Part shown: in pieces, positions 1-64,000 of the stretch
How the letters are laid out: every line of letters begins with the position of its first letter
Position numbering within the stretch: position 1 is the stretch's first letter
Source of the DNA: a virus
Taxonomy: Duplodnaviria > Caudoviricetes
Length of the DNA: 64,000 bases
Reading direction: 5' to 3' (one strand)
Virus record (IMG/VR): IMGVR_UViG_3300005615_000001
Location: 7,508 to 71,507 of that record
The notes under the pieces: model-generated
The model's input: only the letters and a program-made list of their open reading frames with translations
Databases searched by the model: none
Told to the model about the DNA's origin: nothing
Made by a program: the position numbers and the translations under genes

Positions 1-2
1 GC

Positions 3-608
3 GTCCGCATCGTCCAGTCGAAAGACGCGATTCACTCGCAGGACGGCATGATCATCGTGCCGCAGCAGATCGTTGGCGTGGACCTCCCACGTTCGGAGAT
101 CAGAGCCGATCGCACGGCCGGCGCGGGAACGATCATCGTGCGCGTGCTGGTGTCGTTCCTCCGTCACTACCGGCCGCGCTACGTGGGCGAGTCGGAAACG
201 AACACGGATCGCGACATGGACGAGCCGAGCATTGCATCCGAGCTCGCGCACATCGTCGGAATCTTCGAGCGGGGCACGCTGTACCTCGAAGACATGGAGA
301 CAGCGGACGGGAAAGTCGTGGACCCGATGCGCACCGCGCTCGCCGAGGATGGCACCTACGATACCGCCACGCCCATCTACACACTGAACGAGAACCCGCC
401 GTCCATCTCCATCCAGCAAGCCGACTTTCTTAGCCGTGATCCGAAGCGTTCCGTCGAGAAGATCTGGCGCGACGCTCAGGACAACGCCCAAGAGGAAGCG
501 CCAATCATTGCGTTCGCGAAGTACATCGGCGTAGCCTATGGCGTGGTCGCCGAATACGAAGTGATCGTTCCAGACCTCGGAGACCTGACGCGGGGAGGAA
601 TGGCATGA
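3..608 (+). CDS. putative tail completion/terminator-region structural protein (5' partial)
   Basis: Frame is open from position 3; lies upstream of the tail tube gene; ATGA overlap with next gene. Confidence 0.45.
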   Translation, partial: VRIVQSKDAIHSQDGMIIVPQQIVGVDLPRSEIRADRTAGAGTIIVRVLVSFLRHYRPRYVGESETNTDRDMDEPSIASELAHIVGIFERGTLYLEDMETADGKVVDPMRTALAEDGTYDTATPIYTLNENPPSISIQQADFLSRDPKRSVEKIWRDAQDNAQEEAPIIAFAKYIGVAYGVVAEYEVIVPDLGDLTRGGMA

Positions 609-1015
609 CGCAGTTCAAGTATCCGATTCCGGACCAGCCGACCCTGAAGGTGCAGTTCGCGATCGACGACTCGGAGTTTGTGGAACTCGGCACGCACACG
701 CTTGGGCGTGGCGAAGTCTTGGCGGTGAAGAGTGCGGAGCGCGCGCGGCAGATCGTGCGTCATCCGAAGTTCGCGTACGCGCCGGATGATGCTCCGGTTG
801 GGTTGCAGAAATCTCCGGCGCCAGGAGATGTTCTGCTCCCGGCAAGTGCGCGTCCAGGCGTCTCCGTCGAAGATCATGCACGCGCCATGGGGATACCACT
901 TGTGATCACGGCAGAGATGCGCAAGGAACTTGGCGCGCGCGGGCTCGGTGATGCCGAGATCGACGCGCTCACGCCTCAGCAGGCGCGCGACATCCTCAAC
1001 AGGAAGGCGGAGTAA
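605..1015 (+). CDS. hypothetical protein
   Basis: 136 aa; SD-like GGGGAGG upstream; coupled to previous stop. Confidence 0.6.
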   Translation: MTQFKYPIPDQPTLKVQFAIDDSEFVELGTHTLGRGEVLAVKSAERARQIVRHPKFAYAPDDAPVGLQKSPAPGDVLLPASARPGVSVEDHARAMGIPLVITAEMRKELGARGLGDAEIDALTPQQARDILNRKAE

Positions 1016-1019
1016 AGCG

Positions 1020-2345
1020 ATGGCTGGAAACAAAGCTCGCGCGCGCGTCGGATTCGAAGTTGCGGAGGGCATCCCTGGAAACGACATGACGGACCTGCGA
1101 TTCGACAGCGAGTCGCTGGACATGAAGTATGAAGTGAAAGAGCCTGACAACGTTGACCCCTCGGGAAACAAGGCAGAGGGCGAGACTCTGAGCGGCACCG
1201 GCGCCGGGTCCATCAGTGGCAACCCGAACTCCGAGTTCTGGCTGAAGCCGCGCATCCACATGGCGGAGTACTTCGAGCAGTCGAATCCAGGCACTGGCGT
1301 CTACCGATACGAGCTGCGCGACCGCGACGAGATCACGGAAGATCCGTTGGACTTCCACTACGAAACGCTGCACTTCGGAATCTGGCGCGCAGAGCGTGAC
1401 AGCCCCACGGAGTACGCCGTGATGGGCGCTCGCGCCTCGAAGATGGAGCTCGCGGTGGCGGCGAAGTCGTTCGCAAAGATCTCGTTCGATCTTCTCTTTC
1501 TCCGCGACCGCTACTCGTCTGATCCGGTTGAAGTCGCCGCTGATGCCGCGTTCACCGGCCAGCTTCACGTCGTCGGTCACCGTGACGCCGGCGATGAGAA
1601 CGGCGATCCGTATCGGTTCAAGATCACGGCGACGGACGGCGCTGTCGGCACGGCAACGCTGCTGTGGGGCAAGGGACCGGACGACGACATTGAGTGGGGC
1701 ACGACGCCCCACGTGACAGCCGAGCGGATGGACATTCGGAATCCCGATGACACGCTGGCGACTTCGAACGCCCGTATTCCGTTCCAGCTTCTCATCGTGC
1801 CGGGGGGAGTCTTTACAGAAGATGACGAGTTCAAAATATCGGCGACATCGGAGCAACCGGTGCAGGCGTTCTCGACGCGTCCGCTGCTAAATGGAGCGGC
1901 GGCTGAGGTGCGGTTTACCATCGGCGGCGGCACCCCATTCACGGAACGCATCAGCGATTACACGCTGACGCACTACCGCCCACTAGAGGCGAAGGAGGGC
2001 ATCGGCTCCATCTACGATCAGACGATCGGCCTTCCGGCAGACGCCGAGCCATGGTGGGAGTTCGGGTTCAACGGCACTTACCAAAGTCTGCGATTCAAAC
2101 AAGCGCTCCTGCAGGGGCGACGGTTTGACCTGTACGTGAAACTGATCGGTCAGCCGATCGGATCAACAGGCCTGTACGACTTTGCTGAGTTCACCTTCAC
2201 GAATTCGATGAAGCTAGCATCCGTAGGCGGCGGTCAGATTTCGACGAAGGGTGATCTGCCAGAGAATCCCGTGCTCCGATCATTCGGCCCGAATCAATGC
2301 GTGGAAGTGTGGCAGAACACTCTCGCTTCGATCACGCCTCCGTAG
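1020..2345 (+). CDS. major tail (tube) protein with inserted beta-rich domain
   Basis: 441 aa from ATG 1020; N-terminal RFDSESLDMKYEVKEPDNVD resembles siphovirus tail-tube N-termini; lies upstream of tape measure. Confidence 0.65.
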   Translation: MAGNKARARVGFEVAEGIPGNDMTDLRFDSESLDMKYEVKEPDNVDPSGNKAEGETLSGTGAGSISGNPNSEFWLKPRIHMAEYFEQSNPGTGVYRYELRDRDEITEDPLDFHYETLHFGIWRAERDSPTEYAVMGARASKMELAVAAKSFAKISFDLLFLRDRYSSDPVEVAADAAFTGQLHVVGHRDAGDENGDPYRFKITATDGAVGTATLLWGKGPDDDIEWGTTPHVTAERMDIRNPDDTLATSNARIPFQLLIVPGGVFTEDDEFKISATSEQPVQAFSTRPLLNGAAAEVRFTIGGGTPFTERISDYTLTHYRPLEAKEGIGSIYDQTIGLPADAEPWWEFGFNGTYQSLRFKQALLQGRRFDLYVKLIGQPIGSTGLYDFAEFTFTNSMKLASVGGGQISTKGDLPENPVLRSFGPNQCVEVWQNTLASITPP

Positions 2346-2352
2346 CACCATC

Positions 2353-2712
2353 ATGTGGACATTCTTTTACCGTGACCCTCTCAACTGCCGTGCAACGAAG
2401 CGCGACATAGCTGGGTTGCGGGACGCAATAAACACTCTCACCAACCTTACGATAGGAGGATTCCACGCCATGTCTGAACGATCCGAACAACTCCGATCCG
2501 AGCTCAGAACGTCGCTCGAAAACATCAGCGGCGACATCACCCTGCTCCAGCAAAAGCTCGAGGAGATGGCCACGAAGGCGAACGACGAAGAAGACGCCGC
2601 GTGGGGAGAGCTGGTCAGTCAGGCCCAAGCCATCGCCAGCCGTGTGCAGGACAACGCGCCGCCGGATACCGAGCCGGAAGAGCCGGAAGGATCAGGCACA
2701 GCAACGCCGTAG
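2353..2712 (+). CDS. coiled-coil phage protein (alternative start 2470 with AGGAGG SD)
   Basis: LENISGDITLLQQKLEE heptads; acidic Pro-rich tail. Confidence 0.6.
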   Translation: MWTFFYRDPLNCRATKRDIAGLRDAINTLTNLTIGGFHAMSERSEQLRSELRTSLENISGDITLLQQKLEEMATKANDEEDAAWGELVSQAQAIASRVQDNAPPDTEPEEPEGSGTATP

Positions 2713-2728
2713 CGCGTCAGCGCCACCG

Positions 2729-2920
2729 TCATTCGCCGGTCTCCATGTGACCGCGCTGGATGCACTCACGGCAAACAGCGAAGGTGCCGAACGATGTGCG
2801 CACATCGGTTGTTACGTCTACGGCACCGTAGACGTGCGCTTGGTATCGTTGCTCAAGGCGCTCAGGTGCGCCGTCTTCAAAGTGAGTGCTGTCCTCGCAC
2901 TGACACTGTTTTGTTTCCAT
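2729..2920 (-). CDS. small Cys/His protein (accessory cassette 1)
   Basis: CQC...H...CREC...H; TATATT box 6 nt before ATG. Confidence 0.6.
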   Translation of the reverse strand: METKQCQCEDSTHFEDGAPERLEQRYQAHVYGAVDVTTDVRTSFGTFAVCRECIQRGHMETGE

Positions 2921-3000
2921 GCGAGCAATATACGCACGCTCCGTCAACGATCCGTATCACGCTGCGTGAAAAGATCGTGAAATCGCGCGCGGCGTAGAAT
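2918..3000. promoter_or_regulatory. bidirectional promoter cassette, copy A
   Basis: 63/69 nt identical to 17694-17762; TATATT (minus strand) and TAGAAT (plus strand) each 6 nt from a start codon. Confidence 0.75.
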
Positions 3001-3006
3001 GTCGCC

Positions 3007-5634
3007 ATGGCAGAGAGCCAAGCCAAAGTAAAGATCTCCGCCGACGCGGCGGGTCTCAAACCGGCCGAAGATGCGGTCAACAAGCTCGGTAAAGCGGCTG
3101 AGAACGTAGGCGCCGCCGCTGCTGGCACTGCCGCCGAGCTCCGGCAGGTCGGACAAGTTGGCACCGGAGCAGGGAATGACGTTGCCCGAGCGGCCGAGCG
3201 GGCTACGGAGTCTTCGACGCAGGCCGCACAAGCTGCCCGCCAGGAAGCGCAGGCGATCGACGAGGTGTCAGCGGCGGCGCGTCAGGAAGCCGACGCTGTA
3301 GAGGCGGCGGGCCGTGCTGCCGTGCAGGCAAACGAGAAGGCGGAGCAGTCGGTTGACGAACTCGCCAACGCCATGCGGGCAGTCGCAACAGCGATCCGCG
3401 CGTCGGATGAGCCGCTCGCACTCCAGCAACAGTCGCTAATTGCCTATGAAGAACGTCTGGAGGCAATCGCCAGCGGCTACCGCGCCAACACAGAGGCGAG
3501 CCGCCTCCATGCCGACGCAGCCACTGCCGCCCTCGCCGACGTTCGGAAACAGGCGGAGGCTGTGGGTGCCGAGATTCGCAAGATCGAAACCGAAAAGGCG
3601 TTCCGGCGTTTGGCCGATGATGTTGTTCAAGTCGATGACGCTTTCGAGAGTGCGGTAAGCGCCATCGCTCGGGTTCAGAAAGAGATCGCAGAAACGGGAC
3701 GTGTTGGCGCGCGATCAATCGGTCAGGCCGCGCAAGCCGTCGAGAATTATCGGATCACAGTTGCGGAGAGTGGTGACGCCATTGACGGTGCGCGCCGCGA
3801 AGAAGTAGCTAGACTTGAGCAACTCGAAGCGCATCTCGTTCGGGTCACGCAAAGGGCCAACGCGTTGACCAACGCGGCCAAAGACAACGCCGTTCGGCTC
3901 AAAGAAACAGGCGCGCAGGTCGGCGCGATCGGCTTGGCCGTACAGGATTTGACGCGCTTCCTCGGACCCAACGCGCAGGCGTTCGGCAACGTCGCCGCGC
4001 AGATCGGGCTGGTAGGTGTCAACGTCGAGCAAGCGAAAGATGCCTTCGGTGGACTGAACCTGAACCAGATCGGCGCCGCCCGCGGCGCCGTAGGTCTTGG
4101 CGCGCAACTCGCCGCAGTGCTCGCGGTCATGATTGCCTCGTCGAAAGCTGGTCTTGAGCTCGCTAAAACAGATCAGGACGTAGCTGATGTAATGGATGGA
4201 GTCTCGAAGACAGCGAAAGACCTCGGCCGCACGCTCGGCGTGTTCCTAAAAAACGAGGCAGACCGCTTCGGCGCATCCATGAAGGCGCTTCGTGAAATCC
4301 TGCTCAGCGGTTTCGGTGCGAGCGAAGATCAGTTTCGCGCATTGTCACTCGCGATCCGCGAAGGCAGCGACGCCGTGAACGCCTACTACGATCTCCGGCG
4401 GCGAGGCGTGGTCGATGAAGAGGCCGCGCGTCTCGCTATCATTGAATCGCAGGTCGCGCTCAAAGCGCAGACGGAGGAAGTCAACAACGCTTCATCCGCC
4501 CAAGACAAGCACGCAACCTCTCATCGCAATGCTACGGCCGCAACGGAAGCGCACACCGCTGCGGTGCAACGCTATCAAACTGCGGAGAGTCTCGCGCTCG
4601 AGGCGGTGTCTAAAGTCGGCGTAGAACTGGTGCTGCTAGAGAAAGCCGTCAACGGCACGACTCCGGCAATTTCCACGGCAGCTCACGTGATCGCCGAGAT
4701 GGCGGACGCATCGGATCGGAACAGCGTCGCGCTGGCGGCTGAGGCTAGCGCGCTGGAAGCAGCGGCCGCGAAAGCCGACAACATGTCACGCGCCGAACGC
4801 GATCGAGTTACGGAAGTCGTAGAACTCGCGCGACGCGGCGGAGAACTGAACGTAGTTGAGCAGGCACGGCTGGAGACTCTTGCCCGCGAGCTCGAATCGA
4901 GCAAGGGTGTCACGGCTGCGACTTCTGATCTCGCCAATGCTACCGACGCGTTGCTGTCATCTGTCCGCGCCACGACTGCCGGAATCTTGGAAGCAACTGG
5001 CGCCCAGGACTCGCTCAGCGAATCGCGGCGAATGGAGATCGCAGTACTTAATGAGTTGATAGCGCGGGCCGAAGCTCAGAAGACTCAGGAGGAAGAGGCA
5101 GCGCTTGCTGCCCGGTACCACGGAGACAGCTTGGAGTTCCTTCGCGCAAAGCGCGAGCAACTGATCCGTGAGCAGGGTCCGCAACTCACCGTGTGGCATG
5201 CGACCGAGCAGGCGCAAAGTGCTGTCGCTGACGAGGCGCAGCGACAGGCCGACGCGACACGCTCGCAGATCACGGCGAATACGGACCTTGAAGCCATCAA
5301 CCGGCGTGTCAAGGATTCGGAAGACCTTCTCAAATCGTCGATGACGAACCTCACCGACGAGCAGCGGAAGAGCATCGCAGCCGCAGCGGAAGCTGCGAAT
5401 GCAACCGGTAAGATCACCCCGAATGCAGACGGCGCGGCTGCCGCAATGCGCGCGCTACAGGCTCCGTTCGCGCAGCTTCCAGGTAACGCGCGCGAGTTGG
5501 CAGCGGCGCTGCCCGAAGTGGATCAGCACATCCGTTCGATCGCAGACAACGCAAGCCGTGCAGCGGATAACATCGCGCGGATGAATCGGGCCGTAGCCGA
5601 TGGGGCCAGCACTGCGGCAGGAGCAGCCCAATGA
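3007..5634 (+). CDS. tape measure protein
   Basis: 875 aa, Ala-rich, helical; follows tail tube gene. Confidence 0.85.
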   Translation: MAESQAKVKISADAAGLKPAEDAVNKLGKAAENVGAAAAGTAAELRQVGQVGTGAGNDVARAAERATESSTQAAQAARQEAQAIDEVSAAARQEADAVEAAGRAAVQANEKAEQSVDELANAMRAVATAIRASDEPLALQQQSLIAYEERLEAIASGYRANTEASRLHADAATAALADVRKQAEAVGAEIRKIETEKAFRRLADDVVQVDDAFESAVSAIARVQKEIAETGRVGARSIGQAAQAVENYRITVAESGDAIDGARREEVARLEQLEAHLVRVTQRANALTNAAKDNAVRLKETGAQVGAIGLAVQDLTRFLGPNAQAFGNVAAQIGLVGVNVEQAKDAFGGLNLNQIGAARGAVGLGAQLAAVLAVMIASSKAGLELAKTDQDVADVMDGVSKTAKDLGRTLGVFLKNEADRFGASMKALREILLSGFGASEDQFRALSLAIREGSDAVNAYYDLRRRGVVDEEAARLAIIESQVALKAQTEEVNNASSAQDKHATSHRNATAATEAHTAAVQRYQTAESLALEAVSKVGVELVLLEKAVNGTTPAISTAAHVIAEMADASDRNSVALAAEASALEAAAAKADNMSRAERDRVTEVVELARRGGELNVVEQARLETLARELESSKGVTAATSDLANATDALLSSVRATTAGILEATGAQDSLSESRRMEIAVLNELIARAEAQKTQEEEAALAARYHGDSLEFLRAKREQLIREQGPQLTVWHATEQAQSAVADEAQRQADATRSQITANTDLEAINRRVKDSEDLLKSSMTNLTDEQRKSIAAAAEAANATGKITPNADGAAAAMRALQAPFAQLPGNARELAAALPEVDQHIRSIADNASRAADNIARMNRAVADGASTAAGAAQ

Positions 5635-6257
5635 GCGGCGGGTTTCGCCTCTTGGCAAACGTCGTATCGGAGATCGCGGATCGCAGCAACGCCGCTGCCG
5701 ATGCACAAGATCGCCTCAACGCGTCCATGGGCAAGGCCCCGCAGTACAGCACAGGTTTCGCGAAGCTGCTCGAATTCAAAGACGCGCAGGGCGAGACCGG
5801 AGGAACAACCTTCACCGAAGCATGGAAGTTGCTCAACGCGCAACTGGATGTCACCGAACAGGCGCGCGCCAATCCAGCGAATGCGAATCTAGCGATCTTC
5901 GCAGCGGACGCCATGCGCAAACTGGAAGACTTCTTCCGGCGAGTCTTTCCGCAACTCGGCGATGTTCGTACGCTACTCCGAAACCTTGAAGCGTTCCGGT
6001 CTTCGGAGGCCGCCGCAGAACGCAGAGAGCCCACCGCCACAGCCGATGACGTGAAGAAGTCTCAGGCACAAACCGCGCAAGCCACCGTCGCTTTGCTCAT
6101 TCCCTACCTCGGACGCGTGGAGAACATGCTGCGCGAGGCGGCACGCCGCGCTGAGCGTCCGCCTACATCAACGCCAGTGGTGCCATCGACGAAGCCGAGT
6201 CCTACACCGCAACCGTCGAGCGCCGTGCTCATTTGGCAAGGGAGTCTGAAGGGATGA
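5631..6257 (+). CDS. hypothetical tail-module protein
   Basis: 208 aa; ATGA-coupled to tape measure gene. Confidence 0.6.
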   Translation: MSGGFRLLANVVSEIADRSNAAADAQDRLNASMGKAPQYSTGFAKLLEFKDAQGETGGTTFTEAWKLLNAQLDVTEQARANPANANLAIFAADAMRKLEDFFRRVFPQLGDVRTLLRNLEAFRSSEAAAERREPTATADDVKKSQAQTAQATVALLIPYLGRVENMLREAARRAERPPTSTPVVPSTKPSPTPQPSSAVLIWQGSLKG

Positions 6258-6985
6258 CGCAGCCGTTAGTGTCGCTCGGCGATCCCGGCATCAAAGGTCC
6301 GCTCGTGATCGACGGCATCCCTTTCAAGTTCAACCCTCAAGCGATCGAAGCGACGCCTACGCCTGTAAGCGATTTCGTTGAGCTCTTCGATGGCGGGCAA
6401 CTTGAGGTGCAGCGCCGCCCGCACTTCGACGGCATCGCCAACCTTAACGCCCGCTGGACGATCTCTTTTCCGCACGATGCGCTCAAGGACGATGACCTGA
6501 CGAACCTTGAGTTGATTTTCGCCAGTGGCGGCAATCACTTCCTCACGTTGTGGAAGCTCATGCCCACTGTGTTCACGTGCCGCGCGGGGCTGAAGCGGTA
6601 CTACCTGCCGCGATTCCGCAAGTGTGCGGCACACCTGTACTCAGGACTTCAGCTTTCATCGCAGGGGTCATGGGCATCCGCCTTGGTATCGACGAATCTC
6701 TTCCCGACGTACGCCACGCTCGCGGGCTCTGCCCTCACGCCGTCGTACGCGAACGGCCCGACGCTAACCGACCCTGGCGCCGGCGGGATTCGGATCTCGC
6801 GTCAACCGGATGGGCCAGGAAGCGACGCGCGCGACTACGTGCCGATGCTACTCGGGGATTCGCCTGCTGGCGGAGCGCTGCTTGTCGTGTGGATGTGCCA
6901 GACGTTCCAGATGTCGATGCAGGCGCCGAGAATTACGATGCGGCGCGCGGATGAGCAGCACAGCTACACGTTCACGGAAGTCTGA
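6254..6985 (+). CDS. putative distal tail/minor tail protein
   Basis: 243 aa, beta-rich; position after tape measure. Confidence 0.5.
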   Translation: MTQPLVSLGDPGIKGPLVIDGIPFKFNPQAIEATPTPVSDFVELFDGGQLEVQRRPHFDGIANLNARWTISFPHDALKDDDLTNLELIFASGGNHFLTLWKLMPTVFTCRAGLKRYYLPRFRKCAAHLYSGLQLSSQGSWASALVSTNLFPTYATLAGSALTPSYANGPTLTDPGAGGIRISRQPDGPGSDARDYVPMLLGDSPAGGALLVVWMCQTFQMSMQAPRITMRRADEQHSYTFTEV

Positions 6986-7004
6986 GTTTGAACCTCACCC
7001 CGCC

Positions 7005-7235
7005 TCAACGGCTACGCCTATTAACGATCTGCGATATCCGTTGCGGTGTGAGATCGAACTTCGGCGCGATGCTCCTGATCGGCACGCCAGTTGATGCGAG
7101 TCTTCGGATCTTGGCATCACGCGTCTTGTTTCTGCGCTTGTACGCACCGGACTGCCTGACGTCATTGGTCGCAAGAACCGCAGCTATGGCGTCGTCCCAT
7201 TCGGGGAGGTCGCACTCGAAAGTTGATACCGACAT
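7005..7235 (-). CDS. small HTH DNA-binding protein
   Basis: RDAKIRRLASTGVPIRSIAPKFDLTPQRISQIV HTH pattern. Confidence 0.65.
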   Translation of the reverse strand: MSVSTFECDLPEWDDAIAAVLATNDVRQSGAYKRRNKTRDAKIRRLASTGVPIRSIAPKFDLTPQRISQIVNRRSR

Positions 7236-7242
7236 GGTTCTG

Positions 7243-7533
7243 TTAGTCGTCCGGTGGCGGCGCGGTCGTGAGTTGATCCCACACAAGGCCCGCCAGCGCT
7301 TCGGCATCAATTTCGTGACCTGCGGCGAAGTCGATTGACGTTGCGAGCGCCGCTGTCAACGCAGCCAACGTGATAACGCGCTCCGCTTCGGCGACCATCG
7401 GCACTGCAATTTGGCAGCGTGCATGCCAGGCCGCAAAAGCGGCGTCACGCTGGCATGTGAACTGCGGCATGCCGTTGTGCGCCCACCAACTCTCGAACGA
7501 TTCTGTTGTCACGGGTCGCATTGTGGTTGTCAC
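7243..7533 (-). CDS. hypothetical protein
   Basis: 96 aa in reverse cassette; start uncertain. Confidence 0.45.
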   Translation of the reverse strand: MTTTMRPVTTESFESWWAHNGMPQFTCQRDAAFAAWHARCQIAVPMVAEAERVITLAALTAALATSIDFAAGHEIDAEALAGLVWDQLTTAPPPDD

Positions 7534-7536
7534 CGA

Positions 7537-7974
7537 TCACCCCTTCGCCGCCACATGTTTGGTGATGTGCTTGTCGATGATGTCAGCTAGGTCCAACTCG
7601 TCGGGCCAATCGCTATCGCCGACGTACATGCAGAGATCGCGTAGCGCGACGATGGCTCGTTCGCGCTCATCGCGAAGGATGAGGGCAGTTCGCACCGCCT
7701 CACTTTCGATGTCTGGCAGCAGCATTTGCAGGATGTGCCGCGCTTCAGCCTTTCGGCCAGCGGTGTAGGCCTCATCCTCGACCTCAATGGAGATGTTGTC
7801 CGACCCGGAAGCCTGCGCGTCAATCGCAGCGCCGAGGGCTTGGATGGTCAACTTCGCCTGACTCTGCGCATCGACCGTCCACGTGAGCCGTGAGCACGTA
7901 AGCTGATTACCGAGTTCGTCAAGCCAAGTCGTTCCTACTGGCGTGCCGTCGCTGATGATTTTATAGTTGTTCAC
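7537..7974 (-). CDS. hypothetical phage protein
   Basis: GGAGGAG SD; C-terminal ERERAIVALRDLC..GDSDW.DELDLADIIDKH motif typical of phage accessory genes. Confidence 0.65.
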   Translation of the reverse strand: MNNYKIISDGTPVGTTWLDELGNQLTCSRLTWTVDAQSQAKLTIQALGAAIDAQASGSDNISIEVEDEAYTAGRKAEARHILQMLLPDIESEAVRTALILRDERERAIVALRDLCMYVGDSDWPDELDLADIIDKHITKHVAAKG

Positions 7975-8204
7975 GTTTCACTCCTCCTTCGTCATCGCCT
8001 GAGCCCACCTCCGCGACAATTGATGCGCCGACGCAGATCAAGCCGCACCTCGCCATCCCCTTTGCATTTCGACGAGCGCCACGAAGAGAGCGACCCCTCG
8101 CGTGCTTCGCTGTAGCTCCGGTTCACCGCCATCCGCACGTGCAACCCTCACACAGATGACGGGTGATGCAGCCAGTTTGATTGCAAGGATCTGCGCCGGC
8201 TAAA

Positions 8205-8217
8205 CACAGTGTAGCAC
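8205..8217. repeat. CACAGTGTAGCAC regulatory 13-mer (copy 1 of 4)
   Basis: Perfect copies also at 11153, 13881 and (reverse) 53410; contains TACACT. Confidence 0.75.
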
Positions 8218-8244
8218 AGAGCCGCATGCGAAGATAGCGGACGA

Positions 8245-10389
8245 ATGACGCGCCTGCTGACGATCCCCGGCACGATCACGATCACCGGCCCGCGCGCTGC
8301 GCACGTCGATGCCGATGTGATCACCACAGATGAAGCATGGTCGGAGATGGCGCTCTCAGTGAGCGATCTTCCAGACGTGGCGCACGCGCAGCGCTACCAG
8401 CAGATCGGCGTGCGCGTTCAGGTGGAACGCGCGGTTGGCGACGGCGTGATGCTCACGCTGCCAGATCATTTCGAACTCGGGAAGAACTTGACCATCACCG
8501 AGAGCACGCGGTCGTTGGGCGACATGCTCACGTTCACGGCTGTAGGCGAACGATTCTCGCCGCTCGCTCGCGGACTGCTACGCCAGCGCGCGAAGGTCAT
8601 GGTGAGCGTGGTGTACGGCTTCGGTGTGAACGAGTACCGACGCAACGTATTCACCGGGTGGATCGTGCAGGCACAGTTCGATGTGCAACCGCCGACGTCG
8701 CAGGTGGTCGCGCTGGACGCTCAGGCGTTGTATGCGGAACGCCGCGCGCCGAACTACTTCGTGCCAGCGAACTCTGGCAAGACACGCGGCCTCGTGACCC
8801 GCGAGCTGCTGGCGATCGGCGGGATCGTCGCAGGGTCGATGGACTTCGGCCAGAACGATGGCGGCGTGATATCCAAGTCCGTAACTCTCGGAGATAAAAC
8901 AATCCTTGAATTCTTGCGGGAATACCTGGCGGTAATTGGAGTCGATATCTACTTCGCTGAAGGCGTTCTTGTCGCCGTCAGATTCGACCCCGACGAGCCC
9001 CACGTTGCAGAGTTGAACTCGGGCAATCTGTGTCTACCGCTCGGCCTGAAGGCGCCCGACACACTCGCGCCAAACGTCACCGGCATCGTGTCGACGAAGG
9101 TCACTCGCTCACCCGTGGGCGGGCCGCTACCGGCAGTCCCGAACGTCACGACCATCGTTGGCACGCACGGCCGTGAAACGGCCGCCGAACGACAGTACGC
9201 CGGCGCGATGGTTGCCTTCACTCCGCCGCCGGCGGGGCCGTACACAGAAACGCTGAGCGAGGTGCACACCGTCACGCAGCAACAAGGCGGCGTGGAGGTG
9301 AACTTCGAGGAGTGGGAACTCGGCTGGTGGAATCCCCTGGCCGCCCGCAGCGAAGTACGGCAGGTTGATCCCCACACCGACGAACTTGAAACGAGGCCGC
9401 GCGAATCTGGCTCCGTCTATATCTACGAAGATGGCTCAGTGCATCGCTTCCCGCAAGCCGTATTCACCGAGATCCGGCGGGTAAAGCGCGTGAAGATTCC
9501 AGACGCGAACGGCTACATCACGCGGATCGTGGAGCGCAAATACGGCATCGCGCGCTATCGGCGAGCTCTCACTAAGGTAAACCACGGGCTGTCCGGTGCA
9601 TGGATTCCAGTCGGCGAGGACGGGCAAGGCATGGTTGACGGGCTCGAAGTCTACGGCGGCGTGAGGAATGGCGAAATCGTCTACACCCCCCCGATCCTGA
9701 CGCCAGACGAGATAATCACCACAGACATCACCCTGGATGCCGAGCAGCGCGTCATCCGCGAAACGATCACGCGCGAGTATCGGACCATCGGCGATGAGGT
9801 GCGCCGCGCGAATTCCAGGTTCGGCTACGGCACAGAGAACATGAAGTTCTACGCGCGCGAAAGCGAGATCTCTGGATTCGGGGAGACGTACACGGGCCGA
9901 GATGTGACCACGCGATACTACCGTGCAACGACCGGTGACGCCTACGTGTTCACCGAGATAGTGACGCTCAACGGCGCGCCGCCAACGGCGAAGACGAGCG
10001 ACGCGATTGCCGGTTCACTGCCGACTCCGGAGCGCTTTCAGAAGAACGTCACGACGCAGGAGATTCGCGCAACGGTCGACGACGACGAGCGGATCGCGTT
10101 GGCCGGGGAGCGCATCACAGGCCCTTCGTCAGTCGAACACAACGAATGGATAGAAAACGATGAAGAAGCTGCAACCTACGCGAGGATTCGCGCGCGGAAG
10201 GCAGCGGCGATCGTGCTGACGTGTGAGGTGTCGATGGAAGCGCGTATCCACAAGTACAAGCCGGTGCTGGTGAAGCTGGCCGGCGCGTCGATTGATCGCG
10301 AGAAGTTCTACGTTCAGGAAGTGGTGCGGAACCTCGGTACGTTCCGAGAGTCGCTGGTGTGCGAGCGCTATCCGGTGGCACTGTCGTGA
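8245..10389 (+). CDS. tail tip/hub-like minor tail protein
   Basis: 714 aa, beta-rich; position in tail module. Confidence 0.55.
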   Translation: MTRLLTIPGTITITGPRAAHVDADVITTDEAWSEMALSVSDLPDVAHAQRYQQIGVRVQVERAVGDGVMLTLPDHFELGKNLTITESTRSLGDMLTFTAVGERFSPLARGLLRQRAKVMVSVVYGFGVNEYRRNVFTGWIVQAQFDVQPPTSQVVALDAQALYAERRAPNYFVPANSGKTRGLVTRELLAIGGIVAGSMDFGQNDGGVISKSVTLGDKTILEFLREYLAVIGVDIYFAEGVLVAVRFDPDEPHVAELNSGNLCLPLGLKAPDTLAPNVTGIVSTKVTRSPVGGPLPAVPNVTTIVGTHGRETAAERQYAGAMVAFTPPPAGPYTETLSEVHTVTQQQGGVEVNFEEWELGWWNPLAARSEVRQVDPHTDELETRPRESGSVYIYEDGSVHRFPQAVFTEIRRVKRVKIPDANGYITRIVERKYGIARYRRALTKVNHGLSGAWIPVGEDGQGMVDGLEVYGGVRNGEIVYTPPILTPDEIITTDITLDAEQRVIRETITREYRTIGDEVRRANSRFGYGTENMKFYARESEISGFGETYTGRDVTTRYYRATTGDAYVFTEIVTLNGAPPTAKTSDAIAGSLPTPERFQKNVTTQEIRATVDDDERIALAGERITGPSSVEHNEWIENDEEAATYARIRARKAAAIVLTCEVSMEARIHKYKPVLVKLAGASIDREKFYVQEVVRNLGTFRESLVCERYPVALS

Positions 10390-10402
10390 AGTTAGGTGTC
10401 GT

Positions 10403-10783
10403 TCACCCCATGACGGCATCCGGCGTATGCGCCTGCCGGAGGATCAACTCACGTGACTCTGGTCGGCGACCGACCAAAAAGCCGATCGCTAGGTACCGCG
10501 CCGCGTAGTAAGTATCACGCCAATTGCCGCCAGCGTCACCCACGTACAGGCTGAGCGTCTCTCCATTCCAATGCGTGCATGTGGGAATGGCGAACACCGA
10601 TCCGACGAAGAGGTGTGACAACTCTATCGCTTCAGCTTTGCTCTGCAGGCCAATCACGACGCAGAACGCGTTCCGCAGTCTCGCTTGCCTGTTGCCTTGC
10701 CCGGTCGTGTCAGCCCACGCATCCTCAATTTCGGCATCGGTGTAAACCGAGTAGTGAACGTTTCCTGCGGTAATCGTTTTCAC
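10403..10783 (-). CDS. hypothetical protein
   Basis: GTG start overlaps upstream TGA. Confidence 0.55.
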   Translation of the reverse strand: MKTITAGNVHYSVYTDAEIEDAWADTTGQGNRQARLRNAFCVVIGLQSKAEAIELSHLFVGSVFAIPTCTHWNGETLSLYVGDAGGNWRDTYYAARYLAIGFLVGRRPESRELILRQAHTPDAVMG

Positions 10784-11148
10784 TGGCCATCCCTCCGCCG
10801 CTTCCGCTCGGCGAGCATGATTTCCGCCAACGTATATGAATCTTCGGCTACGTCGGCGCATGCCTCCTTCCAGTCAAGTCTATGCACATTGGGCTGCCTC
10901 GCGGCGGCGAACCGCATCGCGCACTCGTCGAGAAAGGCAGCGTCGGAGAGGACGTCATCCGCAGTGAGCATCTCGCCAACCGTTACATCATCGCCGAGCT
11001 TATCGGCTAGAAGGTGCGCCGCCATTCGCTCGCGCGCTAAGACCTCATCGGCGGTATAGCCGTACCAGCCACGGCAGGAGCAGCCCCAGGTTGCGATACC
11101 CCGTGGTGCGAGGGAGTCATCGTAGAAGATGAGGTTGTGTTGAGCCAT
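10780..11148 (-). CDS. hypothetical protein (CSC/H motif)
   Basis: TACACT 7 nt before ATG. Confidence 0.6.
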   Translation of the reverse strand: MAQHNLIFYDDSLAPRGIATWGCSCRGWYGYTADEVLARERMAAHLLADKLGDDVTVGEMLTADDVLSDAAFLDECAMRFAAARQPNVHRLDWKEACADVAEDSYTLAEIMLAERKRRRDGQ

Positions 11149-11152
11149 GCCG

Positions 11153-11165
11153 CACAGTGTAGCAC
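11153..11165. repeat. CACAGTGTAGCAC regulatory 13-mer (copy 2)
   Basis: Exact copy in divergent intergenic gap. Confidence 0.75.
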
Positions 11166-11189
11166 GAACGCGCGTGAGAAGATACCTCC

Positions 11190-12701
11190 GTGCCAAACGA
11201 CACCGCCGAGTACCTGCGCCGCTACTCGAAAGCCGTCGCCGATCTTCGGGAGTACACCATCGTTGCGGACAACCGGAACGGCTCGTACATCGGCGAGACC
11301 ATCGACACCAAGGCGCAGCGGGAGCTCGACTCGCGACCGGGCGTCACGTGGAAGAGCGGGCAACGCGTTGTCGCGGAGGACGTGAGCGCTTCGCAGAATG
11401 TCATCGGCGCGAATCCCATCATCGTTGGACCGTCACCAAAAGATCAGCGGGGGACTTCTGAGACAACCCCGAGCGAGACGGCGACAAGTTTCACCCGGCC
11501 GTTCGTAGCGTCGATTGATCCTGACCCTGTGATTCTCGAGGCAGGCGGATCTGCCGCTTCTCAGATCATCAGCGGGAATGCCATCACGGAGGCGGGCGAG
11601 TACGTCGCGGGCGGTGGTGTTGGCGATGATCCGGTAGTCGTTGACGACTCTGCGCCGATCATCACGACGTCGAAGGTCACGCGGAGCATTCGCGCGGATG
11701 AGGACTCGCCGCTCGGAACATTCGATTTGGAGATTGATGGCGTTCGCATTCGGAAGGCGCTAGAGATCGTTGCTGCCGCCGTCGTCGCGGAGTTCGACGT
11801 GCTGGACACGATTTACGTGATCTCTGGCGGTGACTTGGTAGCGCTCAATCCTGCTGACCTGACGGTCATTCACACGTCGGCGATCGGTTCCTCGCCGTCA
11901 ATCTATGGGATCGCGCAGCTCGGCGACGCGATGCTCCTGGCCGGATATGACTCGTCGGTCGGTACGCTATTCGTCTTTGATCCTAAGCATCGGGCCTTCG
12001 AAGCGATCCCCGTCGAGTGGCCAGATGGCGAAGCTGCATACTTCATGGTTGCCGTCGATAACCTCGTCTGGTTCGGCGCGCGCGGCGCCGGGACGGTCAA
12101 GACGAATGCGGCTTCGATGAGTGCAGAGGGTGTCATCACGACCTACGAAATGGATGCGTCATCGATCGGGAATGATGTGCAGATCGTAGCCAACGAAGAC
12201 GTGCTGTGGATCGGCGACACTCACGCGAAACTCTTCCGATTCGACACAGGCGCGCTAACATCCTCATCGGTCGTGATGCCAGCGGCGCCGCACAGCGGGC
12301 TCGCAATGCACGCCGGTTCACTGTACGTGATCGCGCCGAGCACGGGGGCGCGCGTCTACCGACGTGATCCCGATACCGGGGCTGCGATTGCCGATGCTGC
12401 GCTGGCCGCGTCGGAGGTGTTCGCGTCGCTCGTCAGCGCCGGTGGCAAGCTGTTCGCGGTCTCGACGGACTTGGCCAACCACATCAAGGTCTACATGATC
12501 GCCGACGATCTGAGCACCGTTGATGAAGTGGCGTCGATTGATCACTTCGGCGGAGGGCTCGGCTTCGTTGCAACGGATGGCGCGGCCGTGTTCATCACAG
12601 GAGCGAGCACGTTCGTCTTCCGTGTTGACGGTGCCACTTACAACGTGACGAGCGTCACGCTCGCTGGCGAGACGGCGGCGGTGGCTTTCTTCACCGCATG
12701 A
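11190..12701 (+). CDS. tail protein with C-terminal beta-propeller-like region (candidate receptor-binding protein)
   Basis: 503 aa; repeated strand patterns (IYVISGGDLVALNP, LWIGD, LYVIAP). Confidence 0.55.
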   Translation: MPNDTAEYLRRYSKAVADLREYTIVADNRNGSYIGETIDTKAQRELDSRPGVTWKSGQRVVAEDVSASQNVIGANPIIVGPSPKDQRGTSETTPSETATSFTRPFVASIDPDPVILEAGGSAASQIISGNAITEAGEYVAGGGVGDDPVVVDDSAPIITTSKVTRSIRADEDSPLGTFDLEIDGVRIRKALEIVAAAVVAEFDVLDTIYVISGGDLVALNPADLTVIHTSAIGSSPSIYGIAQLGDAMLLAGYDSSVGTLFVFDPKHRAFEAIPVEWPDGEAAYFMVAVDNLVWFGARGAGTVKTNAASMSAEGVITTYEMDASSIGNDVQIVANEDVLWIGDTHAKLFRFDTGALTSSSVVMPAAPHSGLAMHAGSLYVIAPSTGARVYRRDPDTGAAIADAALAASEVFASLVSAGGKLFAVSTDLANHIKVYMIADDLSTVDEVASIDHFGGGLGFVATDGAAVFITGASTFVFRVDGATYNVTSVTLAGETAAVAFFTA

Positions 12702-12936
12702 GTTGGCGCCGCACGTTAGCGTAAAAGGGTTCAACACTGCGGCCCACCGGCACTTCGTCCCACCACCACCACAGGCCATCGTGTTTGTGCTTTTCCATTG
12801 GCTCCGAGACGAGCACCCCGTAATCGACACTCAATCGGTGATGCAGGCCGTCAGGAATGTAAGTGTCCCCAGGCAACTCCGGATGCATCGCTGCGCAAAC
12901 GATCGGCGATCCACCTGGGCGAATTCGGACAGCCAT
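12691..12936 (-). CDS. hypothetical protein
   Basis: GGAGAAG SD; coupled to upstream stop. Confidence 0.55.
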   Translation of the reverse strand: MAVRIRPGGSPIVCAAMHPELPGDTYIPDGLHHRLSVDYGVLVSEPMEKHKHDGLWWWWDEVPVGRSVEPFYANVRRQLMR

Positions 12937-13151
12937 CACTTCTCCTTCACGCCAGCCGCCCTCAGACGCTCTGCTGCGCTGTGCCACGCCTCATCCTCAG
13001 TGTCTCCGCTGCCAGCAATGGCGCTGAGATACGGCGCAAGTGTCACAATCATGGCGGTGCGCTCAGCAGTGCCAGGCCAATAGAGTTGGACCGGCCCGAA
13101 GCAAGTAGCGTCAGACGCAACGGACAATACGTACTCTTTCTCGGTCATCAC
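12936..13151 (-). CDS. hypothetical protein
   Basis: 71 aa; coupled to both neighbours. Confidence 0.55.
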   Translation of the reverse strand: MMTEKEYVLSVASDATCFGPVQLYWPGTAERTAMIVTLAPYLSAIAGSGDTEDEAWHSAAERLRAAGVKEK

Positions 13152-13864
13152 TTCTCTTTCGCTCCGCGCTTTCTGCCGGGTCGCTTCTCTTCTGCGGCAT
13201 TGCGCTCAGTGACCACGGCGGCCACACGGGATGGCAGTCGCGACTGACCGCTGCGTGGTTCAACGCCGTGTGCACCGCTGAGGAGCAAGTGCGCGTTCTG
13301 TGTGTCTCGGTAAAGATCAATGAGCAACGCAAGCGCTCGCTCCAAACTTAGCCCCGAATGTTCCTGCGGAAGGAGTCGCCCGATGCTGTCGGCTCGCTCT
13401 TGCAACGCATCCGCCCGCGCGGTGGCTACGGCAAGTTCCGCCGCAAACCGTCGCCGCTCGACTTCCAATCCCTCCGCCAACTTCCGCGCCTCATCGAATT
13501 CGCGCGCCTGTACTTTCGCCGATTCGCACTGCCCAGCAAGGCAGAGGTGACGCTGCTCGACGAGGGTCTGCTTCGATGTCACCGCCACCTGATACAGGTC
13601 GCTCAGGCTTCGGATATCGCTACCGCCCAACATGTGCAACATCTGGCGCAGTCTATTGATACATTCGACCTCTCCCCACAAGCCGGACCTCACTCCGTTG
13701 GCTATATCTCCGTATGCGGCACGCAACAAGTCCTCGGTCGAAGTCCCGTCCGGCTGGGTCACCGCGATAGGCGGCGTTTCTCCCTGCTGGCCTGCGAACG
13801 TGATTCGCAAAGTTCCGTTGTCGAATGTCGCCTCACCCTGCTGCATCCGCTTCATGACCGTCAT
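13148..13864 (-). CDS. coiled-coil hypothetical protein
   Basis: 238 aa; GGAGG SD; TACACT box upstream. Confidence 0.6.
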   Translation of the reverse strand: MTVMKRMQQGEATFDNGTLRITFAGQQGETPPIAVTQPDGTSTEDLLRAAYGDIANGVRSGLWGEVECINRLRQMLHMLGGSDIRSLSDLYQVAVTSKQTLVEQRHLCLAGQCESAKVQAREFDEARKLAEGLEVERRRFAAELAVATARADALQERADSIGRLLPQEHSGLSLERALALLIDLYRDTQNAHLLLSGAHGVEPRSGQSRLPSRVAAVVTERNAAEEKRPGRKRGAKEK

Positions 13865-13880
13865 GTGCTGCCTCCGGTGA

Positions 13881-13893
13881 CACAGTGTAGCAC
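13881..13893. repeat. CACAGTGTAGCAC regulatory 13-mer (copy 3)
   Basis: Exact copy; TAGAAT follows on plus strand. Confidence 0.75.
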
Positions 13894-13914
13894 GGACATG
13901 CTAGAATGCGCGGC

Positions 13915-14718
13915 ATGGCGAGCGTCAGCATGTGCAGCATTCGCGAATCGGACATGTGGCTGATGCTGCCACCGGATGAAGCGCCGCCCGGTGCACTCGC
14001 AAACGCTCTCGCGGCGATGTACTTGAAAGACGGCTATGGCATCCGCGACGCGACCATGAATATCTGGGGGCTGTGCAACCTCGCCAGCGTCCACGTGTTA
14101 CGCGAGTTTGATCGGCAGGGCGGGCCGTGGGACCTGAAGTCTTTGGCCTGCTTGTTCGCCTACGGCAGTGGCTACTTCGACGAAGGAGATGACGGCGTGC
14201 CAGATTCGAAGAATCCCGTTCAAATCATGGACATCGACGCGCTCGTGGTGCGGTGGGTGCCGATCATTCGCGGGCTCTGTGTCGGGCACGACAAAGCCGA
14301 GATTGACCGGTGCGAGTTCGAATCGCAGGAGCTTCTTGCGCCGCTACTCGCCTGCCGGGTCAAACAGCTTCGCGAATTCTTCGACAAGCTATGCACGGCC
14401 CTGCGCAGCGATCCATCCATCCCCCTGTTCGTGCACACGATGTTTGATGCCTACAACGCTGGCGTCGTGCAGAAGGCGGCAGATCAAGACATTAAGCAGT
14501 TGAAGACGGCTCTCGCCGGCGAGATTGCCGATCTTGTCGAAGAGCAGGTGCGGCCGGATCTGAAGCAGGCTCTCATCGGCGCACTCCAGTGGCGCGGCGA
14601 GCGCGAGTTGACCGAGGTGCGCGATGCCGTGAAGAATGGCGCGAAGCCTCGCGTGCGCGGTCGCGAGTCCTGTCTCTTTCTCGAAGTGCCTGATGCTGGC
14701 ACTTGCGTCATGCTTTGA
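13915..14718 (+). CDS. hypothetical protein
   Basis: 267 aa; TAGAAT 7 nt before ATG. Confidence 0.6.
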   Translation: MASVSMCSIRESDMWLMLPPDEAPPGALANALAAMYLKDGYGIRDATMNIWGLCNLASVHVLREFDRQGGPWDLKSLACLFAYGSGYFDEGDDGVPDSKNPVQIMDIDALVVRWVPIIRGLCVGHDKAEIDRCEFESQELLAPLLACRVKQLREFFDKLCTALRSDPSIPLFVHTMFDAYNAGVVQKAADQDIKQLKTALAGEIADLVEEQVRPDLKQALIGALQWRGERELTEVRDAVKNGAKPRVRGRESCLFLEVPDAGTCVML

Positions 14719-14747
14719 GGGACGGTCGAACGTTGTAGACTTCCTTC

Positions 14748-16376
14748 GTGCCGCCGCTGCTCGCTCTCTACGATGACGATGATTCGCCACTCGCGGACTT
14801 CACCGTTTCGCAAGATGCGGGAACAGAGTCAGCGGCAATCGTTCTGAGATTTTGGAACGATAAAGCTGTATCGAATCCGGCTACGACAACGGCAGTCGGA
14901 AATCGGTTCAAAGTCCTCTCGCCGAAAATCATCGGCGCTAACGAAGACGGATCACCGATTTACGGCGCGCTCGCGAACTACGGCACGCCTGTCCTGGATG
15001 AGCGGTGGATTACTGCGCGCGTGCTCTCCTACCTGAGTCTTGATGACGATGATGCGGTGGTCGAATCGACTGAGAACGCGACCGGAACGCAGGCGATCGG
15101 CACGAACAGCGAACTGGCGATCGAGGACCTGCCGCCGCAGACAGGCGTGCGGATCGAGATCAAGGTCCGGACGCCAGCGAACCAACGCATCGACGCGCAA
15201 CCCATCACGTTCACACTCGAAGACAATCTCGCGTCGTCGCCGCTCGCACCGTTCACGACGCTCGCAACCGGCGCAGCCGTGATTCCTCCGGATCGCATAG
15301 CGGGCCTGCGGAGACTCGCCTTCGGTGGAACGGTCACGGCAGACGGCAGCGACACCGTTCTTGTGGACGCCGGACAACTTGTCTACGAAGGTGCAGGGAT
15401 CACCTTCCTCGGCGCTTTCATCGTCTTCGACTTGGAGGACGGGGATGCCGTGGAGCTCGACGCCGGAGAGAGCTACCTCGTCACCCTGTCGCTTACGCCT
15501 GTCGCTGGCATTGTCGCCACCAGGGGACCGAAGGCGGAGACCGCAGCGTACCCTGTCGCTCCGCTTGGAAACGTGGCCTTCGCGCGCCTCACTGCCGCCT
15601 CAGCCGACGGCGTGGCGGTAACGGTGGATCAGTCCTCCGTCGCGTTCCTCGCGCCGTACGCGGGATTCTACGCACGCGCAGGCGCAGGATTGACGGTGCT
15701 GGTCAGCCGCGGCGACAGCGTGACCCAGGACGTTCGGCAATATTTGCCGCGCGAGGTGCCAGTCAACGTCACCGCAAGTGAGACCAACCGCCTTTGGGTG
15801 CTCGGGGATGGCTCATGGGTGACCACCCTGACCGATACACCGCCCGAGTTCGGGGCGCTGCTCACGTGGCTTGCCGTGACCGATGCCACGAATGTCACGG
15901 AGTTGGTCGATGTCCGCCCCTTCGCCCACCGCGCGCTCACGATGTGGCATCACGAGGTGCGCTACGTCGGCGTGCTGTCCGACGTGGATGCGACCGAGGA
16001 TGCTGCGCCTTTCGATTGGCTCGTGTTGTACGAGGACACGGAGATTGAATCCGTGAGCGTTGATCTCTCCGGCGGCGCCGTGGAGTTCACGAGCGGCGCG
16101 CTGAAGGTCGATGTCCTCGTGCTTCCGCCCGGCGCGGACATCGAAGCCGACATCGACGACGCGGTGAGCATTTACACGGACGCCGCAACAGACGATCGCC
16201 GCCCGTCCATCGCATTCGACGCCACGGTGTTCCGCGCGGAATCACGCCTGCATCAGGTCCGGCGCGTAGCCAGCAACTCGCGCGTGCTGCTCCGGTTCGT
16301 GAGCACGTTCGGAGCCTCGGCACCGGAGGCGGCGAAAGAAGTGCGCGTCACTCTACACGGGCGCCGGTGGCGGTAA
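14748..16376 (+). CDS. minor tail/baseplate-fibre-like structural protein
   Basis: 542 aa, acidic and beta-rich; TAGACT 6 nt before GTG. Confidence 0.55.
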   Translation: MPPLLALYDDDDSPLADFTVSQDAGTESAAIVLRFWNDKAVSNPATTTAVGNRFKVLSPKIIGANEDGSPIYGALANYGTPVLDERWITARVLSYLSLDDDDAVVESTENATGTQAIGTNSELAIEDLPPQTGVRIEIKVRTPANQRIDAQPITFTLEDNLASSPLAPFTTLATGAAVIPPDRIAGLRRLAFGGTVTADGSDTVLVDAGQLVYEGAGITFLGAFIVFDLEDGDAVELDAGESYLVTLSLTPVAGIVATRGPKAETAAYPVAPLGNVAFARLTAASADGVAVTVDQSSVAFLAPYAGFYARAGAGLTVLVSRGDSVTQDVRQYLPREVPVNVTASETNRLWVLGDGSWVTTLTDTPPEFGALLTWLAVTDATNVTELVDVRPFAHRALTMWHHEVRYVGVLSDVDATEDAAPFDWLVLYEDTEIESVSVDLSGGAVEFTSGALKVDVLVLPPGADIEADIDDAVSIYTDAATDDRRPSIAFDATVFRAESRLHQVRRVASNSRVLLRFVSTFGASAPEAAKEVRVTLHGRRWR

Positions 16377-16556
16377 CACGCAGACATCGATGGAACGCCC
16401 CGCGATCTCGAAGGTCTGGTACGGGCCGCGATCGGTGCCTGAAGCACAAGGTTGAATGCGTGCCGAGCCTTGAAATTGCATCGCCCAAACCGACGGCATT
16501 TCGTACGCGGTTGTCCGACCATCATCGTGCAGCGCGAGCAGGAGGTAGGTGGTCAT
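16353..16556 (-). CDS. hypothetical protein
   Basis: Coupled ORF in reverse cassette. Confidence 0.45.
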   Translation of the reverse strand: MTTYLLLALHDDGRTTAYEMPSVWAMQFQGSARIQPCASGTDRGPYQTFEIAGRSIDVCVLPPPAPV

Positions 16557-16807
16557 GGCGCAAGGCACGGCGGGCAGCCGCCCTCGCATCCGGGAACACC
16601 GCACATCGTGCAGAGTGGCGTCACTTCGTCAGACTCCTCTTCCCTAGCGGCCTCTCCGACAATCCCTAGGAACTGTCGCTCACCACCGCGCGCAGGAATA
16701 AATACCCAGATGCGCAGAAGCTCGCGGCTATTGTCGGCGTACGTAAAGTTTTCCCAAACGGAGAACACCTTGCCAGGCGGGTGCGTCACGATCGTGTGGC
16801 GATTCAT
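16553..16807 (-). CDS. hypothetical protein with C-terminal CxxC...C...C
   Basis: ATGA coupling. Confidence 0.5.
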   Translation of the reverse strand: MNRHTIVTHPPGKVFSVWENFTYADNSRELLRIWVFIPARGGERQFLGIVGEAAREEESDEVTPLCTMCGVPGCEGGCPPCLAP

Positions 16808-17019
16808 CGCAGGCCAGCGTAGTACGCCTTGAGGCGTTCCACGTCCCATTCGCAGGCGGCGAGCGAGCGAAGCGACACGTTGAAGTCGTGAACCTTGCCG
16901 CCATCGATCAGCGCTCGCGCCTCTTCGATGCTGTAGACCTTGCCCGAGTCGTCAACGATGCTGTAGTCGCTCGCCGAGTTGAGATAGAGATTGAGTTCCG
17001 CTTTCTTCTTTCTCTTCAT
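16804..17019 (-). CDS. hypothetical protein
   Basis: ATGA coupling. Confidence 0.55.
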   Translation of the reverse strand: MKRKKKAELNLYLNSASDYSIVDDSGKVYSIEEARALIDGGKVHDFNVSLRSLAACEWDVERLKAYYAGLR

Positions 17020-17255
17020 GCGATGCTCGCGATCTTGCCGCTCGGGTATTTGCGAATGAGATAGCACGCGTGGCAGGCGGTTTCGTGGAACACATGATCG
17101 CCGTCGCAGCCCGATTCGCGAGCGTCGGCAACGCGCGTCTCCAACTCCTCGGCGTACTGCCGCAGGAACAGATCGTTCTCGTCGCGCTCAAGCTGAATCA
17201 TCAGCCATCCGATGCGCTCGTTGTTGCTCTTCCAATGCCGATCAAACGCGCGCAT
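17016..17255 (-). CDS. hypothetical protein (C...H...CxxC)
   Basis: Coupled ORF. Confidence 0.5.
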   Translation of the reverse strand: MRAFDRHWKSNNERIGWLMIQLERDENDLFLRQYAEELETRVADARESGCDGDHVFHETACHACYLIRKYPSGKIASIA

Positions 17256-17457
17256 CTTCTGCCTCGTCTTTCATCGCCAAGTTGAAGTTAATTGCGCCAG
17301 TCATCGCGTTCTCACGCGCGAGTTGCCGCAGGCCGAGATGCGAGTTACCGACGCCTTTGTATCCCAGCAACCAGAACTTTATGCAGTCGTTGCAGAAACA
17401 CTCGCCGATGTCTTTCAGGATGAAGCGACAGGCGCGGAAGCTGTACGGCTCGCTCAT
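17242..17457 (-). CDS. hypothetical protein (CFCNDC)
   Basis: Coupled ORF. Confidence 0.5.
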   Translation of the reverse strand: MSEPYSFRACRFILKDIGECFCNDCIKFWLLGYKGVGNSHLGLRQLARENAMTGAINFNLAMKDEAEDARV

Positions 17458-17696
17458 GACGTAGCCTTCGCGTTGAAGTTGAACGGCTGAGCTATGGTTC
17501 CGATTGGGAACGCCACCGGTTCATCGTGTGGCCCCATGAGGCGGATTTCATGATCGCGCTTTTCGTAGCCCTGATCCTCGCGGCAGCACAGCACGCAAGG
17601 CTCGACAACGTTCACGCGAATCTCGCCGCCCTTCTCTGAGGCCAACTCGAATGCGCGCTCCCAGGTGTCAACGTGGTAGATCATTGAATTCGTCAT
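17454..17696 (-). CDS. hypothetical protein
   Basis: TATATT 6 nt before ATG. Confidence 0.6.
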   Translation of the reverse strand: MTNSMIYHVDTWERAFELASEKGGEIRVNVVEPCVLCCREDQGYEKRDHEIRLMGPHDEPVAFPIGTIAQPFNFNAKATS

Positions 17697-17776
17697 GCGA
17701 CCAATATACGCACTCGCCGTCAAAGATCCGTATCGCGCAGCGTGAAAAGATCGTGAAATCGCATCCGCGCTACACT
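17694..17776. promoter_or_regulatory. bidirectional promoter cassette, copy B
   Basis: 63/69 nt identical to 2918-2986; TACACT 6 nt before ATG 17783. Confidence 0.75.
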
Positions 17777-17782
17777 CTGCCG

Positions 17783-18403
17783 ATGCGAAAGCTCATCCTC
17801 GCCCTTCTCCTCGCCGTGCCCGTCCTCGCGCAGACCACGCGCACGAAGCAGATCGTGCTCCGCTGCACGGCTGCGTCACGCCTCTCCGTCAGCGGGGAAA
17901 CCATCATCTACAAGGACTGCGATGACGGCAAAACCTACCTCTCGAGGGACGGTGCGGCGTTCGCGGAGGTGGCGACCGGCGGTGTCGCCAGCACGGCGGT
18001 CGGTGTCCGCGTCACGAACACCACGAACACCGACCTGACCAATTCAACTAACACCGCCCTGACGTGGGACACCGAAGCACGCGACGAGGACAACTTCCAC
18101 AGCACGGTCACGAACACCGACCGGCTGACCACGGACACGACCGGCTGGCATTCCATCGCCGGGAACATCACGTACCTCGCCAACGGCACCGGGGCGCGCC
18201 AGTGCGGGATTCAGATCAATGGCACGACTTACGTGGCCTACGCCTTCGTCCCCGCCGCCAGCGGCTTCTCGACCGGCATCACGTGCACGGCGCTGGTCTA
18301 CCTGACGGCGGGCGACTATGCGAAGCTGGTCGCGTTCCAGGATTCGACGGGGACGCTCGCCGTTAACGCCGCGTTTACGTCGTTTTCGATGGTTCGCTAC
18401 TAG
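17783..18403 (+). CDS. signal-peptide protein with C1q/TNF-like phage fibre tip domain
   Basis: MRKLILALLLAVPVLA-Q signal; LTWDTE..D..NFHS..TDRLT...GxY jelly-roll pattern. Confidence 0.6.
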   Translation: MRKLILALLLAVPVLAQTTRTKQIVLRCTAASRLSVSGETIIYKDCDDGKTYLSRDGAAFAEVATGGVASTAVGVRVTNTTNTDLTNSTNTALTWDTEARDEDNFHSTVTNTDRLTTDTTGWHSIAGNITYLANGTGARQCGIQINGTTYVAYAFVPAASGFSTGITCTALVYLTAGDYAKLVAFQDSTGTLAVNAAFTSFSMVRY

Positions 18404-18542
18404 GCTCATCCTCCGGGCGAAGCAGGAAGTCCAGCGCATCGAAGGCATCTGCCGAGGTGCATTCCTTGCTCTCCTTCTCCAACCCAACCTCCGCCATCGT
18501 CCAAGCCAAAAGGCACGCATTCATCCATCCTTGACGGTCCAT
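18375..18542 (-). CDS. small hypothetical protein
   Basis: AGGAGG SD; 55 aa. Confidence 0.4.
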   Translation of the reverse strand: MDRQGWMNACLLAWTMAEVGLEKESKECTSADAFDALDFLLRPEDEPSSEPSKTT

Positions 18543-18601
18543 GTTCTCTTTCCTCCTGCTAAGAAAGACACGGTTCGCCCGAATTCGTGGCGTTTCGCCC
18601 G

Positions 18602-19309
18602 TCAACTTTCTGCGGTGACGATGGGCGAGGGATCGCCTCTCCGTCGCTCAAACCAGACGATGCAGAGCGACAGACCTTCCTCGTAATTCGTGAAGTGCCA
18701 TCGAAGTTGCACATACGATCCGTTCGAATGCCGGTATCGGTTGACGACCTCTCCACCTTTGATCCAAGCGAGGGACTCGGTTGCCGTCGTGTCGGGCATG
18801 TCGGCTGGATGGATCAGGGATTTCCAACCGGCCGTGATCACTTCTTCTACGGTTCTGCCGATGGCGTCAGCGAACGTGCGGTTGACGTAGACGAACCGAC
18901 CTTCTTCTGCGATTGAGCTCAGCACGATGCCATCACGGCATTTGTCCAGCACGCGCCGCACGCCCGGCGACAGCTTTTCGATCTTCGCGGCGATCTGAAG
19001 CGACGGCAACGCCGCCTCGAGCTTCGCGCACTTCTGGACTGCAAGCCCGAGCTCAGCCATCGTCGCCGCATGCTTCCGGCGCTCATCCGTCAGGCGGTCC
19101 TGGCAGTCGTCTTCCTGATCACGCGACGATTCAAGTTGATCACGATACATGTCGATCTGGTCGTGCGCTGACTTCAGATCTGCCAGCAGCCGAGAGATTG
19201 ATTCAACCTGAGAAGCCGTCTCGCGTGATCCCGTTTCGCGGTGCTTGAGCCACAATCCAGCGAGGGCTGCAGCCCCCATCAGCAGGGCGGTGATTTCGGC
19301 GACCGTCAC
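18602..19309 (-). CDS. TM-coiled-coil-PAS domain protein
   Basis: N-terminal TM, heptads, then DGIVL...GRFVYVNRTFADAIGRTVEEV...WKSLIHPAD...RYRHSNGSYVQLRW (PAS/PAC). Confidence 0.8.
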   Translation of the reverse strand: MTVAEITALLMGAAALAGLWLKHRETGSRETASQVESISRLLADLKSAHDQIDMYRDQLESSRDQEDDCQDRLTDERRKHAATMAELGLAVQKCAKLEAALPSLQIAAKIEKLSPGVRRVLDKCRDGIVLSSIAEEGRFVYVNRTFADAIGRTVEEVITAGWKSLIHPADMPDTTATESLAWIKGGEVVNRYRHSNGSYVQLRWHFTNYEEGLSLCIVWFERRRGDPSPIVTAES

Positions 19310-19346
19310 GCCGCAAGGGTACGCGAAACCGGTATGATTTCCATGG

Positions 19347-19853
19347 ATGCCGCAAGCGCCGATTGATCCGACTGCGAATGTCATTGCTCTTGTTGAAGCA
19401 GCGATCCTTCGCATGGATGATCTACGGGAATGCGAGCGATCCCATTTGGAAGAGATGGCTCAACTCCGTGAGAGCCACTTCAAAGAGGTACGCGAGTTGG
19501 AGTCCAACCGTCTTGATGCCATCCTGCGGGCATCCACCATCTCACGCGAGTCTGAAGCGAGCGGTGTCCAGACGGCGGTGCGGGAGTTGGCCCACGTGAC
19601 GGCGACCAATGCCGAGACGCTGCGCAATCAGGTCGCGACAACGGCGGCAGCTCAGGCGGCAACTCTCGCGGGCATGGTGACGCAGATCAACGATCGGATC
19701 TCCGCGCTGGAGAAGTCGGCGTACGAAGGCGCAGGCAAGTCGAAGGGGCTCGGCCTTGGATGGGCAATACTTCTCGGCGCTGTGACTTTGATCGGAGGAC
19801 TGCTCGGCATTTTGGGTACGGGCGTCGCGGTTTTCATGACGCTGAACAGGTAA
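19347..19853 (+). CDS. coiled-coil protein with C-terminal TM (lysis-module type)
   Basis: RISALEKSAYEGAGKSKGLGLGWAILLGAV; TATGAT box upstream. Confidence 0.65.
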   Translation: MPQAPIDPTANVIALVEAAILRMDDLRECERSHLEEMAQLRESHFKEVRELESNRLDAILRASTISRESEASGVQTAVRELAHVTATNAETLRNQVATTAAAQAATLAGMVTQINDRISALEKSAYEGAGKSKGLGLGWAILLGAVTLIGGLLGILGTGVAVFMTLNR

Positions 19854-20011
19854 AGGGACGCGGAGAGCCAAAGCGAAGACCGCACGCCGCACGTAAATCG
19901 TTGCGCCTTCAATCCGTCCCGCGTACTCTCACGGAGGAATGAGAGGTGCAAGCGCGGAATGGCATGAGCACTATGGCACTCCTCCGTCCGTTTGCTGCGA
20001 CTCCGACTAAC

Positions 20012-20374
20012 ATGCCCGACCGATACGAAGGCGAGGAGCGCAGAGCGGGATCAGACCGCCGCGCTGAGCACCGCAACGGCGATCGCGTGGCGCCGTGGCC
20101 TGCTATCTTCGCGGCGCTAGTGACGATCATGGTCGCGTTACTATCCATCGCTGTCATTCAACTTTCTGACATCAAGCGATCGGTGCAAGAGACGCGCGAC
20201 ATGGCGTTGATTCAGCGCACCACGCAGGAAACCATGCGCCGCGACATAGACAAGATCGAGAACCGGGTTGATACTATCGAGAAGGCTTACCAGTACAACC
20301 TGAACAGCCGCCTTTCTTACGTCGAGGCGAAAACGGGCATCAAGAAACCGAAGGAAGAGAAAGAAGGGGAGTAG
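20012..20374 (+). CDS. single-pass TM coiled-coil protein with ERRxxxDRR motif (start uncertain, could be 19946-20012)
   Basis: YEGEERRAGSDRR, TM, heptads. Confidence 0.6.
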   Translation: MPDRYEGEERRAGSDRRAEHRNGDRVAPWPAIFAALVTIMVALLSIAVIQLSDIKRSVQETRDMALIQRTTQETMRRDIDKIENRVDTIEKAYQYNLNSRLSYVEAKTGIKKPKEEKEGE

Positions 20375-20376
20375 TT

Positions 20377-20676
20377 ATGCCGTGCGATGCAGTCTGCCGA
20401 AAAATCATCGTCGACACCGGACGCCTCGCACGAGTTGCGCGCGTGCTTCTGGAGACGGCCGAGAAACACCAGAGCGCGTACGAGGAAGCGAAGGACGATA
20501 TCAGCGACGATGAGAAGGAACTGCTTCGCGCTGAGTCGGAGGTGGATTGCCATCGCGCCGAGCTCATTCTGCGATGGGCCGAGGAACGCCACAAGTCCAC
20601 CATTCGCATGAATGGCGGCGAGTACGAAGGACCGTACGACGTGAGCGGCACCGATGCGCCGCGGAAGAAGGAGTAG
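20377..20676 (+). CDS. hypothetical protein
   Basis: GGGGAG SD; 99 aa. Confidence 0.6.
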   Translation: MPCDAVCRKIIVDTGRLARVARVLLETAEKHQSAYEEAKDDISDDEKELLRAESEVDCHRAELILRWAEERHKSTIRMNGGEYEGPYDVSGTDAPRKKE

Positions 20677-20679
20677 CAC

Positions 20680-21000
20680 ATGGCTGACGAAGTGATCGTT
20701 GAGCCGAAACCGCTGTCGCAATCGTGGACGGCACGACTGAACGCGGTTGTGGGCACCCTCGGCATCTTTCTCGTGATCGCGCCGCAGTTGTTCGCCGACT
20801 TCGCCACACTCCTCAGCGGAGATGAGACGCGCGCTGTGCTGAAGTTCATGCCACCGAAGTATCAGGACATCGTTGATACCATCGTGCGCTTTCTTGGTGT
20901 CGCCGCTTCACTCGTAAGCGTCGTCAACATCTTGATCCGCAAATACAAGACCGTCGGACCGATTACCGGCGCGGCGGCAAACCAGTTGCCAAAAGCGTGA
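20680..21000 (+). CDS. putative holin
   Basis: 106 aa, two TM segments, KPLSQSWT N-terminus, basic C-terminus. Confidence 0.6.
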   Translation: MADEVIVEPKPLSQSWTARLNAVVGTLGIFLVIAPQLFADFATLLSGDETRAVLKFMPPKYQDIVDTIVRFLGVAASLVSVVNILIRKYKTVGPITGAAANQLPKA

Positions 21001-21011
21001 GGGAACTTCGA

Positions 21012-21386
21012 ATGCGCAAACTCGCCATCGTTCCAATCATTCTCCTACTCGCCGTGGCCTGCGCCACGTCGGGCTACCATGCGACACTCGACGACTACGA
21101 AAAGAACAGCACTGAGTACGCAGCGGCGCGCGATTGGATCGTGTGGCTGCGCGATGTCGGGTGCGCAAACGGTGCCGCACTCTCGCCGTGCGCAAAGCTG
21201 CCGGCGGCGTGGCCGCGCTTCGAGGTTATCCGCGACGAGGTGCGGGCTGCGGATGCTGCCTTCTATCCGGCGCTCATCGAATTGCGCACTACCGGGAAGA
21301 AGCCAGCCAACTTTGACACGCTCGCGCAAACTCTGTCCGCCGCACAACAGAAGATGATCGCGCTCCAGGCCGAGGTGAAGCAATGA
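21012..21386 (+). CDS. lipoprotein (possible spanin component)
   Basis: MRKLAIVPIILLLAVA-C lipobox-like signal. Confidence 0.65.
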   Translation: MRKLAIVPIILLLAVACATSGYHATLDDYEKNSTEYAAARDWIVWLRDVGCANGAALSPCAKLPAAWPRFEVIRDEVRAADAAFYPALIELRTTGKKPANFDTLAQTLSAAQQKMIALQAEVKQ

Positions 21387-21610
21387 CGATCGGTGAATGG
21401 ATTTCTCTGACGGCCGAAGCGTACGCACTCATCGAAACGGTCCGGCACTCGGAGGACCAGACGAAAGTGCAGACCGCGCTCGCAGAACTGACAGCGTTGC
21501 TGAAGCGTCATCCAGAGCTCGAAGCGATTGTCGAGAGCTCCACGAAGCGCCCGATCACTGCAAAGGATATCGCTCGAGAGTTGGCGGCACACGACCGCAA
21601 CCAAGGATGA
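21383..21610 (+). CDS. hypothetical helical protein
   Basis: ATGA coupling on both sides. Confidence 0.6.
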   Translation: MTIGEWISLTAEAYALIETVRHSEDQTKVQTALAELTALLKRHPELEAIVESSTKRPITAKDIARELAAHDRNQG

Positions 21611-22077
21611 TCGCGGATCTGACCGCGTTCCTCGATGTGGTGCCGACATGGAAGGCGCCGTCGTGGGTCACGGTGATCGGAATCCTGATCACGTGGATCG
21701 GTGGCGTGATTCTCGTTCTGCGATACCGGATGGACCTGCGGAAGGCTCGGGACGAGCGAGCGGCGGCTCTGAAAAAAGCTGAGGAACAGACGCAGGCCAA
21801 ACTCGCCGAATTCGTGAGCGACAAGGTAGAAGACACGATCAACGAGATCATGCACGCAGAGCGCACCCAGGAGCAGATGAAGCAAATCATTCGCCTTCAT
21901 ATCAACGACACGCTGATTGACCGCGCGAAGGATTTCGCGACAGCAGAGAGCATTCGATACGTCGAAAAGATGCTGGCCGAAAGTGACAAAGCCATCGACC
22001 AGCGGATCGACGATATCAACGGCAGGTTAAGTAGAGTCGTCAGCTATCTCAGCGACAAATCATCGCTGGCGAAATGA
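21607..22077 (+). CDS. single-pass TM coiled-coil protein
   Basis: WVTVIGILITWIGGVILVL TM followed by long heptads. Confidence 0.65.
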   Translation: MIADLTAFLDVVPTWKAPSWVTVIGILITWIGGVILVLRYRMDLRKARDERAAALKKAEEQTQAKLAEFVSDKVEDTINEIMHAERTQEQMKQIIRLHINDTLIDRAKDFATAESIRYVEKMLAESDKAIDQRIDDINGRLSRVVSYLSDKSSLAK

Positions 22078-22129
22078 CCGTCTGGCGGCTTGACATGTGG
22101 CGCGCTGCTCCGCGCCACCGGGTAAAACC

Positions 22130-23056
22130 TCACTGCATTCTTCTGAAGTACACGTCGTAGTACGGCTCGCGCTTCCCGCCCGCAAACGTCACAAGCGCCT
22201 CGTACCGGAAGAAGTTTCCCGACTGGTCGCGCCGACCCGTGCGGTGGTAGTCGAGCGAGAACTCTACGATCTGCGACTCGTTCACTGTCGTCAATTCTCC
22301 GGCATCAGTGACGCCGTTGCGGTTCGCGTCCAACCAGAGTTGGAGGTGCGGCCAGATGTCATCCATGGGGTTCACAACACCGTCGTGATTGCTGTCGAAG
22401 TCGCGCAGCCGCTCGAAACCGTTGGTGTCAATCTGGTCACCGAACAACTCGCGACCGTTGTCAATCACACCGTTGTCGTTGATGTCGAGCGCAAGGAAGG
22501 CGAGTTGCCCATCCGGCCACGACCATAGAGCCGCTTGACCATGGCCTTGAAGGTCAAACAGCGCCGCACCTAAAAACCGCCACGGCCCCTGCCCAAGGTT
22601 GACCAGGATCGGCGAACCGGGATTGATAACTCCACCCTCTTCTTCGTCCTTGTCGCAGATACCGTTGTTGTTGTTGTCGGGACAGACTGGCGGGTGGTAA
22701 GCCGTGCAGGTGCCCTGATTCGTTTCATTCGCGGAAGTGCCATGCCAGCAAGAGAAACAATACATGCTGCCGCAAAAACCGCCCCTGAGCTGGCACGTAG
22801 TCATGTAGTTACTAAATGGCACCTGTTCAACTGTGCAGTTGCCGCCCGTCTGGTGTTCCGGCGGCTCCACGCAGCCGTCCACCCGGAATTCCACGTCGTA
22901 TTCGCACTGCTGTGCTTGAAGCGGCTCAGGGCACGCCGCGTAGTAGATTTCAGGTTCGTGCCGATCGAAAAACCCTTTCAGACACGTCTGCGCATTCACG
23001 GATGTCGCCACGCCAGCGCCAACGCAGAGCAACACGACACAAGATACTTTTCTCAT
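22130..23056 (-). CDS. secreted Cys-rich protein with hemolysin-type Ca-binding (EF-hand-like) C-terminal domain
   Basis: Signal peptide; SPILVNL...FLALDINDNGVIDNGRELFG...NGFERLRDFDSNHDG...LWLDANRNGVTDAGEL. Confidence 0.8.
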   Translation of the reverse strand: MRKVSCVVLLCVGAGVATSVNAQTCLKGFFDRHEPEIYYAACPEPLQAQQCEYDVEFRVDGCVEPPEHQTGGNCTVEQVPFSNYMTTCQLRGGFCGSMYCFSCWHGTSANETNQGTCTAYHPPVCPDNNNNGICDKDEEEGGVINPGSPILVNLGQGPWRFLGAALFDLQGHGQAALWSWPDGQLAFLALDINDNGVIDNGRELFGDQIDTNGFERLRDFDSNHDGVVNPMDDIWPHLQLWLDANRNGVTDAGELTTVNESQIVEFSLDYHRTGRRDQSGNFFRYEALVTFAGGKREPYYDVYFRRMQ

Positions 23057-23140
23057 TCACATCCTCCGTTTCAAAAAAGGTCAGCGCAGAGCAGTGCGCC
23101 GCCCGGTCAGCCCACTCGCCGGCCGCACGGTGCAGTACAC

Positions 23141-23728
23141 CTACGTTCGGATCTCCGTCTTCACGCTCAACCCCTTGACCGCCTCGGCGAGCTTGATCTT
23201 CACCGTCTCTTCCAGTGATGCCGCGATTGACGACGTGACGTTCCTCAGCGCGTTCGTCATCGCTTGGCTGATGTGATAGTGCAGATGCTTGTGGATCATG
23301 AATGCGATCCGCTTCTGCTTGCCGCCGTACCAGCTTCCGCGCGCTTCCTCCTTCGAGTGGCCATCTGAATCCACTTCCTCGCGCAGGTACGCATCGGCGC
23401 GCTGCGTCAGATACTCGATGAACGTCAGCGACTGGCCAGTCTTCTCGCCCCATACGTTCGTCGCCTGAAGCGTGTAGTTCTCGATCAACTCGCCGACACC
23501 GGGGAGCACGGTCCGTTCCGCGATCTCCGCGACCTTCGCGTCGATTCGTTCCTTGACGAGTTTCCGCATCGTCTTCGCGAACTGAGTTTCACCGACGTAG
23601 GTGAACTCCTCGCCTTCATCGTCCGTGTCCGTGACTGCGGATGTCATGAGCGACTTTGCGATCCGGTCGACGACGCGCGTTTGCAACTCCTCGGAGGTAA
23701 GGCCGATCGCTTCGAGTATGCTATCCAT
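23141..23728 (-). CDS. hypothetical helical phage protein
   Basis: 195 aa; GGAGGAG SD. Confidence 0.7.
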   Translation of the reverse strand: MDSILEAIGLTSEELQTRVVDRIAKSLMTSAVTDTDDEGEEFTYVGETQFAKTMRKLVKERIDAKVAEIAERTVLPGVGELIENYTLQATNVWGEKTGQSLTFIEYLTQRADAYLREEVDSDGHSKEEARGSWYGGKQKRIAFMIHKHLHYHISQAMTNALRNVTSSIAASLEETVKIKLAEAVKGLSVKTEIRT

Positions 23729-24029
23729 TGCTCCTCCAGTGCCGTGGGCATGTCGCCCTTCCGGCAGATGATCCGATGATGCATGTGCACACGGGTCTCG
23801 TGAACGGATGCCCGATTCCTTGCGCCCAATACCTGTGCGCCGGATCGTCCTCGTACAGACCGCAGCGTTCCTGCATGAATTGCTCACGCCACGCGCACGG
23901 TTCGCCGCAATCGCCGATCCAGTGAATGCGCCCGCACGCTCCGCACGGCACCTTCGTTGCGTCTTGTCCAGCGCGCATGAATCGCGGCTTCGTCGGGTCG
24001 TGCTCTTGCGGGTTGATCGCGCTATCCAT
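23721..24029 (-). CDS. Cys-rich hypothetical protein
   Basis: CGACGRIH...C; GAAGG SD. Confidence 0.5.
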   Translation of the reverse strand: MDSAINPQEHDPTKPRFMRAGQDATKVPCGACGRIHWIGDCGEPCAWREQFMQERCGLYEDDPAHRYWAQGIGHPFTRPVCTCIIGSSAGRATCPRHWRSNG

Positions 24030-24032
24030 CCT

Positions 24033-24230
24033 TCACCACCCTTCGAACTCCGGCATCGCGTTCCAGTCTTCGGCTGTGACAAGTACCTGTTCGATGGTGA
24101 ACTCGTTGCCTTCGTCCTCGCCGGCAACGTCGCGCGCATCCTGCTCATGTTCCGAGACGCACCACGCGCCCTCGGGACTCGTCGTCTTCCACATCAGCCG
24201 ATCGTCGCCATGCTCACGCCGTGGTTCCAT
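24033..24230 (-). CDS. hypothetical protein
   Basis: GGAGG SD; C-terminal MPEFEGW phage motif. Confidence 0.6.
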   Translation of the reverse strand: MEPRREHGDDRLMWKTTSPEGAWCVSEHEQDARDVAGEDEGNEFTIEQVLVTAEDWNAMPEFEGW

Positions 24231-24441
24231 TCTTCCTCCGATGCTCCGCCTCCACCGCCTGAACGCAGGCGCGGCAGATGGGGCGTCGCCCGATAGCCGA
24301 GAACGTCGAAACGCGAACCGCGAAATAGGATTGCGCCGTGCGGCCACACCAAGCGGTTAACAGCGGCGGGCTCGGTAGCGGGTCGCGTTCAGCATGCACT
24401 GGAGAATTGACATCGTAGAAGCCGGTCAGCGCGGCGCTCAT
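24214..24441 (-). CDS. hypothetical protein (H...CG...CxxC)
   Basis: Coupled ORF. Confidence 0.5.
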   Translation of the reverse strand: MSAALTGFYDVNSPVHAERDPLPSPPLLTAWCGRTAQSYFAVRVSTFSAIGRRPICRACVQAVEAEHRRKNGTTA

Positions 24442-24638
24442 GTGCGCCTGCCCTCGGCGCGGTCCGCCGCGATCCGGTTGCCGTCTTCCAGCGTGAGGGG
24501 GATGATTGGAAGCGAGTTCGCGTTGCATCTAATCCGGTGCCTTGCGCCGCACTACTGCACGCTGTGCGACGCCGTAATGATCGTTCCGCTCCCGTCATGT
24601 CGAATCCTGGCGATATGAATCCGAATCTGTTCCTTCAC
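24438..24638 (-). pseudogene. small gene interrupted by in-frame TAG (24552-24554)
   Basis: GTGA and ATGA coupling at both ends; 67 codons with one internal amber. Confidence 0.5.
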
Positions 24639-24925
24639 TTCTTCACCGCCTGCGTAACCTTGTCCGCAAGCTGCATCGTGTGCAGCGACATGCGCGTTGC
24701 GAGATCTGCGGCATCCTTCGCGGCGAGATCAGGCAGCATCGCTTCGAGACGCGCGAACTCAATCTCGCGACCCGACTGCACGCCGATCATGAAAATGGTT
24801 TTCGCGAGGCGGAACTCTCGTTCCGCCATGATCGCGTTGAGGTTGAGGCGCAACACCGTGTCCTCCCACGCGGCGCGCTTTGCTTCGGTGATGTTGGTCA
24901 TTTCGCAGAGTCCCTTTCTCATCAT
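24635..24925 (-). CDS. hypothetical protein
   Basis: 96 aa, helical. Confidence 0.55.
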   Translation of the reverse strand: MMRKGLCEMTNITEAKRAAWEDTVLRLNLNAIMAEREFRLAKTIFMIGVQSGREIEFARLEAMLPDLAAKDAADLATRMSLHTMQLADKVTQAVKK

Positions 24926-24981
24926 GCGTGGCGTTTCAGTTGGGTGTCATTCCTCTTCCGACTCGGGCATGTCGTCGGATT

Positions 24982-25197
24982 TCACGGATGTCCGTGATCG
25001 GTCGCGAAACGTTTCTTCTTGGCCGATGTGTTCACTTCATTTTTGAAGATCGCTGTCCATTCAGTCGGGTTGCCAATGTGAATCTCCCGTATCGCCAAAA
25101 TCAACCCTCCGCTGTTATCAACTACGATGTAGGAGTTGCCGGACTGATGGCGAACGATATCGCCACGCCCAAGTGCTTGCATTTCCTTCTCCGTCAT
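24982..25197 (-). CDS. hypothetical protein (SH3-like pattern)
   Basis: LGRGDIVRHQSGNSYIVV. Confidence 0.55.
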   Translation of the reverse strand: MTEKEMQALGRGDIVRHQSGNSYIVVDNSGGLILAIREIHIGNPTEWTAIFKNEVNTSAKKKRFATDHGHP

Positions 25198-25200
25198 CGC

Positions 25201-25329
25201 TCACACCCCTTGCCACTGATCCACCCCGTACTGCGTCGGATGATCAGCGTTGATCGTGCGGTAGAGGTACGTGTCGTGGGGTGAAGTTCCGGCGTGATTT
25301 CCGCTGCACAAGACAGTTTTTCGCATCAT
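25201..25329 (-). CDS. small hypothetical protein
   Basis: Fills gap between coupled ORFs. Confidence 0.35.
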   Translation of the reverse strand: MMRKTVLCSGNHAGTSPHDTYLYRTINADHPTQYGVDQWQGV

Positions 25330-25844
25330 TCGCATCCCTTCTGCCGCGCGTATTCCGCGTGCGCGTCGTAGCAGTCTTTGTCCACCGTGTCGCAGAAGTA
25401 ACGCTCGCAGTGCCCACACATCGCGCCGTGATCAAACGGCCTGTCGTCGCCGCATGACGAGCACTCGAACGTTGGCACGTCGGAGTCTGGTCCCGCCCAC
25501 GCTGGTGTGCGGATCTCGGTGCTAACGATGCCGCGTTCCTTCCCGGCTTCGAGCAACCGCAGAAGGTCCGCAACGATCTCCGCCCGTGTGCGGAGTGTCG
25601 GTTTCTTGGCGCCCACTTCGATGTACAGCGGCTCGCCCAACGGATTGCCCTGAGCCTCCAGCATGTAGGTGCCGCTGTGGTCGGATCGCCCGATGATGCC
25701 GCGCCCTCGGAGTTCGGTAATGAAGGTCATTCTGCGCCCCGTCCCTTGATTCGTACGATCGTCCACATTGGGCGTCACGAGGATCGCCGCCAACTCAGCA
25801 CGCAACGCTTCTCGAAATGCTTCTGCGAATTCCGGCGCGATCAC
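25326..25844 (-). CDS. hypothetical protein with C-terminal Zn finger (CxxC...CxxC...C..C..H)
   Basis: GTG overlaps upstream TGA. Confidence 0.6.
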   Translation of the reverse strand: MIAPEFAEAFREALRAELAAILVTPNVDDRTNQGTGRRMTFITELRGRGIIGRSDHSGTYMLEAQGNPLGEPLYIEVGAKKPTLRTRAEIVADLLRLLEAGKERGIVSTEIRTPAWAGPDSDVPTFECSSCGDDRPFDHGAMCGHCERYFCDTVDKDCYDAHAEYARQKGCE

Positions 25845-26059
25845 AATGATTCTCCGTGTCGGGTCAGATAGCGCCACACGGCCGGTTCGCCGTCGTACAG
25901 CACGAACGGTTTCGTATTGAGCATCCAGAAGTCTGGCATGCCGTTGTTTCGCTGCATCCGGATCGCGTCGGCCTCGACGCCGGCGGCATCCTGCACGCGC
26001 ACGACTTCTCCATGGGGCGGCAACTCGTGGCGGCATTCGATCCAGAGGTGGTCGGTCAT
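25841..26059 (-). CDS. hypothetical protein, paralog of 27269-27517
   Basis: WIE.RHELP..GEVVRV.DAAGVEADAIRMQRNNGMPDFWML shared. Confidence 0.7.
   Translation of the reverse strand: MTDHLWIECRHELPPHGEVVRVQDAAGVEADAIRMQRNNGMPDFWMLNTKPFVLYDGEPAVWRYLTRHGESL
25919..25992. repeat. 74-nt exact direct repeat, copy 1 (copy 2 at 27368-27441)
   Basis: Direct sequence comparison. Confidence 0.9.
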
Positions 26060-26481
26060 ACCGGCACTCCGAAAGGGCCGACGCGGATGCTTCCAGACGA
26101 TTGCATTTTCTCGATCGCCGGACGCAGTTCCGCTTCGTACTGATCGCCGCGCCATGAATTCGCGCCGAATCGAACGCCGCGCGTCTGAATGAGATCCAAG
26201 CAGACGACGTAACACTCGCCCGGTTCATCCGTGATCGCTGCGTACCACTTCGCGTTCGGGATCGCCGCGCCAGCTTCGACGTTCAGGAACGCGGCCTCTT
26301 CGGCAGACACGTTCGCAACTTCGCCAGTGAACAGGACGGCGTAGAAGCCTTTCCCGCTGATCCCGTTGCGATGCCACGATACTTCGGTGACAGAGTTGAC
26401 AAGTCTTCGCACGTTTCCTCCGAAACTTCCCTTCGGCGCTGGCATGAACGCCGTGTCGTCTTCGTCGTCGTTGTAGATCAT
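26056..26481 (-). CDS. hypothetical phage protein
   Basis: WHRNGISGKGFYAV...WRGDQYE motifs; GAGGAG SD. Confidence 0.65.
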   Translation of the reverse strand: MIYNDDEDDTAFMPAPKGSFGGNVRRLVNSVTEVSWHRNGISGKGFYAVLFTGEVANVSAEEAAFLNVEAGAAIPNAKWYAAITDEPGECYVVCLDLIQTRGVRFGANSWRGDQYEAELRPAIEKMQSSGSIRVGPFGVPV

Positions 26482-26483
26482 GT

Positions 26484-26681
26484 TCACTCCTCGATGTAAA
26501 TCGTCACCCGGCGCACGTTGGCGTTGCCCGCGCGCCGCGCGGCTGCCTTCGACGGGTATACCGCCGTTGGGTGATTCGGTCGGAGCAGGTCTGGCTGCGG
26601 TACACCGTTCGCGTTGACGCCAATCCATCCTTCGTATTGGCGGCCACCCACAAGCGCCGGAAGCCACTTTCGGCCCGCCAT
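26484..26681 (-). CDS. hypothetical protein
   Basis: GGAGG SD; 65 aa. Confidence 0.55.
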   Translation of the reverse strand: MAGRKWLPALVGGRQYEGWIGVNANGVPQPDLLRPNHPTAVYPSKAAARRAGNANVRRVTIYIEE

Positions 26682-27018
26682 TACGCGCCTCCCTCTTCCG
26701 CGAATACGCTGGCGATCCACCCGCGCTTCCGCATCTTCGTGCGCATCTCGTCGCGTCGCTTTTCCACCAACGCCACATTCGCCTCGTGAATGCTCTCGTC
26801 AAAGTGCTCGGAGATGCCGTCGCGGATCAGCCGTTGCAGAACGTCGGGACGCAGCGCGTCGAGCTCCCACGCGTCAGTGAGCCCGTGCTCTTTCACGTAC
26901 GATTCGTAACGCGAACTACTTTCCTCGCTGGTGTGCGGATCTCGGCTTCGACGATTCCGCGTTCCTTCGCTTCTTCGAGGACGGCCAACAGGTTGTCGAT
27001 TGTGGCGGTGCGGGTCAT
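26681..27018 (-). pseudogene. chimeric remnant: paralog fragment fused out of frame to the C-terminus of a WELDAL (Toprim/DUF2399-like) protein
   Basis: First 31 codons resemble the 25326 gene; second frame reads ESSSRYESYVKEHGLTDAWELDALRPDVLQRLI. Confidence 0.55.
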
Positions 27019-27272
27019 TTGTCGGTCCATTCGATAACGCCAGCCGCTTCGGACAGGATCACGTAGCCGTACTTTGGCACGTCGAACTTGTGCTTTAGTC
27101 GGAACGCTTCGGACCTAGTGCGTTCGTCATTGATCCGCTCGACGCTTTCAACAACGACACAGAGATAATAGTCGTCGCGCCACGTTTCACGATCTTCGGC
27201 GAATACGATCTGCTCGCCGTCGAAGTAGCCGGGCCGTCCGTCAAGGGTGTGCATGTACAAAACCTTCTTCAT
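27015..27272 (-). CDS. hypothetical protein
   Basis: GAGGAG SD; YMHTLDGRPGYFDGEQI. Confidence 0.6.
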   Translation of the reverse strand: MKKVLYMHTLDGRPGYFDGEQIVFAEDRETWRDDYYLCVVVESVERINDERTRSEAFRLKHKFDVPKYGYVILSEAAGVIEWTDK

Positions 27273-27517
27273 CGCTTCTCCTCGTCGGTCAGACCACCTC
27301 GTTCCTTCCAAACGAAGTACCGCCACGCGACCGGCTCTCCGTCGTAGAGCACGAAAGGTTTGGTGTCGAGCATCCAGAAGTCTGGCATGCCGTTGTTTCG
27401 CTGCATCCGGATCGCGTCGGCCTCGACGCCGGCGGCATCCTTCACGCGGACGACTTCTCCGTACATCGGCAACTCGTGGCGCGTCTCAATCCAGATGTCC
27501 GGCGGATGCGCGGTCAT
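27269..27517 (-). CDS. hypothetical protein, paralog of 25841-26059
   Basis: Shared 74-nt identical core. Confidence 0.7.
   Translation of the reverse strand: MTAHPPDIWIETRHELPMYGEVVRVKDAAGVEADAIRMQRNNGMPDFWMLDTKPFVLYDGEPVAWRYFVWKERGGLTDEEKR
27368..27441. repeat. 74-nt exact direct repeat, copy 2
   Basis: Direct sequence comparison. Confidence 0.9.
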
Positions 27518-28155
27518 GGCTTCACTTCCAAGTGCGTGCAACCGACGCAGCAGTAACCGCGCTTTCGTTGCTGGTTGAACTCGCAGAACGCCCGAGAAGC
27601 GCCGCAGTCGTCGCATGGGTCAGCGGTCGTGGGCGGTCTCCACGCTTCATTCATCGCGTCTTCGAGCCGATGCCGCGCTATTCCGATCGCGCGCATTTTC
27701 TCAGCCCACTCCGCTTCCCGCATGCCTCCGCTATGCTGCGCGTCGATATTGGCGTCAATGAAAAGGTCCAGCGCTGAGTGCGCCGCATCGCGCGCCTTTC
27801 TGTCCTTCGTTCGGTCAGCAGCAATGATGTCGCCGCTGGCGGACCGATAGGCGTACGGCTCATTCCTGTCAGTCCGCAAGCGTACGTTGCTGTCGGTGCA
27901 TGCCTCGCAGATACTTTGCAACACTCCGTCGAAAGTGTAATCGCGCGGCTTGCCGCAGTTGATACACGTTTCGGCAATCACAGCCGGCCCCTTCGCCAAC
28001 CCCTGAAGGAACACGTTGGAAACCGGCTCAGGGACCGCGTCGTAGTGACACGGGCAAGAGCACGTCGGAGCCATCGGCAGGATGTTGCAGCAGCGCCCAA
28101 ACGGATGCGGTCCTGATGGCCCATGCGGTACAGAGGTTGAAGCGTGCGCCATCAC
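27514..28155 (-). CDS. multi-CxxC hypothetical protein
   Basis: Several CxxC pairs; coupled ORF. Confidence 0.55.
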   Translation of the reverse strand: MMAHASTSVPHGPSGPHPFGRCCNILPMAPTCSCPCHYDAVPEPVSNVFLQGLAKGPAVIAETCINCGKPRDYTFDGVLQSICEACTDSNVRLRTDRNEPYAYRSASGDIIAADRTKDRKARDAAHSALDLFIDANIDAQHSGGMREAEWAEKMRAIGIARHRLEDAMNEAWRPPTTADPCDDCGASRAFCEFNQQRKRGYCCVGCTHLEVKP

Positions 28156-28601
28156 GCGCCTGCCTTTCGGAGATCGCTGGCGTAGAGGCCGAGGTAGATG
28201 CACTGACTCGCGGCGACGTAGTTCACGAAATCAACGATTGCGGCCTCGGCAGAGATGCGGTTGAACTCGATGCCGCTCATGACTTGGTTCATGTGCGAGT
28301 TGCGGCGCACTGATTCTTCGATGCCGCCCTGCGCATATTGGCGCGCCATCTTCGAAAGATACCGAACCAGGTCACCGCGTGTTTTGAGTGGTCGCACTCC
28401 GGGTTGCTCCGGCTGTACCTCCAACGTGAAACCATCCGCCAGCAGTTCGCACACGTTGCTCGCCGGCGTGAAGTTTTCCAGTTCGCGCGGAAGTCGAACG
28501 AACGCACCGTCTTCCTTGCGGGCGATAACGATGAACGGCTCGCCATGCTTCGGGTGATGGGCAACGATCTCAATGTAGTAGCGTGGGTCGTAGTTTTTCA
28601 C
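28152..28601 (-). CDS. hypothetical protein
   Basis: 149 aa; GGGAG SD. Confidence 0.6.
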   Translation of the reverse strand: MKNYDPRYYIEIVAHHPKHGEPFIVIARKEDGAFVRLPRELENFTPASNVCELLADGFTLEVQPEQPGVRPLKTRGDLVRYLSKMARQYAQGGIEESVRRNSHMNQVMSGIEFNRISAEAAIVDFVNYVAASQCIYLGLYASDLRKAGA

Positions 28602-28834
28602 TTCCCACTCTCCCTCAGCGCCTCAATTGAGCGAAGTTTCTTCGCCACCTTAGCCACGTCGCTGTCTGCGATCAACGCATGGATGATCGCGGAGGCAGAC
28701 CACGCTGGCCCCTCGTGATCCCGCACGTCCCTCGCCATCGCATCCAGCTTGTCCGCCATGTCGTTGTTCATGATGACGGTGATCTTCCGGTGCGGCGCCG
28801 GTACGCTGATTTCCCGTCCACGTTTGCCGTTCAT
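28598..28834 (-). CDS. putative ribbon-helix-helix transcriptional regulator
   Basis: RKITVIMNNDMADKLDAMAR...SASAIIHALI; first gene from leftward promoter; GGAGG SD. Confidence 0.6.
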   Translation of the reverse strand: MNGKRGREISVPAPHRKITVIMNNDMADKLDAMARDVRDHEGPAWSASAIIHALIADSDVAKVAKKLRSIEALRESGK

Positions 28835-28851
28835 TGCCACCTCCAGCAAAC

Positions 28852-28896
28852 AATCTACGCCGAAGTATTGACTTTGTCAAGGTTGCGTACTACATT
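28852..28896. promoter_or_regulatory. overlapping divergent sigma70 promoters sharing a TTGAC-TTT-GTCAA palindrome
   Basis: Plus strand TTGACT(28868)-17-TACATT(28891); minus strand TTGACA(28880)-17-TAGATT(28857). Confidence 0.85.
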
Positions 28897-28902
28897 GTGT
28901 TC

Positions 28903-29118
28903 ATGCAACCGAAACACTCCCTGATCCTCACCTGCGCATGCGGCGTGACCGAGCGGTTCGCCGCTGACAAGCGCTACCTCCTCATCGCCCTTTTCGATGC
29001 CTCATTCTGGCGCGTGGTCCCGACGTCTGACGGACGGGGCCACGTCGCCACATGCCCGAAGTGCAACGGCGGAAAGCTCACCCACTTCGAGCACGCGGAA
29101 CGGGAGTTTGCAGCATGA
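28903..29118 (+). CDS. Zn-ribbon protein (CAC...CPKC)
   Basis: First rightward gene; leaderless start. Confidence 0.65.
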   Translation: MQPKHSLILTCACGVTERFAADKRYLLIALFDASFWRVVPTSDGRGHVATCPKCNGGKLTHFEHAEREFAA

Positions 29119-29321
29119 CGCTGAAACGTAAGCCGCGCGCTCACGAACGCCTGTCGTACGTTGACGACCGACGCCGTCAACGGTTCGGCACCGTACTTCG
29201 ATTCTTTAACGACGACATCGTCGTGATTCAGTACGACGACGACACGGCCGAATCGCTGTTCATCTGGCGGTTCCACGACGGTCTAAACAACCGGCTCTCA
29301 CACGTCGAGGTTGCGCCGTGA
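29115..29321 (+). CDS. hypothetical protein
   Basis: ATGA coupling. Confidence 0.55.
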   Translation: MTLKRKPRAHERLSYVDDRRRQRFGTVLRFFNDDIVVIQYDDDTAESLFIWRFHDGLNNRLSHVEVAP

Positions 29322-29608
29322 GAAAGCCGACCTGCATCCTGTGCGACGAACCAGAGTTCCTGGACGGCCTCTGCGAAGGACACAATGATGAGTTCTGCGA
29401 CGGTCCGAACGAGCAAAAGTTCAACGACTTCGTGCGCGGGCGAGTGCACGCCATGCGCGAGGCGGCGCTGAAGTACATGGAGTGCGTCGCGTCGGAAGTA
29501 AGCCACATGCGGATGCGCGCGCGCGAGTTCAAGGCGCAGCAGATCAACGGGTTCACGCTCGCAAACTCCGTGTTGAAGCACTGCGATGTGATCGCGAAGG
29601 AGAAGTGA
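29318..29608 (+). CDS. hypothetical protein (CxxC...C..H)
   Basis: GTGA coupling. Confidence 0.55.
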   Translation: MRKPTCILCDEPEFLDGLCEGHNDEFCDGPNEQKFNDFVRGRVHAMREAALKYMECVASEVSHMRMRAREFKAQQINGFTLANSVLKHCDVIAKEK

Positions 29609-29847
29609 TGAGAAAGAAACTGATGGGACCAACGATCGATGTGACCTATGCGGGTGCATGCCGTCGCGCGCTTGCCAACGCGAAGCAGTACGGTCAACCC
29701 TACTACGTGCGACCCGATAGCAACGGCGGATTCTGCGTCACCGAAGTGCGCGTGTCGCCCTTTACCGTAGTTGCCATTCCGAAGCTCCACAACCCCGCCG
29801 AGTCGGAACTGCGTAACATGGAAAACTGGCCGGTGCCGACGCCATGA
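29608..29847 (+). CDS. hypothetical protein
   Basis: TGATG coupling. Confidence 0.5.
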   Translation: MRKKLMGPTIDVTYAGACRRALANAKQYGQPYYVRPDSNGGFCVTEVRVSPFTVVAIPKLHNPAESELRNMENWPVPTP

Positions 29848-30020
29848 TCTGCATTGGCAACCGCTGGTCGAACCGTCACCGCTGGTCGGGTACGTACCGC
29901 AACGCGGCCGGCGAACTGGAGCAGGCGTGCGCGCGCTGTCCCGAACTCCGCACCGGCTCGAAGATCCCGAAGCATGAGCGCGAGTGGTTTCTTGCGCGCG
30001 AAGGAGCGAAGAAGAAATGA
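29844..30020 (+). CDS. small HxW-CxxC protein, paralog of 31109-31306
   Basis: 58 aa, below ORF-track cutoff; HRW...CARC...GSKIP...WF. Confidence 0.55.
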   Translation: MICIGNRWSNRHRWSGTYRNAAGELEQACARCPELRTGSKIPKHEREWFLAREGAKKK

Positions 30021-30217
30021 CCCTCTACGGCATTTGGTGCAAGGATCGGCTCGGCGAAGGCGACTGGTTGCGACACACGACACATCGGGAAGGCATCGTC
30101 GCCTTCACATCTGAGCGTGCTGCGAAGAAAGCGGCTGCGTCGGAATACGGGCGCATGAGTTACGCCGAGGTGAAGCGGGATGATTGGTGCGAAGTGCGAC
30201 CGATCGGGGAGAAGTGA
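30017..30217 (+). CDS. hypothetical protein
   Basis: ATGA coupling. Confidence 0.5.
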   Translation: MTLYGIWCKDRLGEGDWLRHTTHREGIVAFTSERAAKKAAASEYGRMSYAEVKRDDWCEVRPIGEK

Positions 30218-30906
30218 TGAAACGCCCGCGTGACTCGCAGAAGCAAAAGCTGTACAGCGCGGAACGTGCAATCGCTTCCGAGACTGTTGGCGATGGCTCT
30301 ATCGCCGACGTGACGCTGTTCGTGAACAAGGTTCTGAGCTCCGCAGTTGTGCGGCGCAACTACCCGAACACACCTACTCGGCTCCACGTGAAGGATGGTC
30401 GCGGCACACGGATTGCGCGCGGCGGATTGGGTGGTCTGAGCCTGCCTGCCGGATGGGCGCGAAAAGAGTTGGTCGTACTCCATGAGATCGCGCACGCTCT
30501 GAACAGCGCTGATGCCGAATACGAACGACGCAGAAAGACGGATCGTGCGGCACGAGAAGCAACCGAACGCGGAACGAACTATTGGCGCAACGACTTCGCT
30601 GCGCGGCGAAAAGAGATCGAGAAGTGCGAGCCGCGCGCGTCGCACGGGTGGCAGTTCGCGAGTATCCTGCTCGACCTCGTGCGGTGGTTCATGGGCGCTG
30701 AGCAGGAACGGGCGCTGAAGGTCGCGTTCCGTGCTCACCGCGTGCGGTTCACTGCAAAGAAACAACTGTCGCCAGAACAGCGGCAGGCGGCGGCATATCG
30801 TCTGCGCGCTGCGCGTAAGCGGCTGCTGCTAGCAGCGCACGAACCGCCGCAGCTTGACCCGCTCGGCGAACAGTGGGAATCGTGGATTGAAAGGAATTCG
30901 CGATGA
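30217..30906 (+). CDS. SprT-like HExxH zinc metalloprotease-family protein
   Basis: RDSQKQKLYSAE...VVLHEIAHAL...HGWQFASILLDLV. Confidence 0.75.
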   Translation: MKRPRDSQKQKLYSAERAIASETVGDGSIADVTLFVNKVLSSAVVRRNYPNTPTRLHVKDGRGTRIARGGLGGLSLPAGWARKELVVLHEIAHALNSADAEYERRRKTDRAAREATERGTNYWRNDFAARRKEIEKCEPRASHGWQFASILLDLVRWFMGAEQERALKVAFRAHRVRFTAKKQLSPEQRQAAAYRLRAARKRLLLAAHEPPQLDPLGEQWESWIERNSR

Positions 30907-31112
30907 CTGCACACGCCATCGAAGTAACCGTCTCCTGCCCGTGCTGCCGTGAAAACGTGCGCTCCGCCAGCGATGTCTACCGGTACGCGCGCGCCTATCT
31001 GTGCGACATGCATCAACGCATCTGGCGCGCCGAGGACGTGCGCCAACACGCACGCGGAAAGTGTCCGTGGTATCCGCGCCCGTGCTGGTGCCACGAGGAG
31101 GAAGGAGCATGA
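30903..31112 (+). CDS. Cys-rich hypothetical protein
   Basis: Coupled ORF. Confidence 0.5.
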   Translation: MTAHAIEVTVSCPCCRENVRSASDVYRYARAYLCDMHQRIWRAEDVRQHARGKCPWYPRPCWCHEEEGA

Positions 31113-31306
31113 AAGCCATTTCTCCGTGCCAGACGCGCTCAGGTGGGAAGCACAAATGGGGCGCAGTTGAGCGCAGCCATGAGGACGGCCAACTCGTGCG
31201 GTTCTGCCTCTCCTGCACGACACAGCAAATCGGTTCCAAGATCCCCCAGGAACAGCGCTACTGGTTCGAACAACTGGAGCGCGTGCGAAAGGCAGGCTAC
31301 GCATGA
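31109..31306 (+). CDS. small HxW-CxxC protein
   Basis: GGAGGAAGGAG SD; HKW...CLSC...GSKIP...WF. Confidence 0.55.
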   Translation: MKAISPCQTRSGGKHKWGAVERSHEDGQLVRFCLSCTTQQIGSKIPQEQRYWFEQLERVRKAGYA

Positions 31307-31551
31307 AGACCGATGCTATCTTCGTTGTGCGCGACACTGTGCAGGCTTCGAACATCGCCGCATTGCTCGGTCGCGCAATCTTTTACACGTTCGAGGACCG
31401 GGCCGTCGCGAGGATCATCGCGCCCGACACTGGCGGGTTCGTTCGCAACGACATCAAGCGATACGATGATGATTCTGGCCGATGGAGCACCGGCTCCGGT
31501 CTCGTGCTGAACGAGTGCGATCCGGGTGAGTACTGTCGGAGCAGCGCGTGA
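31303..31551 (+). CDS. hypothetical protein
   Basis: Coupled ORF. Confidence 0.5.
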   Translation: MKTDAIFVVRDTVQASNIAALLGRAIFYTFEDRAVARIIAPDTGGFVRNDIKRYDDDSGRWSTGSGLVLNECDPGEYCRSSA

Positions 31552-31814
31552 AAGCATCAGCAGTGAAGAACGCCTCTGCCATCGAATCTCGTCGCCGCGC
31601 AATGCGTCGAGCGAAGAACGGCCCGCGCGATGCCGATGCTTGGAACGCGACCAACCCGATTGGTACGCTCGTCAACCTGACGCGTGACGATGGGACGGTT
31701 GAGCAGACATTTACCCGGTCTGCGGCGTGGTGCCTCGGCGACGGGACGCCAGTCATCTTGGTCGGACTGCGCGCGGGCGGGTATCTGCTGGATCGCATTC
31801 GGAGGCGGATGTGA
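31548..31814 (+). CDS. hypothetical phage protein
   Basis: WNATNPIGT.V...RDDG...TRSAAW.LG motif common in phages. Confidence 0.65.
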   Translation: MKASAVKNASAIESRRRAMRRAKNGPRDADAWNATNPIGTLVNLTRDDGTVEQTFTRSAAWCLGDGTPVILVGLRAGGYLLDRIRRRM

Positions 31815-32113
31815 GCAACTACGTTCAGCCCCTCACACCAGGAGAACTCGCCGCCGCGCGCCGTCATTTGGACGAAATCGCGGATGCGGATGCGAAGAAG
31901 GTAAGCCCGCCTGCCGATACGATCTCGCCGATCATGGCGTTTATCGACGACATCATTGATCAGTCAATCGACGCATGCGATACGGTCGCAGTCATCGTTC
32001 CGGAGGACCAGTTCGAACTTCTCCGCCTCTACTACATCCGCCGGCGCGTGCACCTTGAGATCGACCGGCGAGAAGAGAAGGCGATCGACTTGCGGGTTGA
32101 GGAGAACGTGTAG
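31811..32113 (+). CDS. hypothetical protein
   Basis: GGAGG SD. Confidence 0.55.
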   Translation: MSNYVQPLTPGELAAARRHLDEIADADAKKVSPPADTISPIMAFIDDIIDQSIDACDTVAVIVPEDQFELLRLYYIRRRVHLEIDRREEKAIDLRVEENV

Positions 32114-32410
32114 ATGCACTACCGGATGACGACACCGTGCGACGAATGCCCGTTCCTGAAATCAATGGCGCACGGATTCACGATCGCTCGTCTTCGCGCA
32201 TTCGCGAGCGGCGAATTCGCCTGTCACAAGGCGTGCGACGTGGACGATGACGAGGGCGTGTTCGTTGCGCGTACCCCTGAAACGCCCCACTGCGCTGGGG
32301 CGCTGATCTTCAACGAAAAGCGCGGGCAATCGCATCAACGAATGCGCATCGCGGAACGCCTCAACCTGTACGACCACACGAAGCTGAACATGAAAGCACC
32401 CGTGCGTTGA
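32114..32410 (+). CDS. Cys/His phage protein (CxxCPF...CH...HCAGAL)
   Basis: Motif pattern; GAGGAG SD. Confidence 0.6.
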   Translation: MHYRMTTPCDECPFLKSMAHGFTIARLRAFASGEFACHKACDVDDDEGVFVARTPETPHCAGALIFNEKRGQSHQRMRIAERLNLYDHTKLNMKAPVR

Positions 32411-32473
32411 ACCATCGTCGTCGTACACGGCCGCATTTGCATCCTAACTACACCATGCCGTACACTCTGCCGC

Positions 32474-32977
32474 ATGGCAAGTACACATTGGGTAGCACAG
32501 ACCTTCGCCAACATGCGCCGCATCCTTCCAGAGCTCCAACCGCGAAAGCTGACGGCTCCGAATGGCCACCGGGCGGTTGACTGCGCGGGACAGCCGGGCA
32601 AATGCTCGGCCTGCGGCGGCGATCTTGAACAGCGAAGGACGTGCAAAGCCTGCAAGGGCAGCGGCTACGATCACGCCCCCGGCTGCCTTTGGGAATCGAC
32701 GCGTGAGCATCGAGTCCGGATCGAGAAGACGCTCGCCGACAAGTACGGCGTGAAGCCGGGAACCATCCGGGCGTACAGCACGGACTTCGGGAAGAAGTCC
32801 TATCGCCGTCCAGAGCGTGACCGAGTCAAGATCTTCGCGGACATTGAGGAGTACGGCGCCGTGCGGTTCAAGAAAGACGGCACGCCCGTCAAGAGCACGT
32901 TCGGCAGCGGACCCTCGCGCGATGAAGTTCTCGACACCACGCCCGTCGGCCGCAACGGCCACCCAGCGCGCAATTGA
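32474..32977 (+). CDS. hypothetical protein with DnaJ-like CxxCxGxG motif
   Basis: TACACT 7 nt before ATG. Confidence 0.55.
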   Translation: MASTHWVAQTFANMRRILPELQPRKLTAPNGHRAVDCAGQPGKCSACGGDLEQRRTCKACKGSGYDHAPGCLWESTREHRVRIEKTLADKYGVKPGTIRAYSTDFGKKSYRRPERDRVKIFADIEEYGAVRFKKDGTPVKSTFGSGPSRDEVLDTTPVGRNGHPARN

Positions 32978-33050
32978 CGCGCACCCCTAAAGCAATATCA
33001 TTCCGCTCCGCACGGACTGTGATACAGTGTGTGGCACGGAGGATTTGAGC

Positions 33051-33380
33051 ATGGCGAAACGGAAGAAAATTGATGAGTCCACCGATGACATGTTCCCGCA
33101 GAAGCAGATTCCGGCAATTGAGGAAGCGTACCTCACGGCGGACAAAAAGCGCGCGGAAGTAGAAGCGACAGCAGCAGCCCTCAAAGATCTGAAAACGGAG
33201 TTGAGGGATCTTGAGAAGGCGTTGCGGATCACCGTCAAGACCTATGCGGATCAGATCGACAAGCAAGAGACGGAGGATCAGCTTCCGGATCTCATCTATG
33301 AACGTGGCGTGTTCAACGTCGAAGTGAAGGCGCACGAGCGCATGACGTACAAGCCGGTGCGCGAAACGGGCACGGTGTAA
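33051..33380 (+). CDS. coiled-coil hypothetical protein
   Basis: GGAGG SD. Confidence 0.6.
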   Translation: MAKRKKIDESTDDMFPQKQIPAIEEAYLTADKKRAEVEATAAALKDLKTELRDLEKALRITVKTYADQIDKQETEDQLPDLIYERGVFNVEVKAHERMTYKPVRETGTV

Positions 33381-33502
33381 CCCATGCCGCTCCCCGCTGC
33401 GTTCATGCTCGTTTGCGTTGATTGCCGTTTGTGGTTTTGGCTTCTCGGTGGTCCGGCGCTGAACCTGCCATTCCGTTGCTGCCGCTGCTCTCGGAGGCGG
33501 CG

Positions 33503-34255
33503 ATGAGCGGGCCGTCGGAGTTCCCGAACGCGCCTGTCGTGTTTCAAGGCGAGACCGCCATGACCGTCACATCTCCCGGCGACGTCACAGATCTTCTGCG
33601 GTACGCGCTCGAAATGGGGCGGGACGCCGAGACGATGGAGCGACTTGTCGGACTCCACGAACGCATTACCGACAGGCAGGCCGCAACGGAGTTTGCGGTT
33701 GCGCTCGCCGAATTCCAGAACGAATGCCCGACGATCCCCAAGTCGAAAAGGGTTTCGTTCGCGAACCAAGGTGGCGGCACGACCTCGTATGCATACGCCG
33801 AACTTCCGGCGATCGAGAAGATTGTCCGCCCACTCCTTCACGCCCGCGGCTTCTCATACAACTGGAACACGGAAGTCAAGGACCGGTTGATGACCGCCAC
33901 GTGCAAGCTGCGCCACGTCAACGGGCACAGCGAGACAGCCTCGTTCTCCGCACCGGTCGAGAGCAAGGCGGGCATGAGCGAGCAACAGAAGTACGCGTCT
34001 GCTCGCCAGTACGCGAAGCGACTCAGCCTGATCGACGTGCTCGGCATTTCCACAGCAGACGTTGAAGCTGACAGCTTCGACATGGAACCGATCCTTCCGG
34101 AAGAGGCGGCGGCACTGAAGGCGCTGGCGAAGGAAGTGGTGGCGAATGAGGAAGAGTTTTTCAAGTGGATGAACGTTTCGAGTTACGAGGAGATCACTCG
34201 CGGCAACTTCAAGCGGGCGCAACGCGGGCTCGAACATAAAAGGCGGAAGAAATGA
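33503..34255 (+). CDS. erf: ERF-family single-strand annealing protein
   Basis: FAVALAEFQNECPTIPK...YAYAELPAI...LRHVNGHSE...QQKYASARQYAKR.SL..VLGI. Confidence 0.85.
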   Translation: MSGPSEFPNAPVVFQGETAMTVTSPGDVTDLLRYALEMGRDAETMERLVGLHERITDRQAATEFAVALAEFQNECPTIPKSKRVSFANQGGGTTSYAYAELPAIEKIVRPLLHARGFSYNWNTEVKDRLMTATCKLRHVNGHSETASFSAPVESKAGMSEQQKYASARQYAKRLSLIDVLGISTADVEADSFDMEPILPEEAAALKALAKEVVANEEEFFKWMNVSSYEEITRGNFKRAQRGLEHKRRKK

Positions 34256-34917
34256 TCCGCCTTGATTTCGCGCAAGGATCCGACGATTGGAAGTACGCGC
34301 GTCTCGGGATTCCTACCGCGAGCGAGTTCCACCGCATCATCACGCCTTCGATGAAGAAATCAGGGTCGTGGGACAAGTACGCGCAGGAACTTCTCGCGGA
34401 GGAAATGCTCGACCATCCTATCGACGAATCCGAATCGCAGTTCATGACGCGCGGATCCGATCTCGAACGAGACGCGCGCAAGTATTACGAGTTCGTTCAG
34501 GGCGTCACTCTTGACGCGGCCGGCTTCATCGTTCGTGATGACGGCCTAGTCGGTTGCTCTCCTGATAGCCTCGCCGGTGACGATGGCGGACTGGAGATAA
34601 AAGCTAAATCCGCCGCCATTCACGTCGGCTATCTTGTCGGATTTGCTGACCGTGAATTTAAGACTCAGGTTCAGGGATGCCTGTGGCTCACGGGCCGAAA
34701 GTGGTGGGATCTACTGCTGTACAACCCCGAGTTGCCGTCGGCGATTCATCGCATCGAACGTGACGAGAAGTTCATTGCGGAGATCGAACACCTCGTAAAC
34801 GAGTTCATTCAATTCCTCGCACACTGCCGCCAGGAATTAGTGCTTGGTGGGTACCTCTCGCGTGAATCTATCGAAGCGCGGCGCGTCAAGCGTCAGGAAA
34901 TGGGGCTGCCGTGTTGA
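34252..34917 (+). CDS. YqaJ/lambda-exonuclease-family recombinase nuclease
   Basis: QGSDDW...R.GIPTASEF; GCSPD...GLEIK; QVQGCLW. Confidence 0.9.
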   Translation: MIRLDFAQGSDDWKYARLGIPTASEFHRIITPSMKKSGSWDKYAQELLAEEMLDHPIDESESQFMTRGSDLERDARKYYEFVQGVTLDAAGFIVRDDGLVGCSPDSLAGDDGGLEIKAKSAAIHVGYLVGFADREFKTQVQGCLWLTGRKWWDLLLYNPELPSAIHRIERDEKFIAEIEHLVNEFIQFLAHCRQELVLGGYLSRESIEARRVKRQEMGLPC

Positions 34918-34956
34918 TCGAACGTCGCCGCGAGCTCGGCGTGAAGGAGTGAGGGC

Positions 34957-35154
34957 ATGGCGCACGTATGGGACGTTCTCGACTCTGATCAGTACAACGA
35001 CAATTGGGAGCCTGACTTTAACGAGACTTACCGCGCTTGCTTGTTTGGTGACGCGTGCCTGTGCCCGCACTTCGACCACCGCAGCGATGAGTGTTACACG
35101 GCTGACATGGCAGAGGATTGGGCGGCGGAACAGTCTACGGGAGATCTCTCGTGA
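34957..35154 (+). CDS. hypothetical protein
   Basis: GAGGG SD; 65 aa. Confidence 0.55.
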   Translation: MAHVWDVLDSDQYNDNWEPDFNETYRACLFGDACLCPHFDHRSDECYTADMAEDWAAEQSTGDLS

Positions 35155-35699
35155 GTTGCTGCGGCAAAGGTCCGTACGGCGACGGCGCTTCCGATTCAAT
35201 ATCCGGCGCGGAGTTTGGCAGCATCGCTGAAGGCGAGCCTCTGATCTACCGCTACAAGCTGTGGCGCAAGATGTCGACGTACTCCGACGAGCGGACGCTC
35301 CTTTTCGTCATGCTAAACCCGAGCGTGGCTGGCGAAACGCACAACGATCCGACCATCCGCCGTTGCATCTCGTTCACGCTGCGCGAAGGATTCGGAAGAC
35401 TCGCGGTAGTCAACCTGTTCGCGTACCGCGCTACGAATCCTAAACGGCTCGCGTGGGCTGACGATCCGGTTGGGCCGAAGAACCATGAGTACATCGGCGC
35501 TGCGGCTGCGGAGGCCGCGCGTGTGGTGTGCGCGTGGGGCGCCATTCCGAAGCGTTACTACGACCGGCGCGATGCCGTCGTGCGACTCCTGCGCTACCAC
35601 CATGAGCGGCTATGGTGTCTCGGAACGACGAAGGCGGGCGAACCGCGTCACCCGCTGATGCTGCGCGGCGATGAGCCGATGGTGGAGTACCGCACGTGA
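35151..35699 (+). CDS. DUF1643-family protein
   Basis: YRYKLWR...FVMLNPSVA...NDPTIRRC...VNLFAYRAT.P...CAWG...PRHPL. Confidence 0.85.
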   Translation: MSCCGKGPYGDGASDSISGAEFGSIAEGEPLIYRYKLWRKMSTYSDERTLLFVMLNPSVAGETHNDPTIRRCISFTLREGFGRLAVVNLFAYRATNPKRLAWADDPVGPKNHEYIGAAAAEAARVVCAWGAIPKRYYDRRDAVVRLLRYHHERLWCLGTTKAGEPRHPLMLRGDEPMVEYRT

Positions 35700-36073
35700 T
35701 CGGCGCATCCGTCCACCTCGACACCGTTCTACGCGCTGAACAGCGGCACGAGATCTCCATCGGCGAGCGCGACGAAACGCGGGTCCGCGTAACGCTCGCG
35801 TTCGATGCCGAGATCGGACAGGAGGAACTCGGCTGGCGCATTCGAGAGGTGCGATTGGAGTGCGGGTTTAACCTTGAAGACTTGGCGAAACGCATCGGAA
35901 GGACTGACGGCCTGCTGTCGAGGATAGAACTCGGCGGCTTGCCGTCTGTGACGCTCTGCGTTCTACTGGCGATCTGCGACGCCTGCTCGTTTGATATCGG
36001 CCGACTCTTGGCGCCAACGTGGCTCGGATCGGCTGGTGCACATGCCAACGCTGACGAGGTTCTAGTTCGATGA
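35696..36073 (+). CDS. XRE-family HTH regulator
   Basis: LGWRIREVRLECGFNLEDLAKRIG...LSRIELG. Confidence 0.8.
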   Translation: MIGASVHLDTVLRAEQRHEISIGERDETRVRVTLAFDAEIGQEELGWRIREVRLECGFNLEDLAKRIGRTDGLLSRIELGGLPSVTLCVLLAICDACSFDIGRLLAPTWLGSAGAHANADEVLVR

Positions 36074-36297
36074 CAACCAACCCTAAATGGCGCGCGTTTG
36101 ATCGCGCTCGAAAACGCCTTGCGAATGCTCGTTCACGGGCCGCTGATGACGGCATGTATCCGATGCGCGATACCGCGCGGCGCCTCGCTCAAAGCGAGTT
36201 GCGCAGCGCCGAAGCTCTGTACGAATCGACGCGCGCGGCATGGATCGCGGCTGGACGCCCTGGCCGCAACACACGCTTTCGTGGAAAAAGCCGATGA
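36070..36297 (+). CDS. hypothetical basic protein
   Basis: Coupled ORF. Confidence 0.5.
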   Translation: MTTNPKWRAFDRARKRLANARSRAADDGMYPMRDTARRLAQSELRSAEALYESTRAAWIAAGRPGRNTRFRGKSR

Positions 36298-36815
36298 TCC
36301 AGTTTGTCATTCCGGGCGAGCCTGAACCGAAGCATCGTCATCGCGCGCAACTCCGTTTTAAGAAAGGCTTAGCGCTCGAGATCATGGACATGGTGCGCCG
36401 TGGCGAAGGTCCTGCCGCCGTGCAAGCTGCGATCACGTCTGGCGTGTGGATTCACCAGCATCCCGACAAGCGTACCGCGACCGCAGAGGAAGCGCTGCGC
36501 CTTCAGGTGCTCCGCTACAAGCCGCGCGTGCCACTGGCGGGGCCGATCCGTTTGGACGCTGCCTTTGTCCACCGTCCGCCTGCGAAGCTTCCAGCGGGGC
36601 GCTCTGCCGCTTGGTGGTCAACGAAGCCAGACGTAGACAATTTGTTGAAAAACTGCATGGATGCGTGGCGCGAAACCTTTTGGAACGACGACTCGCAGAT
36701 CTGCGCCGTGACCGGCGTCAAGGTCTACGGGCGAGAGCCTCGGTCGGAGTTCCGCATCATGCCGCTCGCCGATTCCGACTCGGCGCAGATCGATTTGTGG
36801 GGAGGGATGAAATGA
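36294..36815 (+). CDS. rusA: RusA-like Holliday junction resolvase
   Basis: IPGEP.PK.R.R; KPDVDNLLK..MDA...NDDSQI. Confidence 0.85.
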   Translation: MIQFVIPGEPEPKHRHRAQLRFKKGLALEIMDMVRRGEGPAAVQAAITSGVWIHQHPDKRTATAEEALRLQVLRYKPRVPLAGPIRLDAAFVHRPPAKLPAGRSAAWWSTKPDVDNLLKNCMDAWRETFWNDDSQICAVTGVKVYGREPRSEFRIMPLADSDSAQIDLWGGMK

Positions 36816-36997
36816 AGTTCGGCTGCAAAGCGTATGCGTTTGATCCACGCGACGCGTGGGACCCTGACTTTCCGCGTTGTCCCGTGTGCGGCGACGAGAT
36901 CAGTCCCGGTAAGTCTGTCGTTGACGCTGGAAACTATCGCGAAGCGCATGAGTATTGCGTGAAGAAGTTGGCGCGCGAAGGAGCCTCGAATGGGTGA
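36812..36997 (+). CDS. small CxxC...HxxC protein
   Basis: GGGAGG SD. Confidence 0.5.
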   Translation: MKFGCKAYAFDPRDAWDPDFPRCPVCGDEISPGKSVVDAGNYREAHEYCVKKLAREGASNG

Positions 36998-37727
36998 CCG
37001 CACCGGCATCGCGTGGACCCAGAAGACGTGGAACCCATGGCATGGCTGCCACAAGATTTCACCCGGTTGTACAAACTGCTACATGTTCACGGAGAAGAAG
37101 CAATACGGGCAGGATCCGAACACCGTCGTGCGTTCGAAGACCATGTTCAACGCGCCGCTGAAGTGGAAAGAGCCGTCGCTCGTTTTCACGTGCTCGTGGT
37201 CTGATTGGTTCATCGAAGAGGCGGACGCGTGGCGCGCGGAAGCTGAGTGCGTCGCTGCGAAAACGGATCACATCTATCAAATTCTGACGAAGCGCATCGC
37301 GCGCGTACGCCGTGATTGCTCGCTCATCTCGCGCGAGTTCGAGCGGTGGGCAAATTCGTGGTTCGGCGTGAGTGTAGAGGACCGCAAGTACGGCCTGCCG
37401 AGAATCGACGATCTGCGCGAGGCGATCGACGACACGAATCGATTCCTTTCGATTGAGCCGCTACTAGAAGATCTCGGCGCGATCGACCTCTCCGGCATAG
37501 GGTGGGTGATTGTTGGCGGCGAGAGTGGCTTCAAGCGCCGGGAGATGGAGGTACGCTGGCTCGCGTCAATCGTGGAGCAGTGCGCCGCACAGGGCGTGCC
37601 GTGCTTCGTCAAGCAGGACTCCGCATTCAAGAGCGGGCAGCAGGGGCGGATACCTGATGATCTGATGCGCCGCGAGTTCCCCTCCGCCTTTCAGCGCGTG
37701 CTTGCGCCGGCGCTGGTGATTCCGTGA
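36990..37727 (+). CDS. phage Gp37/Gp68 (DUF5131) radical-SAM-like protein
   Basis: WNPWHGCHKISPGCTNCY; ILTKR; FLSIEPLL; WVIVGGESG. Confidence 0.9.
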   Translation: MGDRTGIAWTQKTWNPWHGCHKISPGCTNCYMFTEKKQYGQDPNTVVRSKTMFNAPLKWKEPSLVFTCSWSDWFIEEADAWRAEAECVAAKTDHIYQILTKRIARVRRDCSLISREFERWANSWFGVSVEDRKYGLPRIDDLREAIDDTNRFLSIEPLLEDLGAIDLSGIGWVIVGGESGFKRREMEVRWLASIVEQCAAQGVPCFVKQDSAFKSGQQGRIPDDLMRREFPSAFQRVLAPALVIP

Positions 37728-37915
37728 GGAACTCTCTCGCTGCCCTGCTGGCGCGCCTCTCAGCCTCGCTGCGCCGCCCGAAGTTCCCGCGCGATATCTG
37801 CGAAGGCTGCCGCATCCCGGGGCCAGCAGGCAGGCAGCCACGCGCGCGTACTGATGCGGAGATTGACCGGATGGCGCGGAAGATTCACGCGATGGGGATG
37901 CGGCGGGACGAATGA
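37724..37915 (+). CDS. small CxxC protein
   Basis: Coupled ORF. Confidence 0.4.
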   Translation: MRNSLAALLARLSASLRRPKFPRDICEGCRIPGPAGRQPRARTDAEIDRMARKIHAMGMRRDE

Positions 37916-38153
37916 TTGCCTACGCCTCGCCGGACTGGCACGCGCCGGAACTTGGACGCGCTACGTGTTGCCGGATGGCGACTCATGGTCTCCGCAACCG
38001 GCGTACATCGCACCGAAGGCTTCACACTCGCGCGCGAGATCAGCCCATCGACCCATGGAGAGTTCCTTGAAGAGTCGCTTGGCCGTGAACCTTCCCGCTC
38101 TGGAGCATGCGCGCGCCTTCTGGACCGAATACGGGCGGGTGCGGCTTTGGTAG
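37912..38153 (+). pseudogene. frameshifted, truncated remnant of the MIAYASRTGTRRNL phage family
   Basis: Removing one C at about 37930 restores MIAYASRTGTRRNLDALRVAGWRLMVSATGVHRTEGF. Confidence 0.55.
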
Positions 38154-38164
38154 GAAAGCGGTGG

Positions 38165-38193
38165 TTGACGGTTACGGCGTAACGGCGTAACCT
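38165..38193 (+). promoter_or_regulatory. sigma70 promoter of replication gene containing GTAACG/GTTACG repeats
   Basis: TTGACG-17-TAACCT. Confidence 0.7.
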
Positions 38194-38211
38194 CGTTGCC
38201 GAAATCGATCC

Positions 38212-39099
38212 GTGTTCGGAGGTGCTCTCCTGCCATTCGTCAAACTCGACTGCGGCATTCTGACATCAACGATTTGGGATGACTACGAGGCCCGAATAGT
38301 CTTCCTCACTGCCCTGCTTATGGCCGAGCCGCGCGAGTTCACGGAGCCGGTGCCGCAGATACATGTGCGACGTCTTGAGGGAACGGGATGGAGCGCACCG
38401 CCCGGTTGGTATGGCTTTGTAGCGGCAGCAGGATCAGGAATCGTCCGCCGCGCTGGCGGGATGTCACCGGAAGACGGGCTGGCTGCGCTTGAACGCCTCG
38501 GCTCACCCGAGCAAGAATCTCGCTCGCAGGAGCATGACGGCCGTCGATTGATTCGAGTGAACGGCGGCTACCTCGTGTTGAACTACGACAAGTATCGCGA
38601 GCGCGATTACACCGCCGCAGACCGCGTTCGAAGATGGCGCGAGCGTCACGGTGTAACGCGTAACAGTAACGCGGTAACGCGTAACGTTACGGCAACAGAA
38701 GCAGAGAGCAGAAGCAGAGAGCAGAAGCAAAGCGGAGAACCAAAGTCAAAACCGCCGCGCGCAAAGCGCGCTGACTCATCGAACGCCGACGTCATCGCCG
38801 AGATCGAGGCCTTTGAACCAGACGCGAAACAGCGCGAATGGGCGGCGCTGAAAGCGCCATCGGTGCCGGTCGATCTCGCGACAGAGGATTGGAAGATCCG
38901 CCTACGCGAGTGTAAGTACAGGACGAAGCAGGGACCGATCGCAAGCGCGCTTGCGTCGTGGCAGCGGCACATGCGCAACGCGGAAGAGTGGGGAACCTAC
39001 ACGAAGCGCCGCGCCGGAGGCAACGGAAGTCAGCCGGTTAACGCTTCACCTCGCCGCGTCCCGGTCTCCTACGCAGCGAACACGGACGAAGAGGTATGA
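38212..39099 (+). CDS. phage replication initiator protein
   Basis: FVKLDCGILTSTIW...LI.VNGGYLVLNYDKYR...AADRVRRWRER; TEAESR linker; start uncertain. Confidence 0.8.
   Translation: MFGGALLPFVKLDCGILTSTIWDDYEARIVFLTALLMAEPREFTEPVPQIHVRRLEGTGWSAPPGWYGFVAAAGSGIVRRAGGMSPEDGLAALERLGSPEQESRSQEHDGRRLIRVNGGYLVLNYDKYRERDYTAADRVRRWRERHGVTRNSNAVTRNVTATEAESRSREQKQSGEPKSKPPRAKRADSSNADVIAEIEAFEPDAKQREWAALKAPSVPVDLATEDWKIRLRECKYRTKQGPIASALASWQRHMRNAEEWGTYTKRRAGGNGSQPVNASPRRVPVSYAANTDEEV
38653..38691. repeat. GTAACG(C) iteron cluster, candidate replication origin
   Basis: Five tandem GTAAC units plus a GTTACG inside the initiator gene, followed by a purine-rich tract. Confidence 0.65.
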
Positions 39100-40007
39100 G
39101 CGAGCATCTGGACGAAGACGCGATGCTCAGCGCGGCTCAGGCAAAGCTGGAGATGATTCGAGAGCAGCTTCGAGCGCGGGGCAAATTCGAGCTCCCGGCG
39201 CAACCGGTGGCAGAGGTCACAGCAGAGATCATGACGCGCCTGCCGCATCCCGCATTCACCGAGAAACCGCCATCCGCTCTGCGACCGGTCGGTACATGGG
39301 AACCTCCGTGCGTCACCGTCGGATGTGGTCAACCTCTCGGCTACCTGACCAAAGAAGGGAGCTACGGCGCGATTGTGACGTGCGAAACGTGCCGTGCGAG
39401 AAACATGGGCGACCGCCTGCGATTGTCGGGAATCAGTCACATCGAGATCAACGAACCGCTCGATGAGTTGAAGGGCACAGGCGAGGCGTTCACGGGTTAC
39501 ATGGCCTACTGCGCACGGTTCGCGGCGCTGAAGCCGTACGAACGGCTTGATCCGCCCTTTGCCTTCGTATACGGCAGCAACGGCGTGGGAAAGAGCGCCG
39601 CGGCCGCGCGAGCAATGCGCGACGCAATAAAACGCGGATGTCAAGGCCGATTCGTCACGCTGCAAGGTCTGCTCTCCGAGATCTACGACGCCTACGGGTC
39701 AGCAGGGGCCGCCGATCAACGGGTGTTCTTCTCCAATGTGCATTTGCTTGTCGTCGACGACGTCGGACACGAGCACGCAACCGATCACTCGATGTCGGTG
39801 TTCTTCGAGCTCGTGAATAACCGATGGCGCAACCAACTGCCGACGATCTTCACGGCCAACTACGCGCCGGATCAGGCTTCGCTCGGTGCGGTCCAGCGGG
39901 ACAACGAAGCACGGATGAACGCACTTCTTGATCGTATCGGCGGCGGCGCCGGCGCGAATGTATTCCTCATCACCGGCAAATCTAAACGGGGTGCAAAACG
40001 AGCATGA
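39096..40007 (+). CDS. DnaC/IstB-like AAA+ helicase loader
   Basis: Walker A GSNGVGKS; Walker B LLVVDDVG; NNRW...PTIFTAN. Confidence 0.9.
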   Translation: MSEHLDEDAMLSAAQAKLEMIREQLRARGKFELPAQPVAEVTAEIMTRLPHPAFTEKPPSALRPVGTWEPPCVTVGCGQPLGYLTKEGSYGAIVTCETCRARNMGDRLRLSGISHIEINEPLDELKGTGEAFTGYMAYCARFAALKPYERLDPPFAFVYGSNGVGKSAAAARAMRDAIKRGCQGRFVTLQGLLSEIYDAYGSAGAADQRVFFSNVHLLVVDDVGHEHATDHSMSVFFELVNNRWRNQLPTIFTANYAPDQASLGAVQRDNEARMNALLDRIGGGAGANVFLITGKSKRGAKRA

Positions 40008-40366
40008 CAGAAACTGTCGTCGTAGTTCACCGCAAGAACGAACGCAGGTTCACCTGTGCGTGCGGCGTGCATCGAGAGTTCGCGCCACGCTCGCAAACGT
40101 TGACCTGCAGGTGTGGACGACTACACCGCCGCTTAACCGCGCACGATCCCGAAAGAGAGCGATCGGCAACGGAAACGATTGCTCACGGAGGGCTCGTGTT
40201 CCACCCTCTCGTCAGTTCAACGGTAACAGTGAACGGCGGGGACGGTTTGTACGGGGTTCAGCGTTGCCTCAAGTTTCGATGCGGTGACTGTGATGTTGTC
40301 GTTCAGGAGTGCGATCTCACGAAGCACTACGAGGCACATATCAAACGGCTCACGCGGACGGCGTAG
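40004..40366 (+). CDS. Cys/His-rich hypothetical protein
   Basis: CAC, CRC, CxxC...H motifs. Confidence 0.5.
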   Translation: MTETVVVVHRKNERRFTCACGVHREFAPRSQTLTCRCGRLHRRLTAHDPERERSATETIAHGGLVFHPLVSSTVTVNGGDGLYGVQRCLKFRCGDCDVVVQECDLTKHYEAHIKRLTRTA

Positions 40367-40385
40367 ACGAGAGGCAGATGGCGCT

Positions 40386-40622
40386 ATGACCAACTGGAAG
40401 GTTCCTCCCAACTACGCGGTCAGCGTTCTCCGAACTGACGCGCGAACGAATCGCGAGATCGCGAAGAAGAGCCGCGATCGTGGTGCAGCCGATGCGGTGA
40501 TCGCGTACTACACAGGATGCGCCGACGCAGTAGAGGAACTTTTGAAGCACATTGAGCGCGAAACGACGCTGATCGAAAGCCTTGACGCGCTTGCAACGAT
40601 ACGAAAGGAGATGCGGGCATGA
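40386..40622 (+). CDS. hypothetical protein
   Basis: Coupled to next gene. Confidence 0.5.
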   Translation: MTNWKVPPNYAVSVLRTDARTNREIAKKSRDRGAADAVIAYYTGCADAVEELLKHIERETTLIESLDALATIRKEMRA

Positions 40623-40858
40623 GCGAGCCGAGAAAGCAGTACCACGTGTGGTCATGCAAAATCGTTGTCCCTATTGACACAGCATTGCCAGAGGGATTCG
40701 ACAATCCTCCGCGCAGGGCGGCAGTGGATGTGATCGCGTCCGCCTTGGGCGAGGAGTCTGTCATCGCGTGCTTTTCGGGATGGGGCGGCGGGCTAAACGC
40801 GAGTGAGCGAGATTTCGTTGCCAAACACGGAAACCACGCTCACGAGGAGAAGTCATGA
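40619..40858 (+). CDS. hypothetical protein
   Basis: AGGAG SD; coupled. Confidence 0.55.
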   Translation: MSEPRKQYHVWSCKIVVPIDTALPEGFDNPPRRAAVDVIASALGEESVIACFSGWGGGLNASERDFVAKHGNHAHEEKS

Positions 40859-41250
40859 GCACAGAAGACAAGTCCACGTATGCCGAGTGGTCCATATTGG
40901 AGCTGATGGGCCACCGCAAACTCGGCGGATTCGTCCGCGAAACGCAGATCGCAGGCGCCGGAATGCTGCGCATCGACATCCCGGGCGCGGACGGTCAACC
41001 GGCCATCACGCAGTACTACCCGCCGAACTCCATGTACGGATTGACACCCGTCACCGAGGCAATGGCGCGCGCGGTAGCCGCACACAACGTTCCTCAGCCG
41101 GTCGCACGGTGGGAGTTGCCCGCAGCGCAGACAGCACGTCCGAGCGGCGGCAACGACGCGTCGCTGACCCGCGAGGAACAGGACGCGATCGACGCGAACG
41201 ATGACATGATGGACAACGATGACTCCGAGGACTGCGATGCGATCTTCTAG
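40855..41250 (+). CDS. conserved phage protein
   Basis: WSILELMGHRKLGGFVRE..IAG...LRIDIP motif. Confidence 0.75.
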   Translation: MSTEDKSTYAEWSILELMGHRKLGGFVRETQIAGAGMLRIDIPGADGQPAITQYYPPNSMYGLTPVTEAMARAVAAHNVPQPVARWELPAAQTARPSGGNDASLTREEQDAIDANDDMMDNDDSEDCDAIF

Positions 41251-41926
41251 GGCTGCGACGCGGGGACGTCTTTTCCTGCGCATTTTATGCGCTGTGTTAG
41301 TCACACTGCCCGTTGCCGCCCAACGCCGCCGCGCCGTCACCTCGCCGACGCCGTGCAGCGTGGACGCGATTGCGCAGTCTGACCGATGGCGACGGCTCAC
41401 GTTCGAAGGATGCGTTCTGACGGCCGCAGACGGTACGCGCACGATCAGCCGAGAGGATCGCTGTTACGTCAACGCGAAGACTTTCGAACCGCTCTACGGC
41501 CGCGATAACACGCGCTGCCAGGTCTACGACCAATGGGCAGCGGCACAGAGCGGACTGGAGTTCGTCGATTGGCTTGCGGGGCAGCTCGACGAAGACGGGA
41601 ACATGCTATACGACTCGCCCGCGTGGGAGTGCGAGTACGTCGCCGAGTTCAGAATTGGGCCGGTGGCACCGAAGCAGGAGGCACTTTCGACTTTCCGCAT
41701 TTGGGACGCTCGTGACCCGCGCGTGTGGGGAACGGTGATCGTGCCGGAGTACGTGGACGATAGCGGGTTGAAGCCATGCCGCGGGCACGAGTGCACATTC
41801 ACAGCATCGTTCAAGCTCGGATGCTGGCGACAGGTGGACATCGCGTGTCCAACGGCAGAGAATCCAAACGCGCAATGCATCGACAACGCGGCGGTTGCGG
41901 GTGCGAAGGTGAAGGTGGGTCAGTGA
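41237..41926 (+). CDS. secreted protein with RRRAV motif after signal peptide
   Basis: LFLRILCAVLVTLPVAA-QRRRAV; Cys-rich mature region. Confidence 0.65.
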   Translation: MRSSRAATRGRLFLRILCAVLVTLPVAAQRRRAVTSPTPCSVDAIAQSDRWRRLTFEGCVLTAADGTRTISREDRCYVNAKTFEPLYGRDNTRCQVYDQWAAAQSGLEFVDWLAGQLDEDGNMLYDSPAWECEYVAEFRIGPVAPKQEALSTFRIWDARDPRVWGTVIVPEYVDDSGLKPCRGHECTFTASFKLGCWRQVDIACPTAENPNAQCIDNAAVAGAKVKVGQ

Positions 41927-42369
41927 AGCAGCTATTCAATCGGGTATTTCACATCGAAGAAATCAACGGGGACGGCCTTTGCCCGACGTACCTCTATCGA
42001 TGGACGCTCCTCCGCGTCGGAAAGCTGTTCGCGATCTACCTGCACAAGTTCGTTGGTGACGATTGGTCGTCGGATCTTCACGACCACCCGAAACGATTCT
42101 GGTCGATCGGGTTGAAGGGCCAGTACACGGAATGGACGTTTGGCGGAATCAGGCTTAAAAGCCGAGTGTACCGCGCGCCTTGGATTCGGACGTTCCCGGC
42201 CACTCACATCCACCGACTCACAGGCCCGACGCCACAGCGACCGTGCTGGACATTGGTGATCGTCGGGCGCGCCGTTCAGAGTTGGGGATTCTGGCCGAAA
42301 CGAACGTTTGTGCCGTGGCGCACGTATGTCGGAAGTGACGCCGCCAAAGAAGCGAAGAGTTGCCCATGA
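41923..42369 (+). CDS. cupin (cysteine-dioxygenase-like) phage protein
   Basis: YLHKF...DLHDHP..FWSI.LKGQYTE...HIHRL...WTL...WGF. Confidence 0.8.
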   Translation: MKQLFNRVFHIEEINGDGLCPTYLYRWTLLRVGKLFAIYLHKFVGDDWSSDLHDHPKRFWSIGLKGQYTEWTFGGIRLKSRVYRAPWIRTFPATHIHRLTGPTPQRPCWTLVIVGRAVQSWGFWPKRTFVPWRTYVGSDAAKEAKSCP

Positions 42370-43598
42370 AACCACTTTGCGTAGACCTCTTCGCAGGTTC
42401 ATTCGGCTGGTCCGCCGGTTGGCTGGAGTTCGGCGGGCGTGTCATCGGTTTCGACATCGAACACGAATCGCATCATGGGCCAGTGCCGCACGGCGCCGAT
42501 CTCGTGTTGCAGGATGTCCGGACGATCAACGGCGCGCAGTTCAAAGACGCATCGCTGATCCTTGCGTCACCGCCGTGTCAGGTGTACAGCTACATGTCGA
42601 TGCCATGGACGCGCGCGAAGCGGATTGCTCAAGCGTTGACCGTGTTGAAGTTTGCCGGCGATGACTCCAACCATCCGCCGTTTCCAGATGGCTACACCGG
42701 CCCGCAGTCAATTGCCGCCCTGAACGAACTCTTCGAGGCCTGCTTCCGAATCCAACGCGAGGCGATAGCGGCGGCGGGACGGTTCATCCCGCTTGTGGTG
42801 GAGAACGTGAGGGGCGCGCAGCCGTGGGTTGGGCGGGCTCGCTGGATGTACGGATCGTACGCATTGTGGGGCGATGTGCCAGCGCTCATGCCGATAACGA
42901 CGAAACAGCGGAAGGTAAAGATGGCCTCGTGGCGGCACCCCTCTGATCCCCGTCACGTGAAGGGTCAAGGATTCAACACGCTCGCCGATCAGCAGACGAA
43001 GGCGGAAGACTTTGTAAAGGTGGGCGGCCCACGCGGAGATGATTGGTTCACGCACCACAACCGGCAGGAGTTCGAGGATCGCGTTACGAAGAACAGCGGC
43101 GGATCATGGTTCAACGTCGCGCACAACACGACCAGCGGGAAAGGACAGAATCCGGATGGAAGGCTCATTCATGGACGGACTGATTTTTCAGACGACGGTG
43201 GGCAGGATCTGCGGCGGATGCGCAGTGATGGAGCCGTGGGAACATCGGTGCTTCGGGGCGACGATGTGCACCTGTTCGGAGTGCAGGGAAGCGGAGCGGC
43301 TGTTCCCGATGGATGGAAAGTCGCCAGCGAAAGCGGACGAAGAACAGACGTAGGCAACGGTGTGCGATTCACATCTCAGGATTGCGGCATCGAGCGACAG
43401 CTACCGACCGAAGAGGATGCCGCTGAAGGCAGAAAGCAGCGCGGATCGGGACGCGAATGGTTCGCTGGCGAAGGCACGATCGGACGCACGACCGGCTCCA
43501 AATCGAACGCCCGCAAAGCCGCATCCGCCCGAATCGCAAGAATCCCGTACGCACTATCGTTGCACATCGCGCGCTGCTACTTTCCATCATCGCGATAA
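42366..43598 (+). CDS. C5-cytosine DNA methyltransferase-like protein
   Basis: Motif I DLFAG, motif IV SPPCQ, motif VI ENV; C-terminal ARKAASARIARIP. Confidence 0.85.
   Translation: MKPLCVDLFAGSFGWSAGWLEFGGRVIGFDIEHESHHGPVPHGADLVLQDVRTINGAQFKDASLILASPPCQVYSYMSMPWTRAKRIAQALTVLKFAGDDSNHPPFPDGYTGPQSIAALNELFEACFRIQREAIAAAGRFIPLVVENVRGAQPWVGRARWMYGSYALWGDVPALMPITTKQRKVKMASWRHPSDPRHVKGQGFNTLADQQTKAEDFVKVGGPRGDDWFTHHNRQEFEDRVTKNSGGSWFNVAHNTTSGKGQNPDGRLIHGRTDFSDDGGQDLRRMRSDGAVGTSVLRGDDVHLFGVQGSGAAVPDGWKVASESGRRTDVGNGVRFTSQDCGIERQLPTEEDAAEGRKQRGSGREWFAGEGTIGRTTGSKSNARKAASARIARIPYALSLHIARCYFPSSR
43171..43353 (+). CDS. candidate nested (+1 frame) Cys-rich miniprotein inside the methyltransferase gene
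   Basis: GGAAGG SD 7 nt before ATG; CGGC...HRC...CTCSEC in 60 aa. Confidence 0.45.
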   Translation: MDGLIFQTTVGRICGGCAVMEPWEHRCFGATMCTCSECREAERLFPMDGKSPAKADEEQT

Positions 43599-43608
43599 GG
43601 AGACACCC

Positions 43609-44832
43609 ATGTGGATCGGCACCGGTCTGGACTCGCAGTATTACCCGCAGAGTGAAGTCGCCGCGCGCGCTCTTGGCCCGCAAGGTCTCGGCTTCGTGAA
43701 CAGCATCGTGGTCATGTCGCTCGGCCGAGACGATGGTACGGATGTTGACGATCTCGGAATCCAGCGCGACGTGTGGAACGTCGCCGATCGCTCCATCGCG
43801 GCGATCATCGCCAGCGGCATGACCGTGACGTTGAAGGTTATGCAGTGGATGCCGCCGCAGGCGAGCGACGGCAAACCGGCTTTCCTCCGAAACGAGTACG
43901 GGCCGTGGGTAAATCACGGTTCGTGGCCGAAGAACGGCGGGTGGCACGTCTACGGTGAGTGCGCCGATGCACCGCCGAAGAAACTTTGCCCGAGTTGCCA
44001 AGCCGCGCCTGACCGCGTTGCGTGGATGAACAACCCGCCGAAGATCAGCGGCGCGTGGTGGCACGACGCGGGGCGACGAGTGGCGAATCGCTACGCCGAT
44101 GTGCTGGGCGGAAGTGGCAGACCGATGGAAATCGCCATCATCAACGAGTGGGGAGAAACGCTCTTCTCACCGTGGATTCGCCTGGCCAATCTCGGTCGCA
44201 TTTCACGCGCCGACGCGTTCCTCCCGTACGAAACCATCCGGAGCAACTTCATGGCAGGGGTGTGGAGCATCGCGCCCGAGGCGCGAGTAGTCGGACCCGA
44301 GGCCGCGTACTTCGGCGACCTTGAGCAAGCGCTGATGGACGAAGCCGAAAGCGGTGGCACGCACTTCCACACGGCGAGCGTGCATCCGTACGCGCCGGCG
44401 GGAACGTTTCCAGATGGGGTGTACAACCGCATGGATAACGAGTTCCTTGCGACGCTCACGAAGTATTTCGGACCCCGCGCTTTCGACCGAATGGCCAGGA
44501 TCACGGAAGTCGATGACGGCGGATCAACTGGCGATCCGCGAAAACCAGATGTGTCGAAAGCCGATGGCGTGCGGCTCGTGAACTTCCTGCGCGAGTTCCG
44601 CAAACGCTACGGCGCGATCATCGACGGCATGAACCTGGGCGGGCTCGAGTCGCGCCTGTTCACAGAGTGGCCACCGAAGACCGCCGCTCCGCAACTTACG
44701 CCGATGGGGCAGGAGTTACGGTCGTATCTGACCGAGCTCGCGAATGAAGTGCCGGATGTCAGCGAAGACATCGCGCGCATCCGCGCTGCCGTAGATTCCA
44801 TCGAACGACGTGTTCAGCGGCGGGAACCGTGA
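43609..44832 (+). CDS. clan GH-A glycoside hydrolase (GH5/GH39-like TIM barrel)
   Basis: IINE acid/base, EARVVGP, SVHPY, RITE nucleophile; AAGGAG SD. Confidence 0.75.
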   Translation: MWIGTGLDSQYYPQSEVAARALGPQGLGFVNSIVVMSLGRDDGTDVDDLGIQRDVWNVADRSIAAIIASGMTVTLKVMQWMPPQASDGKPAFLRNEYGPWVNHGSWPKNGGWHVYGECADAPPKKLCPSCQAAPDRVAWMNNPPKISGAWWHDAGRRVANRYADVLGGSGRPMEIAIINEWGETLFSPWIRLANLGRISRADAFLPYETIRSNFMAGVWSIAPEARVVGPEAAYFGDLEQALMDEAESGGTHFHTASVHPYAPAGTFPDGVYNRMDNEFLATLTKYFGPRAFDRMARITEVDDGGSTGDPRKPDVSKADGVRLVNFLREFRKRYGAIIDGMNLGGLESRLFTEWPPKTAAPQLTPMGQELRSYLTELANEVPDVSEDIARIRAAVDSIERRVQRREP

Positions 44833-45077
44833 CTTGCGCAGCCTGCGGCGACGCCTCAGGCAGCAAGCCGTTTTGCGGCACGTGCTGGAAGTTCTGTCCT
44901 GAGCCGACACGCGACGCGCTGAGAAGTGGACGGGCGGATGTGCGGCGCGTCGCTGAAATGATTCGCCTTCGGCGTCAACCCGCCGCGACTCTGCGGGCGG
45001 GTGACAGAAAGCGTCGCACGGGGAGGGAGCACTTCGACACGCCGCGTTTCGCGAGCTCAAGTTGGCGCAAAAGGTAG
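44829..45077 (+). CDS. Zn-finger basic protein (possible late regulator)
   Basis: CAAC...FCGTCW; directly precedes strong promoter. Confidence 0.5.
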   Translation: MTCAACGDASGSKPFCGTCWKFCPEPTRDALRSGRADVRRVAEMIRLRRQPAATLRAGDRKRRTGREHFDTPRFASSSWRKR

Positions 45078-45092
45078 TCGCGAAAGTACGCG

Positions 45093-45121
45093 TTGCCGTT
45101 CCGTGCAACACGCTGTATAGT
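45093..45121 (+). promoter_or_regulatory. sigma70 promoter upstream of packaging operon
   Basis: TTGCCG-17-TATAGT. Confidence 0.75.
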
Positions 45122-45141
45122 GGTCGCTCGCTTAGGGTCGC

Positions 45142-45290
45142 TGGTCTTTGAAATCTGATTCAGGAATGCGGCGGCGTGGGGTGTACACGCGTTGCGAACC
45201 GCGAGAACCCGGCCGGATAACTTGTGGCAAGCTCCATGGCGGTCGGTGTCGAACCCGGCCCGCAGACCTGAGTCAGTTTTGAAACGACCA
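45142..45290 (+). ncRNA. tRNA-like structured leader RNA within a long closing stem
   Basis: Paired segments 45155-64/45267-76 and 45167-71/45260-64; D-like arm GCGTG/CACGC; T-like arm GTCGG-TGTCGAAC-CCGGC. Confidence 0.6.
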
Positions 45291-45299
45291 AAGGAGGGG

Positions 45300-45548
45300 A
45301 TGGAAATGGCATCACGGAATCTTGCAATCTCAGTGGCTCAACGACTGCTCACCAAGCCGCACATCGGCGATGTACGGAAACGCATTGAGGCGTTGGCCGC
45401 CGCCGCTTTCGACGCGAAAGAAAAGGCGACGTACGACGATTTGCGTCCGCTGGCGCTTGACATCGCGGCGCTGGATAAGAAGCTGAACGAACCTCAGCCT
45501 GCGGCAACGGAACAGCAAGCCAAAGCGCCAGCGCAGAAGCCGAAGTAG
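45300..45548 (+). CDS. hypothetical protein
   Basis: AAGGAGG SD. Confidence 0.6.
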   Translation: MEMASRNLAISVAQRLLTKPHIGDVRKRIEALAAAAFDAKEKATYDDLRPLALDIAALDKKLNEPQPAATEQQAKAPAQKPK

Positions 45549-45577
45549 AATGCTCGCGTGAAAAGGAGAAGACGAGA

Positions 45578-45757
45578 ATGAGCGATTCACAGAACACGAA
45601 CAGCGACGTCAATAGCCAGCAAGACCCCGCCGAGAGACCCGAGCGGCCCGAGATCGACCGCAGCCATCAGGAGCGCTTCGAGCCACCGAAATCGGAGCGC
45701 GAAGGTACGACTGGCGAAGACGGCGGCGAGAAGAGCAAACGCACGGGCGATTCGTAG
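45578..45757 (+). CDS. small hydrophilic protein (59 aa)
   Basis: AAGGAG SD; below ORF-track cutoff. Confidence 0.45.
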   Translation: MSDSQNTNSDVNSQQDPAERPERPEIDRSHQERFEPPKSEREGTTGEDGGEKSKRTGDS

Positions 45758-45868
45758 GTTACTGGCGAAGTATAGACAAGTGGGCGCGCGGCCGACACTC
45801 GGTCGCGCGCTTTTGTTTTGGTGCTCATTTCCCTTTGAGCGCAAACCTTGCTAACCTCCGATGTCGGA

Positions 45869-46369
45869 ATGAGCGAGCGTTGGGCAGGCGAAGAGCAAGA
45901 CCGGTTCGAAGCGATGAAGCACCTTCGAATTTCGGGGCGCAGGCGCATCTCGCTAATGGTTCCTGAGTTGAAGCGCCTCGGTCTGCTCGAATGTCGGAAG
46001 TGTGGCGATCCGGCAAACCAGCGAAAGAACTCGCTCGGCGAAACGATCTGCAAGACGTGCGAGGACACGGCATCAATCTTCTGGTCGCGCAACATCGAGC
46101 GGCTACGCGTCGACGAGGTGAAGATCCTCGAGCTGACGTGGGAGTGGGTGGCCACGAAGCAGGCGATTCAAGAGCGCTGTCTCGCGCGTGGTGAGCCAGC
46201 AGATCTGAGACTCGCTAGCAGCATCGCCGATCAACTCGCACTCTTCGGTGGCGTCGATATCGAAATCGCGCCCGATCCCGACGGCGACGATGCGGAAGTG
46301 CAGAATGTACCCCGTGGACTCGCAATCAGACGCGCTCCCGCGCGGCGTCACGCCGATCCCGTCAACTGA
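45869..46369 (+). CDS. putative terminase small subunit (CxxC...CxxC)
   Basis: Directly upstream of and overlapping TerL. Confidence 0.45.
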   Translation: MSERWAGEEQDRFEAMKHLRISGRRRISLMVPELKRLGLLECRKCGDPANQRKNSLGETICKTCEDTASIFWSRNIERLRVDEVKILELTWEWVATKQAIQERCLARGEPADLRLASSIADQLALFGGVDIEIAPDPDGDDAEVQNVPRGLAIRRAPARRHADPVN

Positions 46370-48140
46370 AGGCTTCTACGAGCTGGAACTCCTGCCATCG
46401 CAGGACGATGAGCTCTTCGGGTGTGACCCGTACTATCTAACGATCGTCATCGGCGGTCCCGGCTCGGGCAAGACGACAGTCAACGCCCTGCACGTCATCC
46501 GCTGGGGCGACATCTGCACCGAGCTTCCCTACGCGCTTTTTGCGAACACCTGGGACCAGATGACGAACGCCATCCTGGCGGAGCTGTACACAACCTTCGC
46601 GGAGATGGGTTGGATCGAAGGCCGCGACTACGTCATGGGGAAGAAGGTGCCGAAGAAATGGCGCCGTGAGTGGCGACGGAAAAACATCCGCGTGCCGGTT
46701 GAGCGTGCGAGCGGCGTGAAGATGCTTGTTCTGCGACGAACTGGTGTGCACATTTACCTGGGCACGTACGCCAATCGTTCGTGGACGCGTATCAAGGGCC
46801 AGTCGATCATGGCGCTCATCGGCGAGGAGATCACCGAGCCGGACGTGAACGTGAAGGACTTCCTCACGTACGCCATCACGCGCGTGCGTTGCGGCCACGG
46901 CGCGAACTGCGCGGCTCGAGGTCACTTCCACCGCATCATCCTCAAAGGCAACGTGCCGCTCCACAACCCGAATCACGAGATCTACACGCTCGTCGAGGAC
47001 CTGAAGGCGAAGGAGTCGAAGCGCGAATCAGCGGGGCAAGCGCCGTTCTTCCGGCTGCTCGAAGTTGACACGCGCGAAAACATCCACCTCGGATCGCAGT
47101 ACGTGCCCGCGCTCGAAGCGGCGATGGACAGCGATACCTTCGAGGAACAGGTCAGCGGCAAGTTGCAGCGGCGTCGGCAGGGGCTCATCTATTACGCCTT
47201 TTCAGAGCAGAACATTCTCCCGGTTGCGTACGATCGTCGGCGACCGCTCCACTTGTGGTTTGACTGGAACAACGTGCCTGCGACGGCGGGATGGGGTCAT
47301 GATCTCCGCTACGACGAAGTGCCGCGAGCATTCCTGAGCTCGCACGCTGGCACGTGGTACTTCGGGGTCAACGGCGAGTTGCACTCCGGCGCCTATCCGA
47401 TGCAGACGCACCAAGTCGCGGAAGCGCTGCTCGAAGATCCGACACGGAACGCCGACTACCAGCAAGCGCGCTGCGCGGACTGCTCACATCCGATGAGCAA
47501 GCATGGCGAGATGCCGCCGCGGGGTTGGTACTGCCGCGCGTGCGCCTTCGAACGACCGTCGCGCGAGGACAAAAAGGCCGGCGTCTTTTGCGCCGGAGCG
47601 ACTTTGACTTACAGCCAGGAGCGCAGTTACCTCCACGCCGCAGATGGCTGGCGCGGGCTGCGCGAGCACATCGGCATGATCTACGTCTACGGCGACGCCA
47701 CGGGCAAGCAGTCGCACGCCGACGCGATTCAAACCGGAGGGTGCATCAAGATCATCCGCGACTACTTCGATGAAGCGTTGGGTGATCGCGTGGTCTACCG
47801 ATTCCGAGCAGGCAACCCGCCGATCAACATTCGGTGTCTCGCCGTGAATCGCTCGCTCGAAGCGCGGAACGGTGTTCGCTCACTCTACTTCGCGCCCCAC
47901 TGCACGGCGCACATCGACGACTGCCGACAGGTCATCCCCGACAAGGACGGCAAGCCGCTAAAAAAAGATCGACCGAGCAAGCCATCGTCAGATACCTACT
48001 GGCAGCGCACGCACTCCATGGACGGGTGCGGGTACATGGTGGACTGGCGTGCGCCGTTCGATCGGCCGAAGAGCGGTCTGCCGTTCCACGCCGACAGCGG
48101 GGACTTTTCGCAGATGGGAACGGTGCTGCCAAGTCCGTGA
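46305..48140 (+). CDS. terL: terminase large subunit
   Basis: Walker A GGPGSGKT; Walker B-like IGEE; nuclease YVYGDATG ... HSMDGCGY. Confidence 0.9.
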   Translation: MYPVDSQSDALPRGVTPIPSTEGFYELELLPSQDDELFGCDPYYLTIVIGGPGSGKTTVNALHVIRWGDICTELPYALFANTWDQMTNAILAELYTTFAEMGWIEGRDYVMGKKVPKKWRREWRRKNIRVPVERASGVKMLVLRRTGVHIYLGTYANRSWTRIKGQSIMALIGEEITEPDVNVKDFLTYAITRVRCGHGANCAARGHFHRIILKGNVPLHNPNHEIYTLVEDLKAKESKRESAGQAPFFRLLEVDTRENIHLGSQYVPALEAAMDSDTFEEQVSGKLQRRRQGLIYYAFSEQNILPVAYDRRRPLHLWFDWNNVPATAGWGHDLRYDEVPRAFLSSHAGTWYFGVNGELHSGAYPMQTHQVAEALLEDPTRNADYQQARCADCSHPMSKHGEMPPRGWYCRACAFERPSREDKKAGVFCAGATLTYSQERSYLHAADGWRGLREHIGMIYVYGDATGKQSHADAIQTGGCIKIIRDYFDEALGDRVVYRFRAGNPPINIRCLAVNRSLEARNGVRSLYFAPHCTAHIDDCRQVIPDKDGKPLKKDRPSKPSSDTYWQRTHSMDGCGYMVDWRAPFDRPKSGLPFHADSGDFSQMGTVLPSP

Positions 48141-48175
48141 CACACTGTGTGTATGCCCGTGATATGATTAGCAGT

Positions 48176-48541
48176 ATGAATCACGACTGCAACGGCGATT
48201 TCTACACTTTCGCATGCGCGCGCTTCTATCGTTGTTTGTTGGATTCGACCGTCATAAGCGAGGTCGATGATCTTAGCGACGGCGACGACTGTCCGAACTG
48301 CCAGAGAACAATTCACGGTGTAGATCGCGGTTCGGTAACACGCAGTCGAACGATCGTGACGTTGGAGGTAGAGTACGGAGGCGAATACTACACGCATTCG
48401 GAGAGCGTGCTGGAGCAAGACGGACGTCGGCCGCTGGAGGAAATAATCGCGTCATCCTGTGGCGTGAGCATTCAGGCTGCGCGCGGGCTCACAAAGAATG
48501 CCGAATTCATGGCGCTCCTGTCCGAAAGCGCGCTGAGGTAA
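48176..48541 (+). CDS. hypothetical protein
   Basis: TG-A-TATGAT 7 nt before ATG. Confidence 0.55.
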   Translation: MNHDCNGDFYTFACARFYRCLLDSTVISEVDDLSDGDDCPNCQRTIHGVDRGSVTRSRTIVTLEVEYGGEYYTHSESVLEQDGRRPLEEIIASSCGVSIQAARGLTKNAEFMALLSESALR

Positions 48542-48550
48542 TCTACGCAC

Positions 48551-49009
48551 ATGGCAGAACAGAAAGTTGGTCGCGTCACGATCGAAACGGAGTTAACGCC
48601 GGAAGCGTTTCAAGCGCTCGTCAGGGACGGATTGCGCGAATTGGAGAGCGGCTCTCATCCGCTTCGCGTAGGTCGCGTCACGTTCGGGCCGGACGGGTCG
48701 GACTTGGACCCAGCTACGTTCCGAAGGACGATAGACGGGCAACCGGTTCAGGCGTACTACTCGCCCACGATCCCAGGCCCAACATCGCCGCGAATCGCCG
48801 CAGAGTTTGAACCGAGCGGCGTTGATCCGACCGAAGATGTCTGCGCAGGATGTGCGCCGGATGACGACGCGATGCATACGAAGGTGCTCGTTGCGCCAGT
48901 GAATCTCGCTGGCATCGTCAACCTCGCCATACGCGTCGGTCGCGGCACTGCAACCATCAAGGAACTTTCGGAAGCTCTCGCGCCGTTCGGCGTTCGGAGG
49001 AAGGCATGA
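48551..49009 (+). CDS. hypothetical protein
   Basis: 152 aa. Confidence 0.55.
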   Translation: MAEQKVGRVTIETELTPEAFQALVRDGLRELESGSHPLRVGRVTFGPDGSDLDPATFRRTIDGQPVQAYYSPTIPGPTSPRIAAEFEPSGVDPTEDVCAGCAPDDDAMHTKVLVAPVNLAGIVNLAIRVGRGTATIKELSEALAPFGVRRKA

Positions 49010-49194
49010 CCCAACCTGATCGCGACATATCTCGCCTCTCAAGTTCCGCTGAGGACTTGTTCAGGTTCACGCTGTTGGCTGCGCAACGTGGCGCGGACTT
49101 CGACCTATCGGATCTCGCGGCAATGCTCGAAACCGTGAAGTCCAAAACGCGCGAGACGTGGAGTGCGCGCGTAGACATGTGGAGGAAGGCATGA
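49006..49194 (+). CDS. hypothetical protein
   Basis: GGAGGAAGG SD; coupled. Confidence 0.5.
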   Translation: MTQPDRDISRLSSSAEDLFRFTLLAAQRGADFDLSDLAAMLETVKSKTRETWSARVDMWRKA

Positions 49195-49367
49195 AGTCAC
49201 TTCGGAACGAACGTCTCGTATCAAAGGACCGAAAGGCGCAGAACACGCCGCAGCCGCAGCGCTACCGGAATCGCAAGTACGCGCGCAAGCTGGATGCGGC
49301 CTGCGCGGCAATTGCGCGCGGTCAGCTTGCGCCAGTGCGCACGACGAATCGCCGGAGGATCGCATGA
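49191..49367 (+). CDS. small basic protein
   Basis: GGAGGAAGG SD; coupled. Confidence 0.45.
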   Translation: MKSLRNERLVSKDRKAQNTPQPQRYRNRKYARKLDAACAAIARGQLAPVRTTNRRRIA

Positions 49368-49876
49368 TCGTGATCAGTGGCTTGCTCACCGGCACCGGAA
49401 TCTCCATCGCGCTCGTATCCCTCGCGTTCTTGTTGTTCTCTAAGACGCCGCGCGTCATGAGGTGCGCCTCCGTAACGAGCATCGGCGTGATGCTGGCCGC
49501 GATCGGTTACGGGATCGCGCCGCAGGCCTACGCCGCAACGCCAACGAACGCCAACGTCATCAACGAAAAAGGCGTCGGCGGACTCGGGCAAGTACTGACG
49601 AACCTGACGATCTCGACGCAGCTCACGGTTCCTACGGGAGCGCGCCATGCGTGGGTCAGCGTGTGGGACAACCCCGTGTGCTGGACGATGGACAACGGCA
49701 CCACGGCGGCGACCGCGAACAGCGGCGGCAAGTGGCCGGTAGGCTTCGTCGCCAAGCTCGACAACGCGGAACTTGGCGGGTACTCCGAGTTGAAGAGCTA
49801 CCGATTCATCAATTGCGATGAAGGCCCGACCGAATTACGCGTGGCTTACACGCGGGCGTGGAGAGCGGGAGACTAG
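49364..49876 (+). CDS. membrane/exported protein, possibly virion-associated
   Basis: Two hydrophobic segments then AYA cleavage-like site; GGAGG SD. Confidence 0.55.
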   Translation: MIVISGLLTGTGISIALVSLAFLLFSKTPRVMRCASVTSIGVMLAAIGYGIAPQAYAATPTNANVINEKGVGGLGQVLTNLTISTQLTVPTGARHAWVSVWDNPVCWTMDNGTTAATANSGGKWPVGFVAKLDNAELGGYSELKSYRFINCDEGPTELRVAYTRAWRAGD

Positions 49877-50078
49877 GTTACAACCAGATACCAAAGCCGC
49901 GCGAGATAGGCTCCGCGTAGATCCTTTCAGGAGGATGACGGCAACCAATGATTGGACGAACACGGTGCAGGGGGCGCGCTCGCATCAGATGCCACGCCGG
50001 TGTGTGGCGAGAAGCGCGCACGAAGCATGGTTCCTGACGCGGCACCGAGCGAGACGTTGGTGCTTTCGCTCTGATTAT

Positions 50079-50154
50079 AGGCACGTAGCCCAATCGGTAG
50101 AGCGCTCGCCTTTGGAGCGAGAGGTTGGCGGTTCGAGCCCGCCCGTGCCTGCCA
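50079..50154 (+). tRNA. tRNA-Gln(UUG)
   Basis: 76 nt; acceptor AGGCACG/CGTGCCT; anticodon loop CTTTGGA; GTTCGA T-loop; encoded CCA. Confidence 0.9.
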
Positions 50155-50171
50155 GTGCTATTCTCAGCGGC

Positions 50172-52184
50172 ATGCGCCGCACCTACTGCCCGACGTTCTA
50201 CGGCTTCGTCTTTCGCTTTCGCATCCTCGCTGCCGGATTCGCGCTCGCGCTGCTGTCCGTGTTTCTCGCGTGTCCAGCGATGCCGCAGACGCGCTTTACC
50301 GTCGTAGGCGGAGGCAGCGGAGGCGGGTCTGGCACGGTCACCAGCGTAGCCGCCACGGTGCCGTCATTCATGGCCGTCAGCGGCTCGCCAGTCACCACCA
50401 TCGGCACGCTCGCATTCACGTTCAACACCCAGGCTCAAGGGCTCATCTTCGCTGCGCCGTGCAGCGGGAGCGGCGCGGTTACGTGGCGAGCGCTATGTGC
50501 GGCCGACATCCCGACGCTCGCACCGTCAAAGATCACCGGCACCGCCGTGGTGGACTCCGACATTCGGTTGACGAACGCCCGCACGCCGACCGCGCACGCG
50601 TCGACGCACGGGAGCGCAGGATCAGATCCTGTGACGATTACGCCCGCACAGGTTTCGGGGACGGCAGTCATCACAACGGACTCGCGGCTTAGCGATTCGC
50701 GAACTCCAACGGCTCACGCCAGCACTCACGCGGCGGCAGGTTCGGACCCCGTCACCATCACGGAATCACAGGTGACCAATCTCGTGTCAGACCTTGCCGG
50801 TAAGCAGGCTACAGGTGACTACCTGACGGCGCTGAGCGGCGATGTCGTCGCCGCTGGACCGGGAAGCGTGGCGGCGACGATCCAACCGAACTCCGTTGCA
50901 CTCGGCACGGATACGACCGGCGGATACGCGGGGAGCTCGAGCGAGGGCGGGGCGGCGACAACGGCCGATGCACTCTCCGCCAACCCGTCCGACTGCGCTG
51001 CGGGTCAATTCGCTAACGCCATCGCGGCAAGCGGGAACCTCACGTGCGCTGGCGTCACCAGCGGCGACGTGTCTGGACTCGCGGCATCCGCAACGACCGA
51101 CACGACGAACGCGAACAACATCGGCAGCGGCACGCTCAACGCCGCCCGCTTGCCAGCGTTCAGCGGCGACATCACTACTTCGGCCGGTTCGGCGGTGACG
51201 GATCTCTCCGACATCAACGCCAACGTCGGCAGTTTCGGAAACTCGACGACGATCCCGGTGATCACAGTCGATGCAGAAGGACGCCTGAGCGCGGTATCGA
51301 CGGCAACGGTAACCGCAGGTGACACGCTTCCCGTCACCGACACGACGGCCATCGCAAAGGGATCGGGCGACACATCGAAGCAGGTCCGGTTCGAAGTTGA
51401 CGGCATGACGGCCAGCAACACTGGCGTCATCTCCACCTTCGGAACGTCGTCTGCGACCACCGTCTCCACAACCGGCGTACATGTCGCAACTGGCTTCGTC
51501 ATAGGTACAGGCGCCGGCGCGACATCTAGCGATCACTTGCTGCGGTACGTCACCGGCAACGCAACGTGGGGCAACGTCTTTCAGTTCGTTTCGGGCGACG
51601 CAAGCGGGTACGAAAACATCGTGGCCGGAAACCTGTACGCGAACTCGGGCGTCAATATCGTGTCGAGATCTGCGGCGACTGGCGTCACCATCACGGCTGA
51701 TGCTGACGGCACAGGAGTCGGTGGCGTGCTGGTACTCAACGGCGATGGATCAGCACCCGGACCGATGAACGGTGGATCAACGCGCATCCGCGGATTGAAC
51801 GGCTCACGCGATGTTGAGAGTCTGACGTCCGAACTTCTCACGCTCTCGACGGGCGGAACTACGACAGCAACGAGCGCCAACCTCGCCGTTGCAAACTCCA
51901 GGATCAAGGCGATCGGCTATCGAATCGCAACGACGATTGCCACGGCGACAGACTTCACGGTCAAGGTCACGGGCGGGAACGACTTCTGCTCCATCGGCAC
52001 TGCCACCACGGCGCAATCCACGCTGACCGCTGGCACGACGGGTGTGCTGGTGCCGTGCGCTGCCGATGACCCGTTCTACCGCTCCACGGCGACCACGGTC
52101 ACGATCACGACAACTGGCACGCCAACCGGGGGCGTGATGCGCATCGTGTTGTTCTACGAGCAGTTCGTGCCGCCAACCAGCTAG
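50172..52184 (+). CDS. fibre-like Thr/Gly/Ser/Ala-rich protein with N-terminal signal peptide
   Basis: Repeats RL.(D/N)(A/S)RTPTAHASTH...GSDPVTI and SVALGTDTTGGY typical of phage fibres; TATTCT 7 nt before ATG. Confidence 0.7.
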   Translation: MRRTYCPTFYGFVFRFRILAAGFALALLSVFLACPAMPQTRFTVVGGGSGGGSGTVTSVAATVPSFMAVSGSPVTTIGTLAFTFNTQAQGLIFAAPCSGSGAVTWRALCAADIPTLAPSKITGTAVVDSDIRLTNARTPTAHASTHGSAGSDPVTITPAQVSGTAVITTDSRLSDSRTPTAHASTHAAAGSDPVTITESQVTNLVSDLAGKQATGDYLTALSGDVVAAGPGSVAATIQPNSVALGTDTTGGYAGSSSEGGAATTADALSANPSDCAAGQFANAIAASGNLTCAGVTSGDVSGLAASATTDTTNANNIGSGTLNAARLPAFSGDITTSAGSAVTDLSDINANVGSFGNSTTIPVITVDAEGRLSAVSTATVTAGDTLPVTDTTAIAKGSGDTSKQVRFEVDGMTASNTGVISTFGTSSATTVSTTGVHVATGFVIGTGAGATSSDHLLRYVTGNATWGNVFQFVSGDASGYENIVAGNLYANSGVNIVSRSAATGVTITADADGTGVGGVLVLNGDGSAPGPMNGGSTRIRGLNGSRDVESLTSELLTLSTGGTTTATSANLAVANSRIKAIGYRIATTIATATDFTVKVTGGNDFCSIGTATTAQSTLTAGTTGVLVPCAADDPFYRSTATTVTITTTGTPTGGVMRIVLFYEQFVPPTS

Positions 52185-52211
52185 GTATGGAAGGGTGTTA
52201 GTATCGCGGGC

Positions 52212-52577
52212 ATGAAGACTCTTATCCTCTTCACGGTTCTCTGCCTCTCGCTGAACGCTCTCGCCGATGGCACGGTTACGACACCCGCCAACGTCGCACC
52301 TGCATCATGGAAGATCGCTGCGATCAACATGACCACGGGCGCGACCGGCGACATTCCAAGCGTTACCATCGTGATCTATTGGTTTGACAGCACAGCGCGC
52401 ATCCTGCATAGCGAGACCCAGGCGATCATTCTCACATCTTCGGAGATCACCTCGTTCCTTGCGACCGTCGAATCACCAGTCGTCGGTGAGAGCGGTAGCG
52501 TAGTGAAGAAGTATCGCCAACGCGTGACGGCTTGGCTCGTGGCGAATGGCAAGATCAGCAACGTCACGCCGGAGTAG
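52212..52577 (+). CDS. secreted protein (possible fibre partner/chaperone)
   Basis: MKTLILFTVLCLSLNALA-D signal. Confidence 0.65.
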   Translation: MKTLILFTVLCLSLNALADGTVTTPANVAPASWKIAAINMTTGATGDIPSVTIVIYWFDSTARILHSETQAIILTSSEITSFLATVESPVVGESGSVVKKYRQRVTAWLVANGKISNVTPE

Positions 52578-52579
52578 CT

Positions 52580-52681
52580 TCACGGCGTGAACGGCAGCGA
52601 AGGATGACAGAAGGCCACCCACGCGCACATCACCGCCACGGTCAAAAGAAACGTCAGGATGAAGCGGGCGGCGAACTTCAT
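52580..52681 (-). CDS. 33-aa hydrophobic peptide
   Basis: MKFAARFILTFLLTVAVMCAWVAFCHPSLPFTP. Confidence 0.4.
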   Translation of the reverse strand: MKFAARFILTFLLTVAVMCAWVAFCHPSLPFTP

Positions 52682-52726
52682 GACGGCTCAGGCGCGGTGT
52701 CGTACTCGGAACGGTACATTTAAGTC

Positions 52727-52816
52727 CTACCTTGATTGAATTCGCTCAACCCATGCCTTGCAGAAGGCGGCGAAAGCTACGATGACTGCAAGACCAATGG
52801 CGGCGATGATGATCAT
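52727..52816 (-). CDS. 29-aa hydrophobic peptide
   Basis: MIIIAAIGLAVIVAFAAFCKAWVERIQSR. Confidence 0.4.
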   Translation of the reverse strand: MIIIAAIGLAVIVAFAAFCKAWVERIQSR

Positions 52817-52842
52817 GATTTTGTGACACCAGACAGCGGCAA

Positions 52843-53175
52843 TCACTTCGACACCTCGACATCGCGAAACCCGAACTGATCATGCGCGCTATCAGCGCCA
52901 GCGGGAACCTCTCGGCAGTCGTACGAACCGCGAACCTTACCGGAGATTAGCTCAAGCCGCCCTTCGCTCGGGATCACGTACGACCTCCGGCAGAACCGCA
53001 CACGCGTTCCCGGCTCTCCGATGAACCGGTAGCCTACATCGCGAATGCCACATGTCACGCGAGAGGGGTTCCGCGCGGCTTCCCATCGCCATCGGTTCCT
53101 TCGGTGTGCGGCGATGAAGGCGCCAAGATTGATCTCGACTTGGATGGCGGCGGTGAGCACGAGAGCCGAGATCAC
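52843..53175 (-). CDS. exported hypothetical protein
   Basis: CGIRDVGYRFIGEPG...YVIPSEGRLELI...DQFGFRDV; GTGA coupling. Confidence 0.6.
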   Translation of the reverse strand: MISALVLTAAIQVEINLGAFIAAHRRNRWRWEAARNPSRVTCGIRDVGYRFIGEPGTRVRFCRRSYVIPSEGRLELISGKVRGSYDCREVPAGADSAHDQFGFRDVEVSK

Positions 53176-53369
53176 TTGGGTATCTCCGTCAAGAGGGCTC
53201 GTGTCGCGGCCCGCTCGCGAGCATATTCTTCGACAGCCCATCGCGTGGTTTCACTGAACAAAGCCTCACGGATACTATCGACCATTGCCATCGGTCCCTG
53301 CCCCCATCGCGCCGACATCCCGTTAAGAATCGCGTGATCAACCGTAGCGCGCGCGTCAGTCTTGTCCAT
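53172..53369 (-). CDS. hypothetical protein
   Basis: TTGACG-17-TACATT promoter; ATG 6 nt downstream. Confidence 0.6.
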   Translation of the reverse strand: MDKTDARATVDHAILNGMSARWGQGPMAMVDSIREALFSETTRWAVEEYARERAATRALLTEIPK

Positions 53370-53375
53370 GCACCG

Positions 53376-53422
53376 AATGTAGTGCCGAAACTTGCGCACG
53401 TCAAGTTCCGTGCTACACTGTG
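53376..53422. promoter_or_regulatory. divergent promoter pair including reverse CACAGTGTAGCAC copy 4 (53410-53422)
   Basis: Minus strand TTGACG-17-TACATT; plus strand TTGCGC-16-TACACT. Confidence 0.7.
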
Positions 53423-53425
53423 TTC

Positions 53426-53578
53426 ATGGAACGGGATGACGCGCGCGCCGGCTGGTGGTGTAAGACATGTGCAGAGGCATTCACAAGATCCGAAGTTAAG
53501 GCCGGGATGCCGGATGACGCACCACCGAGCGCGGACCCGACGTGTCCGATGTGTTGCGGAGAGTTGGAGCGCGCATGA
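53426..53578 (+). CDS. 50-aa Zn ribbon (CxxC...CPMC)
   Basis: Leaderless start; ATGA coupling to next gene. Confidence 0.55.
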   Translation: MERDDARAGWWCKTCAEAFTRSEVKAGMPDDAPPSADPTCPMCCGELERA

Positions 53579-53895
53579 CCGACTCGCCGCAGAAAGTGCG
53601 ACCGCTTACGCCTCCGGAGATTCGGGAGCTTTTGCGAATCGCCGATGCAGCCGACGCCAATGCACGGCACTACAGCAAGCCGTTACGGCAGTTGATGAGC
53701 AAGTCAGCACCACAAGAGCCCGACCTTCACAACCTTCCGTCCGTTACCGGGAATATCGCGCTGCTACGTTCCGTGCTGGACTGCTCCGCGCTTCGTGCCA
53801 CCCTTGAGCGCTACGCCGAACTCGCTGAGGCGTTCGGAGAGTACGCCGTTACAGCTGAAGACGATTCGGATATCGACGATCAGGTGGAGCAGTGA
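53575..53895 (+). CDS. hypothetical protein
   Basis: Coupled ORF. Confidence 0.5.
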   Translation: MTDSPQKVRPLTPPEIRELLRIADAADANARHYSKPLRQLMSKSAPQEPDLHNLPSVTGNIALLRSVLDCSALRATLERYAELAEAFGEYAVTAEDDSDIDDQVEQ

Positions 53896-54095
53896 TGGCG
53901 GAGCCTCGCTGCGCGTTCGTGTGCGTCCGGACGAAGTCAGGCGAGGAGTACCTGTGCGAAGCGGAAGAGGGCAGCGGCATGCACGAGCCGCACGGCGCGA
54001 GTCCTGAGGAGCCGGGCGATCGGTTCTGCTTCACGATGGCGTGTCATCCGTTCGTGCAACCGCCAGCAGCGCAAGCTGAGGGAGGCGTGCAGTGA
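53892..54095 (+). CDS. hypothetical protein
   Basis: Coupled ORF. Confidence 0.45.
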   Translation: MMAEPRCAFVCVRTKSGEEYLCEAEEGSGMHEPHGASPEEPGDRFCFTMACHPFVQPPAAQAEGGVQ

Positions 54096-54832
54096 ACGAA
54101 CCTCGCGGCACCGTCACCGAAAAGGCCGCACGCCTTAAGCGCAGCCACGGTAAGCACGACTTGACCGGCCGCGTGTTCACCCGATGGACCGTGATTGAGT
54201 TATCCACGAGGCGTGATCCTGATCATCGTATTTTCTGGCGGTGCCGTTGCGAATGCGGCGTTGAACGGGATGTCGACGGCAGCCAATTGCGCTGCGGCAG
54301 AAGCCTGAGCTGCGGATGCTTGGCCACTGAGCGCCGTGTTGCCGCCGTGACTGTACACGGTTGCGCTCGTGCCGGCGCGCAGCATCGAGCGTACGGCTCG
54401 TGGCAGGGTATGAAACAGCGATGCCTCAACACATCGAACACGGCGTACCAACACTACGGCGGGCGCTGGATTTCAATAGATCCGCGCTGGATTGACAGCT
54501 TCGAAACATTTCTTGCCGACATGGGTCCATGTCCGGCCGGTTTCACGATTGAACGGAACGACGTCAACGGAAACTACGAGCCGTCAAATTGCCGATGGGC
54601 AACGCAGAAGGAACAGACTCAAAATACGCGCGCTACTAGGCGAATGACTCTTGGTGACGAGACGCTGAACCTCAGCCAGTGGGCCGCCAAGTTGGGCGTT
54701 AGTATCGGCACACTACGCAAGCGCCGCGCGCTAGGATGGAGTGACACCGAAACTCTAACGCGCCCAATAGATCGCCGGTTCAGTAGTACCAAGCAACACA
54801 CGGACACGCAACGCGGAGGCGATAGTCGATGA
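54092..54832 (+). CDS. free-standing HNH (His-Me finger) homing endonuclease
   Basis: DLTGRVFTRWTV; WRCRCECG; SCGC; YGGR.I; TIER.DVNGNYEPSNCRWAT..EQ..N; C-terminal HTH. Confidence 0.9.
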   Translation: MNEPRGTVTEKAARLKRSHGKHDLTGRVFTRWTVIELSTRRDPDHRIFWRCRCECGVERDVDGSQLRCGRSLSCGCLATERRVAAVTVHGCARAGAQHRAYGSWQGMKQRCLNTSNTAYQHYGGRWISIDPRWIDSFETFLADMGPCPAGFTIERNDVNGNYEPSNCRWATQKEQTQNTRATRRMTLGDETLNLSQWAAKLGVSIGTLRKRRALGWSDTETLTRPIDRRFSSTKQHTDTQRGGDSR

Positions 54833-55290
54833 CTAGCAAACCGATTTCCGAACCTGACCGCGACCGCGATCTCCGGAACCTTGATCCGATCTTTCGCGAG
54901 AAACTGATCGCCGTCCTCGCCGAGATGGAAGCGCTCGGAACGCCGTTTAAGTTGAGCGAAGGCTTCAGGACCGAGAAGCGGCAGGCGTGGCTGTTCGGTC
55001 AGGGGCGAATGTCCGCACCGTTCGGACGCGAAGGACCGAAGGTCACGAATGCGAACGGGATTACTAAGCTGTCGAATCACCAGGGCACCGGCGAGCCCGG
55101 AACCGGATGCGCCGCAGACTGCTATCCGGCTGGCGCTGATGGGAAGATCATCTGGCCCCCACCATCAGACTCGGATGCGCGATGGGAGCTCTACGCTCGA
55201 GCCGCCGAGAAGCGTGGACTCGTCGCCGGATATCGATGGAAGCAACCGCACGATCCGCCGCACATCGAACTCAGGAAGGCGCGAAAGTGA
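54829..55290 (+). CDS. M15-family (L-Ala-D-Glu) peptidase endolysin
   Basis: EGFRT..RQ..L..QGR; KVTNA; SNH...A.D; DPPHIEL. Confidence 0.9.
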   Translation: MTSKPISEPDRDRDLRNLDPIFREKLIAVLAEMEALGTPFKLSEGFRTEKRQAWLFGQGRMSAPFGREGPKVTNANGITKLSNHQGTGEPGTGCAADCYPAGADGKIIWPPPSDSDARWELYARAAEKRGLVAGYRWKQPHDPPHIELRKARK

Positions 55291-55391
55291 CGCGTCTTTG
55301 GGTGGGCAAGGGCCTGAACGGGCTGATCAAACGTCGGGAAGCGGAAGCGGCGCTCGTGGAATCGACGGTAGGTATTCGGGGGAGCGTCTGA
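55287..55391 (+). pseudogene. C-terminal remnant of a GH24-type phage lysozyme
   Basis: TRLWVGKGLNGLIKRREAEAALVE. Confidence 0.6.
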
Positions 55392-55815
55392 GGGGCTGCG
55401 CGTGCGGCTCAACACTCCGATGCGAGCGGTGCACGAACTGCACAGGTGGCATCCGCAAGTCGGACCAAGGCTTCGCGTTTATCTGCCGCTCGTGCGGCGG
55501 TACAGGTTGGGTGCACGGCAGTGCGGCGGACATCGTTGCTGGCATTCGAAAGGAACTGCAAGAGGACGCGCACGCAGCACGGCATGACTAATCTTTGGCA
55601 ACATGAAAGCAGCGGGACGCGACGATCTGCACGCGGCAGACAGGTGATACGCGCCGGCGAAAGCAAGTGGCATGAAAACGTCGTGGAGTCCCGATCCAAA
55701 GGCCACCGGAAGTCCCGGCAATGCGCGAATGGAGCCGGGCTGATTCGGTCGCGGAAATTACGCGACTCGCGTTCCATGCTTTTCATGTTGCGAGGGATCA
55801 CGATCGGAGGAACGA

Positions 55816-56061
55816 ATGAACACTGAGACTGGCGATGTGGCAGCGATGAGGGTGCTCGCGGAGGAGCTGGAGAAGCATGGCCGCGGCGAGTACGTGAGCG
55901 GACTTCTCAAGCCGATTGACCCGGCGAATCTCACGCCGCGTGTGCGCGCGCAACTCGCTAGCAGCGGGCGAACGCGGATCGGACGAAACTCGCCGTGTCC
56001 GTGCGGAAGCCGGAAGCGCTTCAAGCGGTGCTGCATGACGGGTAAAGGCGCTGCGAAATGA
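55816..56061 (+). CDS. SEC-C motif protein
   Basis: IGRNSPCPCGSRKRFKRCC; GGAGG SD. Confidence 0.85.
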   Translation: MNTETGDVAAMRVLAEELEKHGRGEYVSGLLKPIDPANLTPRVRAQLASSGRTRIGRNSPCPCGSRKRFKRCCMTGKGAAK

Positions 56062-56279
56062 AGAAGCACGCACTCGCACCTGTCCCGCATCCTGACGAAC
56101 CCCGCAAACGCCGTCCGAAACTCGAAACGCGCGCAGCCGAGGCGCGTCTGTTTCGGTTCTTCCGCGAGTCGTTTCGCGAGATCGCCGAAGGCACGACGTG
56201 GCGACGGCGGCAACAGCTACGAGAGGATGCCAAGCGCGAAGTGAACGCTTACTTCGATGCGAAGGTGGGGAAACAGTGA
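56058..56279 (+). CDS. small basic protein
   Basis: Coupled ORF. Confidence 0.5.
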   Translation: MKKHALAPVPHPDEPRKRRPKLETRAAEARLFRFFRESFREIAEGTTWRRRQQLREDAKREVNAYFDAKVGKQ

Positions 56280-56641
56280 AGCGCGATGCGAGCAAGAAGA
56301 TCTCCGGCATGACGCCGCACGACTCAGTTGCCAGCATCGAACGAACCAAGCCACGCCTCGTCGTGATCGAATGGCACGATTCCATGTCGTACTCTGCACC
56401 TTGGAAGGCCGTCGTGAAACTCGCCGAAGATCTGCGGAAGCACGGCCAAGACATCATTCGCACGGTTGGATGGATCGTTGACGACACGAAGGATTACGTA
56501 CTGACGGTGGGGGATCTGGACTTCGATGCGGACGAGAAGTTCTCGATTCAAATGGTGGGCAGGGCCATGACCATCCCGCGCGGATGCATCATCCGCATGA
56601 AGGTCATCAAAGATCCGTTCGGAGTAGCGCCGAAGCGATGA
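56276..56641 (+). CDS. conserved phage protein
   Basis: VVIEWHDS...W...RTVGWIV.D...IPRGCI pattern. Confidence 0.7.
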   Translation: MKRDASKKISGMTPHDSVASIERTKPRLVVIEWHDSMSYSAPWKAVVKLAEDLRKHGQDIIRTVGWIVDDTKDYVLTVGDLDFDADEKFSIQMVGRAMTIPRGCIIRMKVIKDPFGVAPKR

Positions 56642-56871
56642 GGCGCAGGCCCTACACGGAGATTGGCATTCGTCGTCTGAAATGCGTGCGATGCGGCGAA
56701 CAGGCAAAGGAGCAGTGGAGCGCGTGCGCTGACGGCAACGTGTGGCGGCCTATCTGCCCTGCGTGCGACGTGAAGTTGAATGCGATGGCGCTGAAGTTTA
56801 TGCGTGTGCCAGATTGGAAGGCAAAAATGCGACGCTACACGAAGAGACGCCTCTTGCCGCATGCCGAGTGA
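56638..56871 (+). CDS. phage Zn-finger protein
   Basis: PYTEIGIRRLKCVRCG...QWSACADGN.WRPIC..CD. Confidence 0.65.
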   Translation: MRRRPYTEIGIRRLKCVRCGEQAKEQWSACADGNVWRPICPACDVKLNAMALKFMRVPDWKAKMRRYTKRRLLPHAE

Positions 56872-57220
56872 ATTCGGTACACTCTGCGCACAAACCACAG
56901 AGCCGACGCGGTATCCGAAAACGCCTCGCATGGGTTGATCGCCTGCGAGGCGTTTTCACATCCGCGCTATCATGAGCGGCGATGCGCGGATTCGCTGTTG
57001 ATGGATGTGACCTCAACGGGCCGGGGACATTCATGCTGGCCTACGACCTGATCGGTCGGCCGCACACTCTCCGAACCGATGAAGCGGCGATGCATTCGCG
57101 TTCGCTCTCGTGTCGATGCTCCCCACACGTCATCATCAATGCGTGCCGGGTCCGGGTGATCACACATCGGAGACTTCGCAACTCACGCTCCATGTACCAG
57201 CCGTGGGAGCGCGGCAACTG

Positions 57221-57409
57221 ATGGACGGCATCGATATCGCGCGAACCATCTACGCTACCGTCCTTGGCTCGGCTCTGCTCGTTTTCATCGTAGCCGTGGT
57301 CAGGCTCGCAATGCTGCCGATGCCTCCGAGTTGGCAGCACCCGAACGTGCCGCCAGCGATGCTGCCTCCTATGCCGAAACCGCCTCCCGACTCGGAGATG
57401 GAACACTGA
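57221..57409 (+). CDS. TM protein with Pro/Met-rich tail
   Basis: One TM then PMPP/PAMLPPMPKPPP. Confidence 0.45.
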   Translation: MDGIDIARTIYATVLGSALLVFIVAVVRLAMLPMPPSWQHPNVPPAMLPPMPKPPPDSEMEH

Positions 57410-58983
57410 TGGCGCCACTGATGACGTTACGTGGGGCGGGCGTGCTGCCGATCGGCGCGACTCCACAGTCAGCCCTCGCCGAGCGCGAGAAGGAACGGCG
57501 TCGCATCGCTGAGCAGATGCAACGAGAAGTGCGAAGCTACGCGGCAACTCACGCTATGCTCGGACCCGAGATCGACATGCCGGGCGTGAACGTGGATCAG
57601 CTCATGCCATCTCCCGATAAAGTCGCGTGGCGCACCGGCGATTACTCGACCTACGATGACATGGCTCGCAACGTCCTCGTGTACAAGGCGTTGAACGAGA
57701 AAGCGAAGGATGTCGTCGAATCATGCGATCTCCAGTTCCTCGCCGGCAGGCCTGGCGATCCCGAGAGCGAGCGTGCGCGCGATGTCGTGCAGGCGGCATA
57801 CGAAGGGATCAACGACCTTTCGATCGCCATGCGGCACGCCCAGCAGGCGTACGAACGCGGCTTCGGCCCGCTGGAGAACGTGTGGGACATCCACGACCGC
57901 GGAGCAGCTAGAGGCTTTTGGGCACCGAAGACGCTCATCACGATTCCGATCAACTGGATCGGTTTCGATTGGCACCGGCAGCCGATGCTGAAGGAGAGCA
58001 GATACAAATCGGATGGTTTGGCGCTGCCGGGGTGGAAGGTGTCGTTCATGCGATGCGGCTCGAACTTCACCGGGTACGGCAGCGGGTACGGTCAGGACGC
58101 GTATCCCACGGTGTGGACGATGCAGCATCTTCTGCTCGGAGCGATGAAAGAGTTGGATCGGTTCGGGTATTTTCCGATCGTTGGGAAGGTGCCTCGCAAA
58201 TGGTCCGATGAACGGATCATCACAGAGAAAGTGACACTCGCGTCTCAGTGGCCGAACGTCATTCTCGTCCGTGGCGACGTTGACGAGCTGGACCTCGGCG
58301 AGCCGCTAGGAGCAACGACCGCCTACTCCGGCGCGAGCGCGAACATCAAGGCGAGACTTGATCTTCTGCGTGTTTGCGAGCAGTGGCTTCACGACCTCAT
58401 CCAGGGTTCGATGTCGAGCTCTGGCAACCAAGCGGAGGGATCGTTCGCCCGCGATGCCGTTGCTTCGAATGATCGCATGTGGAAGGCGCCGTCCTTTGCG
58501 GCCGTGAAGGAGTCGATGATCAATCGCGACTTCATCCGACCGGTGATGATGGTCAACTTCCCGGCGCTCGAAGAAGACGCGTGGCCACATGCCGCGATCG
58601 ATGCCAAGTTCGCGGAAGACCTTTCGCTCTTCATGAGTCTGTGCGAGCGCGGCGTGAAGATGGGAATGCGCATCTCGCAGGTTGTGGTGAGCGAGCGAAC
58701 AAAGATCCCTCTCGCTAAGGATGGCGATGTGGTGCTGACGGCGCCGGCGACCTCCATCCCGATCACCGACCCGGTGCCGATCGGCGAGGGTGCGGATGCC
58801 GTTGGTCGTGCCGTGAAAGCCATGTCCGAGCCCGTCGTGCGGGTGTGGACGAAGAAGGGCATGCGTGAGTATCGGCCGGATGACGCGGTCTACATCGAAG
58901 GGCGCGGCGTGGAGCGCGCGATCAAACTCCAGAAGGGGTTTGAGATCGTGGACGATCCGACGATGTTCGCTGCGGTGCAGTGA
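57409..58983 (+). CDS. portal protein (Mu gp29/DUF935-like)
   Basis: 524 aa; AYERGFGPLENVW, GYGSGYGQDAYP..W, LDRFGYFPIVGKVP, GSFAR, LIRPV-like segment. Confidence 0.85.
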   Translation: MAPLMTLRGAGVLPIGATPQSALAEREKERRRIAEQMQREVRSYAATHAMLGPEIDMPGVNVDQLMPSPDKVAWRTGDYSTYDDMARNVLVYKALNEKAKDVVESCDLQFLAGRPGDPESERARDVVQAAYEGINDLSIAMRHAQQAYERGFGPLENVWDIHDRGAARGFWAPKTLITIPINWIGFDWHRQPMLKESRYKSDGLALPGWKVSFMRCGSNFTGYGSGYGQDAYPTVWTMQHLLLGAMKELDRFGYFPIVGKVPRKWSDERIITEKVTLASQWPNVILVRGDVDELDLGEPLGATTAYSGASANIKARLDLLRVCEQWLHDLIQGSMSSSGNQAEGSFARDAVASNDRMWKAPSFAAVKESMINRDFIRPVMMVNFPALEEDAWPHAAIDAKFAEDLSLFMSLCERGVKMGMRISQVVVSERTKIPLAKDGDVVLTAPATSIPITDPVPIGEGADAVGRAVKAMSEPVVRVWTKKGMREYRPDDAVYIEGRGVERAIKLQKGFEIVDDPTMFAAVQ

Positions 58984-59030
58984 GAGTTAGTCGCCAAAGC
59001 GCAGAGCACGTACCCATCAGTGTTGTGTGT

Positions 59031-59125
59031 TGGCGGAGGGCAAGGGACTCGAACCCTCACTCCACGGTTTTGCCGTGGTTACCCGTTTTCAAGACGGGGC
59101 CGATACGAATTCCGGTCAACCCTCC
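59031..59125 (-). tRNA. tRNA-Ser(UGA)
   Basis: GGAGGGT...CCCGT-CTTGAAA-ACGGG; long variable arm; GTTCGA; CCA. Confidence 0.92.
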
Positions 59126-59130
59126 GGCTG

Positions 59131-59218
59131 TGGCGGAGAGGCGAGGAATCGAACCTCGGCACGCTTTCGCGCGACGACGGCTTAGCAAGCCGCTGCCTTA
59201 CCACTCGGCCAACTCTCC
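59131..59218 (-). tRNA. tRNA-Ser(GCU)
   Basis: GGAGAGT...GCGGC-TTGCTAA-GCCGT; long variable arm; GTTCGA; CCA. Confidence 0.92.
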
Positions 59219-59232
59219 AACTCATGCGGCGC

Positions 59233-59258
59233 ATCTTACCACTCCGTGCTACACTCTG
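59233..59258. promoter_or_regulatory. back-to-back -10 boxes (TAAGAT for tRNAs, TACACT for 59262 gene); 13-mer variant
   Basis: GTGCTACACTCTG is 12/13 identical to the repeated motif. Confidence 0.6.
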
Positions 59259-59261
59259 TCT

Positions 59262-59822
59262 ATGGTGACAAAGATTGGACAGGATGAGACCCACGAAAGC
59301 GCCGAGAGACAGCCGGCAAGCATCGCCTTTCGCACAAGCAGGGGTTACCTTGTCACGTCCCGGACTTGCGGCGACACGCTTTGGCTTCAGCTAGTGAACG
59401 GCAACCTCGGAGAGAATTTCACGGTAGAGATGTCGCGCCCTGACGCTGTCGCGCTGGCGACGTTTCTGACCGAGATGGATCGCTACGCTAGGGTCTCTAG
59501 CATCAGCACAGGGGGCTCTGGCATGGCGAGGAAACCTGAGAAGCTGGTCGTTTTCTACCCGTATGGATGGATGCTCCACGATGGTACAGAGTCCGAGAGG
59601 CTGCGGGTACTGAGGGCTAACGTGGAGTGGACGTGGGCGGATTACGTCCTTCTTCCGGGCGACGTGAAGCAGCCGGAGTTTCGAGTGTACTGGTATGGCG
59701 GTAACTCCATGCCACCGCCGCAAACGAAACCGAAACACGACCTCTTACCACTCGCGTACTTCATCGCCGCCATCGTCGTTGCGCTGATCGCGCTGTTCGC
59801 TTCGCTCCGTGGTGTCATGTGA
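59262..59822 (+). CDS. hypothetical protein with C-terminal TM (possible fusion of two small genes)
   Basis: Leaderless ATG; internal GGSG-MARK. Confidence 0.5.
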   Translation: MVTKIGQDETHESAERQPASIAFRTSRGYLVTSRTCGDTLWLQLVNGNLGENFTVEMSRPDAVALATFLTEMDRYARVSSISTGGSGMARKPEKLVVFYPYGWMLHDGTESERLRVLRANVEWTWADYVLLPGDVKQPEFRVYWYGGNSMPPPQTKPKHDLLPLAYFIAAIVVALIALFASLRGVM

Positions 59823-60199
59823 TGGAAGCGCCGGTCACCATCACCTTTCACGAGGACTACCGATACCCGTTTCAAACGTGGGTAGTCGGCACGCGCGTTG
59901 ACGGAGAGCAGCGTTACGCGGTGATGACGTGCATGCCGGTGCGTGCGCCACGGTCGGGAGATCCGTCCGACTGGCGGGAGTACGAGGCGGCGGCGCGAGA
60001 TGCTTCCGATGGCCTGACAGCACTCCTGATGGCGGACACGCCGGAGGTGCGGGCAAAGCTATTCGACTCGGAAGACCGCCGTTACCTTTCATCGTTTGAA
60101 ATCGGTCAATTCGGTTCTACGCCTGCGGCGATCCGCTGGCCTGAACTGCTCGCCACCGTGGAGCGCGTGCGTGGCAGCGGAGGTGCGAATGGCGAATGA
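59819..60199 (+). CDS. hypothetical protein
   Basis: Coupled ORF. Confidence 0.5.
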   Translation: MMEAPVTITFHEDYRYPFQTWVVGTRVDGEQRYAVMTCMPVRAPRSGDPSDWREYEAAARDASDGLTALLMADTPEVRAKLFDSEDRRYLSSFEIGQFGSTPAAIRWPELLATVERVRGSGGANGE

Positions 60200-60488
60200 G
60201 TTCGACGAGTTCCTGACCAGGCTGCACCGTGAGTTCGCGGACAAAACGCTGATCGTCAAAGCGGGATGGGTGGGATACCGGACGATGTTCGGCATCGATG
60301 GCGAAGCTGTTGACGAGCACCGCGCGTTCTACGCTGGCGCGCAACATCTGTTCGCGTCCATCATGACCGTTTTAGATGAGGGAGCCGAACCGACCGATGC
60401 TGATCTGCGGCGAATGGACAACATTGCTGCCGAGTTGAAGGCGTTCGAGACGGTGCTTGAATCGCAGGTGCGCAAGCATGGCCACTGA
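60189..60488 (+). CDS. conserved phage protein
   Basis: HRAFYAGAQHLF motif; GGAGGT SD. Confidence 0.7.
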   Translation: MANEFDEFLTRLHREFADKTLIVKAGWVGYRTMFGIDGEAVDEHRAFYAGAQHLFASIMTVLDEGAEPTDADLRRMDNIAAELKAFETVLESQVRKHGH

Positions 60489-60750
60489 AATCAGTATCGA
60501 CGACTTCCAAAGATGGTGCGCGGAGCAGAACATCAAACTCACGTACGGTCAAATCTCTTTCGCTGATGGGGTTTTCAAATCGGAGTTGCCACTGTGCGAC
60601 GAATCGCCGAGCGGCGCGCACTACTTTTACGCGCGAGAAGGCGAGCCACTGAATGAGCGTTGCCAGTGCGGCGCCTACGGGAAGAGAGAATCATCGCACC
60701 TGCGGTTTGGTCGCCGCGTTTTTCTTCTGCCATTGGAGAAAGAAGCGTGA
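60478..60750 (+). CDS. hypothetical protein (C...H...CQC)
   Basis: Coupled ORF. Confidence 0.5.
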   Translation: MATEISIDDFQRWCAEQNIKLTYGQISFADGVFKSELPLCDESPSGAHYFYAREGEPLNERCQCGAYGKRESSHLRFGRRVFLLPLEKEA

Positions 60751-60947
60751 CGTACCTGCCGCCTCTTCATCTGTTGCGAATGGACGCGTCGGAGGGGAAG
60801 TACTTCGGTGTCTGCATTGCGCGGGGATGCAAATGGCGCGCTAAGAAGAGGGCGCTGCTTGCAGATGCTGAGCAGGATGCGCGACTTCATTGCCAGACCG
60901 CCAATCTGGCCGAGCAAGCAAAGGTGCAAAACAAGGACGGTTCATGA
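60747..60947 (+). CDS. hypothetical protein
   Basis: GTGA/ATGA coupling. Confidence 0.5.
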   Translation: MTYLPPLHLLRMDASEGKYFGVCIARGCKWRAKKRALLADAEQDARLHCQTANLAEQAKVQNKDGS

Positions 60948-62968
60948 CCGTCATCGACTCGGTTCTCCGCGCGTCCTCCTACCAACGCCGCATCGCTATC
61001 GCCGAGCAAGCTGACCGGCGGCAGGACCAAGCGGTGGACGCCGTGCTCGCGGATGGATTTGATCTCGACTGGACTCGTATCCTCGCCAATCCCGATTCAT
61101 TCGCACCGGTTGATGGCATCGAAGAAGCGCTGCGCCGCGAGTTCAAACGCGAGAGTTTCCGGAGCACCATCGACACGCTCAACCTCAGCGGAAGGCTGAT
61201 CGCGACCTTCATCCAGCAGAAACATGAAGAGGACATCGGCATCATCAATCCAGCGCCGATCCTCACGTTCAAGGAACCAGATCTTTCCGCGCCGGCAGAT
61301 GTCCTCTCCTACTGGAAGCGCATCCTGAAACTGACGGACGGCGAAGCCAACGCCATCCTGCAAAGCGTCATCGACAGCAACACGGACGGCAACATCATCG
61401 CCGATCGCATCACGCGCGAACTCGTGAAACGACTCGCCGCGCTGCACCGCGAGATCACGACGCAGCGGATCGCCCAGGTTGGTACCGGCACGCCGATCAA
61501 CGAAAGCGACACCCTCGCGGAGTTCATTCGCCGAGCGCGTGAAACGTTCCCCGACCAGTCGCGCGCATTGCTGGAGACGGAATATCGAACGCGACTCACG
61601 GGCGAATACGGAGCGGCGCGGCATGAACAGATCCTCGCGCGGCAGGCCACGTTTCCGTTCACTCAGTTTTTTGCGATCAAGGACACTAGAACGACGTGGT
61701 ATTGCTGCCTCCCTATGGGTTCATCGGGGCCTGGGGGCACTGGGTACGTCGCTGCTAGCGATGACATAACATGGTTCACTTGGAATCCGCCGAATCACTA
61801 CCGATGCTTCACTCCGGACACGCTCATAGATGCGAAAGCGACTGCGGCATTTCGCATGTCATACACTGGCGAAATCGTCGAACTGCAAACACGGAACGGG
61901 CGCGTCCTTTCCGTCACACCTAACCACCCGATAGCAACCGCGCGGGGGTTTGTGGCTGCCGAGATGATCCGCAAAGGAGACCACCTGCTCTGCCGCGAGC
62001 GCGATGTCGAAACGCGCCTTGAGATGGTTGGCGCAGTACACGAACAGAATCGCCCACCCCGCATTGATGACGCGTTCCACATGTTTGGTGAGCGCTGGCC
62101 GGTACGGCGTGCGCGTACTGCCGCATGCGACTTCGACGGCGACGCCGAGTTCGGGGACGGCCATGTCGACGTTATAGCCGTCGATGGCCAGCTGCTGGAG
62201 AACTACGTGGTTGCGCGAGCGCAGCTCCTCAGCAATTTCGTTCTCGAAACGGCCGCGGCGCCACCGCTTGCTGCGCATCCTAGCGTCGGCGAGCGTGACG
62301 TACTCGGAGTGTGGCCGTTTCCTGCCGATGTTGGACCTGTGCAGGCGGTCCATCCTGCTGCGCCTCTCGACAGCGGACATGTTCTGCCACCGGAGTTCAT
62401 TCTCTTCGGAGCGACTGCGAAATTCGACGCCTTGTGCGCGAAGGTGCGCGGCGATCGTGTGCCACTCGGCGCCGCATTCTTTCGAGAGTTGATTGACAGT
62501 TGCGCCCTGCCTATACCGAACGGCCAGCACATGATCGCTCAGCCCGAGAACGCGAGCGTTACCGCGAGATCGAACGCCAGCGCGCCGCAGACGCTTGCGG
62601 ATCGCCTTGATGCCGACGCCATATCGCCGTGCGAGCGAGATCATGGTTTCGCCGGCTTGGTAGTCTTGGACGATATCGTTGAGATTCGACGGTTCAGGTA
62701 CTCTGGTCACGTATACGACCTCCAAACGACAACAGGTCTTGTGATTGCGAACGACATTTTATCAAGCAATTGCCGCGCTACGACGTCCCCAATCGGCTAC
62801 CGGGAAGCGCAACGCATGGGCATTCTCGCGGCAGACGGGCGCACGAAGATCGCGGTCACAGGAGGCAACCCGAACCGACCATTCGGTGATCCGCCGCGCC
62901 TTGCGGTCAACCCTGAGAACGCGGATGATGTTCGCGAAGTGAAACCGGCACCAGGGTTCGGAGGATGA
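60944..62968 (+). CDS. head morphogenesis protein (Mu gpF/SPP1 gp7-like) precursor containing an intein
   Basis: LETEYRT...YGAAR, QFFAIKDTRT...C; spliced junction restores PPNHYR-CRAT. Confidence 0.88.
   Translation: MTVIDSVLRASSYQRRIAIAEQADRRQDQAVDAVLADGFDLDWTRILANPDSFAPVDGIEEALRREFKRESFRSTIDTLNLSGRLIATFIQQKHEEDIGIINPAPILTFKEPDLSAPADVLSYWKRILKLTDGEANAILQSVIDSNTDGNIIADRITRELVKRLAALHREITTQRIAQVGTGTPINESDTLAEFIRRARETFPDQSRALLETEYRTRLTGEYGAARHEQILARQATFPFTQFFAIKDTRTTWYCCLPMGSSGPGGTGYVAASDDITWFTWNPPNHYRCFTPDTLIDAKATAAFRMSYTGEIVELQTRNGRVLSVTPNHPIATARGFVAAEMIRKGDHLLCRERDVETRLEMVGAVHEQNRPPRIDDAFHMFGERWPVRRARTAACDFDGDAEFGDGHVDVIAVDGQLLENYVVARAQLLSNFVLETAAAPPLAAHPSVGERDVLGVWPFPADVGPVQAVHPAAPLDSGHVLPPEFILFGATAKFDALCAKVRGDRVPLGAAFFRELIDSCALPIPNGQHMIAQPENASVTARSNASAPQTLADRLDADAISPCERDHGFAGLVVLDDIVEIRRFRYSGHVYDLQTTTGLVIANDILSSNCRATTSPIGYREAQRMGILAADGRTKIAVTGGNPNRPFGDPPRLAVNPENADDVREVKPAPGFGG
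61859..62710 (-). CDS. antisense-nested HTH-HTH-Vsr/DUF559-like putative homing endonuclease (283 aa)
   Basis: Two HTH repeats, NUMOD3-like segment, FENEIAEEL...QQLAIDGYNVDMAVPELGVAVEV...NAGWAILFV; GGAGGT SD 7 nt before GTG. Confidence 0.85.
   Translation of the reverse strand: MTRVPEPSNLNDIVQDYQAGETMISLARRYGVGIKAIRKRLRRAGVRSRGNARVLGLSDHVLAVRYRQGATVNQLSKECGAEWHTIAAHLRAQGVEFRSRSEENELRWQNMSAVERRSRMDRLHRSNIGRKRPHSEYVTLADARMRSKRWRRGRFENEIAEELRSRNHVVLQQLAIDGYNVDMAVPELGVAVEVACGSTRTPYRPALTKHVERVINAGWAILFVYCANHLKARFDIALAAEQVVSFADHLGSHKPPRGCYRVVRCDGKDAPVPCLQFDDFASV
62718..62764 (-). promoter_or_regulatory. extended -10 promoter (TG-A-TAAAAT, 62764-62756) and SD (GGAGGT, 62723-62718) of the nested gene
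   Basis: Reverse complement of intein codons ILS and DLQ. Confidence 0.65.
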
Positions 62969-62969
62969 G

Positions 62970-63173
62970 ATGAGTGGTTCAACGCCGGACGGCATCAGAG
63001 CAAAAGAAGTGACATCATCAGACGACTATCGTGATGAGCGCAGGCCGGTTGGCGTGAGGTACGTGCATCAAGATTTGATGACCAAGATGCACGACAAAGC
63101 GGAACGCTCAGATCCGTGCCCGTGCGGGAGTGGCGTGAGGTTCGGGGATTGCCACTACGATGGTCAACGCTAA
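62970..63173 (+). CDS. SEC-C motif protein
   Basis: RSDPCPCGSGVRFGDCH; GGAGG SD. Confidence 0.75.
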   Translation: MSGSTPDGIRAKEVTSSDDYRDERRPVGVRYVHQDLMTKMHDKAERSDPCPCGSGVRFGDCHYDGQR

Positions 63174-63217
63174 CGATCCAAGGCGCTGAATAGAGTCTAG
63201 GGGCATCGGTTCGGAGG

Positions 63218-63652
63218 ATGAGCATCGGAAACATCTGCGGGCATGTTGATTTGCAGCCGTGCCAGCGTCCTAACCGTCGCGGGTGGAAGCACGCTTACGG
63301 TCGCGATGTCGAGATGCCGCATGATATCTGCGAAGGGTGCGGCGGGTGCGTCGATTGCGGCCAAGGATGTAACGAGAACCCGGTTGGTACGATGGCCTTG
63401 CCGAGCGGCGCGGCGCCGATTAATATCGCGCGCGCCACGCTTTTTGAGCGCCGAGTGTTGTACCTCCGTGAGTTGCAACGCATGCGAGCCGAAGGCGTCA
63501 GATCATCTGCGCATCTGGCATATCTCGACGGCGGCATCGCCGTAGCGCGGGCGATATTGATACGCCTCGGCGATCGGCTCGGACAAGAGCCGAGGTCAGT
63601 TGAAGAGTACTTGCTCATGCTCGCGGCGCCATCAGAATCGCTGCCGATGTAG
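63218..63652 (+). CDS. Cys/His-rich hypothetical protein
   Basis: GGAGG SD; CEGCGGCVDCGQGC. Confidence 0.55.
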   Translation: MSIGNICGHVDLQPCQRPNRRGWKHAYGRDVEMPHDICEGCGGCVDCGQGCNENPVGTMALPSGAAPINIARATLFERRVLYLRELQRMRAEGVRSSAHLAYLDGGIAVARAILIRLGDRLGQEPRSVEEYLLMLAAPSESLPM

Positions 63653-63730
63653 TAGTTCGTGGATTGGATCAAGGTTCGCGAGCGGCGCCACGCTTCCTTG
63701 CTACAGCGGCGCGCGCGTACACTCTCGTGC

Positions 63731-63997
63731 ATGAAGGCAGTTCAGCCGCAGGTTCCCGGATACGACACGCACATTCTCGCGCGCGAGCAGACCGAGTACG
63801 TCCAGCTTCCGGCAGTTTTCACCGAAGTCGCGAACGTGCCGTGCGTCGTGACTCGGTGGACATTCACGCCTGAAGAACGTGCGGCGATAGCGGCAGGCGC
63901 TGACGTTTGGCTGGAAATGCTGACGTTTGGCGAGCGAGCGAATCCGGTACGGCTCGGCGTTGAATGTCCGCTTGAGCCGATCGGTGAGCCGTCGTGA
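63731..63997 (+). CDS. conserved phage protein
   Basis: Q.EY..LPA...VVTRWTFTPEER..IAAG..VWL motif; TACACT 7 nt before ATG. Confidence 0.7.
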   Translation: MKAVQPQVPGYDTHILAREQTEYVQLPAVFTEVANVPCVVTRWTFTPEERAAIAAGADVWLEMLTFGERANPVRLGVECPLEPIGEPS

Positions 63998-64000
63998 GCA

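Follow-up and report, generated by a model that had tools for sequence, protein, structure and literature searches.

A MuF-like head-morphogenesis gene in the window (the whole 64,000-nucleotide stretch analyzed here) probably carries a two-strand mobile element, in which a class-1 intein is read from the sense strand and a gene for a nuclease with two helix-turn-helix (HTH) modules and a Vsr-like domain is read from the antisense strand; we put the probability of this reading at roughly two in three. The source is an uncultivated 71.5-kb rhizosphere virus, and the stretch was found in two rhizosphere DNA runs, with identical sequence in both, and in no RNA run among those listed. Comparative, profile, and structural evidence upholds the antisense architecture of the original prediction, but the idea that it belongs to an undescribed class does not stand: the accessible text of a 2025 preprint by Gosselin, Arsenault and Gogarten (bioRxiv 10.1101/2025.01.02.630785) already presents full inteins whose VSR-like endonucleases are encoded anti-sense, among them inteins of minor capsid (MuF) proteins of actinophages. 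The window is a further example of a known layout and not a new kind of element.

In the proposed mechanism, the intein sits at a conserved P-x-H-Y-R/C-R site of the host protein and its ends (about 70 and 38 residues) would make the Hint fold, while the roughly 150–200 residues between the lobes are predicted to form an unstructured, stop-free read-through that would need only to stay in frame. Judging from its intact splicing residues, the intein would excise itself after translation and religate MuF. The product of the minus-strand gene is a predicted site-specific nuclease, with two HTH modules and a helical linker followed by a catalytic domain like those of Vsr, DUF559, and I-Bth0305I. 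If it behaves like I-Bth0305I and other homing endonucleases, its cut during co-infection would fall at or close to the NHYR/CR junction of MuF alleles that lack the intein, and recombinational repair would then copy the intein and the endonuclease gene into the cut allele.

Table 1. Coordinates in the window of the MuF-like gene, its intein, and the antisense endonuclease gene
Feature	Position	Strand	Detail or evidence
MuF/gpF-like head-morphogenesis (minor capsid) gene	60944..62968	+	674-aa precursor from ATG 60944, intein included
N-extein, 287 aa, ending ...WNPPNHYR	60944..61804	+	44–52% identity to eight intein-less homologues
Class-1 intein, 322 aa, Cys1 ... Ser-Asn322, then Cys+1	61805..62770	+	Pfam, gap in homologues, AF2 model
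Hint N-terminal lobe, intein residues 1–70; block A Cys1, block B TPNH at 61916–61927	61805..62014	+	pLDDT 95–98
Sense-frame filler, intein residues ~131–283, open, no predicted fold	62195..62653	+	pLDDT <50 throughout
Hint C-terminal lobe, intein residues 285–322; block F GHVYDLQT, block G SSN	62657..62770	+	pLDDT 89–98
C-extein, 65 aa (CRATTSPIGYREAQRMGIL...), and stop codon	62771..62968	+	Alignment with intein-less homologues
Antisense gene (predicted homing endonuclease), 283 aa and stop, GTG start 62710–62708	61859..62710	-	2339 homologues, pLDDT 90
Shine-Dalgarno-like GGAGG, 8 nt upstream of GTG	62719..62723	-	Antisense of block F Asp-Leu-Gln (GAC CTC CAA)
Two HTH modules, endonuclease residues 10–43 and 59–92	62435..62683	-	AF2 helices, profiles, structures
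Helical linker, endonuclease residues 100–147	62270..62413	-	AF2 helices H100–110, H113–127, H134–147, pLDDT 92–97
Vsr/DUF559-like PD-(D/E)xK-fold nuclease domain, residues 150–283	61862..62263	-	VIA-align, PDB profile, Pfam in relatives

The MuF-like host gene and its intein

The host gene had been predicted to encode gpF, and its assignment as MuF-like agrees with matches to phrog_220 (minor head protein; 5.2e-7) and phrog_15127 (1.5e-29, mostly via the intein) and with a weak match to PF04233 (E 0.15). A Mu-like portal gene (57331–58980) lies 1.9 kb upstream. The program-made open reading frame (ORF) begins at TTG 60890 (60890..62968, + strand); the ATG at 60944 is the likely true start, picked by alignment to intein-less homologues (P0151–P0159). 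P283 and H285 of the N-extein are invariant among the eight intein-less homologues, as are the residues C, R, S, P, Y, E, and A of the C-extein. A search for related loci in viral contigs with the N-extein as query returned no relative. Intein-less alleles of MuF exist and are potential targets.

The boundaries of the predicted 322-residue intein and its Hint blocks were corroborated by the intein-less homologues, by the Pfam family Intein_splicing (PF14890; 1.7e-9, over the cut-off), and by a Hint-fold AF2 model. The gap in all eight homologues corresponds exactly to C1–N322 (61805–62770), and NHYR and CR are contiguous there. The window retains C1, TPNH (residues 38–41), GHVYDLQT, SSN (ending in N322), and C+1; in 42 related inteins, C1, Y20, G22, T38, H41, G48, and N322 are invariant and G301, H302, V303, and Y304 nearly so. 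The penultimate intein residue is Ser instead of His, and many relatives are alike in this respect. Comparison of the intein model with the Mtu RecA mini-intein gave Z 13.3 (rmsd 1.3 Å over 105 residues), and 64 chains in total matched at Z of at least 8.

Canonical bifunctional inteins (PI-SceI, PI-PfuI, and TliVMA) have the same Hint fold (Z 10–12 to 1dq3, 2cw7, and 7qss) and carry an endonuclease module between the lobes. Their module, a LAGLIDADG or HNH domain, is translated in frame as part of one polypeptide, whereas the window has a disordered in-frame filler and a separate predicted antisense enzyme. Hint structure is seen only at the two ends of the sense AF2 model, with disorder between, in keeping with the earlier description of the middle as antisense filler; residues 81–130 form a confidently modeled sense segment (pLDDT 79–93). 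The sense filler is the antisense shadow of the DNA-binding half of the endonuclease.

The antisense gene and its predicted product

The minus-strand ORF was found just as first described, with no interruption and in codon register with the sense frame, such that sense residue r is opposite antisense residue 303-r. About 850 nt are read on both strands, and the last ~50 residues of the antisense ORF lie over Hint blocks A–B, close to the overlap of ~45 residues given previously. The endonuclease stop codon (TGA, 61861–61859) is the reverse complement of a sense Ser codon (TCA), and the GTG start is the reverse complement of the block F His codon (CAC). From an upstream TTG the ORF would be 288 amino acids long, compared with 283 from the GTG; GTG is a minority start among the relatives, where ATG is usual.

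A new detail is that the start codon and Shine-Dalgarno sequence of the endonuclease gene lie inside intein block F, where codon choice is biased. An upstream GGAG is present in 34 of the 48 loci with a locatable block F. The block F Leu codon is CTC in 38/47 loci against a 27% background (p 1e-14), and the block F His codon is CAT in 39/49 loci against a 40% background (p 1e-8), both p-values counting related loci as independent. The original prediction had the antisense protein expressed separately and uncoupled from late gpF; this may be so, but in a scan of 61400–63400 neither strand had a sigma-70-like promoter, and the single terminator-like hairpin was no more than shuffled sequences gave. 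It is possible, although the odds are somewhat against it, that the junction is co-adapted, with block F doubling as the translation-initiation region of the endonuclease, the CAT and CTC choices under selection, and ~110 codons folded and functional both ways. The dual-coding stretch may comprise endonuclease residues 173–283 and intein residues 20–130, with the nuclease core opposite sense residues 81–130. If true, this would be among the longest functional antisense dual-coding stretches in a virus and would explain why the intein is passed on together with its endonuclease. Neither the block F signals nor such dual coding comes up in the accessible text of the preprint.

Structure modeling gave a Hint fold at the ends of the sense protein and an HTH-HTH-Vsr-like fold for the antisense protein (AF2 pLDDT 90, pTM 0.72). 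The two HTH repeats and the Vsr/DUF559-type domain proposed earlier both drew support from profiles and structure. One PDB profile, 2lvs, spans both HTH repeats (8e-9) and another, 3hrl, matches the nuclease domain (6.6e-6); HTH_58 or HTH_23 is found in 41–49 of 63 family members, and the modules resemble the paired, Tc3, and Mos1 HTH (Z 5–6.5). In VIA-align comparisons, the nuclease domain was closest to Vsr (1cw0, Z 10.2, rmsd 2.8, 114 amino acids; 1vsr, Z 9.6), followed by the DUF559 protein 3hrl (Z 9.2) and I-Bth0305I (3r3p, Z 8.8, rmsd 3.2 Å, 94 residues). Foldseek against the PDB with the whole multi-domain model gave no match at E<=0.001. The window protein scores 21.5 bits against PF18741 (E 2.5e-4; cut-off 38.2), and at E<=0.01 PF18741 is matched by 49/63 relatives and DUF559 by 15/63. 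The segment between the DNA-binding and nuclease domains, previously called NUMOD3-like, had no Pfam NUMOD match in the window protein or its relatives and is modeled as a helical linker.

The nuclease domain carries E156, Q173, Y179, N180, D182, and E193 at conserved columns, and the residues that are invariant in the family (G69, R98, D182, and E193) are all present in the window copy. Six columns with a conservation of 80% or more are altered in it (S71T, R83W, A123L, A126S, G167N, and R210H), including two arginines present in 58/62 relatives, which are replaced by Trp and His. The original prediction had cautioned that a usual ExDGxxH motif reads EVACGS here. That motif is not conserved in the family (the Glu alone is invariant, and a His follows in 34/63 members), but the doubt about activity stands, now by way of R83W and R210H. 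As far as its sequence tells, the window copy keeps the acidic core and full length, but given these two replacements its product may still be active, may be weakened, or may have lost activity recently.

The leading alternative, which we consider unlikely but give about a one-in-five share of our belief, is that the element is a decaying relic: the intein splices and is inherited vertically, and the endonuclease is already inactive, its ORF open only through short elapsed time or the constraint of a GC-rich sense frame. Both arginine replacements and the four other altered columns would suit such a relic, as would the GTG start, and for the window alone (60% GC) the probability of an open antisense frame by chance is about 0.10. 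Some VSR-like intein groups also look vertically inherited, according to the accessible text of bioRxiv 10.1101/2025.01.02.630785. Decay is at odds, however, with a full-length ORF that retains all eight of the conserved residues named above, a perfect GGAGG at the correct spacing, and an AF2 model that is confident throughout; His 210 and Lys 209 also retain positive or polar character.

Conservation of both frames across the family

An exhaustive HMMER search with the antisense protein identified 2339 homologues at E<=1e-3, of which 666 pass E<=1e-10; word- and pattern-based searches of proteins and genome contigs with the same query, which are too insensitive, returned nothing. The nearest relative (P0001, 44% identity) is likewise antisense within a MuF intein. 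Relatives occur in phages of Aggregatibacter/Haemophilus, Salmonella, E. coli, Pseudomonas, Vibrio, and Idiomarinaceae, and the family is therefore far wider than PhagesDB. The Gordonia phages Malisha, Angelicage, Fosterous, Affeca, and Vivi2 were detected by tblastn (28%–30% identity over 90%–100% of the protein), all under MuF-like genes, and opposite-strand placement was confirmed for Malisha; Gordonia phages of the database used by Gosselin et al. are direct tblastn relatives of the window protein.

In the 83 related loci and the contig of the nearest relative, the gene is always lodged in an intein, and with few exceptions the insertion site is the MuF N/C-R site. This placement argues against a domesticated or independent nuclease that is expressed but does not mobilize the intein, acting instead as a nested selfish element in a safe harbor, a DNA-binding regulator, or an agent of phage-phage exclusion. 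Such a role would be in line with the pair of HTH modules, a typical feature of regulators and transposases, and with a family that lacks the EDxHD His and Asp, but we regard it as improbable: some inteins of this type have a patchy, horizontal-transfer-like distribution (bioRxiv 10.1101/2025.01.02.630785, accessible text), and intein-less MuF alleles are available for a mobilizing enzyme to act on.

The 83 loci range from 40% to 74% GC and come from phages of Aggregatibacter, Gordonia, and E. coli and from IMG/VR contigs. A stop-free antisense frame in related inteins had been put forward as a check of the original prediction, and all 83 loci keep the endonuclease frame open together with the frame that faces it in the same register. 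Over 67 distinct loci, ~289 stop-making codons (TTA, CTA, or TCA) were expected and one or none was seen per frame, the single sightings being counting artefacts. The significance of the open antisense frame lies in these related loci and not in the window itself. Because the sense frame is unbroken across the insert in every locus, continuous translation must be required, which is the sole sensible reading. This leaves very little room for a fractured gene, in which MuF would be made as two polypeptides joined by a trans-splicing split intein around a free-standing endonuclease and never as one read-through chain. Vsr-like endonuclease genes do lie between split-intein halves at 12 metagenomic loci (Dassa et al., 2009; PMC2677866), and public gene callers break up MuF where the endonuclease ORF lies (locus L086), but the window shows neither an internal stop nor a restart.

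The pattern of substitutions favors the antisense frame. In all pairs at 60%–76% nucleotide identity, differences pile up at position 3 of the endonuclease codons, and amino acid identity is higher in the endonuclease frame; even when the alignment was guided by the sense frame, sense amino acid identity was below antisense in 96/96 pairs. The ratio of position 3 to position 1 differences is 1.4–1.6 over endonuclease residues 61–240 and flips to 0.8–0.9 over Hint blocks A–B. Judged by these codon positions, selection keeps both frames open, its main target being the antisense frame in the middle of the insert and the sense (Hint) frame at either end, as measured across the family; the nearest relative of the window copy is only 44% identical in amino acids, and the two metagenome samples that contain the window copy are identical. 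Least credible of all is a shadow ORF, in which the minus frame is no gene and is open and conserved-looking only as the mirror of a GC-rich conserved sense frame: same-register antisense frames are indeed most often open in GC-rich DNA (hence the chance value for the window), and sense motifs such as DFxGD mirror antisense motifs, so that similarity in one frame implies some in the other, but the double frame is also open in single low-GC loci (chance probability of no stop 1e-5 to 3e-8), the substitution patterns point the other way, the antisense product folds confidently where the sense middle is disordered, and its matches to profiles of solved HTH and DUF559 proteins are independent.

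Relation to known systems

The intein with an antisense endonuclease gene is closest to the elements of Gosselin et al. (bioRxiv 10.1101/2025.01.02.630785). In the accessible text of that preprint, the intein is likewise unsplit, with a Vsr-like ORF on the opposite strand between the splicing blocks and in the same type of host protein, and the structural lead is common to both studies (HHpred match 3R3P in theirs, and the 3r3p alignment in ours). Their elements are from actinophages, whereas ours is from an uncultivated rhizosphere virus, and a further difference, as far as the accessible text describes their layout, is that the window ORF begins in block F and ends over blocks A–B. Their text does not mention a start codon, ribosome binding, or a promoter, and no per-frame codon-position or stop-avoidance test is reported in its accessible part. 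With the window, the element family is seen to extend far outside the actinophages, taking in soil viromes as well as phages of Pasteurellaceae, enterobacteria, Pseudomonas, and Vibrio. The window also adds an endonuclease ribosome-binding site and start codon made of intein block F. It also reveals a recurrent trap for annotation pipelines, in which standard gene callers miss the endonuclease or split the head gene.

An intein can, on this evidence, outsource its mobility enzyme to the opposite strand, placing two frames over about 850 bases under joint constraint. The same principle, an endonuclease gene opposite a contiguous intein, applies to the anti-sense LAGLIDADG ORFs in inteins of Synechocystis DnaX and a Chloroflexus SpoVR-like protein (Gorbalenya, 1998; Gogarten, 2002; both as cited in the accessible text of the preprint), but with another nuclease family. 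In fractured genes (PMC2677866), too, the place in a phage intein where an endonuclease inserts is taken by a Vsr-like nuclease that has DNA-binding modules at its N terminus. Those loci have both intein and host gene split in two, with the endonuclease as a separate, non-overlapping ORF, whereas the window has a contiguous intein with the endonuclease on the complementary strand. The integration of free-standing endonucleases into inteins was proposed by Dassa et al. (2009), and our data support the idea of such invasion of pre-existing splicing elements. For tool builders, the family is a large set of compact predicted HTH-Vsr nucleases with a presumptive target.

I-Bth0305I is the prototype of the EDxHD enzymes, with residues E170, D196, H213, and D222 (Taylor et al., 2011; PMC3239194; PDB: 3R3P), and is encoded on the sense strand in a group I intron, whereas the window endonuclease is antisense in an intein. 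The domain order is the same, with two HTH/NUMOD-like modules followed by the Vsr fold, and E156 and D182 are the counterparts of the first Glu and the Mg-binding Asp. The counterparts of H213 and D222 are not conserved, the His of some family members being absent in the window; the mechanism therefore cannot simply be copied from I-Bth0305I. The family instead shows an invariant Glu at position 193 and, in the following helix, where no conserved Asp lies, an Arg at position 210 that is nearly invariant but replaced by His in the window; this is closer to DUF559/REase_MTES_1575.

An intein in the MuF-like gene

The MuF-like gene lies within a mechanical ORF that matched phrog_220 (phage minor-head/MuF families) at 5.2e-7 and PF04233 weakly, and its start was placed at the ATG at 60944 by alignment with homologues. 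Eight intein-less homologues of 333–347 aa (44–52% identity) matched both MuF flanks, and the one gap in the alignment was exactly the 322-aa insert. Intein-less MuF alleles therefore exist. The host protein reads ...NHYR|CR... at the insertion site, and the intein-less junction is ...CCGAATCACTACCGA|TGCCGCGCTACG... Cys is the first residue of the insert and Ser-Asn its last two, ahead of Cys+1; searched alone, the insert matched the intein splicing domain PF14890 at 1.7e-9, exceeding the curated Pfam cut-off.

An AlphaFold2 model of the sense-frame intein, built with 42 relatives, was confident for residues 1–70 and 285–322, and these ends superposed on the Mtu RecA mini-intein (Z 13.3, rmsd 1.3 Å) as well as on other solved inteins. 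Both the limits of the intein and its Hint fold are thereby shown. The original prediction, made from the DNA sequence alone, had the coordinates and motifs right, both for the gap and for an unbroken minus-strand ORF in the same register; its description of the intein interior as "antisense filler" was also apt, with residues 130–283 at pLDDT <50.

Downstream, a 67-aa ORF begins 2 nt past the MuF stop and terminates in a SEC-C zinc-binding motif (PF02810, 4.1e-8), which is unusual immediately 3' of a head-morphogenesis gene.

Features of the locus and its surroundings, with the ratio of antisense position-3 to position-1 differences along the endonuclease gene
Feature	Position	Strand	Remark
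MuF-like gene with intein	60890..62968	+	mechanical ORF
Intein	61805–62770	+
Unbroken antisense ORF	62725..61859	-	same codon register as sense frame
Endonuclease start to first HTH	residues 1–60	-	ratio about 1.05–1.17; overlaps block F and first HTH
Endonuclease middle	residues 61–240	-	ratio 1.4–1.6; overlaps filler and nuclease core
Endonuclease C terminus	residues 241–283	-	ratio 0.79–0.91, last three residues 0.36; overlaps Hint blocks A–B
67-aa ORF	62970–63173	+
tRNA-Ser pair	59031–59218	-
Mu-like portal gene	57331–58980
tRNA-Gln	50079–50154	+
788-aa mechanical ORF	49818–52184
412-aa ORF	42360–43598	+

A conserved putative endonuclease gene on the opposite strand

Antisense residue 303-r faces sense residue r, and alignment with relatives indicates that the antisense protein likely starts at the GTG at 62710. 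TTA, CTA and TCA account for only 3 of the 376 MuF extein codons; with this codon usage, an open 283-codon antisense frame has a probability of ~0.10, so openness is weak evidence in the window alone. The comparative evidence that the ORF is a gene is strong. A tblastn search placed the antisense protein in 58 phage records (Gordonia, Aggregatibacter/Haemophilus, Pseudomonas, Salmonella, Vibrio and Idiomarinaceae), and the genes overlying the listed matches were MuF-like, head-protein or unnamed. For Aggregatibacter phage Aaphi23, Gordonia phage Malisha and E. coli phage Snoke, the matching ORF was intact (338, 316 and 269 aa, respectively) and ran opposite to the annotated head gene. These three and 80 further IMG/VR loci were compared. 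The endonuclease frame was open in 83/83 loci, as was the same-register frame opposite it, across 393–1606 codons, and the other two opposite frames were short. Over 67 distinct loci, ~289 stop-making codons were expected from extein codon usage and essentially none was observed; at 40–47% GC, the chance of openness for a single locus was mostly 1e-5 to 3e-8. An exhaustive HMMER search returned 2339 predicted proteins at E<=1e-3, of which 666 reached E<=1e-10. The nearest homologue (44% identity) likewise lies antisense to a MuF intein, this one inserted at N|CR.

The AlphaFold2 model of the antisense protein, built from a 63-sequence alignment (mean pLDDT 90, pTM 0.72), shows a pair of HTH modules of three helices each, joined by a helical linker to an alpha/beta domain. 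The latter, residues 150–283, matched the Vsr endonuclease 1cw0 (Z 10.2, rmsd 2.8 Å, 114 aa), the DUF559 protein 3hrl (Z 9.2) and the I-Bth0305I catalytic domain 3r3p (Z 8.8). From sequence alone, the family profile matched the tandem-HTH protein 2lvs at 8e-9 and 3hrl at 6.6e-6, and Pfam assigned REase_MTES_1575 to 49/63 members and DUF559 to 15/63. These data show that the antisense gene, with its HTH modules and Vsr-like domain, is conserved and that both frames are jointly maintained.

The two-strand layout is annotated in opposite ways. Public gene calls at two related loci, L086 (674–1579 plus flanks) and L084, include the antisense endonuclease ORF and split the surrounding MuF into small genes, whereas in GenBank phage records the head gene alone is annotated; either style drops one of the two products. 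At four loci (L009, L017, L021 and L065), inteins with the same antisense endonuclease start with Ala-Glu instead of Cys, which suggests that the layout extends to another class of splicing (Ala1 or class 3-like). Six further inteins (L013, L049, L055, L057, L072 and L003, the last being Snoke) are shorter, at 268–275 aa. Their endonucleases lack the first HTH module and match from approximately window residue 62; therefore, the number of HTH modules varies in the DNA-binding half of the family.

In the intein model, residues 81–130 (62045–62194, plus strand) extend beyond the canonical Hint N lobe at pLDDT 79–93 and face the endonuclease catalytic core (D182, E193). Either the N lobe truly extends into this segment and both strands encode folded protein here, or the prediction is an artefact of conservation mirrored from the other strand.

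Selection on two frames and candidate initiation signals of the antisense ORF

In all locus pairs at 60–76% nucleotide identity, differences clustered at antisense codon position 3 (sense position 1), and amino acid identity was higher in the antisense than in the sense frame. The antisense-frame bias persisted in 96/96 pairs when the alignment rested on the sense translation; differences at sense codon positions 1, 2 and 3 then numbered 12834, 6911 and 10157, unlike the profile of a normal protein-coding stretch. Along the gene, the excess of antisense position-3 over position-1 differences gave way to a deficit (see table); the frame under selection is thus the endonuclease's mid-gene and the intein's over the N-terminal Hint lobe. 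Frame-specific selection is thereby demonstrated.

Read on the minus strand, the block-F His codon supplies the antisense start (CAC to GTG in the window), and the codons for block-F Asp-Leu-Gln yield a GGAGG 8 nt upstream of it. Across loci in which block F could be located, the His codon was CAT (giving ATG) in 39/49 versus 40% CAT in exteins (binomial p 1e-8, the loci being related), and the Leu codon was CTC (giving GAG of GGAG) in 38/47 versus 27% (binomial p 1e-14, with the same relatedness). Such a codon bias would be expected if initiation of the antisense ORF were under selection. A scan of the locus for a sigma-70-like promoter found none. We propose that translation of the precursor would read through the filler and the intein would splice out, leaving a ligated MuF of roughly 352 aa, and that the antisense gene would be transcribed, with its translation beginning at the block-F signals. 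The resulting protein could then cut intein-less MuF near NHYR|CR, and repair would copy the element.

Relation to described elements, and the window copy

In their preprint, Gosselin, Arsenault and Gogarten report anti-sense VSR-like endonucleases within full inteins, those of minor capsid proteins included. They describe minor capsid inteins as exclusively of non-canonical kinds, give a link to 3R3P by HHpred, propose an origin from a free-standing endonuclease invading an intein, and cite anti-sense LAGLIDADG inteins from 1998 and 2002 (bioRxiv 10.1101/2025.01.02.630785). Vsr-like endonuclease genes have also been located between split-intein halves (Dassa et al., 2009, PMC2677866). I-Bth0305I has been characterised and its EDxHD motif defined (Taylor et al., 2011, PMC3239194). 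The fold and domain order of I-Bth0305I are common to the window's endonuclease family, but the motif's His and second Asp are not, and assignment of the family to EDxHD was rejected on that account. The class is therefore known and the window holds a new member: the original prediction was confirmed in its observation and right in substance in its interpretation, but its suggestion of an undescribed class fails. The increments are block-F initiation signals with biased codons, an endonuclease ORF overlapping both Hint lobes, family breadth beyond actinophages, and the substitutions in the window copy.

The window endonuclease keeps all of the invariant (G69, R98, D182 and E193) and near-invariant residues (E156, Q173, Y179 and N180). 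The worry that EVACGS in place of ExDGxxH marks a degenerate nuclease does not apply, as Glu alone of those residues is invariant and His follows in just 34/63 members. The protein deviates at six columns conserved at >=80%; at two of these, an Arg found in 58/62 relatives is replaced (R83W, second HTH; R210H, nuclease domain), and the start is GTG, not ATG. On these residues, the activity of the copy may be intact, reduced or recently lost.

The IMG/VR record is 71,507 bp with direct terminal repeats and is rated complete; the window covers bases 7508–71507, with a uniform GC of ~60%. Its sequence occurred with zero differences in two rhizosphere metagenome runs, and no RNA run contained it. 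The portal protein has a single distant relative among cultured phages (24% identity). The N terminus of the 412-aa ORF matched C-5 cytosine DNA methylase weakly and below threshold (PF00145, E 0.0019). A tRNA-Gln gene lies within the span of the 788-aa ORF, for which there was no Pfam match. Between the portal and MuF genes, a tandem pair of tRNA-Ser genes (anticodons TGA and GCT) is oriented against the flanking late genes.

Follow-up and report, generated by a model that had tools for sequence, protein, structure and literature searches.

Candidate expression signals of an antisense homing-endonuclease gene in the splicing-motif codons of a phage head-gene intein

The window, a stretch of 64,000 nucleotides from IMG/VR record IMGVR_UViG_3300005615_000001, derives from a rhizosphere phage with 60% G+C and carries a probable MuF-like head-morphogenesis gene on its plus strand (Table 1). 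The product of this gene matches the PHROG family phrog_15127 "head protein" (E 1.5e-29), and the annotation of homologous loci in GenBank phages is MuF-like minor capsid or head morphogenesis. In Pfam, no family, Phage_Mu_F included, matched the N- and C-exteins by themselves. The interrupting intein matches Pfam Intein_splicing (E 1.7e-9) and contains the hallmarks of class-1 inteins: an N-terminal Cys1, block B T-P-N-H (61916-27), Asn322, and a +1 Cys. Its AF2 model has pLDDT values of 87-98 at the two ends (residues 1-66 and 286-322), and comparison with the Mtu RecA mini-intein in VIA-align gives Z 13.0 and rmsd 1.3 A over 105 residues. The insertion site is the same in every locus inspected, directly preceding the Cys in a motif of the N-C-(R/K)-C type, and phage records with annotation name the gene MuF-like or head morphogenesis; the suggestion in a preliminary description of this DNA that the element would stay expressible after homing into any host gene was therefore too broad.

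Table 1. Features of the head gene, its intein and the antisense nuclease gene (positions in the window)
Feature	Position	Strand	Details
Probable MuF-like phage head-morphogenesis gene (host of the intein), open frame	60890..62968	+	692 codons from first TTG; from the ORF list
Intein, 322 aa	61805..62770	+	Cys1 TGC 61805-07 to Asn322 AAT 62768-70; +1 Cys 62771-73
Intein block B T-P-N-H-P	61916..61930	+	T38, N40, H41, P42 invariant (alignment A3)
Host-frame "linker", intein residues 150-283	62252..62653	+	Open; pLDDT 25-43; antisense of the nuclease gene body
Block F H-V-Y-D-L-Q	62708..62725	+	CAC GTA TAC GAC CTC CAA
Block G I-L-S-S-N	62756..62770	+	ATT TTA TCA AGC AAT
Putative homing-endonuclease gene	61859..62710	-	283 codons plus TGA; exact codon-opposite register to the host frame
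Nuclease stop TGA	61859..61861	-	Complement of intein Ser19 codon TCA (in-frame, segment R-M-S-Y-T-G)
Vsr-like PD-(D/E)xK nuclease core	61961..62200	-	Residues 171-250; Y-N-x-D (D182), V-A-V-E-V (E193)
Two HTH DNA-binding modules of the nuclease	62435..62683	-	Residues about 10-43 and 59-92; model helices
Nuclease start GTG	62708..62710	-	Complement of block-F His codon CAC
Shine-Dalgarno GGAGGT	62718..62723	-	Complement of Asp-Leu-Gln GAC CTC C; 7-nt spacer 62717-62711 to GTG
Predicted transcription start	62747..62751	-	About 7 nt past the -10, leader about 39 nt; from usual sigma-70 spacing
Candidate TGn-extended -10 TGATAAAAT	62756..62764	-	Complement of block-G ATT TTA TCA; no -35 hexamer

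The minus strand of the intein encodes a putative homing endonuclease, and its codon-opposite register is identical in the 13 loci tested. The AF2 model of the nuclease has a mean pLDDT of 86.8. The HTH modules have profile matches to PDB 2lvs (E 1.2e-7) and to resolvase or transposase HTH domains, while Foldseek matches the nuclease core to 3r3p, the catalytic domain of I-Bth0305I (TM 0.69, prob 1.00), and also to Vsr (1cw0/1vsr) and to 3hrl, which is recovered by profile matching as well (E 1.9e-5). The literal E-D-x-H-D catalytic motif does not occur in the window nuclease core, and the likeness to the EDxHD family is at the level of the fold only. Residues Y179, N180, D182, and E193 are invariant in the family and all present in the window copy, and substitutions concentrate at codon position 3 (residues 16-240). 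The antisense protein is real, as its homologs, the codon-position-3 substitutions, and a confident fold model with Vsr and I-Bth0305I matches indicate.

Two further parts of the nuclease gene lie opposite the N-terminal part of the intein. The minus-strand mirror of block B is the conserved C-terminal nuclease motif Y-R-V-V-R, with Y260, V262, and R264 invariant (alignment A2). The TGA stop does fall on the Ser codon named in the preliminary description, and it lies within the first ~35 intein codons in 38 of 39 lineages. The stop as a conserved signal was rejected, as its exact position differs among lineages and lies outside the splicing blocks.

A tblastn search with the nuclease returned 58 phage records, and all 12 of the matches that were fetched lie antisense under head-morphogenesis or minor-capsid genes; the antisense gene is annotated in 0 of the 12 GenBank phage records examined. 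A single-protein query of viral and genome contigs found no related loci and an alignment query was needed, which gave 203 IMG/VR relatives. The family reaches phages of Haemophilus, Salmonella, Pseudomonas, Vibrio, and Cronobacter, with Gordonia and Mycobacterium phages also among the tblastn matches, and no close relative, above 35% identity, was found. A search of a database of 5.8 billion proteins with the antisense protein returned no homolog, probably because gene calling retains the long sense ORF alone, and this negative is no sign that the protein is an orphan. For tests of the signals, 93 loci were reduced to 39 lineages with less than 50% nuclease identity between lineages. A penultimate His is common in intein block G, but it is not obligatory. 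Among the 39 lineages this residue is His in 20, Ser in 13, Lys in 3, and others in 3; the window intein ends in S-S-N, and the Ser that the preliminary description placed at this position is read directly from the codons.

At 60% G+C, the window alone would have both strands open with a probability of about 0.03, a mild improbability. Across the family, the host frame is open beyond chance: the probability is 10^-5 to 10^-7 for members with low GC and reaches 10^-87 when the 39 lineages are summed. On this comparison of sequences, selection is keeping the host frame open across the family, and splicing of the predicted intein is suggested indirectly, through that maintained frame. Substitutions in the "linker" cluster at the third position of nuclease codons, the first position of host codons.

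The layout of an intein with an antisense nuclease is not new. Antisense VSR-like endonucleases in minor-capsid inteins of actinophages were described in 2025 (Gosselin, Arsenault and Gogarten, bioRxiv 10.1101/2025.01.02.630785), and like those inteins, the window intein is full rather than split, lies in a probable minor-capsid or MuF-type gene, and contains a complete antisense endonuclease ORF with a Vsr-like fold within a contiguous intein whose host frame is uninterrupted and whose in-frame insert is predicted to be unstructured. Unlike that survey, which covered actinophages only, the present family includes a rhizosphere phage of 60% G+C and spans further phage hosts and over 200 IMG/VR contigs. 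That preprint nowhere uses the words promoter, start codon, or ribosome and does not discuss expression of the nuclease; set beside it, the window ORF runs from block F into the N-terminal Hint lobe, where it ends.

In fractured genes the intein is split and a Vsr-like homing endonuclease is encoded by a free-standing gene (Dassa et al. 2009, PMC2677866). The window nuclease shares its superfamily with these and with I-Bth0305I (Taylor et al. 2011, PMC3239194) by the fold match to 3r3p. As in fractured genes, a free-standing nuclease gene with its own control elements would occupy the endonuclease slot of the intein, and nuclease and intein coding overlap. The nuclease of fractured genes, however, is placed between the two parts of the split intein and is accompanied by a 5' hairpin and late-promoter motifs (as drawn in PMC2677866), whereas the window has a contiguous intein, an antisense nuclease, and signals that are the complement of splicing-block codons. 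The Synechocystis DnaX intein, as far as it is described where Gorbalenya 1998 is cited in 10.1101/2025.01.02.630785, has an antisense LAGLIDADG ORF and thus also a homing endonuclease on the opposite strand, but of another nuclease family and in another host gene.

The preliminary description placed block F, the Shine-Dalgarno sequence, its spacer, the GTG, the block-G -10 element, and the stop at positions that are all correct on direct reading. The block-F motif H-V-[YF]-[DNST]-L occurs in 75 of 93 homologous loci, and the nuclease start codon is the complement of the His codon directly before V-Y-D/N-L in 75 of 93. This is the non-circular figure, since the locus filter for the 39-lineage set required His and "His in 39/39" is partly circular. 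In the other 18 loci the nuclease starts elsewhere and, where readable, does so at a His codon that lies a few codons further from V-Y-D/N-L. The GTG chosen as the start aligns with the starts of its homologs (ATG in 28 and GTG in 11 of the 39 lineages), and any start downstream of it would truncate the first HTH because that module begins at residue 10.

Codon choice within block F fits the proposed signals of the opposite strand. For the block-F Leu, 34 of 38 lineages use CTC, whose complement is GAG, where 8.3 would be expected (P about 2e-22, composition-matched null). An Asn codon just before it is AAC in 18 of 20 cases (P 1.6e-4), and 27 of 39 lineages have GGAG or GAGG at the fixed position. 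Resampling of the Shine-Dalgarno duplex energy across the family gives a Fisher P of 1.9e-6. In the window alone the Shine-Dalgarno sequence is unremarkable (p 0.30 given the amino acids), and its significance thus derives from the family comparison. Taken over 39 independent relatives, these patterns indicate that a start codon and a ribosome-binding site are written into the end-motif codons of the intein. The preliminary description had proposed testing whether homologs conserve the His, Asp-Leu, and block-G codons beyond synonymous expectation. Choices at the signal positions do prove non-random in the 39 lineages while controls are flat; this holds for Leu CTC and, in part of the lineages, for an AT-rich block G. 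A preference for CAT over CAC is weak (P 0.014), loses significance after composition matching, and is not relied on.

Sigma-70 promoters with an extended -10 (TGn) need no -35 element to function. The candidate opposite block G, TGATAAAAT, resembles them in having the form TGnTAxAAT and no recognisable -35, and differs from usual examples in that it would lie wholly in opposite-strand coding sequence and be maintained by synonymous codon choice. It has TG at -15/-14, A at hexamer position 2, and T at position 6, and its hexamer TAAAAT, which ends 45 nt before the GTG, matches 5 of 6 positions of an E. coli-type extended -10 consensus, whose use for the host of this phage is an assumption. A simple -35/-10 sigma-70 scan returned no promoter and no minus-strand terminator, and the missing promoter is expected because the scan requires a -35. 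The pattern TGNTAWAAT occurs once in the two strands of the window together, at the TGATAAAAT site, against ~0.6 expected, a count that is not significant in itself. Given the intein amino acids and window-wide codon usage, any TGn-extended -10 antisense to blocks F-G has P 0.0018, and a composition-matched null gives P 0.002. The element depends on the rare codons TTA (1.5% of Leu codons window-wide) and TCA, which together have P 4e-4. Transcription would be expected to start near 62749, and the leader (62681-62749) is less folded than shuffled versions of itself (z +1.68).

Across the family, 16 of 39 lineages have TGn with a hexamer of at least 5/6 antisense to F-G, where 2.4 would be expected and 1000 resamplings gave at most 8, and 12 lineages have the element at exactly the 45-nt spacing of the window against 1.65 expected. 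The sense strand, used as a control, has 1 against 1.75 expected, and extein controls are near 0. Block-G codons are skewed to ATA, ATT, ACA, TCA, and GTA exactly where the antisense strand spells TGnTAtAAT: at the relevant columns Thr is ACA in 9 of 10, Ile is ATA in 12 of 23, and Val is GTA in 9 of 19 cases, while flanking columns lack such bias. A first null based on extein codon usage was too lenient given the lower GC3 of the F-G block (0.58 vs 0.72 in the exteins) and was replaced by composition-matched nulls. Even under an over-conservative tilt to GC3 0.34, the 16 observed lineages exceed both the 4.2 expected and the maximum of 10 reached in 1000 resamplings.

These figures bear on whether the signals are a passive by-product, with the conserved V-Y-D-L and I-I-x-x-N and an A/T-rich element mimicking a Shine-Dalgarno sequence, start, and -10 in the absence of selection for expression. 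Such mimicry would fit the window Shine-Dalgarno sequence, which the amino acids alone yield 30% of the time, the codon-opposite register, in which any ATG or GTG necessarily corresponds to a His codon, and the GC3 of the intein block, which lies below that of the exteins. CTC, however, is a G/C-ending choice in an A/T-leaning block, the excess of extended -10 elements survives the GC3 tilt, and the control strand and control regions are flat. The synonymous-site tests largely refute this reading, which is now very improbable.

It is unlikely, though less so, that the block-F Shine-Dalgarno sequence and start are real while the block-G motif is not a promoter and the nuclease is transcribed from elsewhere, be it by read-through, from the -10 at 26-30 nt, or from a promoter situated in the C-extein or the downstream gene. 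The window site has no -35, and the promoter solution is not universal because 23 of 39 lineages, mostly of high G+C, lack a TGn-extended -10 and 10 of the 19 lineages with G+C of at least 0.62 lack even a 5/6 hexamer. In some lineages the best -10 lies at 26-30 nt rather than 45 nt. The whole F-G block is also somewhat A/T3-rich, and the codons involved (ATA, ACA, TCA, GTA, TTA) are rare; A/T-ending rare codons in block G could then slow sense translation before the splice junction or loosen the leader. Against this, the bias is phase-exact for TGnTAtAAT, with column 17 favouring ATA and column 16 the common codon ATT, the 45-nt spacing is identical in 12 independent lineages, the sense strand lacks the motif, and flanking columns have no excess of rare codons. 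Since every annotated neighbour gene lies on the other strand, there is no evident promoter upstream on the minus strand. The comparison thus favours the codons of the intein end motifs as the place where a promoter for the nuclease is probably written.

The window copy itself may be inactive, because it has Thr at the position of the G-G-x-W-H motif that most relatives fill with His. A decaying relic, in which the signals are ancestral and the nuclease of this phage is no longer active or expressed, could also explain a GTG rather than ATG start, the imperfect hexamer, the lack of close relatives, and open frames on both strands that are not very improbable at this G+C content. This seems quite doubtful for an ORF that is full length and without a frameshift, has a confident model, and keeps all family-invariant residues (Y179, N180, D182, E193, and others). 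The His of G-G-x-W-H is missing in about a third of lineages anyway, and the rare codons that form the -10 are retained.

The best explanation, and a reasonably probable one, is a two-strand mobile element with the expression signals of its nuclease all inside the C-terminal splicing segment of the intein. On the plus strand, a class-1 intein interrupts the probable MuF-like head gene just before a conserved Cys, with a Hint domain formed by residues 1-66 and 286-322 and roughly 220 residues between them that would be mostly unstructured, stop-free filler. On the minus strand, codon-opposite to this, lies a putative homing-endonuclease gene that is free-standing and encodes two HTH modules as well as a Vsr-like core. 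What the analysis shows is this anatomy, its conservation, selection at synonymous sites, and the predicted folds; firing of the -10, the transcription start near 62749, the timing of expression, nuclease activity, and splicing are inferred. Its start codon would be the complement of the His codon before V-Y-D-L, its Shine-Dalgarno GGAGG(T) the complement of the (Asp/Asn)-Leu-Gln codons with Leu held at CTC, and its -35-independent, TGn-extended -10 would be complementary to the codons of block G for hydrophobic-hydrophobic-(Ser/Thr). The whole cassette would travel inside the intein borders because an extended -10 needs no -35, and a host sigma-70 polymerase could read it in any recipient phage, independent of the late transcription of the head gene. 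The balance tilts slightly towards a self-contained two-strand cassette in which parts of the "splicing motif" are fixed by opposite-strand signals (His as start, CTC as Shine-Dalgarno sequence, block G as promoter) rather than by splicing chemistry.

This arrangement would account for how a homing endonuclease that is antisense to a late phage gene, and has no intergenic DNA of its own, might be expressed. One short stretch would be under three constraints, with splicing residues on one strand and a promoter, ribosome-binding site, and start on the other, and the constraint is measurable at synonymous sites over dozens of independent lineages. The codon choice is also of practical value as a search signature, as had been proposed in the preliminary description: a 20-nt form of it retrieved 120 contigs, of which 118 are true positives (about 98% specificity), and it finds a class of element whose antisense gene goes unannotated in the phage records examined. 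If the arrangement is as proposed, host polymerase could produce the nuclease in any phage that the element has invaded, from a cassette that sits within a late structural gene.

The host open reading frame matches a head protein in PHROGs and carries an intein recognized by Pfam. In the predicted structure, host-frame residues 1-66 and 286-322 build the Hint domain, which aligns with the Mtu RecA mini-intein over 105 residues (Z 13.0, rmsd 1.3 Å), while residues 150-283 are predicted to be disordered. The penultimate residue of the intein is Ser instead of His, as the preliminary description had noted, and its coordinates for block F, the Shine-Dalgarno (SD) sequence, the spacer, the GTG start, block G, and the TGA stop are all correct. 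Two small Cys-rich ORFs 3′ of the head gene, at 62970-63173 and 63218-63652 (+), are unrelated to the antisense signals; one carries a SEC-C-like C-P-C-G-S-G...C-H motif at its end, and the other has C-x-x-C-x-x-C-x-x-C-type clusters.

Features of the intein and its antisense nuclease gene in the window
Feature	Position	Strand	Remarks
Host ORF	60890-62968	+	carries the intein
Intein	Cys1 61805-61807 to Asn 62768-62770	+	+1 Cys 62771-62773
Block F, H-V-Y-D-L-Q	62708-62725	+	CAC GTA TAC GAC CTC CAA
SD GGAGGT	62723-62718	-	complement of block F; 7 nt before GTG
Nuclease start GTG	62710-62708	-	complement of block-F His codon CAC
Block G codons ATT TTA TCA	62756-62764	+	complement is candidate extended -10 TGATAAAAT (-), ending 45 nt before GTG
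Nuclease stop TGA	61859-61861	-	complement of intein Ser codon TCA

The minus-strand ORF has weak Pfam matches to HTH and restriction-endonuclease-like domains. Its product has no relatives in the protein database searched, and tblastn matched it in 58 phage genomes, whose hosts are Gordonia, Mycobacterium, Haemophilus/Aggregatibacter, Pseudomonas, Salmonella, Vibrio, Cronobacter, and Idiomarinaceae. The match lies opposite an annotated head-morphogenesis or minor-capsid gene in 12 of 12 records examined (MuF-like where named), and the exact codon-opposite register of both frames is shared by the initial set of 13 loci, which span 42-69% G+C. The antisense gene is annotated in none of the 12 GenBank phage records behind homologous loci L001-L013, where the long head-gene ORF is the only call; L002 and L007 are Gordonia phages Angelicage and Vivi2. 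An alignment-based scan of IMG/VR found 203 further relatives, 80 of which were retrieved.

The nuclease model (pLDDT 86.8) has an N-terminal tandem HTH and a core whose fold matches I-Bth0305I (3r3p, TM 0.69), Vsr, and 3hrl. At nuclease residues ~196-204 (62099-62125, minus strand), the window reads A-C-G-S-T-R-T-P where the sequence in about two-thirds of lineages is G-G-x-W-H or x-x-H-P. The window copy might be catalytically impaired, as the majority His is replaced by Thr.

Both strands are real coding sequence, each in different parts of the element. Given codon usage, the overall chance of the host frame staying open across the nuclease is 10^-87; it is 10^-5 to 10^-7 for low-GC members and only ~0.03 for the 60% G+C window taken alone. 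Comparison of related pairs shows substitutions clustering at position 3 of the nuclease codons across nuclease residues 16-240, with the host frame dominating the pattern at both ends. Opposite the nuclease core, the host-frame translation of intein residues 79-135 (62039-62209, plus strand) is a conserved mirror image, pairing D-F-x-G-D ... V-D-V-(V/I) with nuclease V-A-V-E-V; the window has D-F-D-G-D ... V-D-V-I. AlphaFold2 models this segment at pLDDT 76-90, although Hint-domain matches align only ~105 residues, a number that the two intein ends account for by themselves. The segment may be genuinely dual-coding, or mirrored covariation may have misled AlphaFold2.

The nuclease start is conserved within the intein splicing motif. 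Of 93 loci, 75 have a segment of 22 residues matching H-[V/I]-[Y/F]-[D/N/S/T]-L ... N-C, and in these the His codon reads ATG or GTG on the opposite strand, where it opens an ORF of 223-336 codons. The start lies elsewhere in the other 18, where readable starts use a His codon a few codons farther from V-Y-D/N-L. The window GTG aligns with the homologs' starts, where the conserved nuclease N-terminus M-x-x-K/R begins.

The 75 loci form 39 lineages with <50% nuclease identity. Each codon column was compared with codon usage in the exteins of the same gene. GC3 is 0.58 in the non-signal columns of the F-G block versus 0.72 in exteins, so this null is lenient; a composition-matched null tilts codon usage to the block's GC3. 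The Leu of V-Y-D-L, whose codon contributes to the SD, is encoded by CTC in 34 of 38 lineages (matched-null P 2e-22). With synonymous codons resampled, the SD duplex energy has a Fisher P of 1.9e-6. Columns 1, 2, 6, 9, 13, 15, 20, 22, and 23 show no codon bias. Codon conservation beyond synonymous expectation holds for Leu CTC and for block-G ATA and ACA, but not for CAT over CAC at the start His, a preference lost under the matched null and dropped. Three codons before this His, 23 of 39 lineages have Phe, encoded by TTT in 21 (P 4e-8, matched null); the complement AAA is nuclease codon 4 (Lys), so codon choice in the intein is constrained here as well, by the N-terminal end of the nuclease or by an A-rich initiation region. 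The window has Tyr (TAC, 62699-62701).

The proposed block-G promoter is accompanied by a codon bias. Columns 16-18 favor ATT, ATA, and ACA (Thr) or GTA (Val), with matched-null P values of 9e-6 for Thr ACA and 5e-4 for Ile ATA, and the best -10 score is enriched under synonymous resampling (Fisher P 1.7e-17). An antisense extended -10, defined as TGn plus a hexamer matching at least 5/6 within the F-G block, occurs in 16 of 39 lineages, versus 1.5 expected under the extein null and 2.4 under the matched null (maximum 8 in 1000); an over-conservative tilt to GC3 0.34 still expects only 4.2 (maximum 10). In twelve of the 16, exactly 45 nt separate the element from the start, the spacing seen in the window (1.65 expected, matched null). 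The sense strand has one such lineage versus 1.75 expected, and extein control stretches have approximately none. For the window alone, the matched-null P is 0.002; under window-wide usage (11,649 codons), in which TTA accounts for 1.5% of Leu codons, the amino acid sequence would yield some extended -10 with a probability of 0.0018. No -35 hexamer accompanies the candidate promoter, and the corresponding position falls in the C-extein, outside the element, which fits a TGn-reliant design. The predicted leader (62681-62749, minus strand) folds more weakly than shuffled versions (z +1.68). Loci L054, L080, L074, L001, and L060 lack the 45-nt site and have TATAAT-like hexamers 26-30 nt upstream of the start, between blocks F and G (ATGTATAAT, CTGTATAAT, and TGTTATAAT among such lineages); these may mark an alternative promoter position.

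Comparative sequence evidence strongly supports the start and SD readings and supports the promoter reading well but not conclusively; transcription would begin from the candidate -10. The stop was rejected as a conserved signal: the TGA-Ser overlap is a fact in the window, but its position varies among the 39 lineages. The stop complement is by necessity a host Ser or Leu codon, and for 38 of the 39 lineages it lies among the first ~35 intein codons. In seven (L013, L021, L041, L046, L050, L065, L073) it complements the second or third intein codon, a TTA or CTA for Leu, and the antisense ORF thus covers nearly the whole intein; in L028 it lies in the N-extein.

The codon choice also works as a search signature, a use that the preliminary description had proposed. 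GGN CAT GTN TAY RAY CTC CA retrieved at least 120 IMG/VR stretches, and in 118 of the 120 matches listed, the opposite-strand ATG begins an ORF that hits the nuclease profile at E <1e-5.

The two-strand architecture is already known: a 2025 preprint on actinophages (Gosselin, Arsenault and Gogarten, bioRxiv 2025) describes VSR-like endonucleases encoded antisense within full inteins of minor capsid proteins, and it also recalls the Synechocystis DnaX intein with its antisense LAGLIDADG ORF. The same nuclease family occurs in split-intein "fractured genes" (Dassa et al. 2009). In discussing endonuclease VII-like inteins, the preprint names a cluster that contains "Angelicase", Affeca, Keitabear, and Sedona; tblastn finds an antisense Vsr-like ORF beneath the MuF-like gene of each of the last three phages and of Angelicage. 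The words promoter, start codon, and ribosome are absent from the preprint. The placement of expression signals inside blocks F and G, held there by selection at synonymous sites, appears to be new relative to the literature searched.
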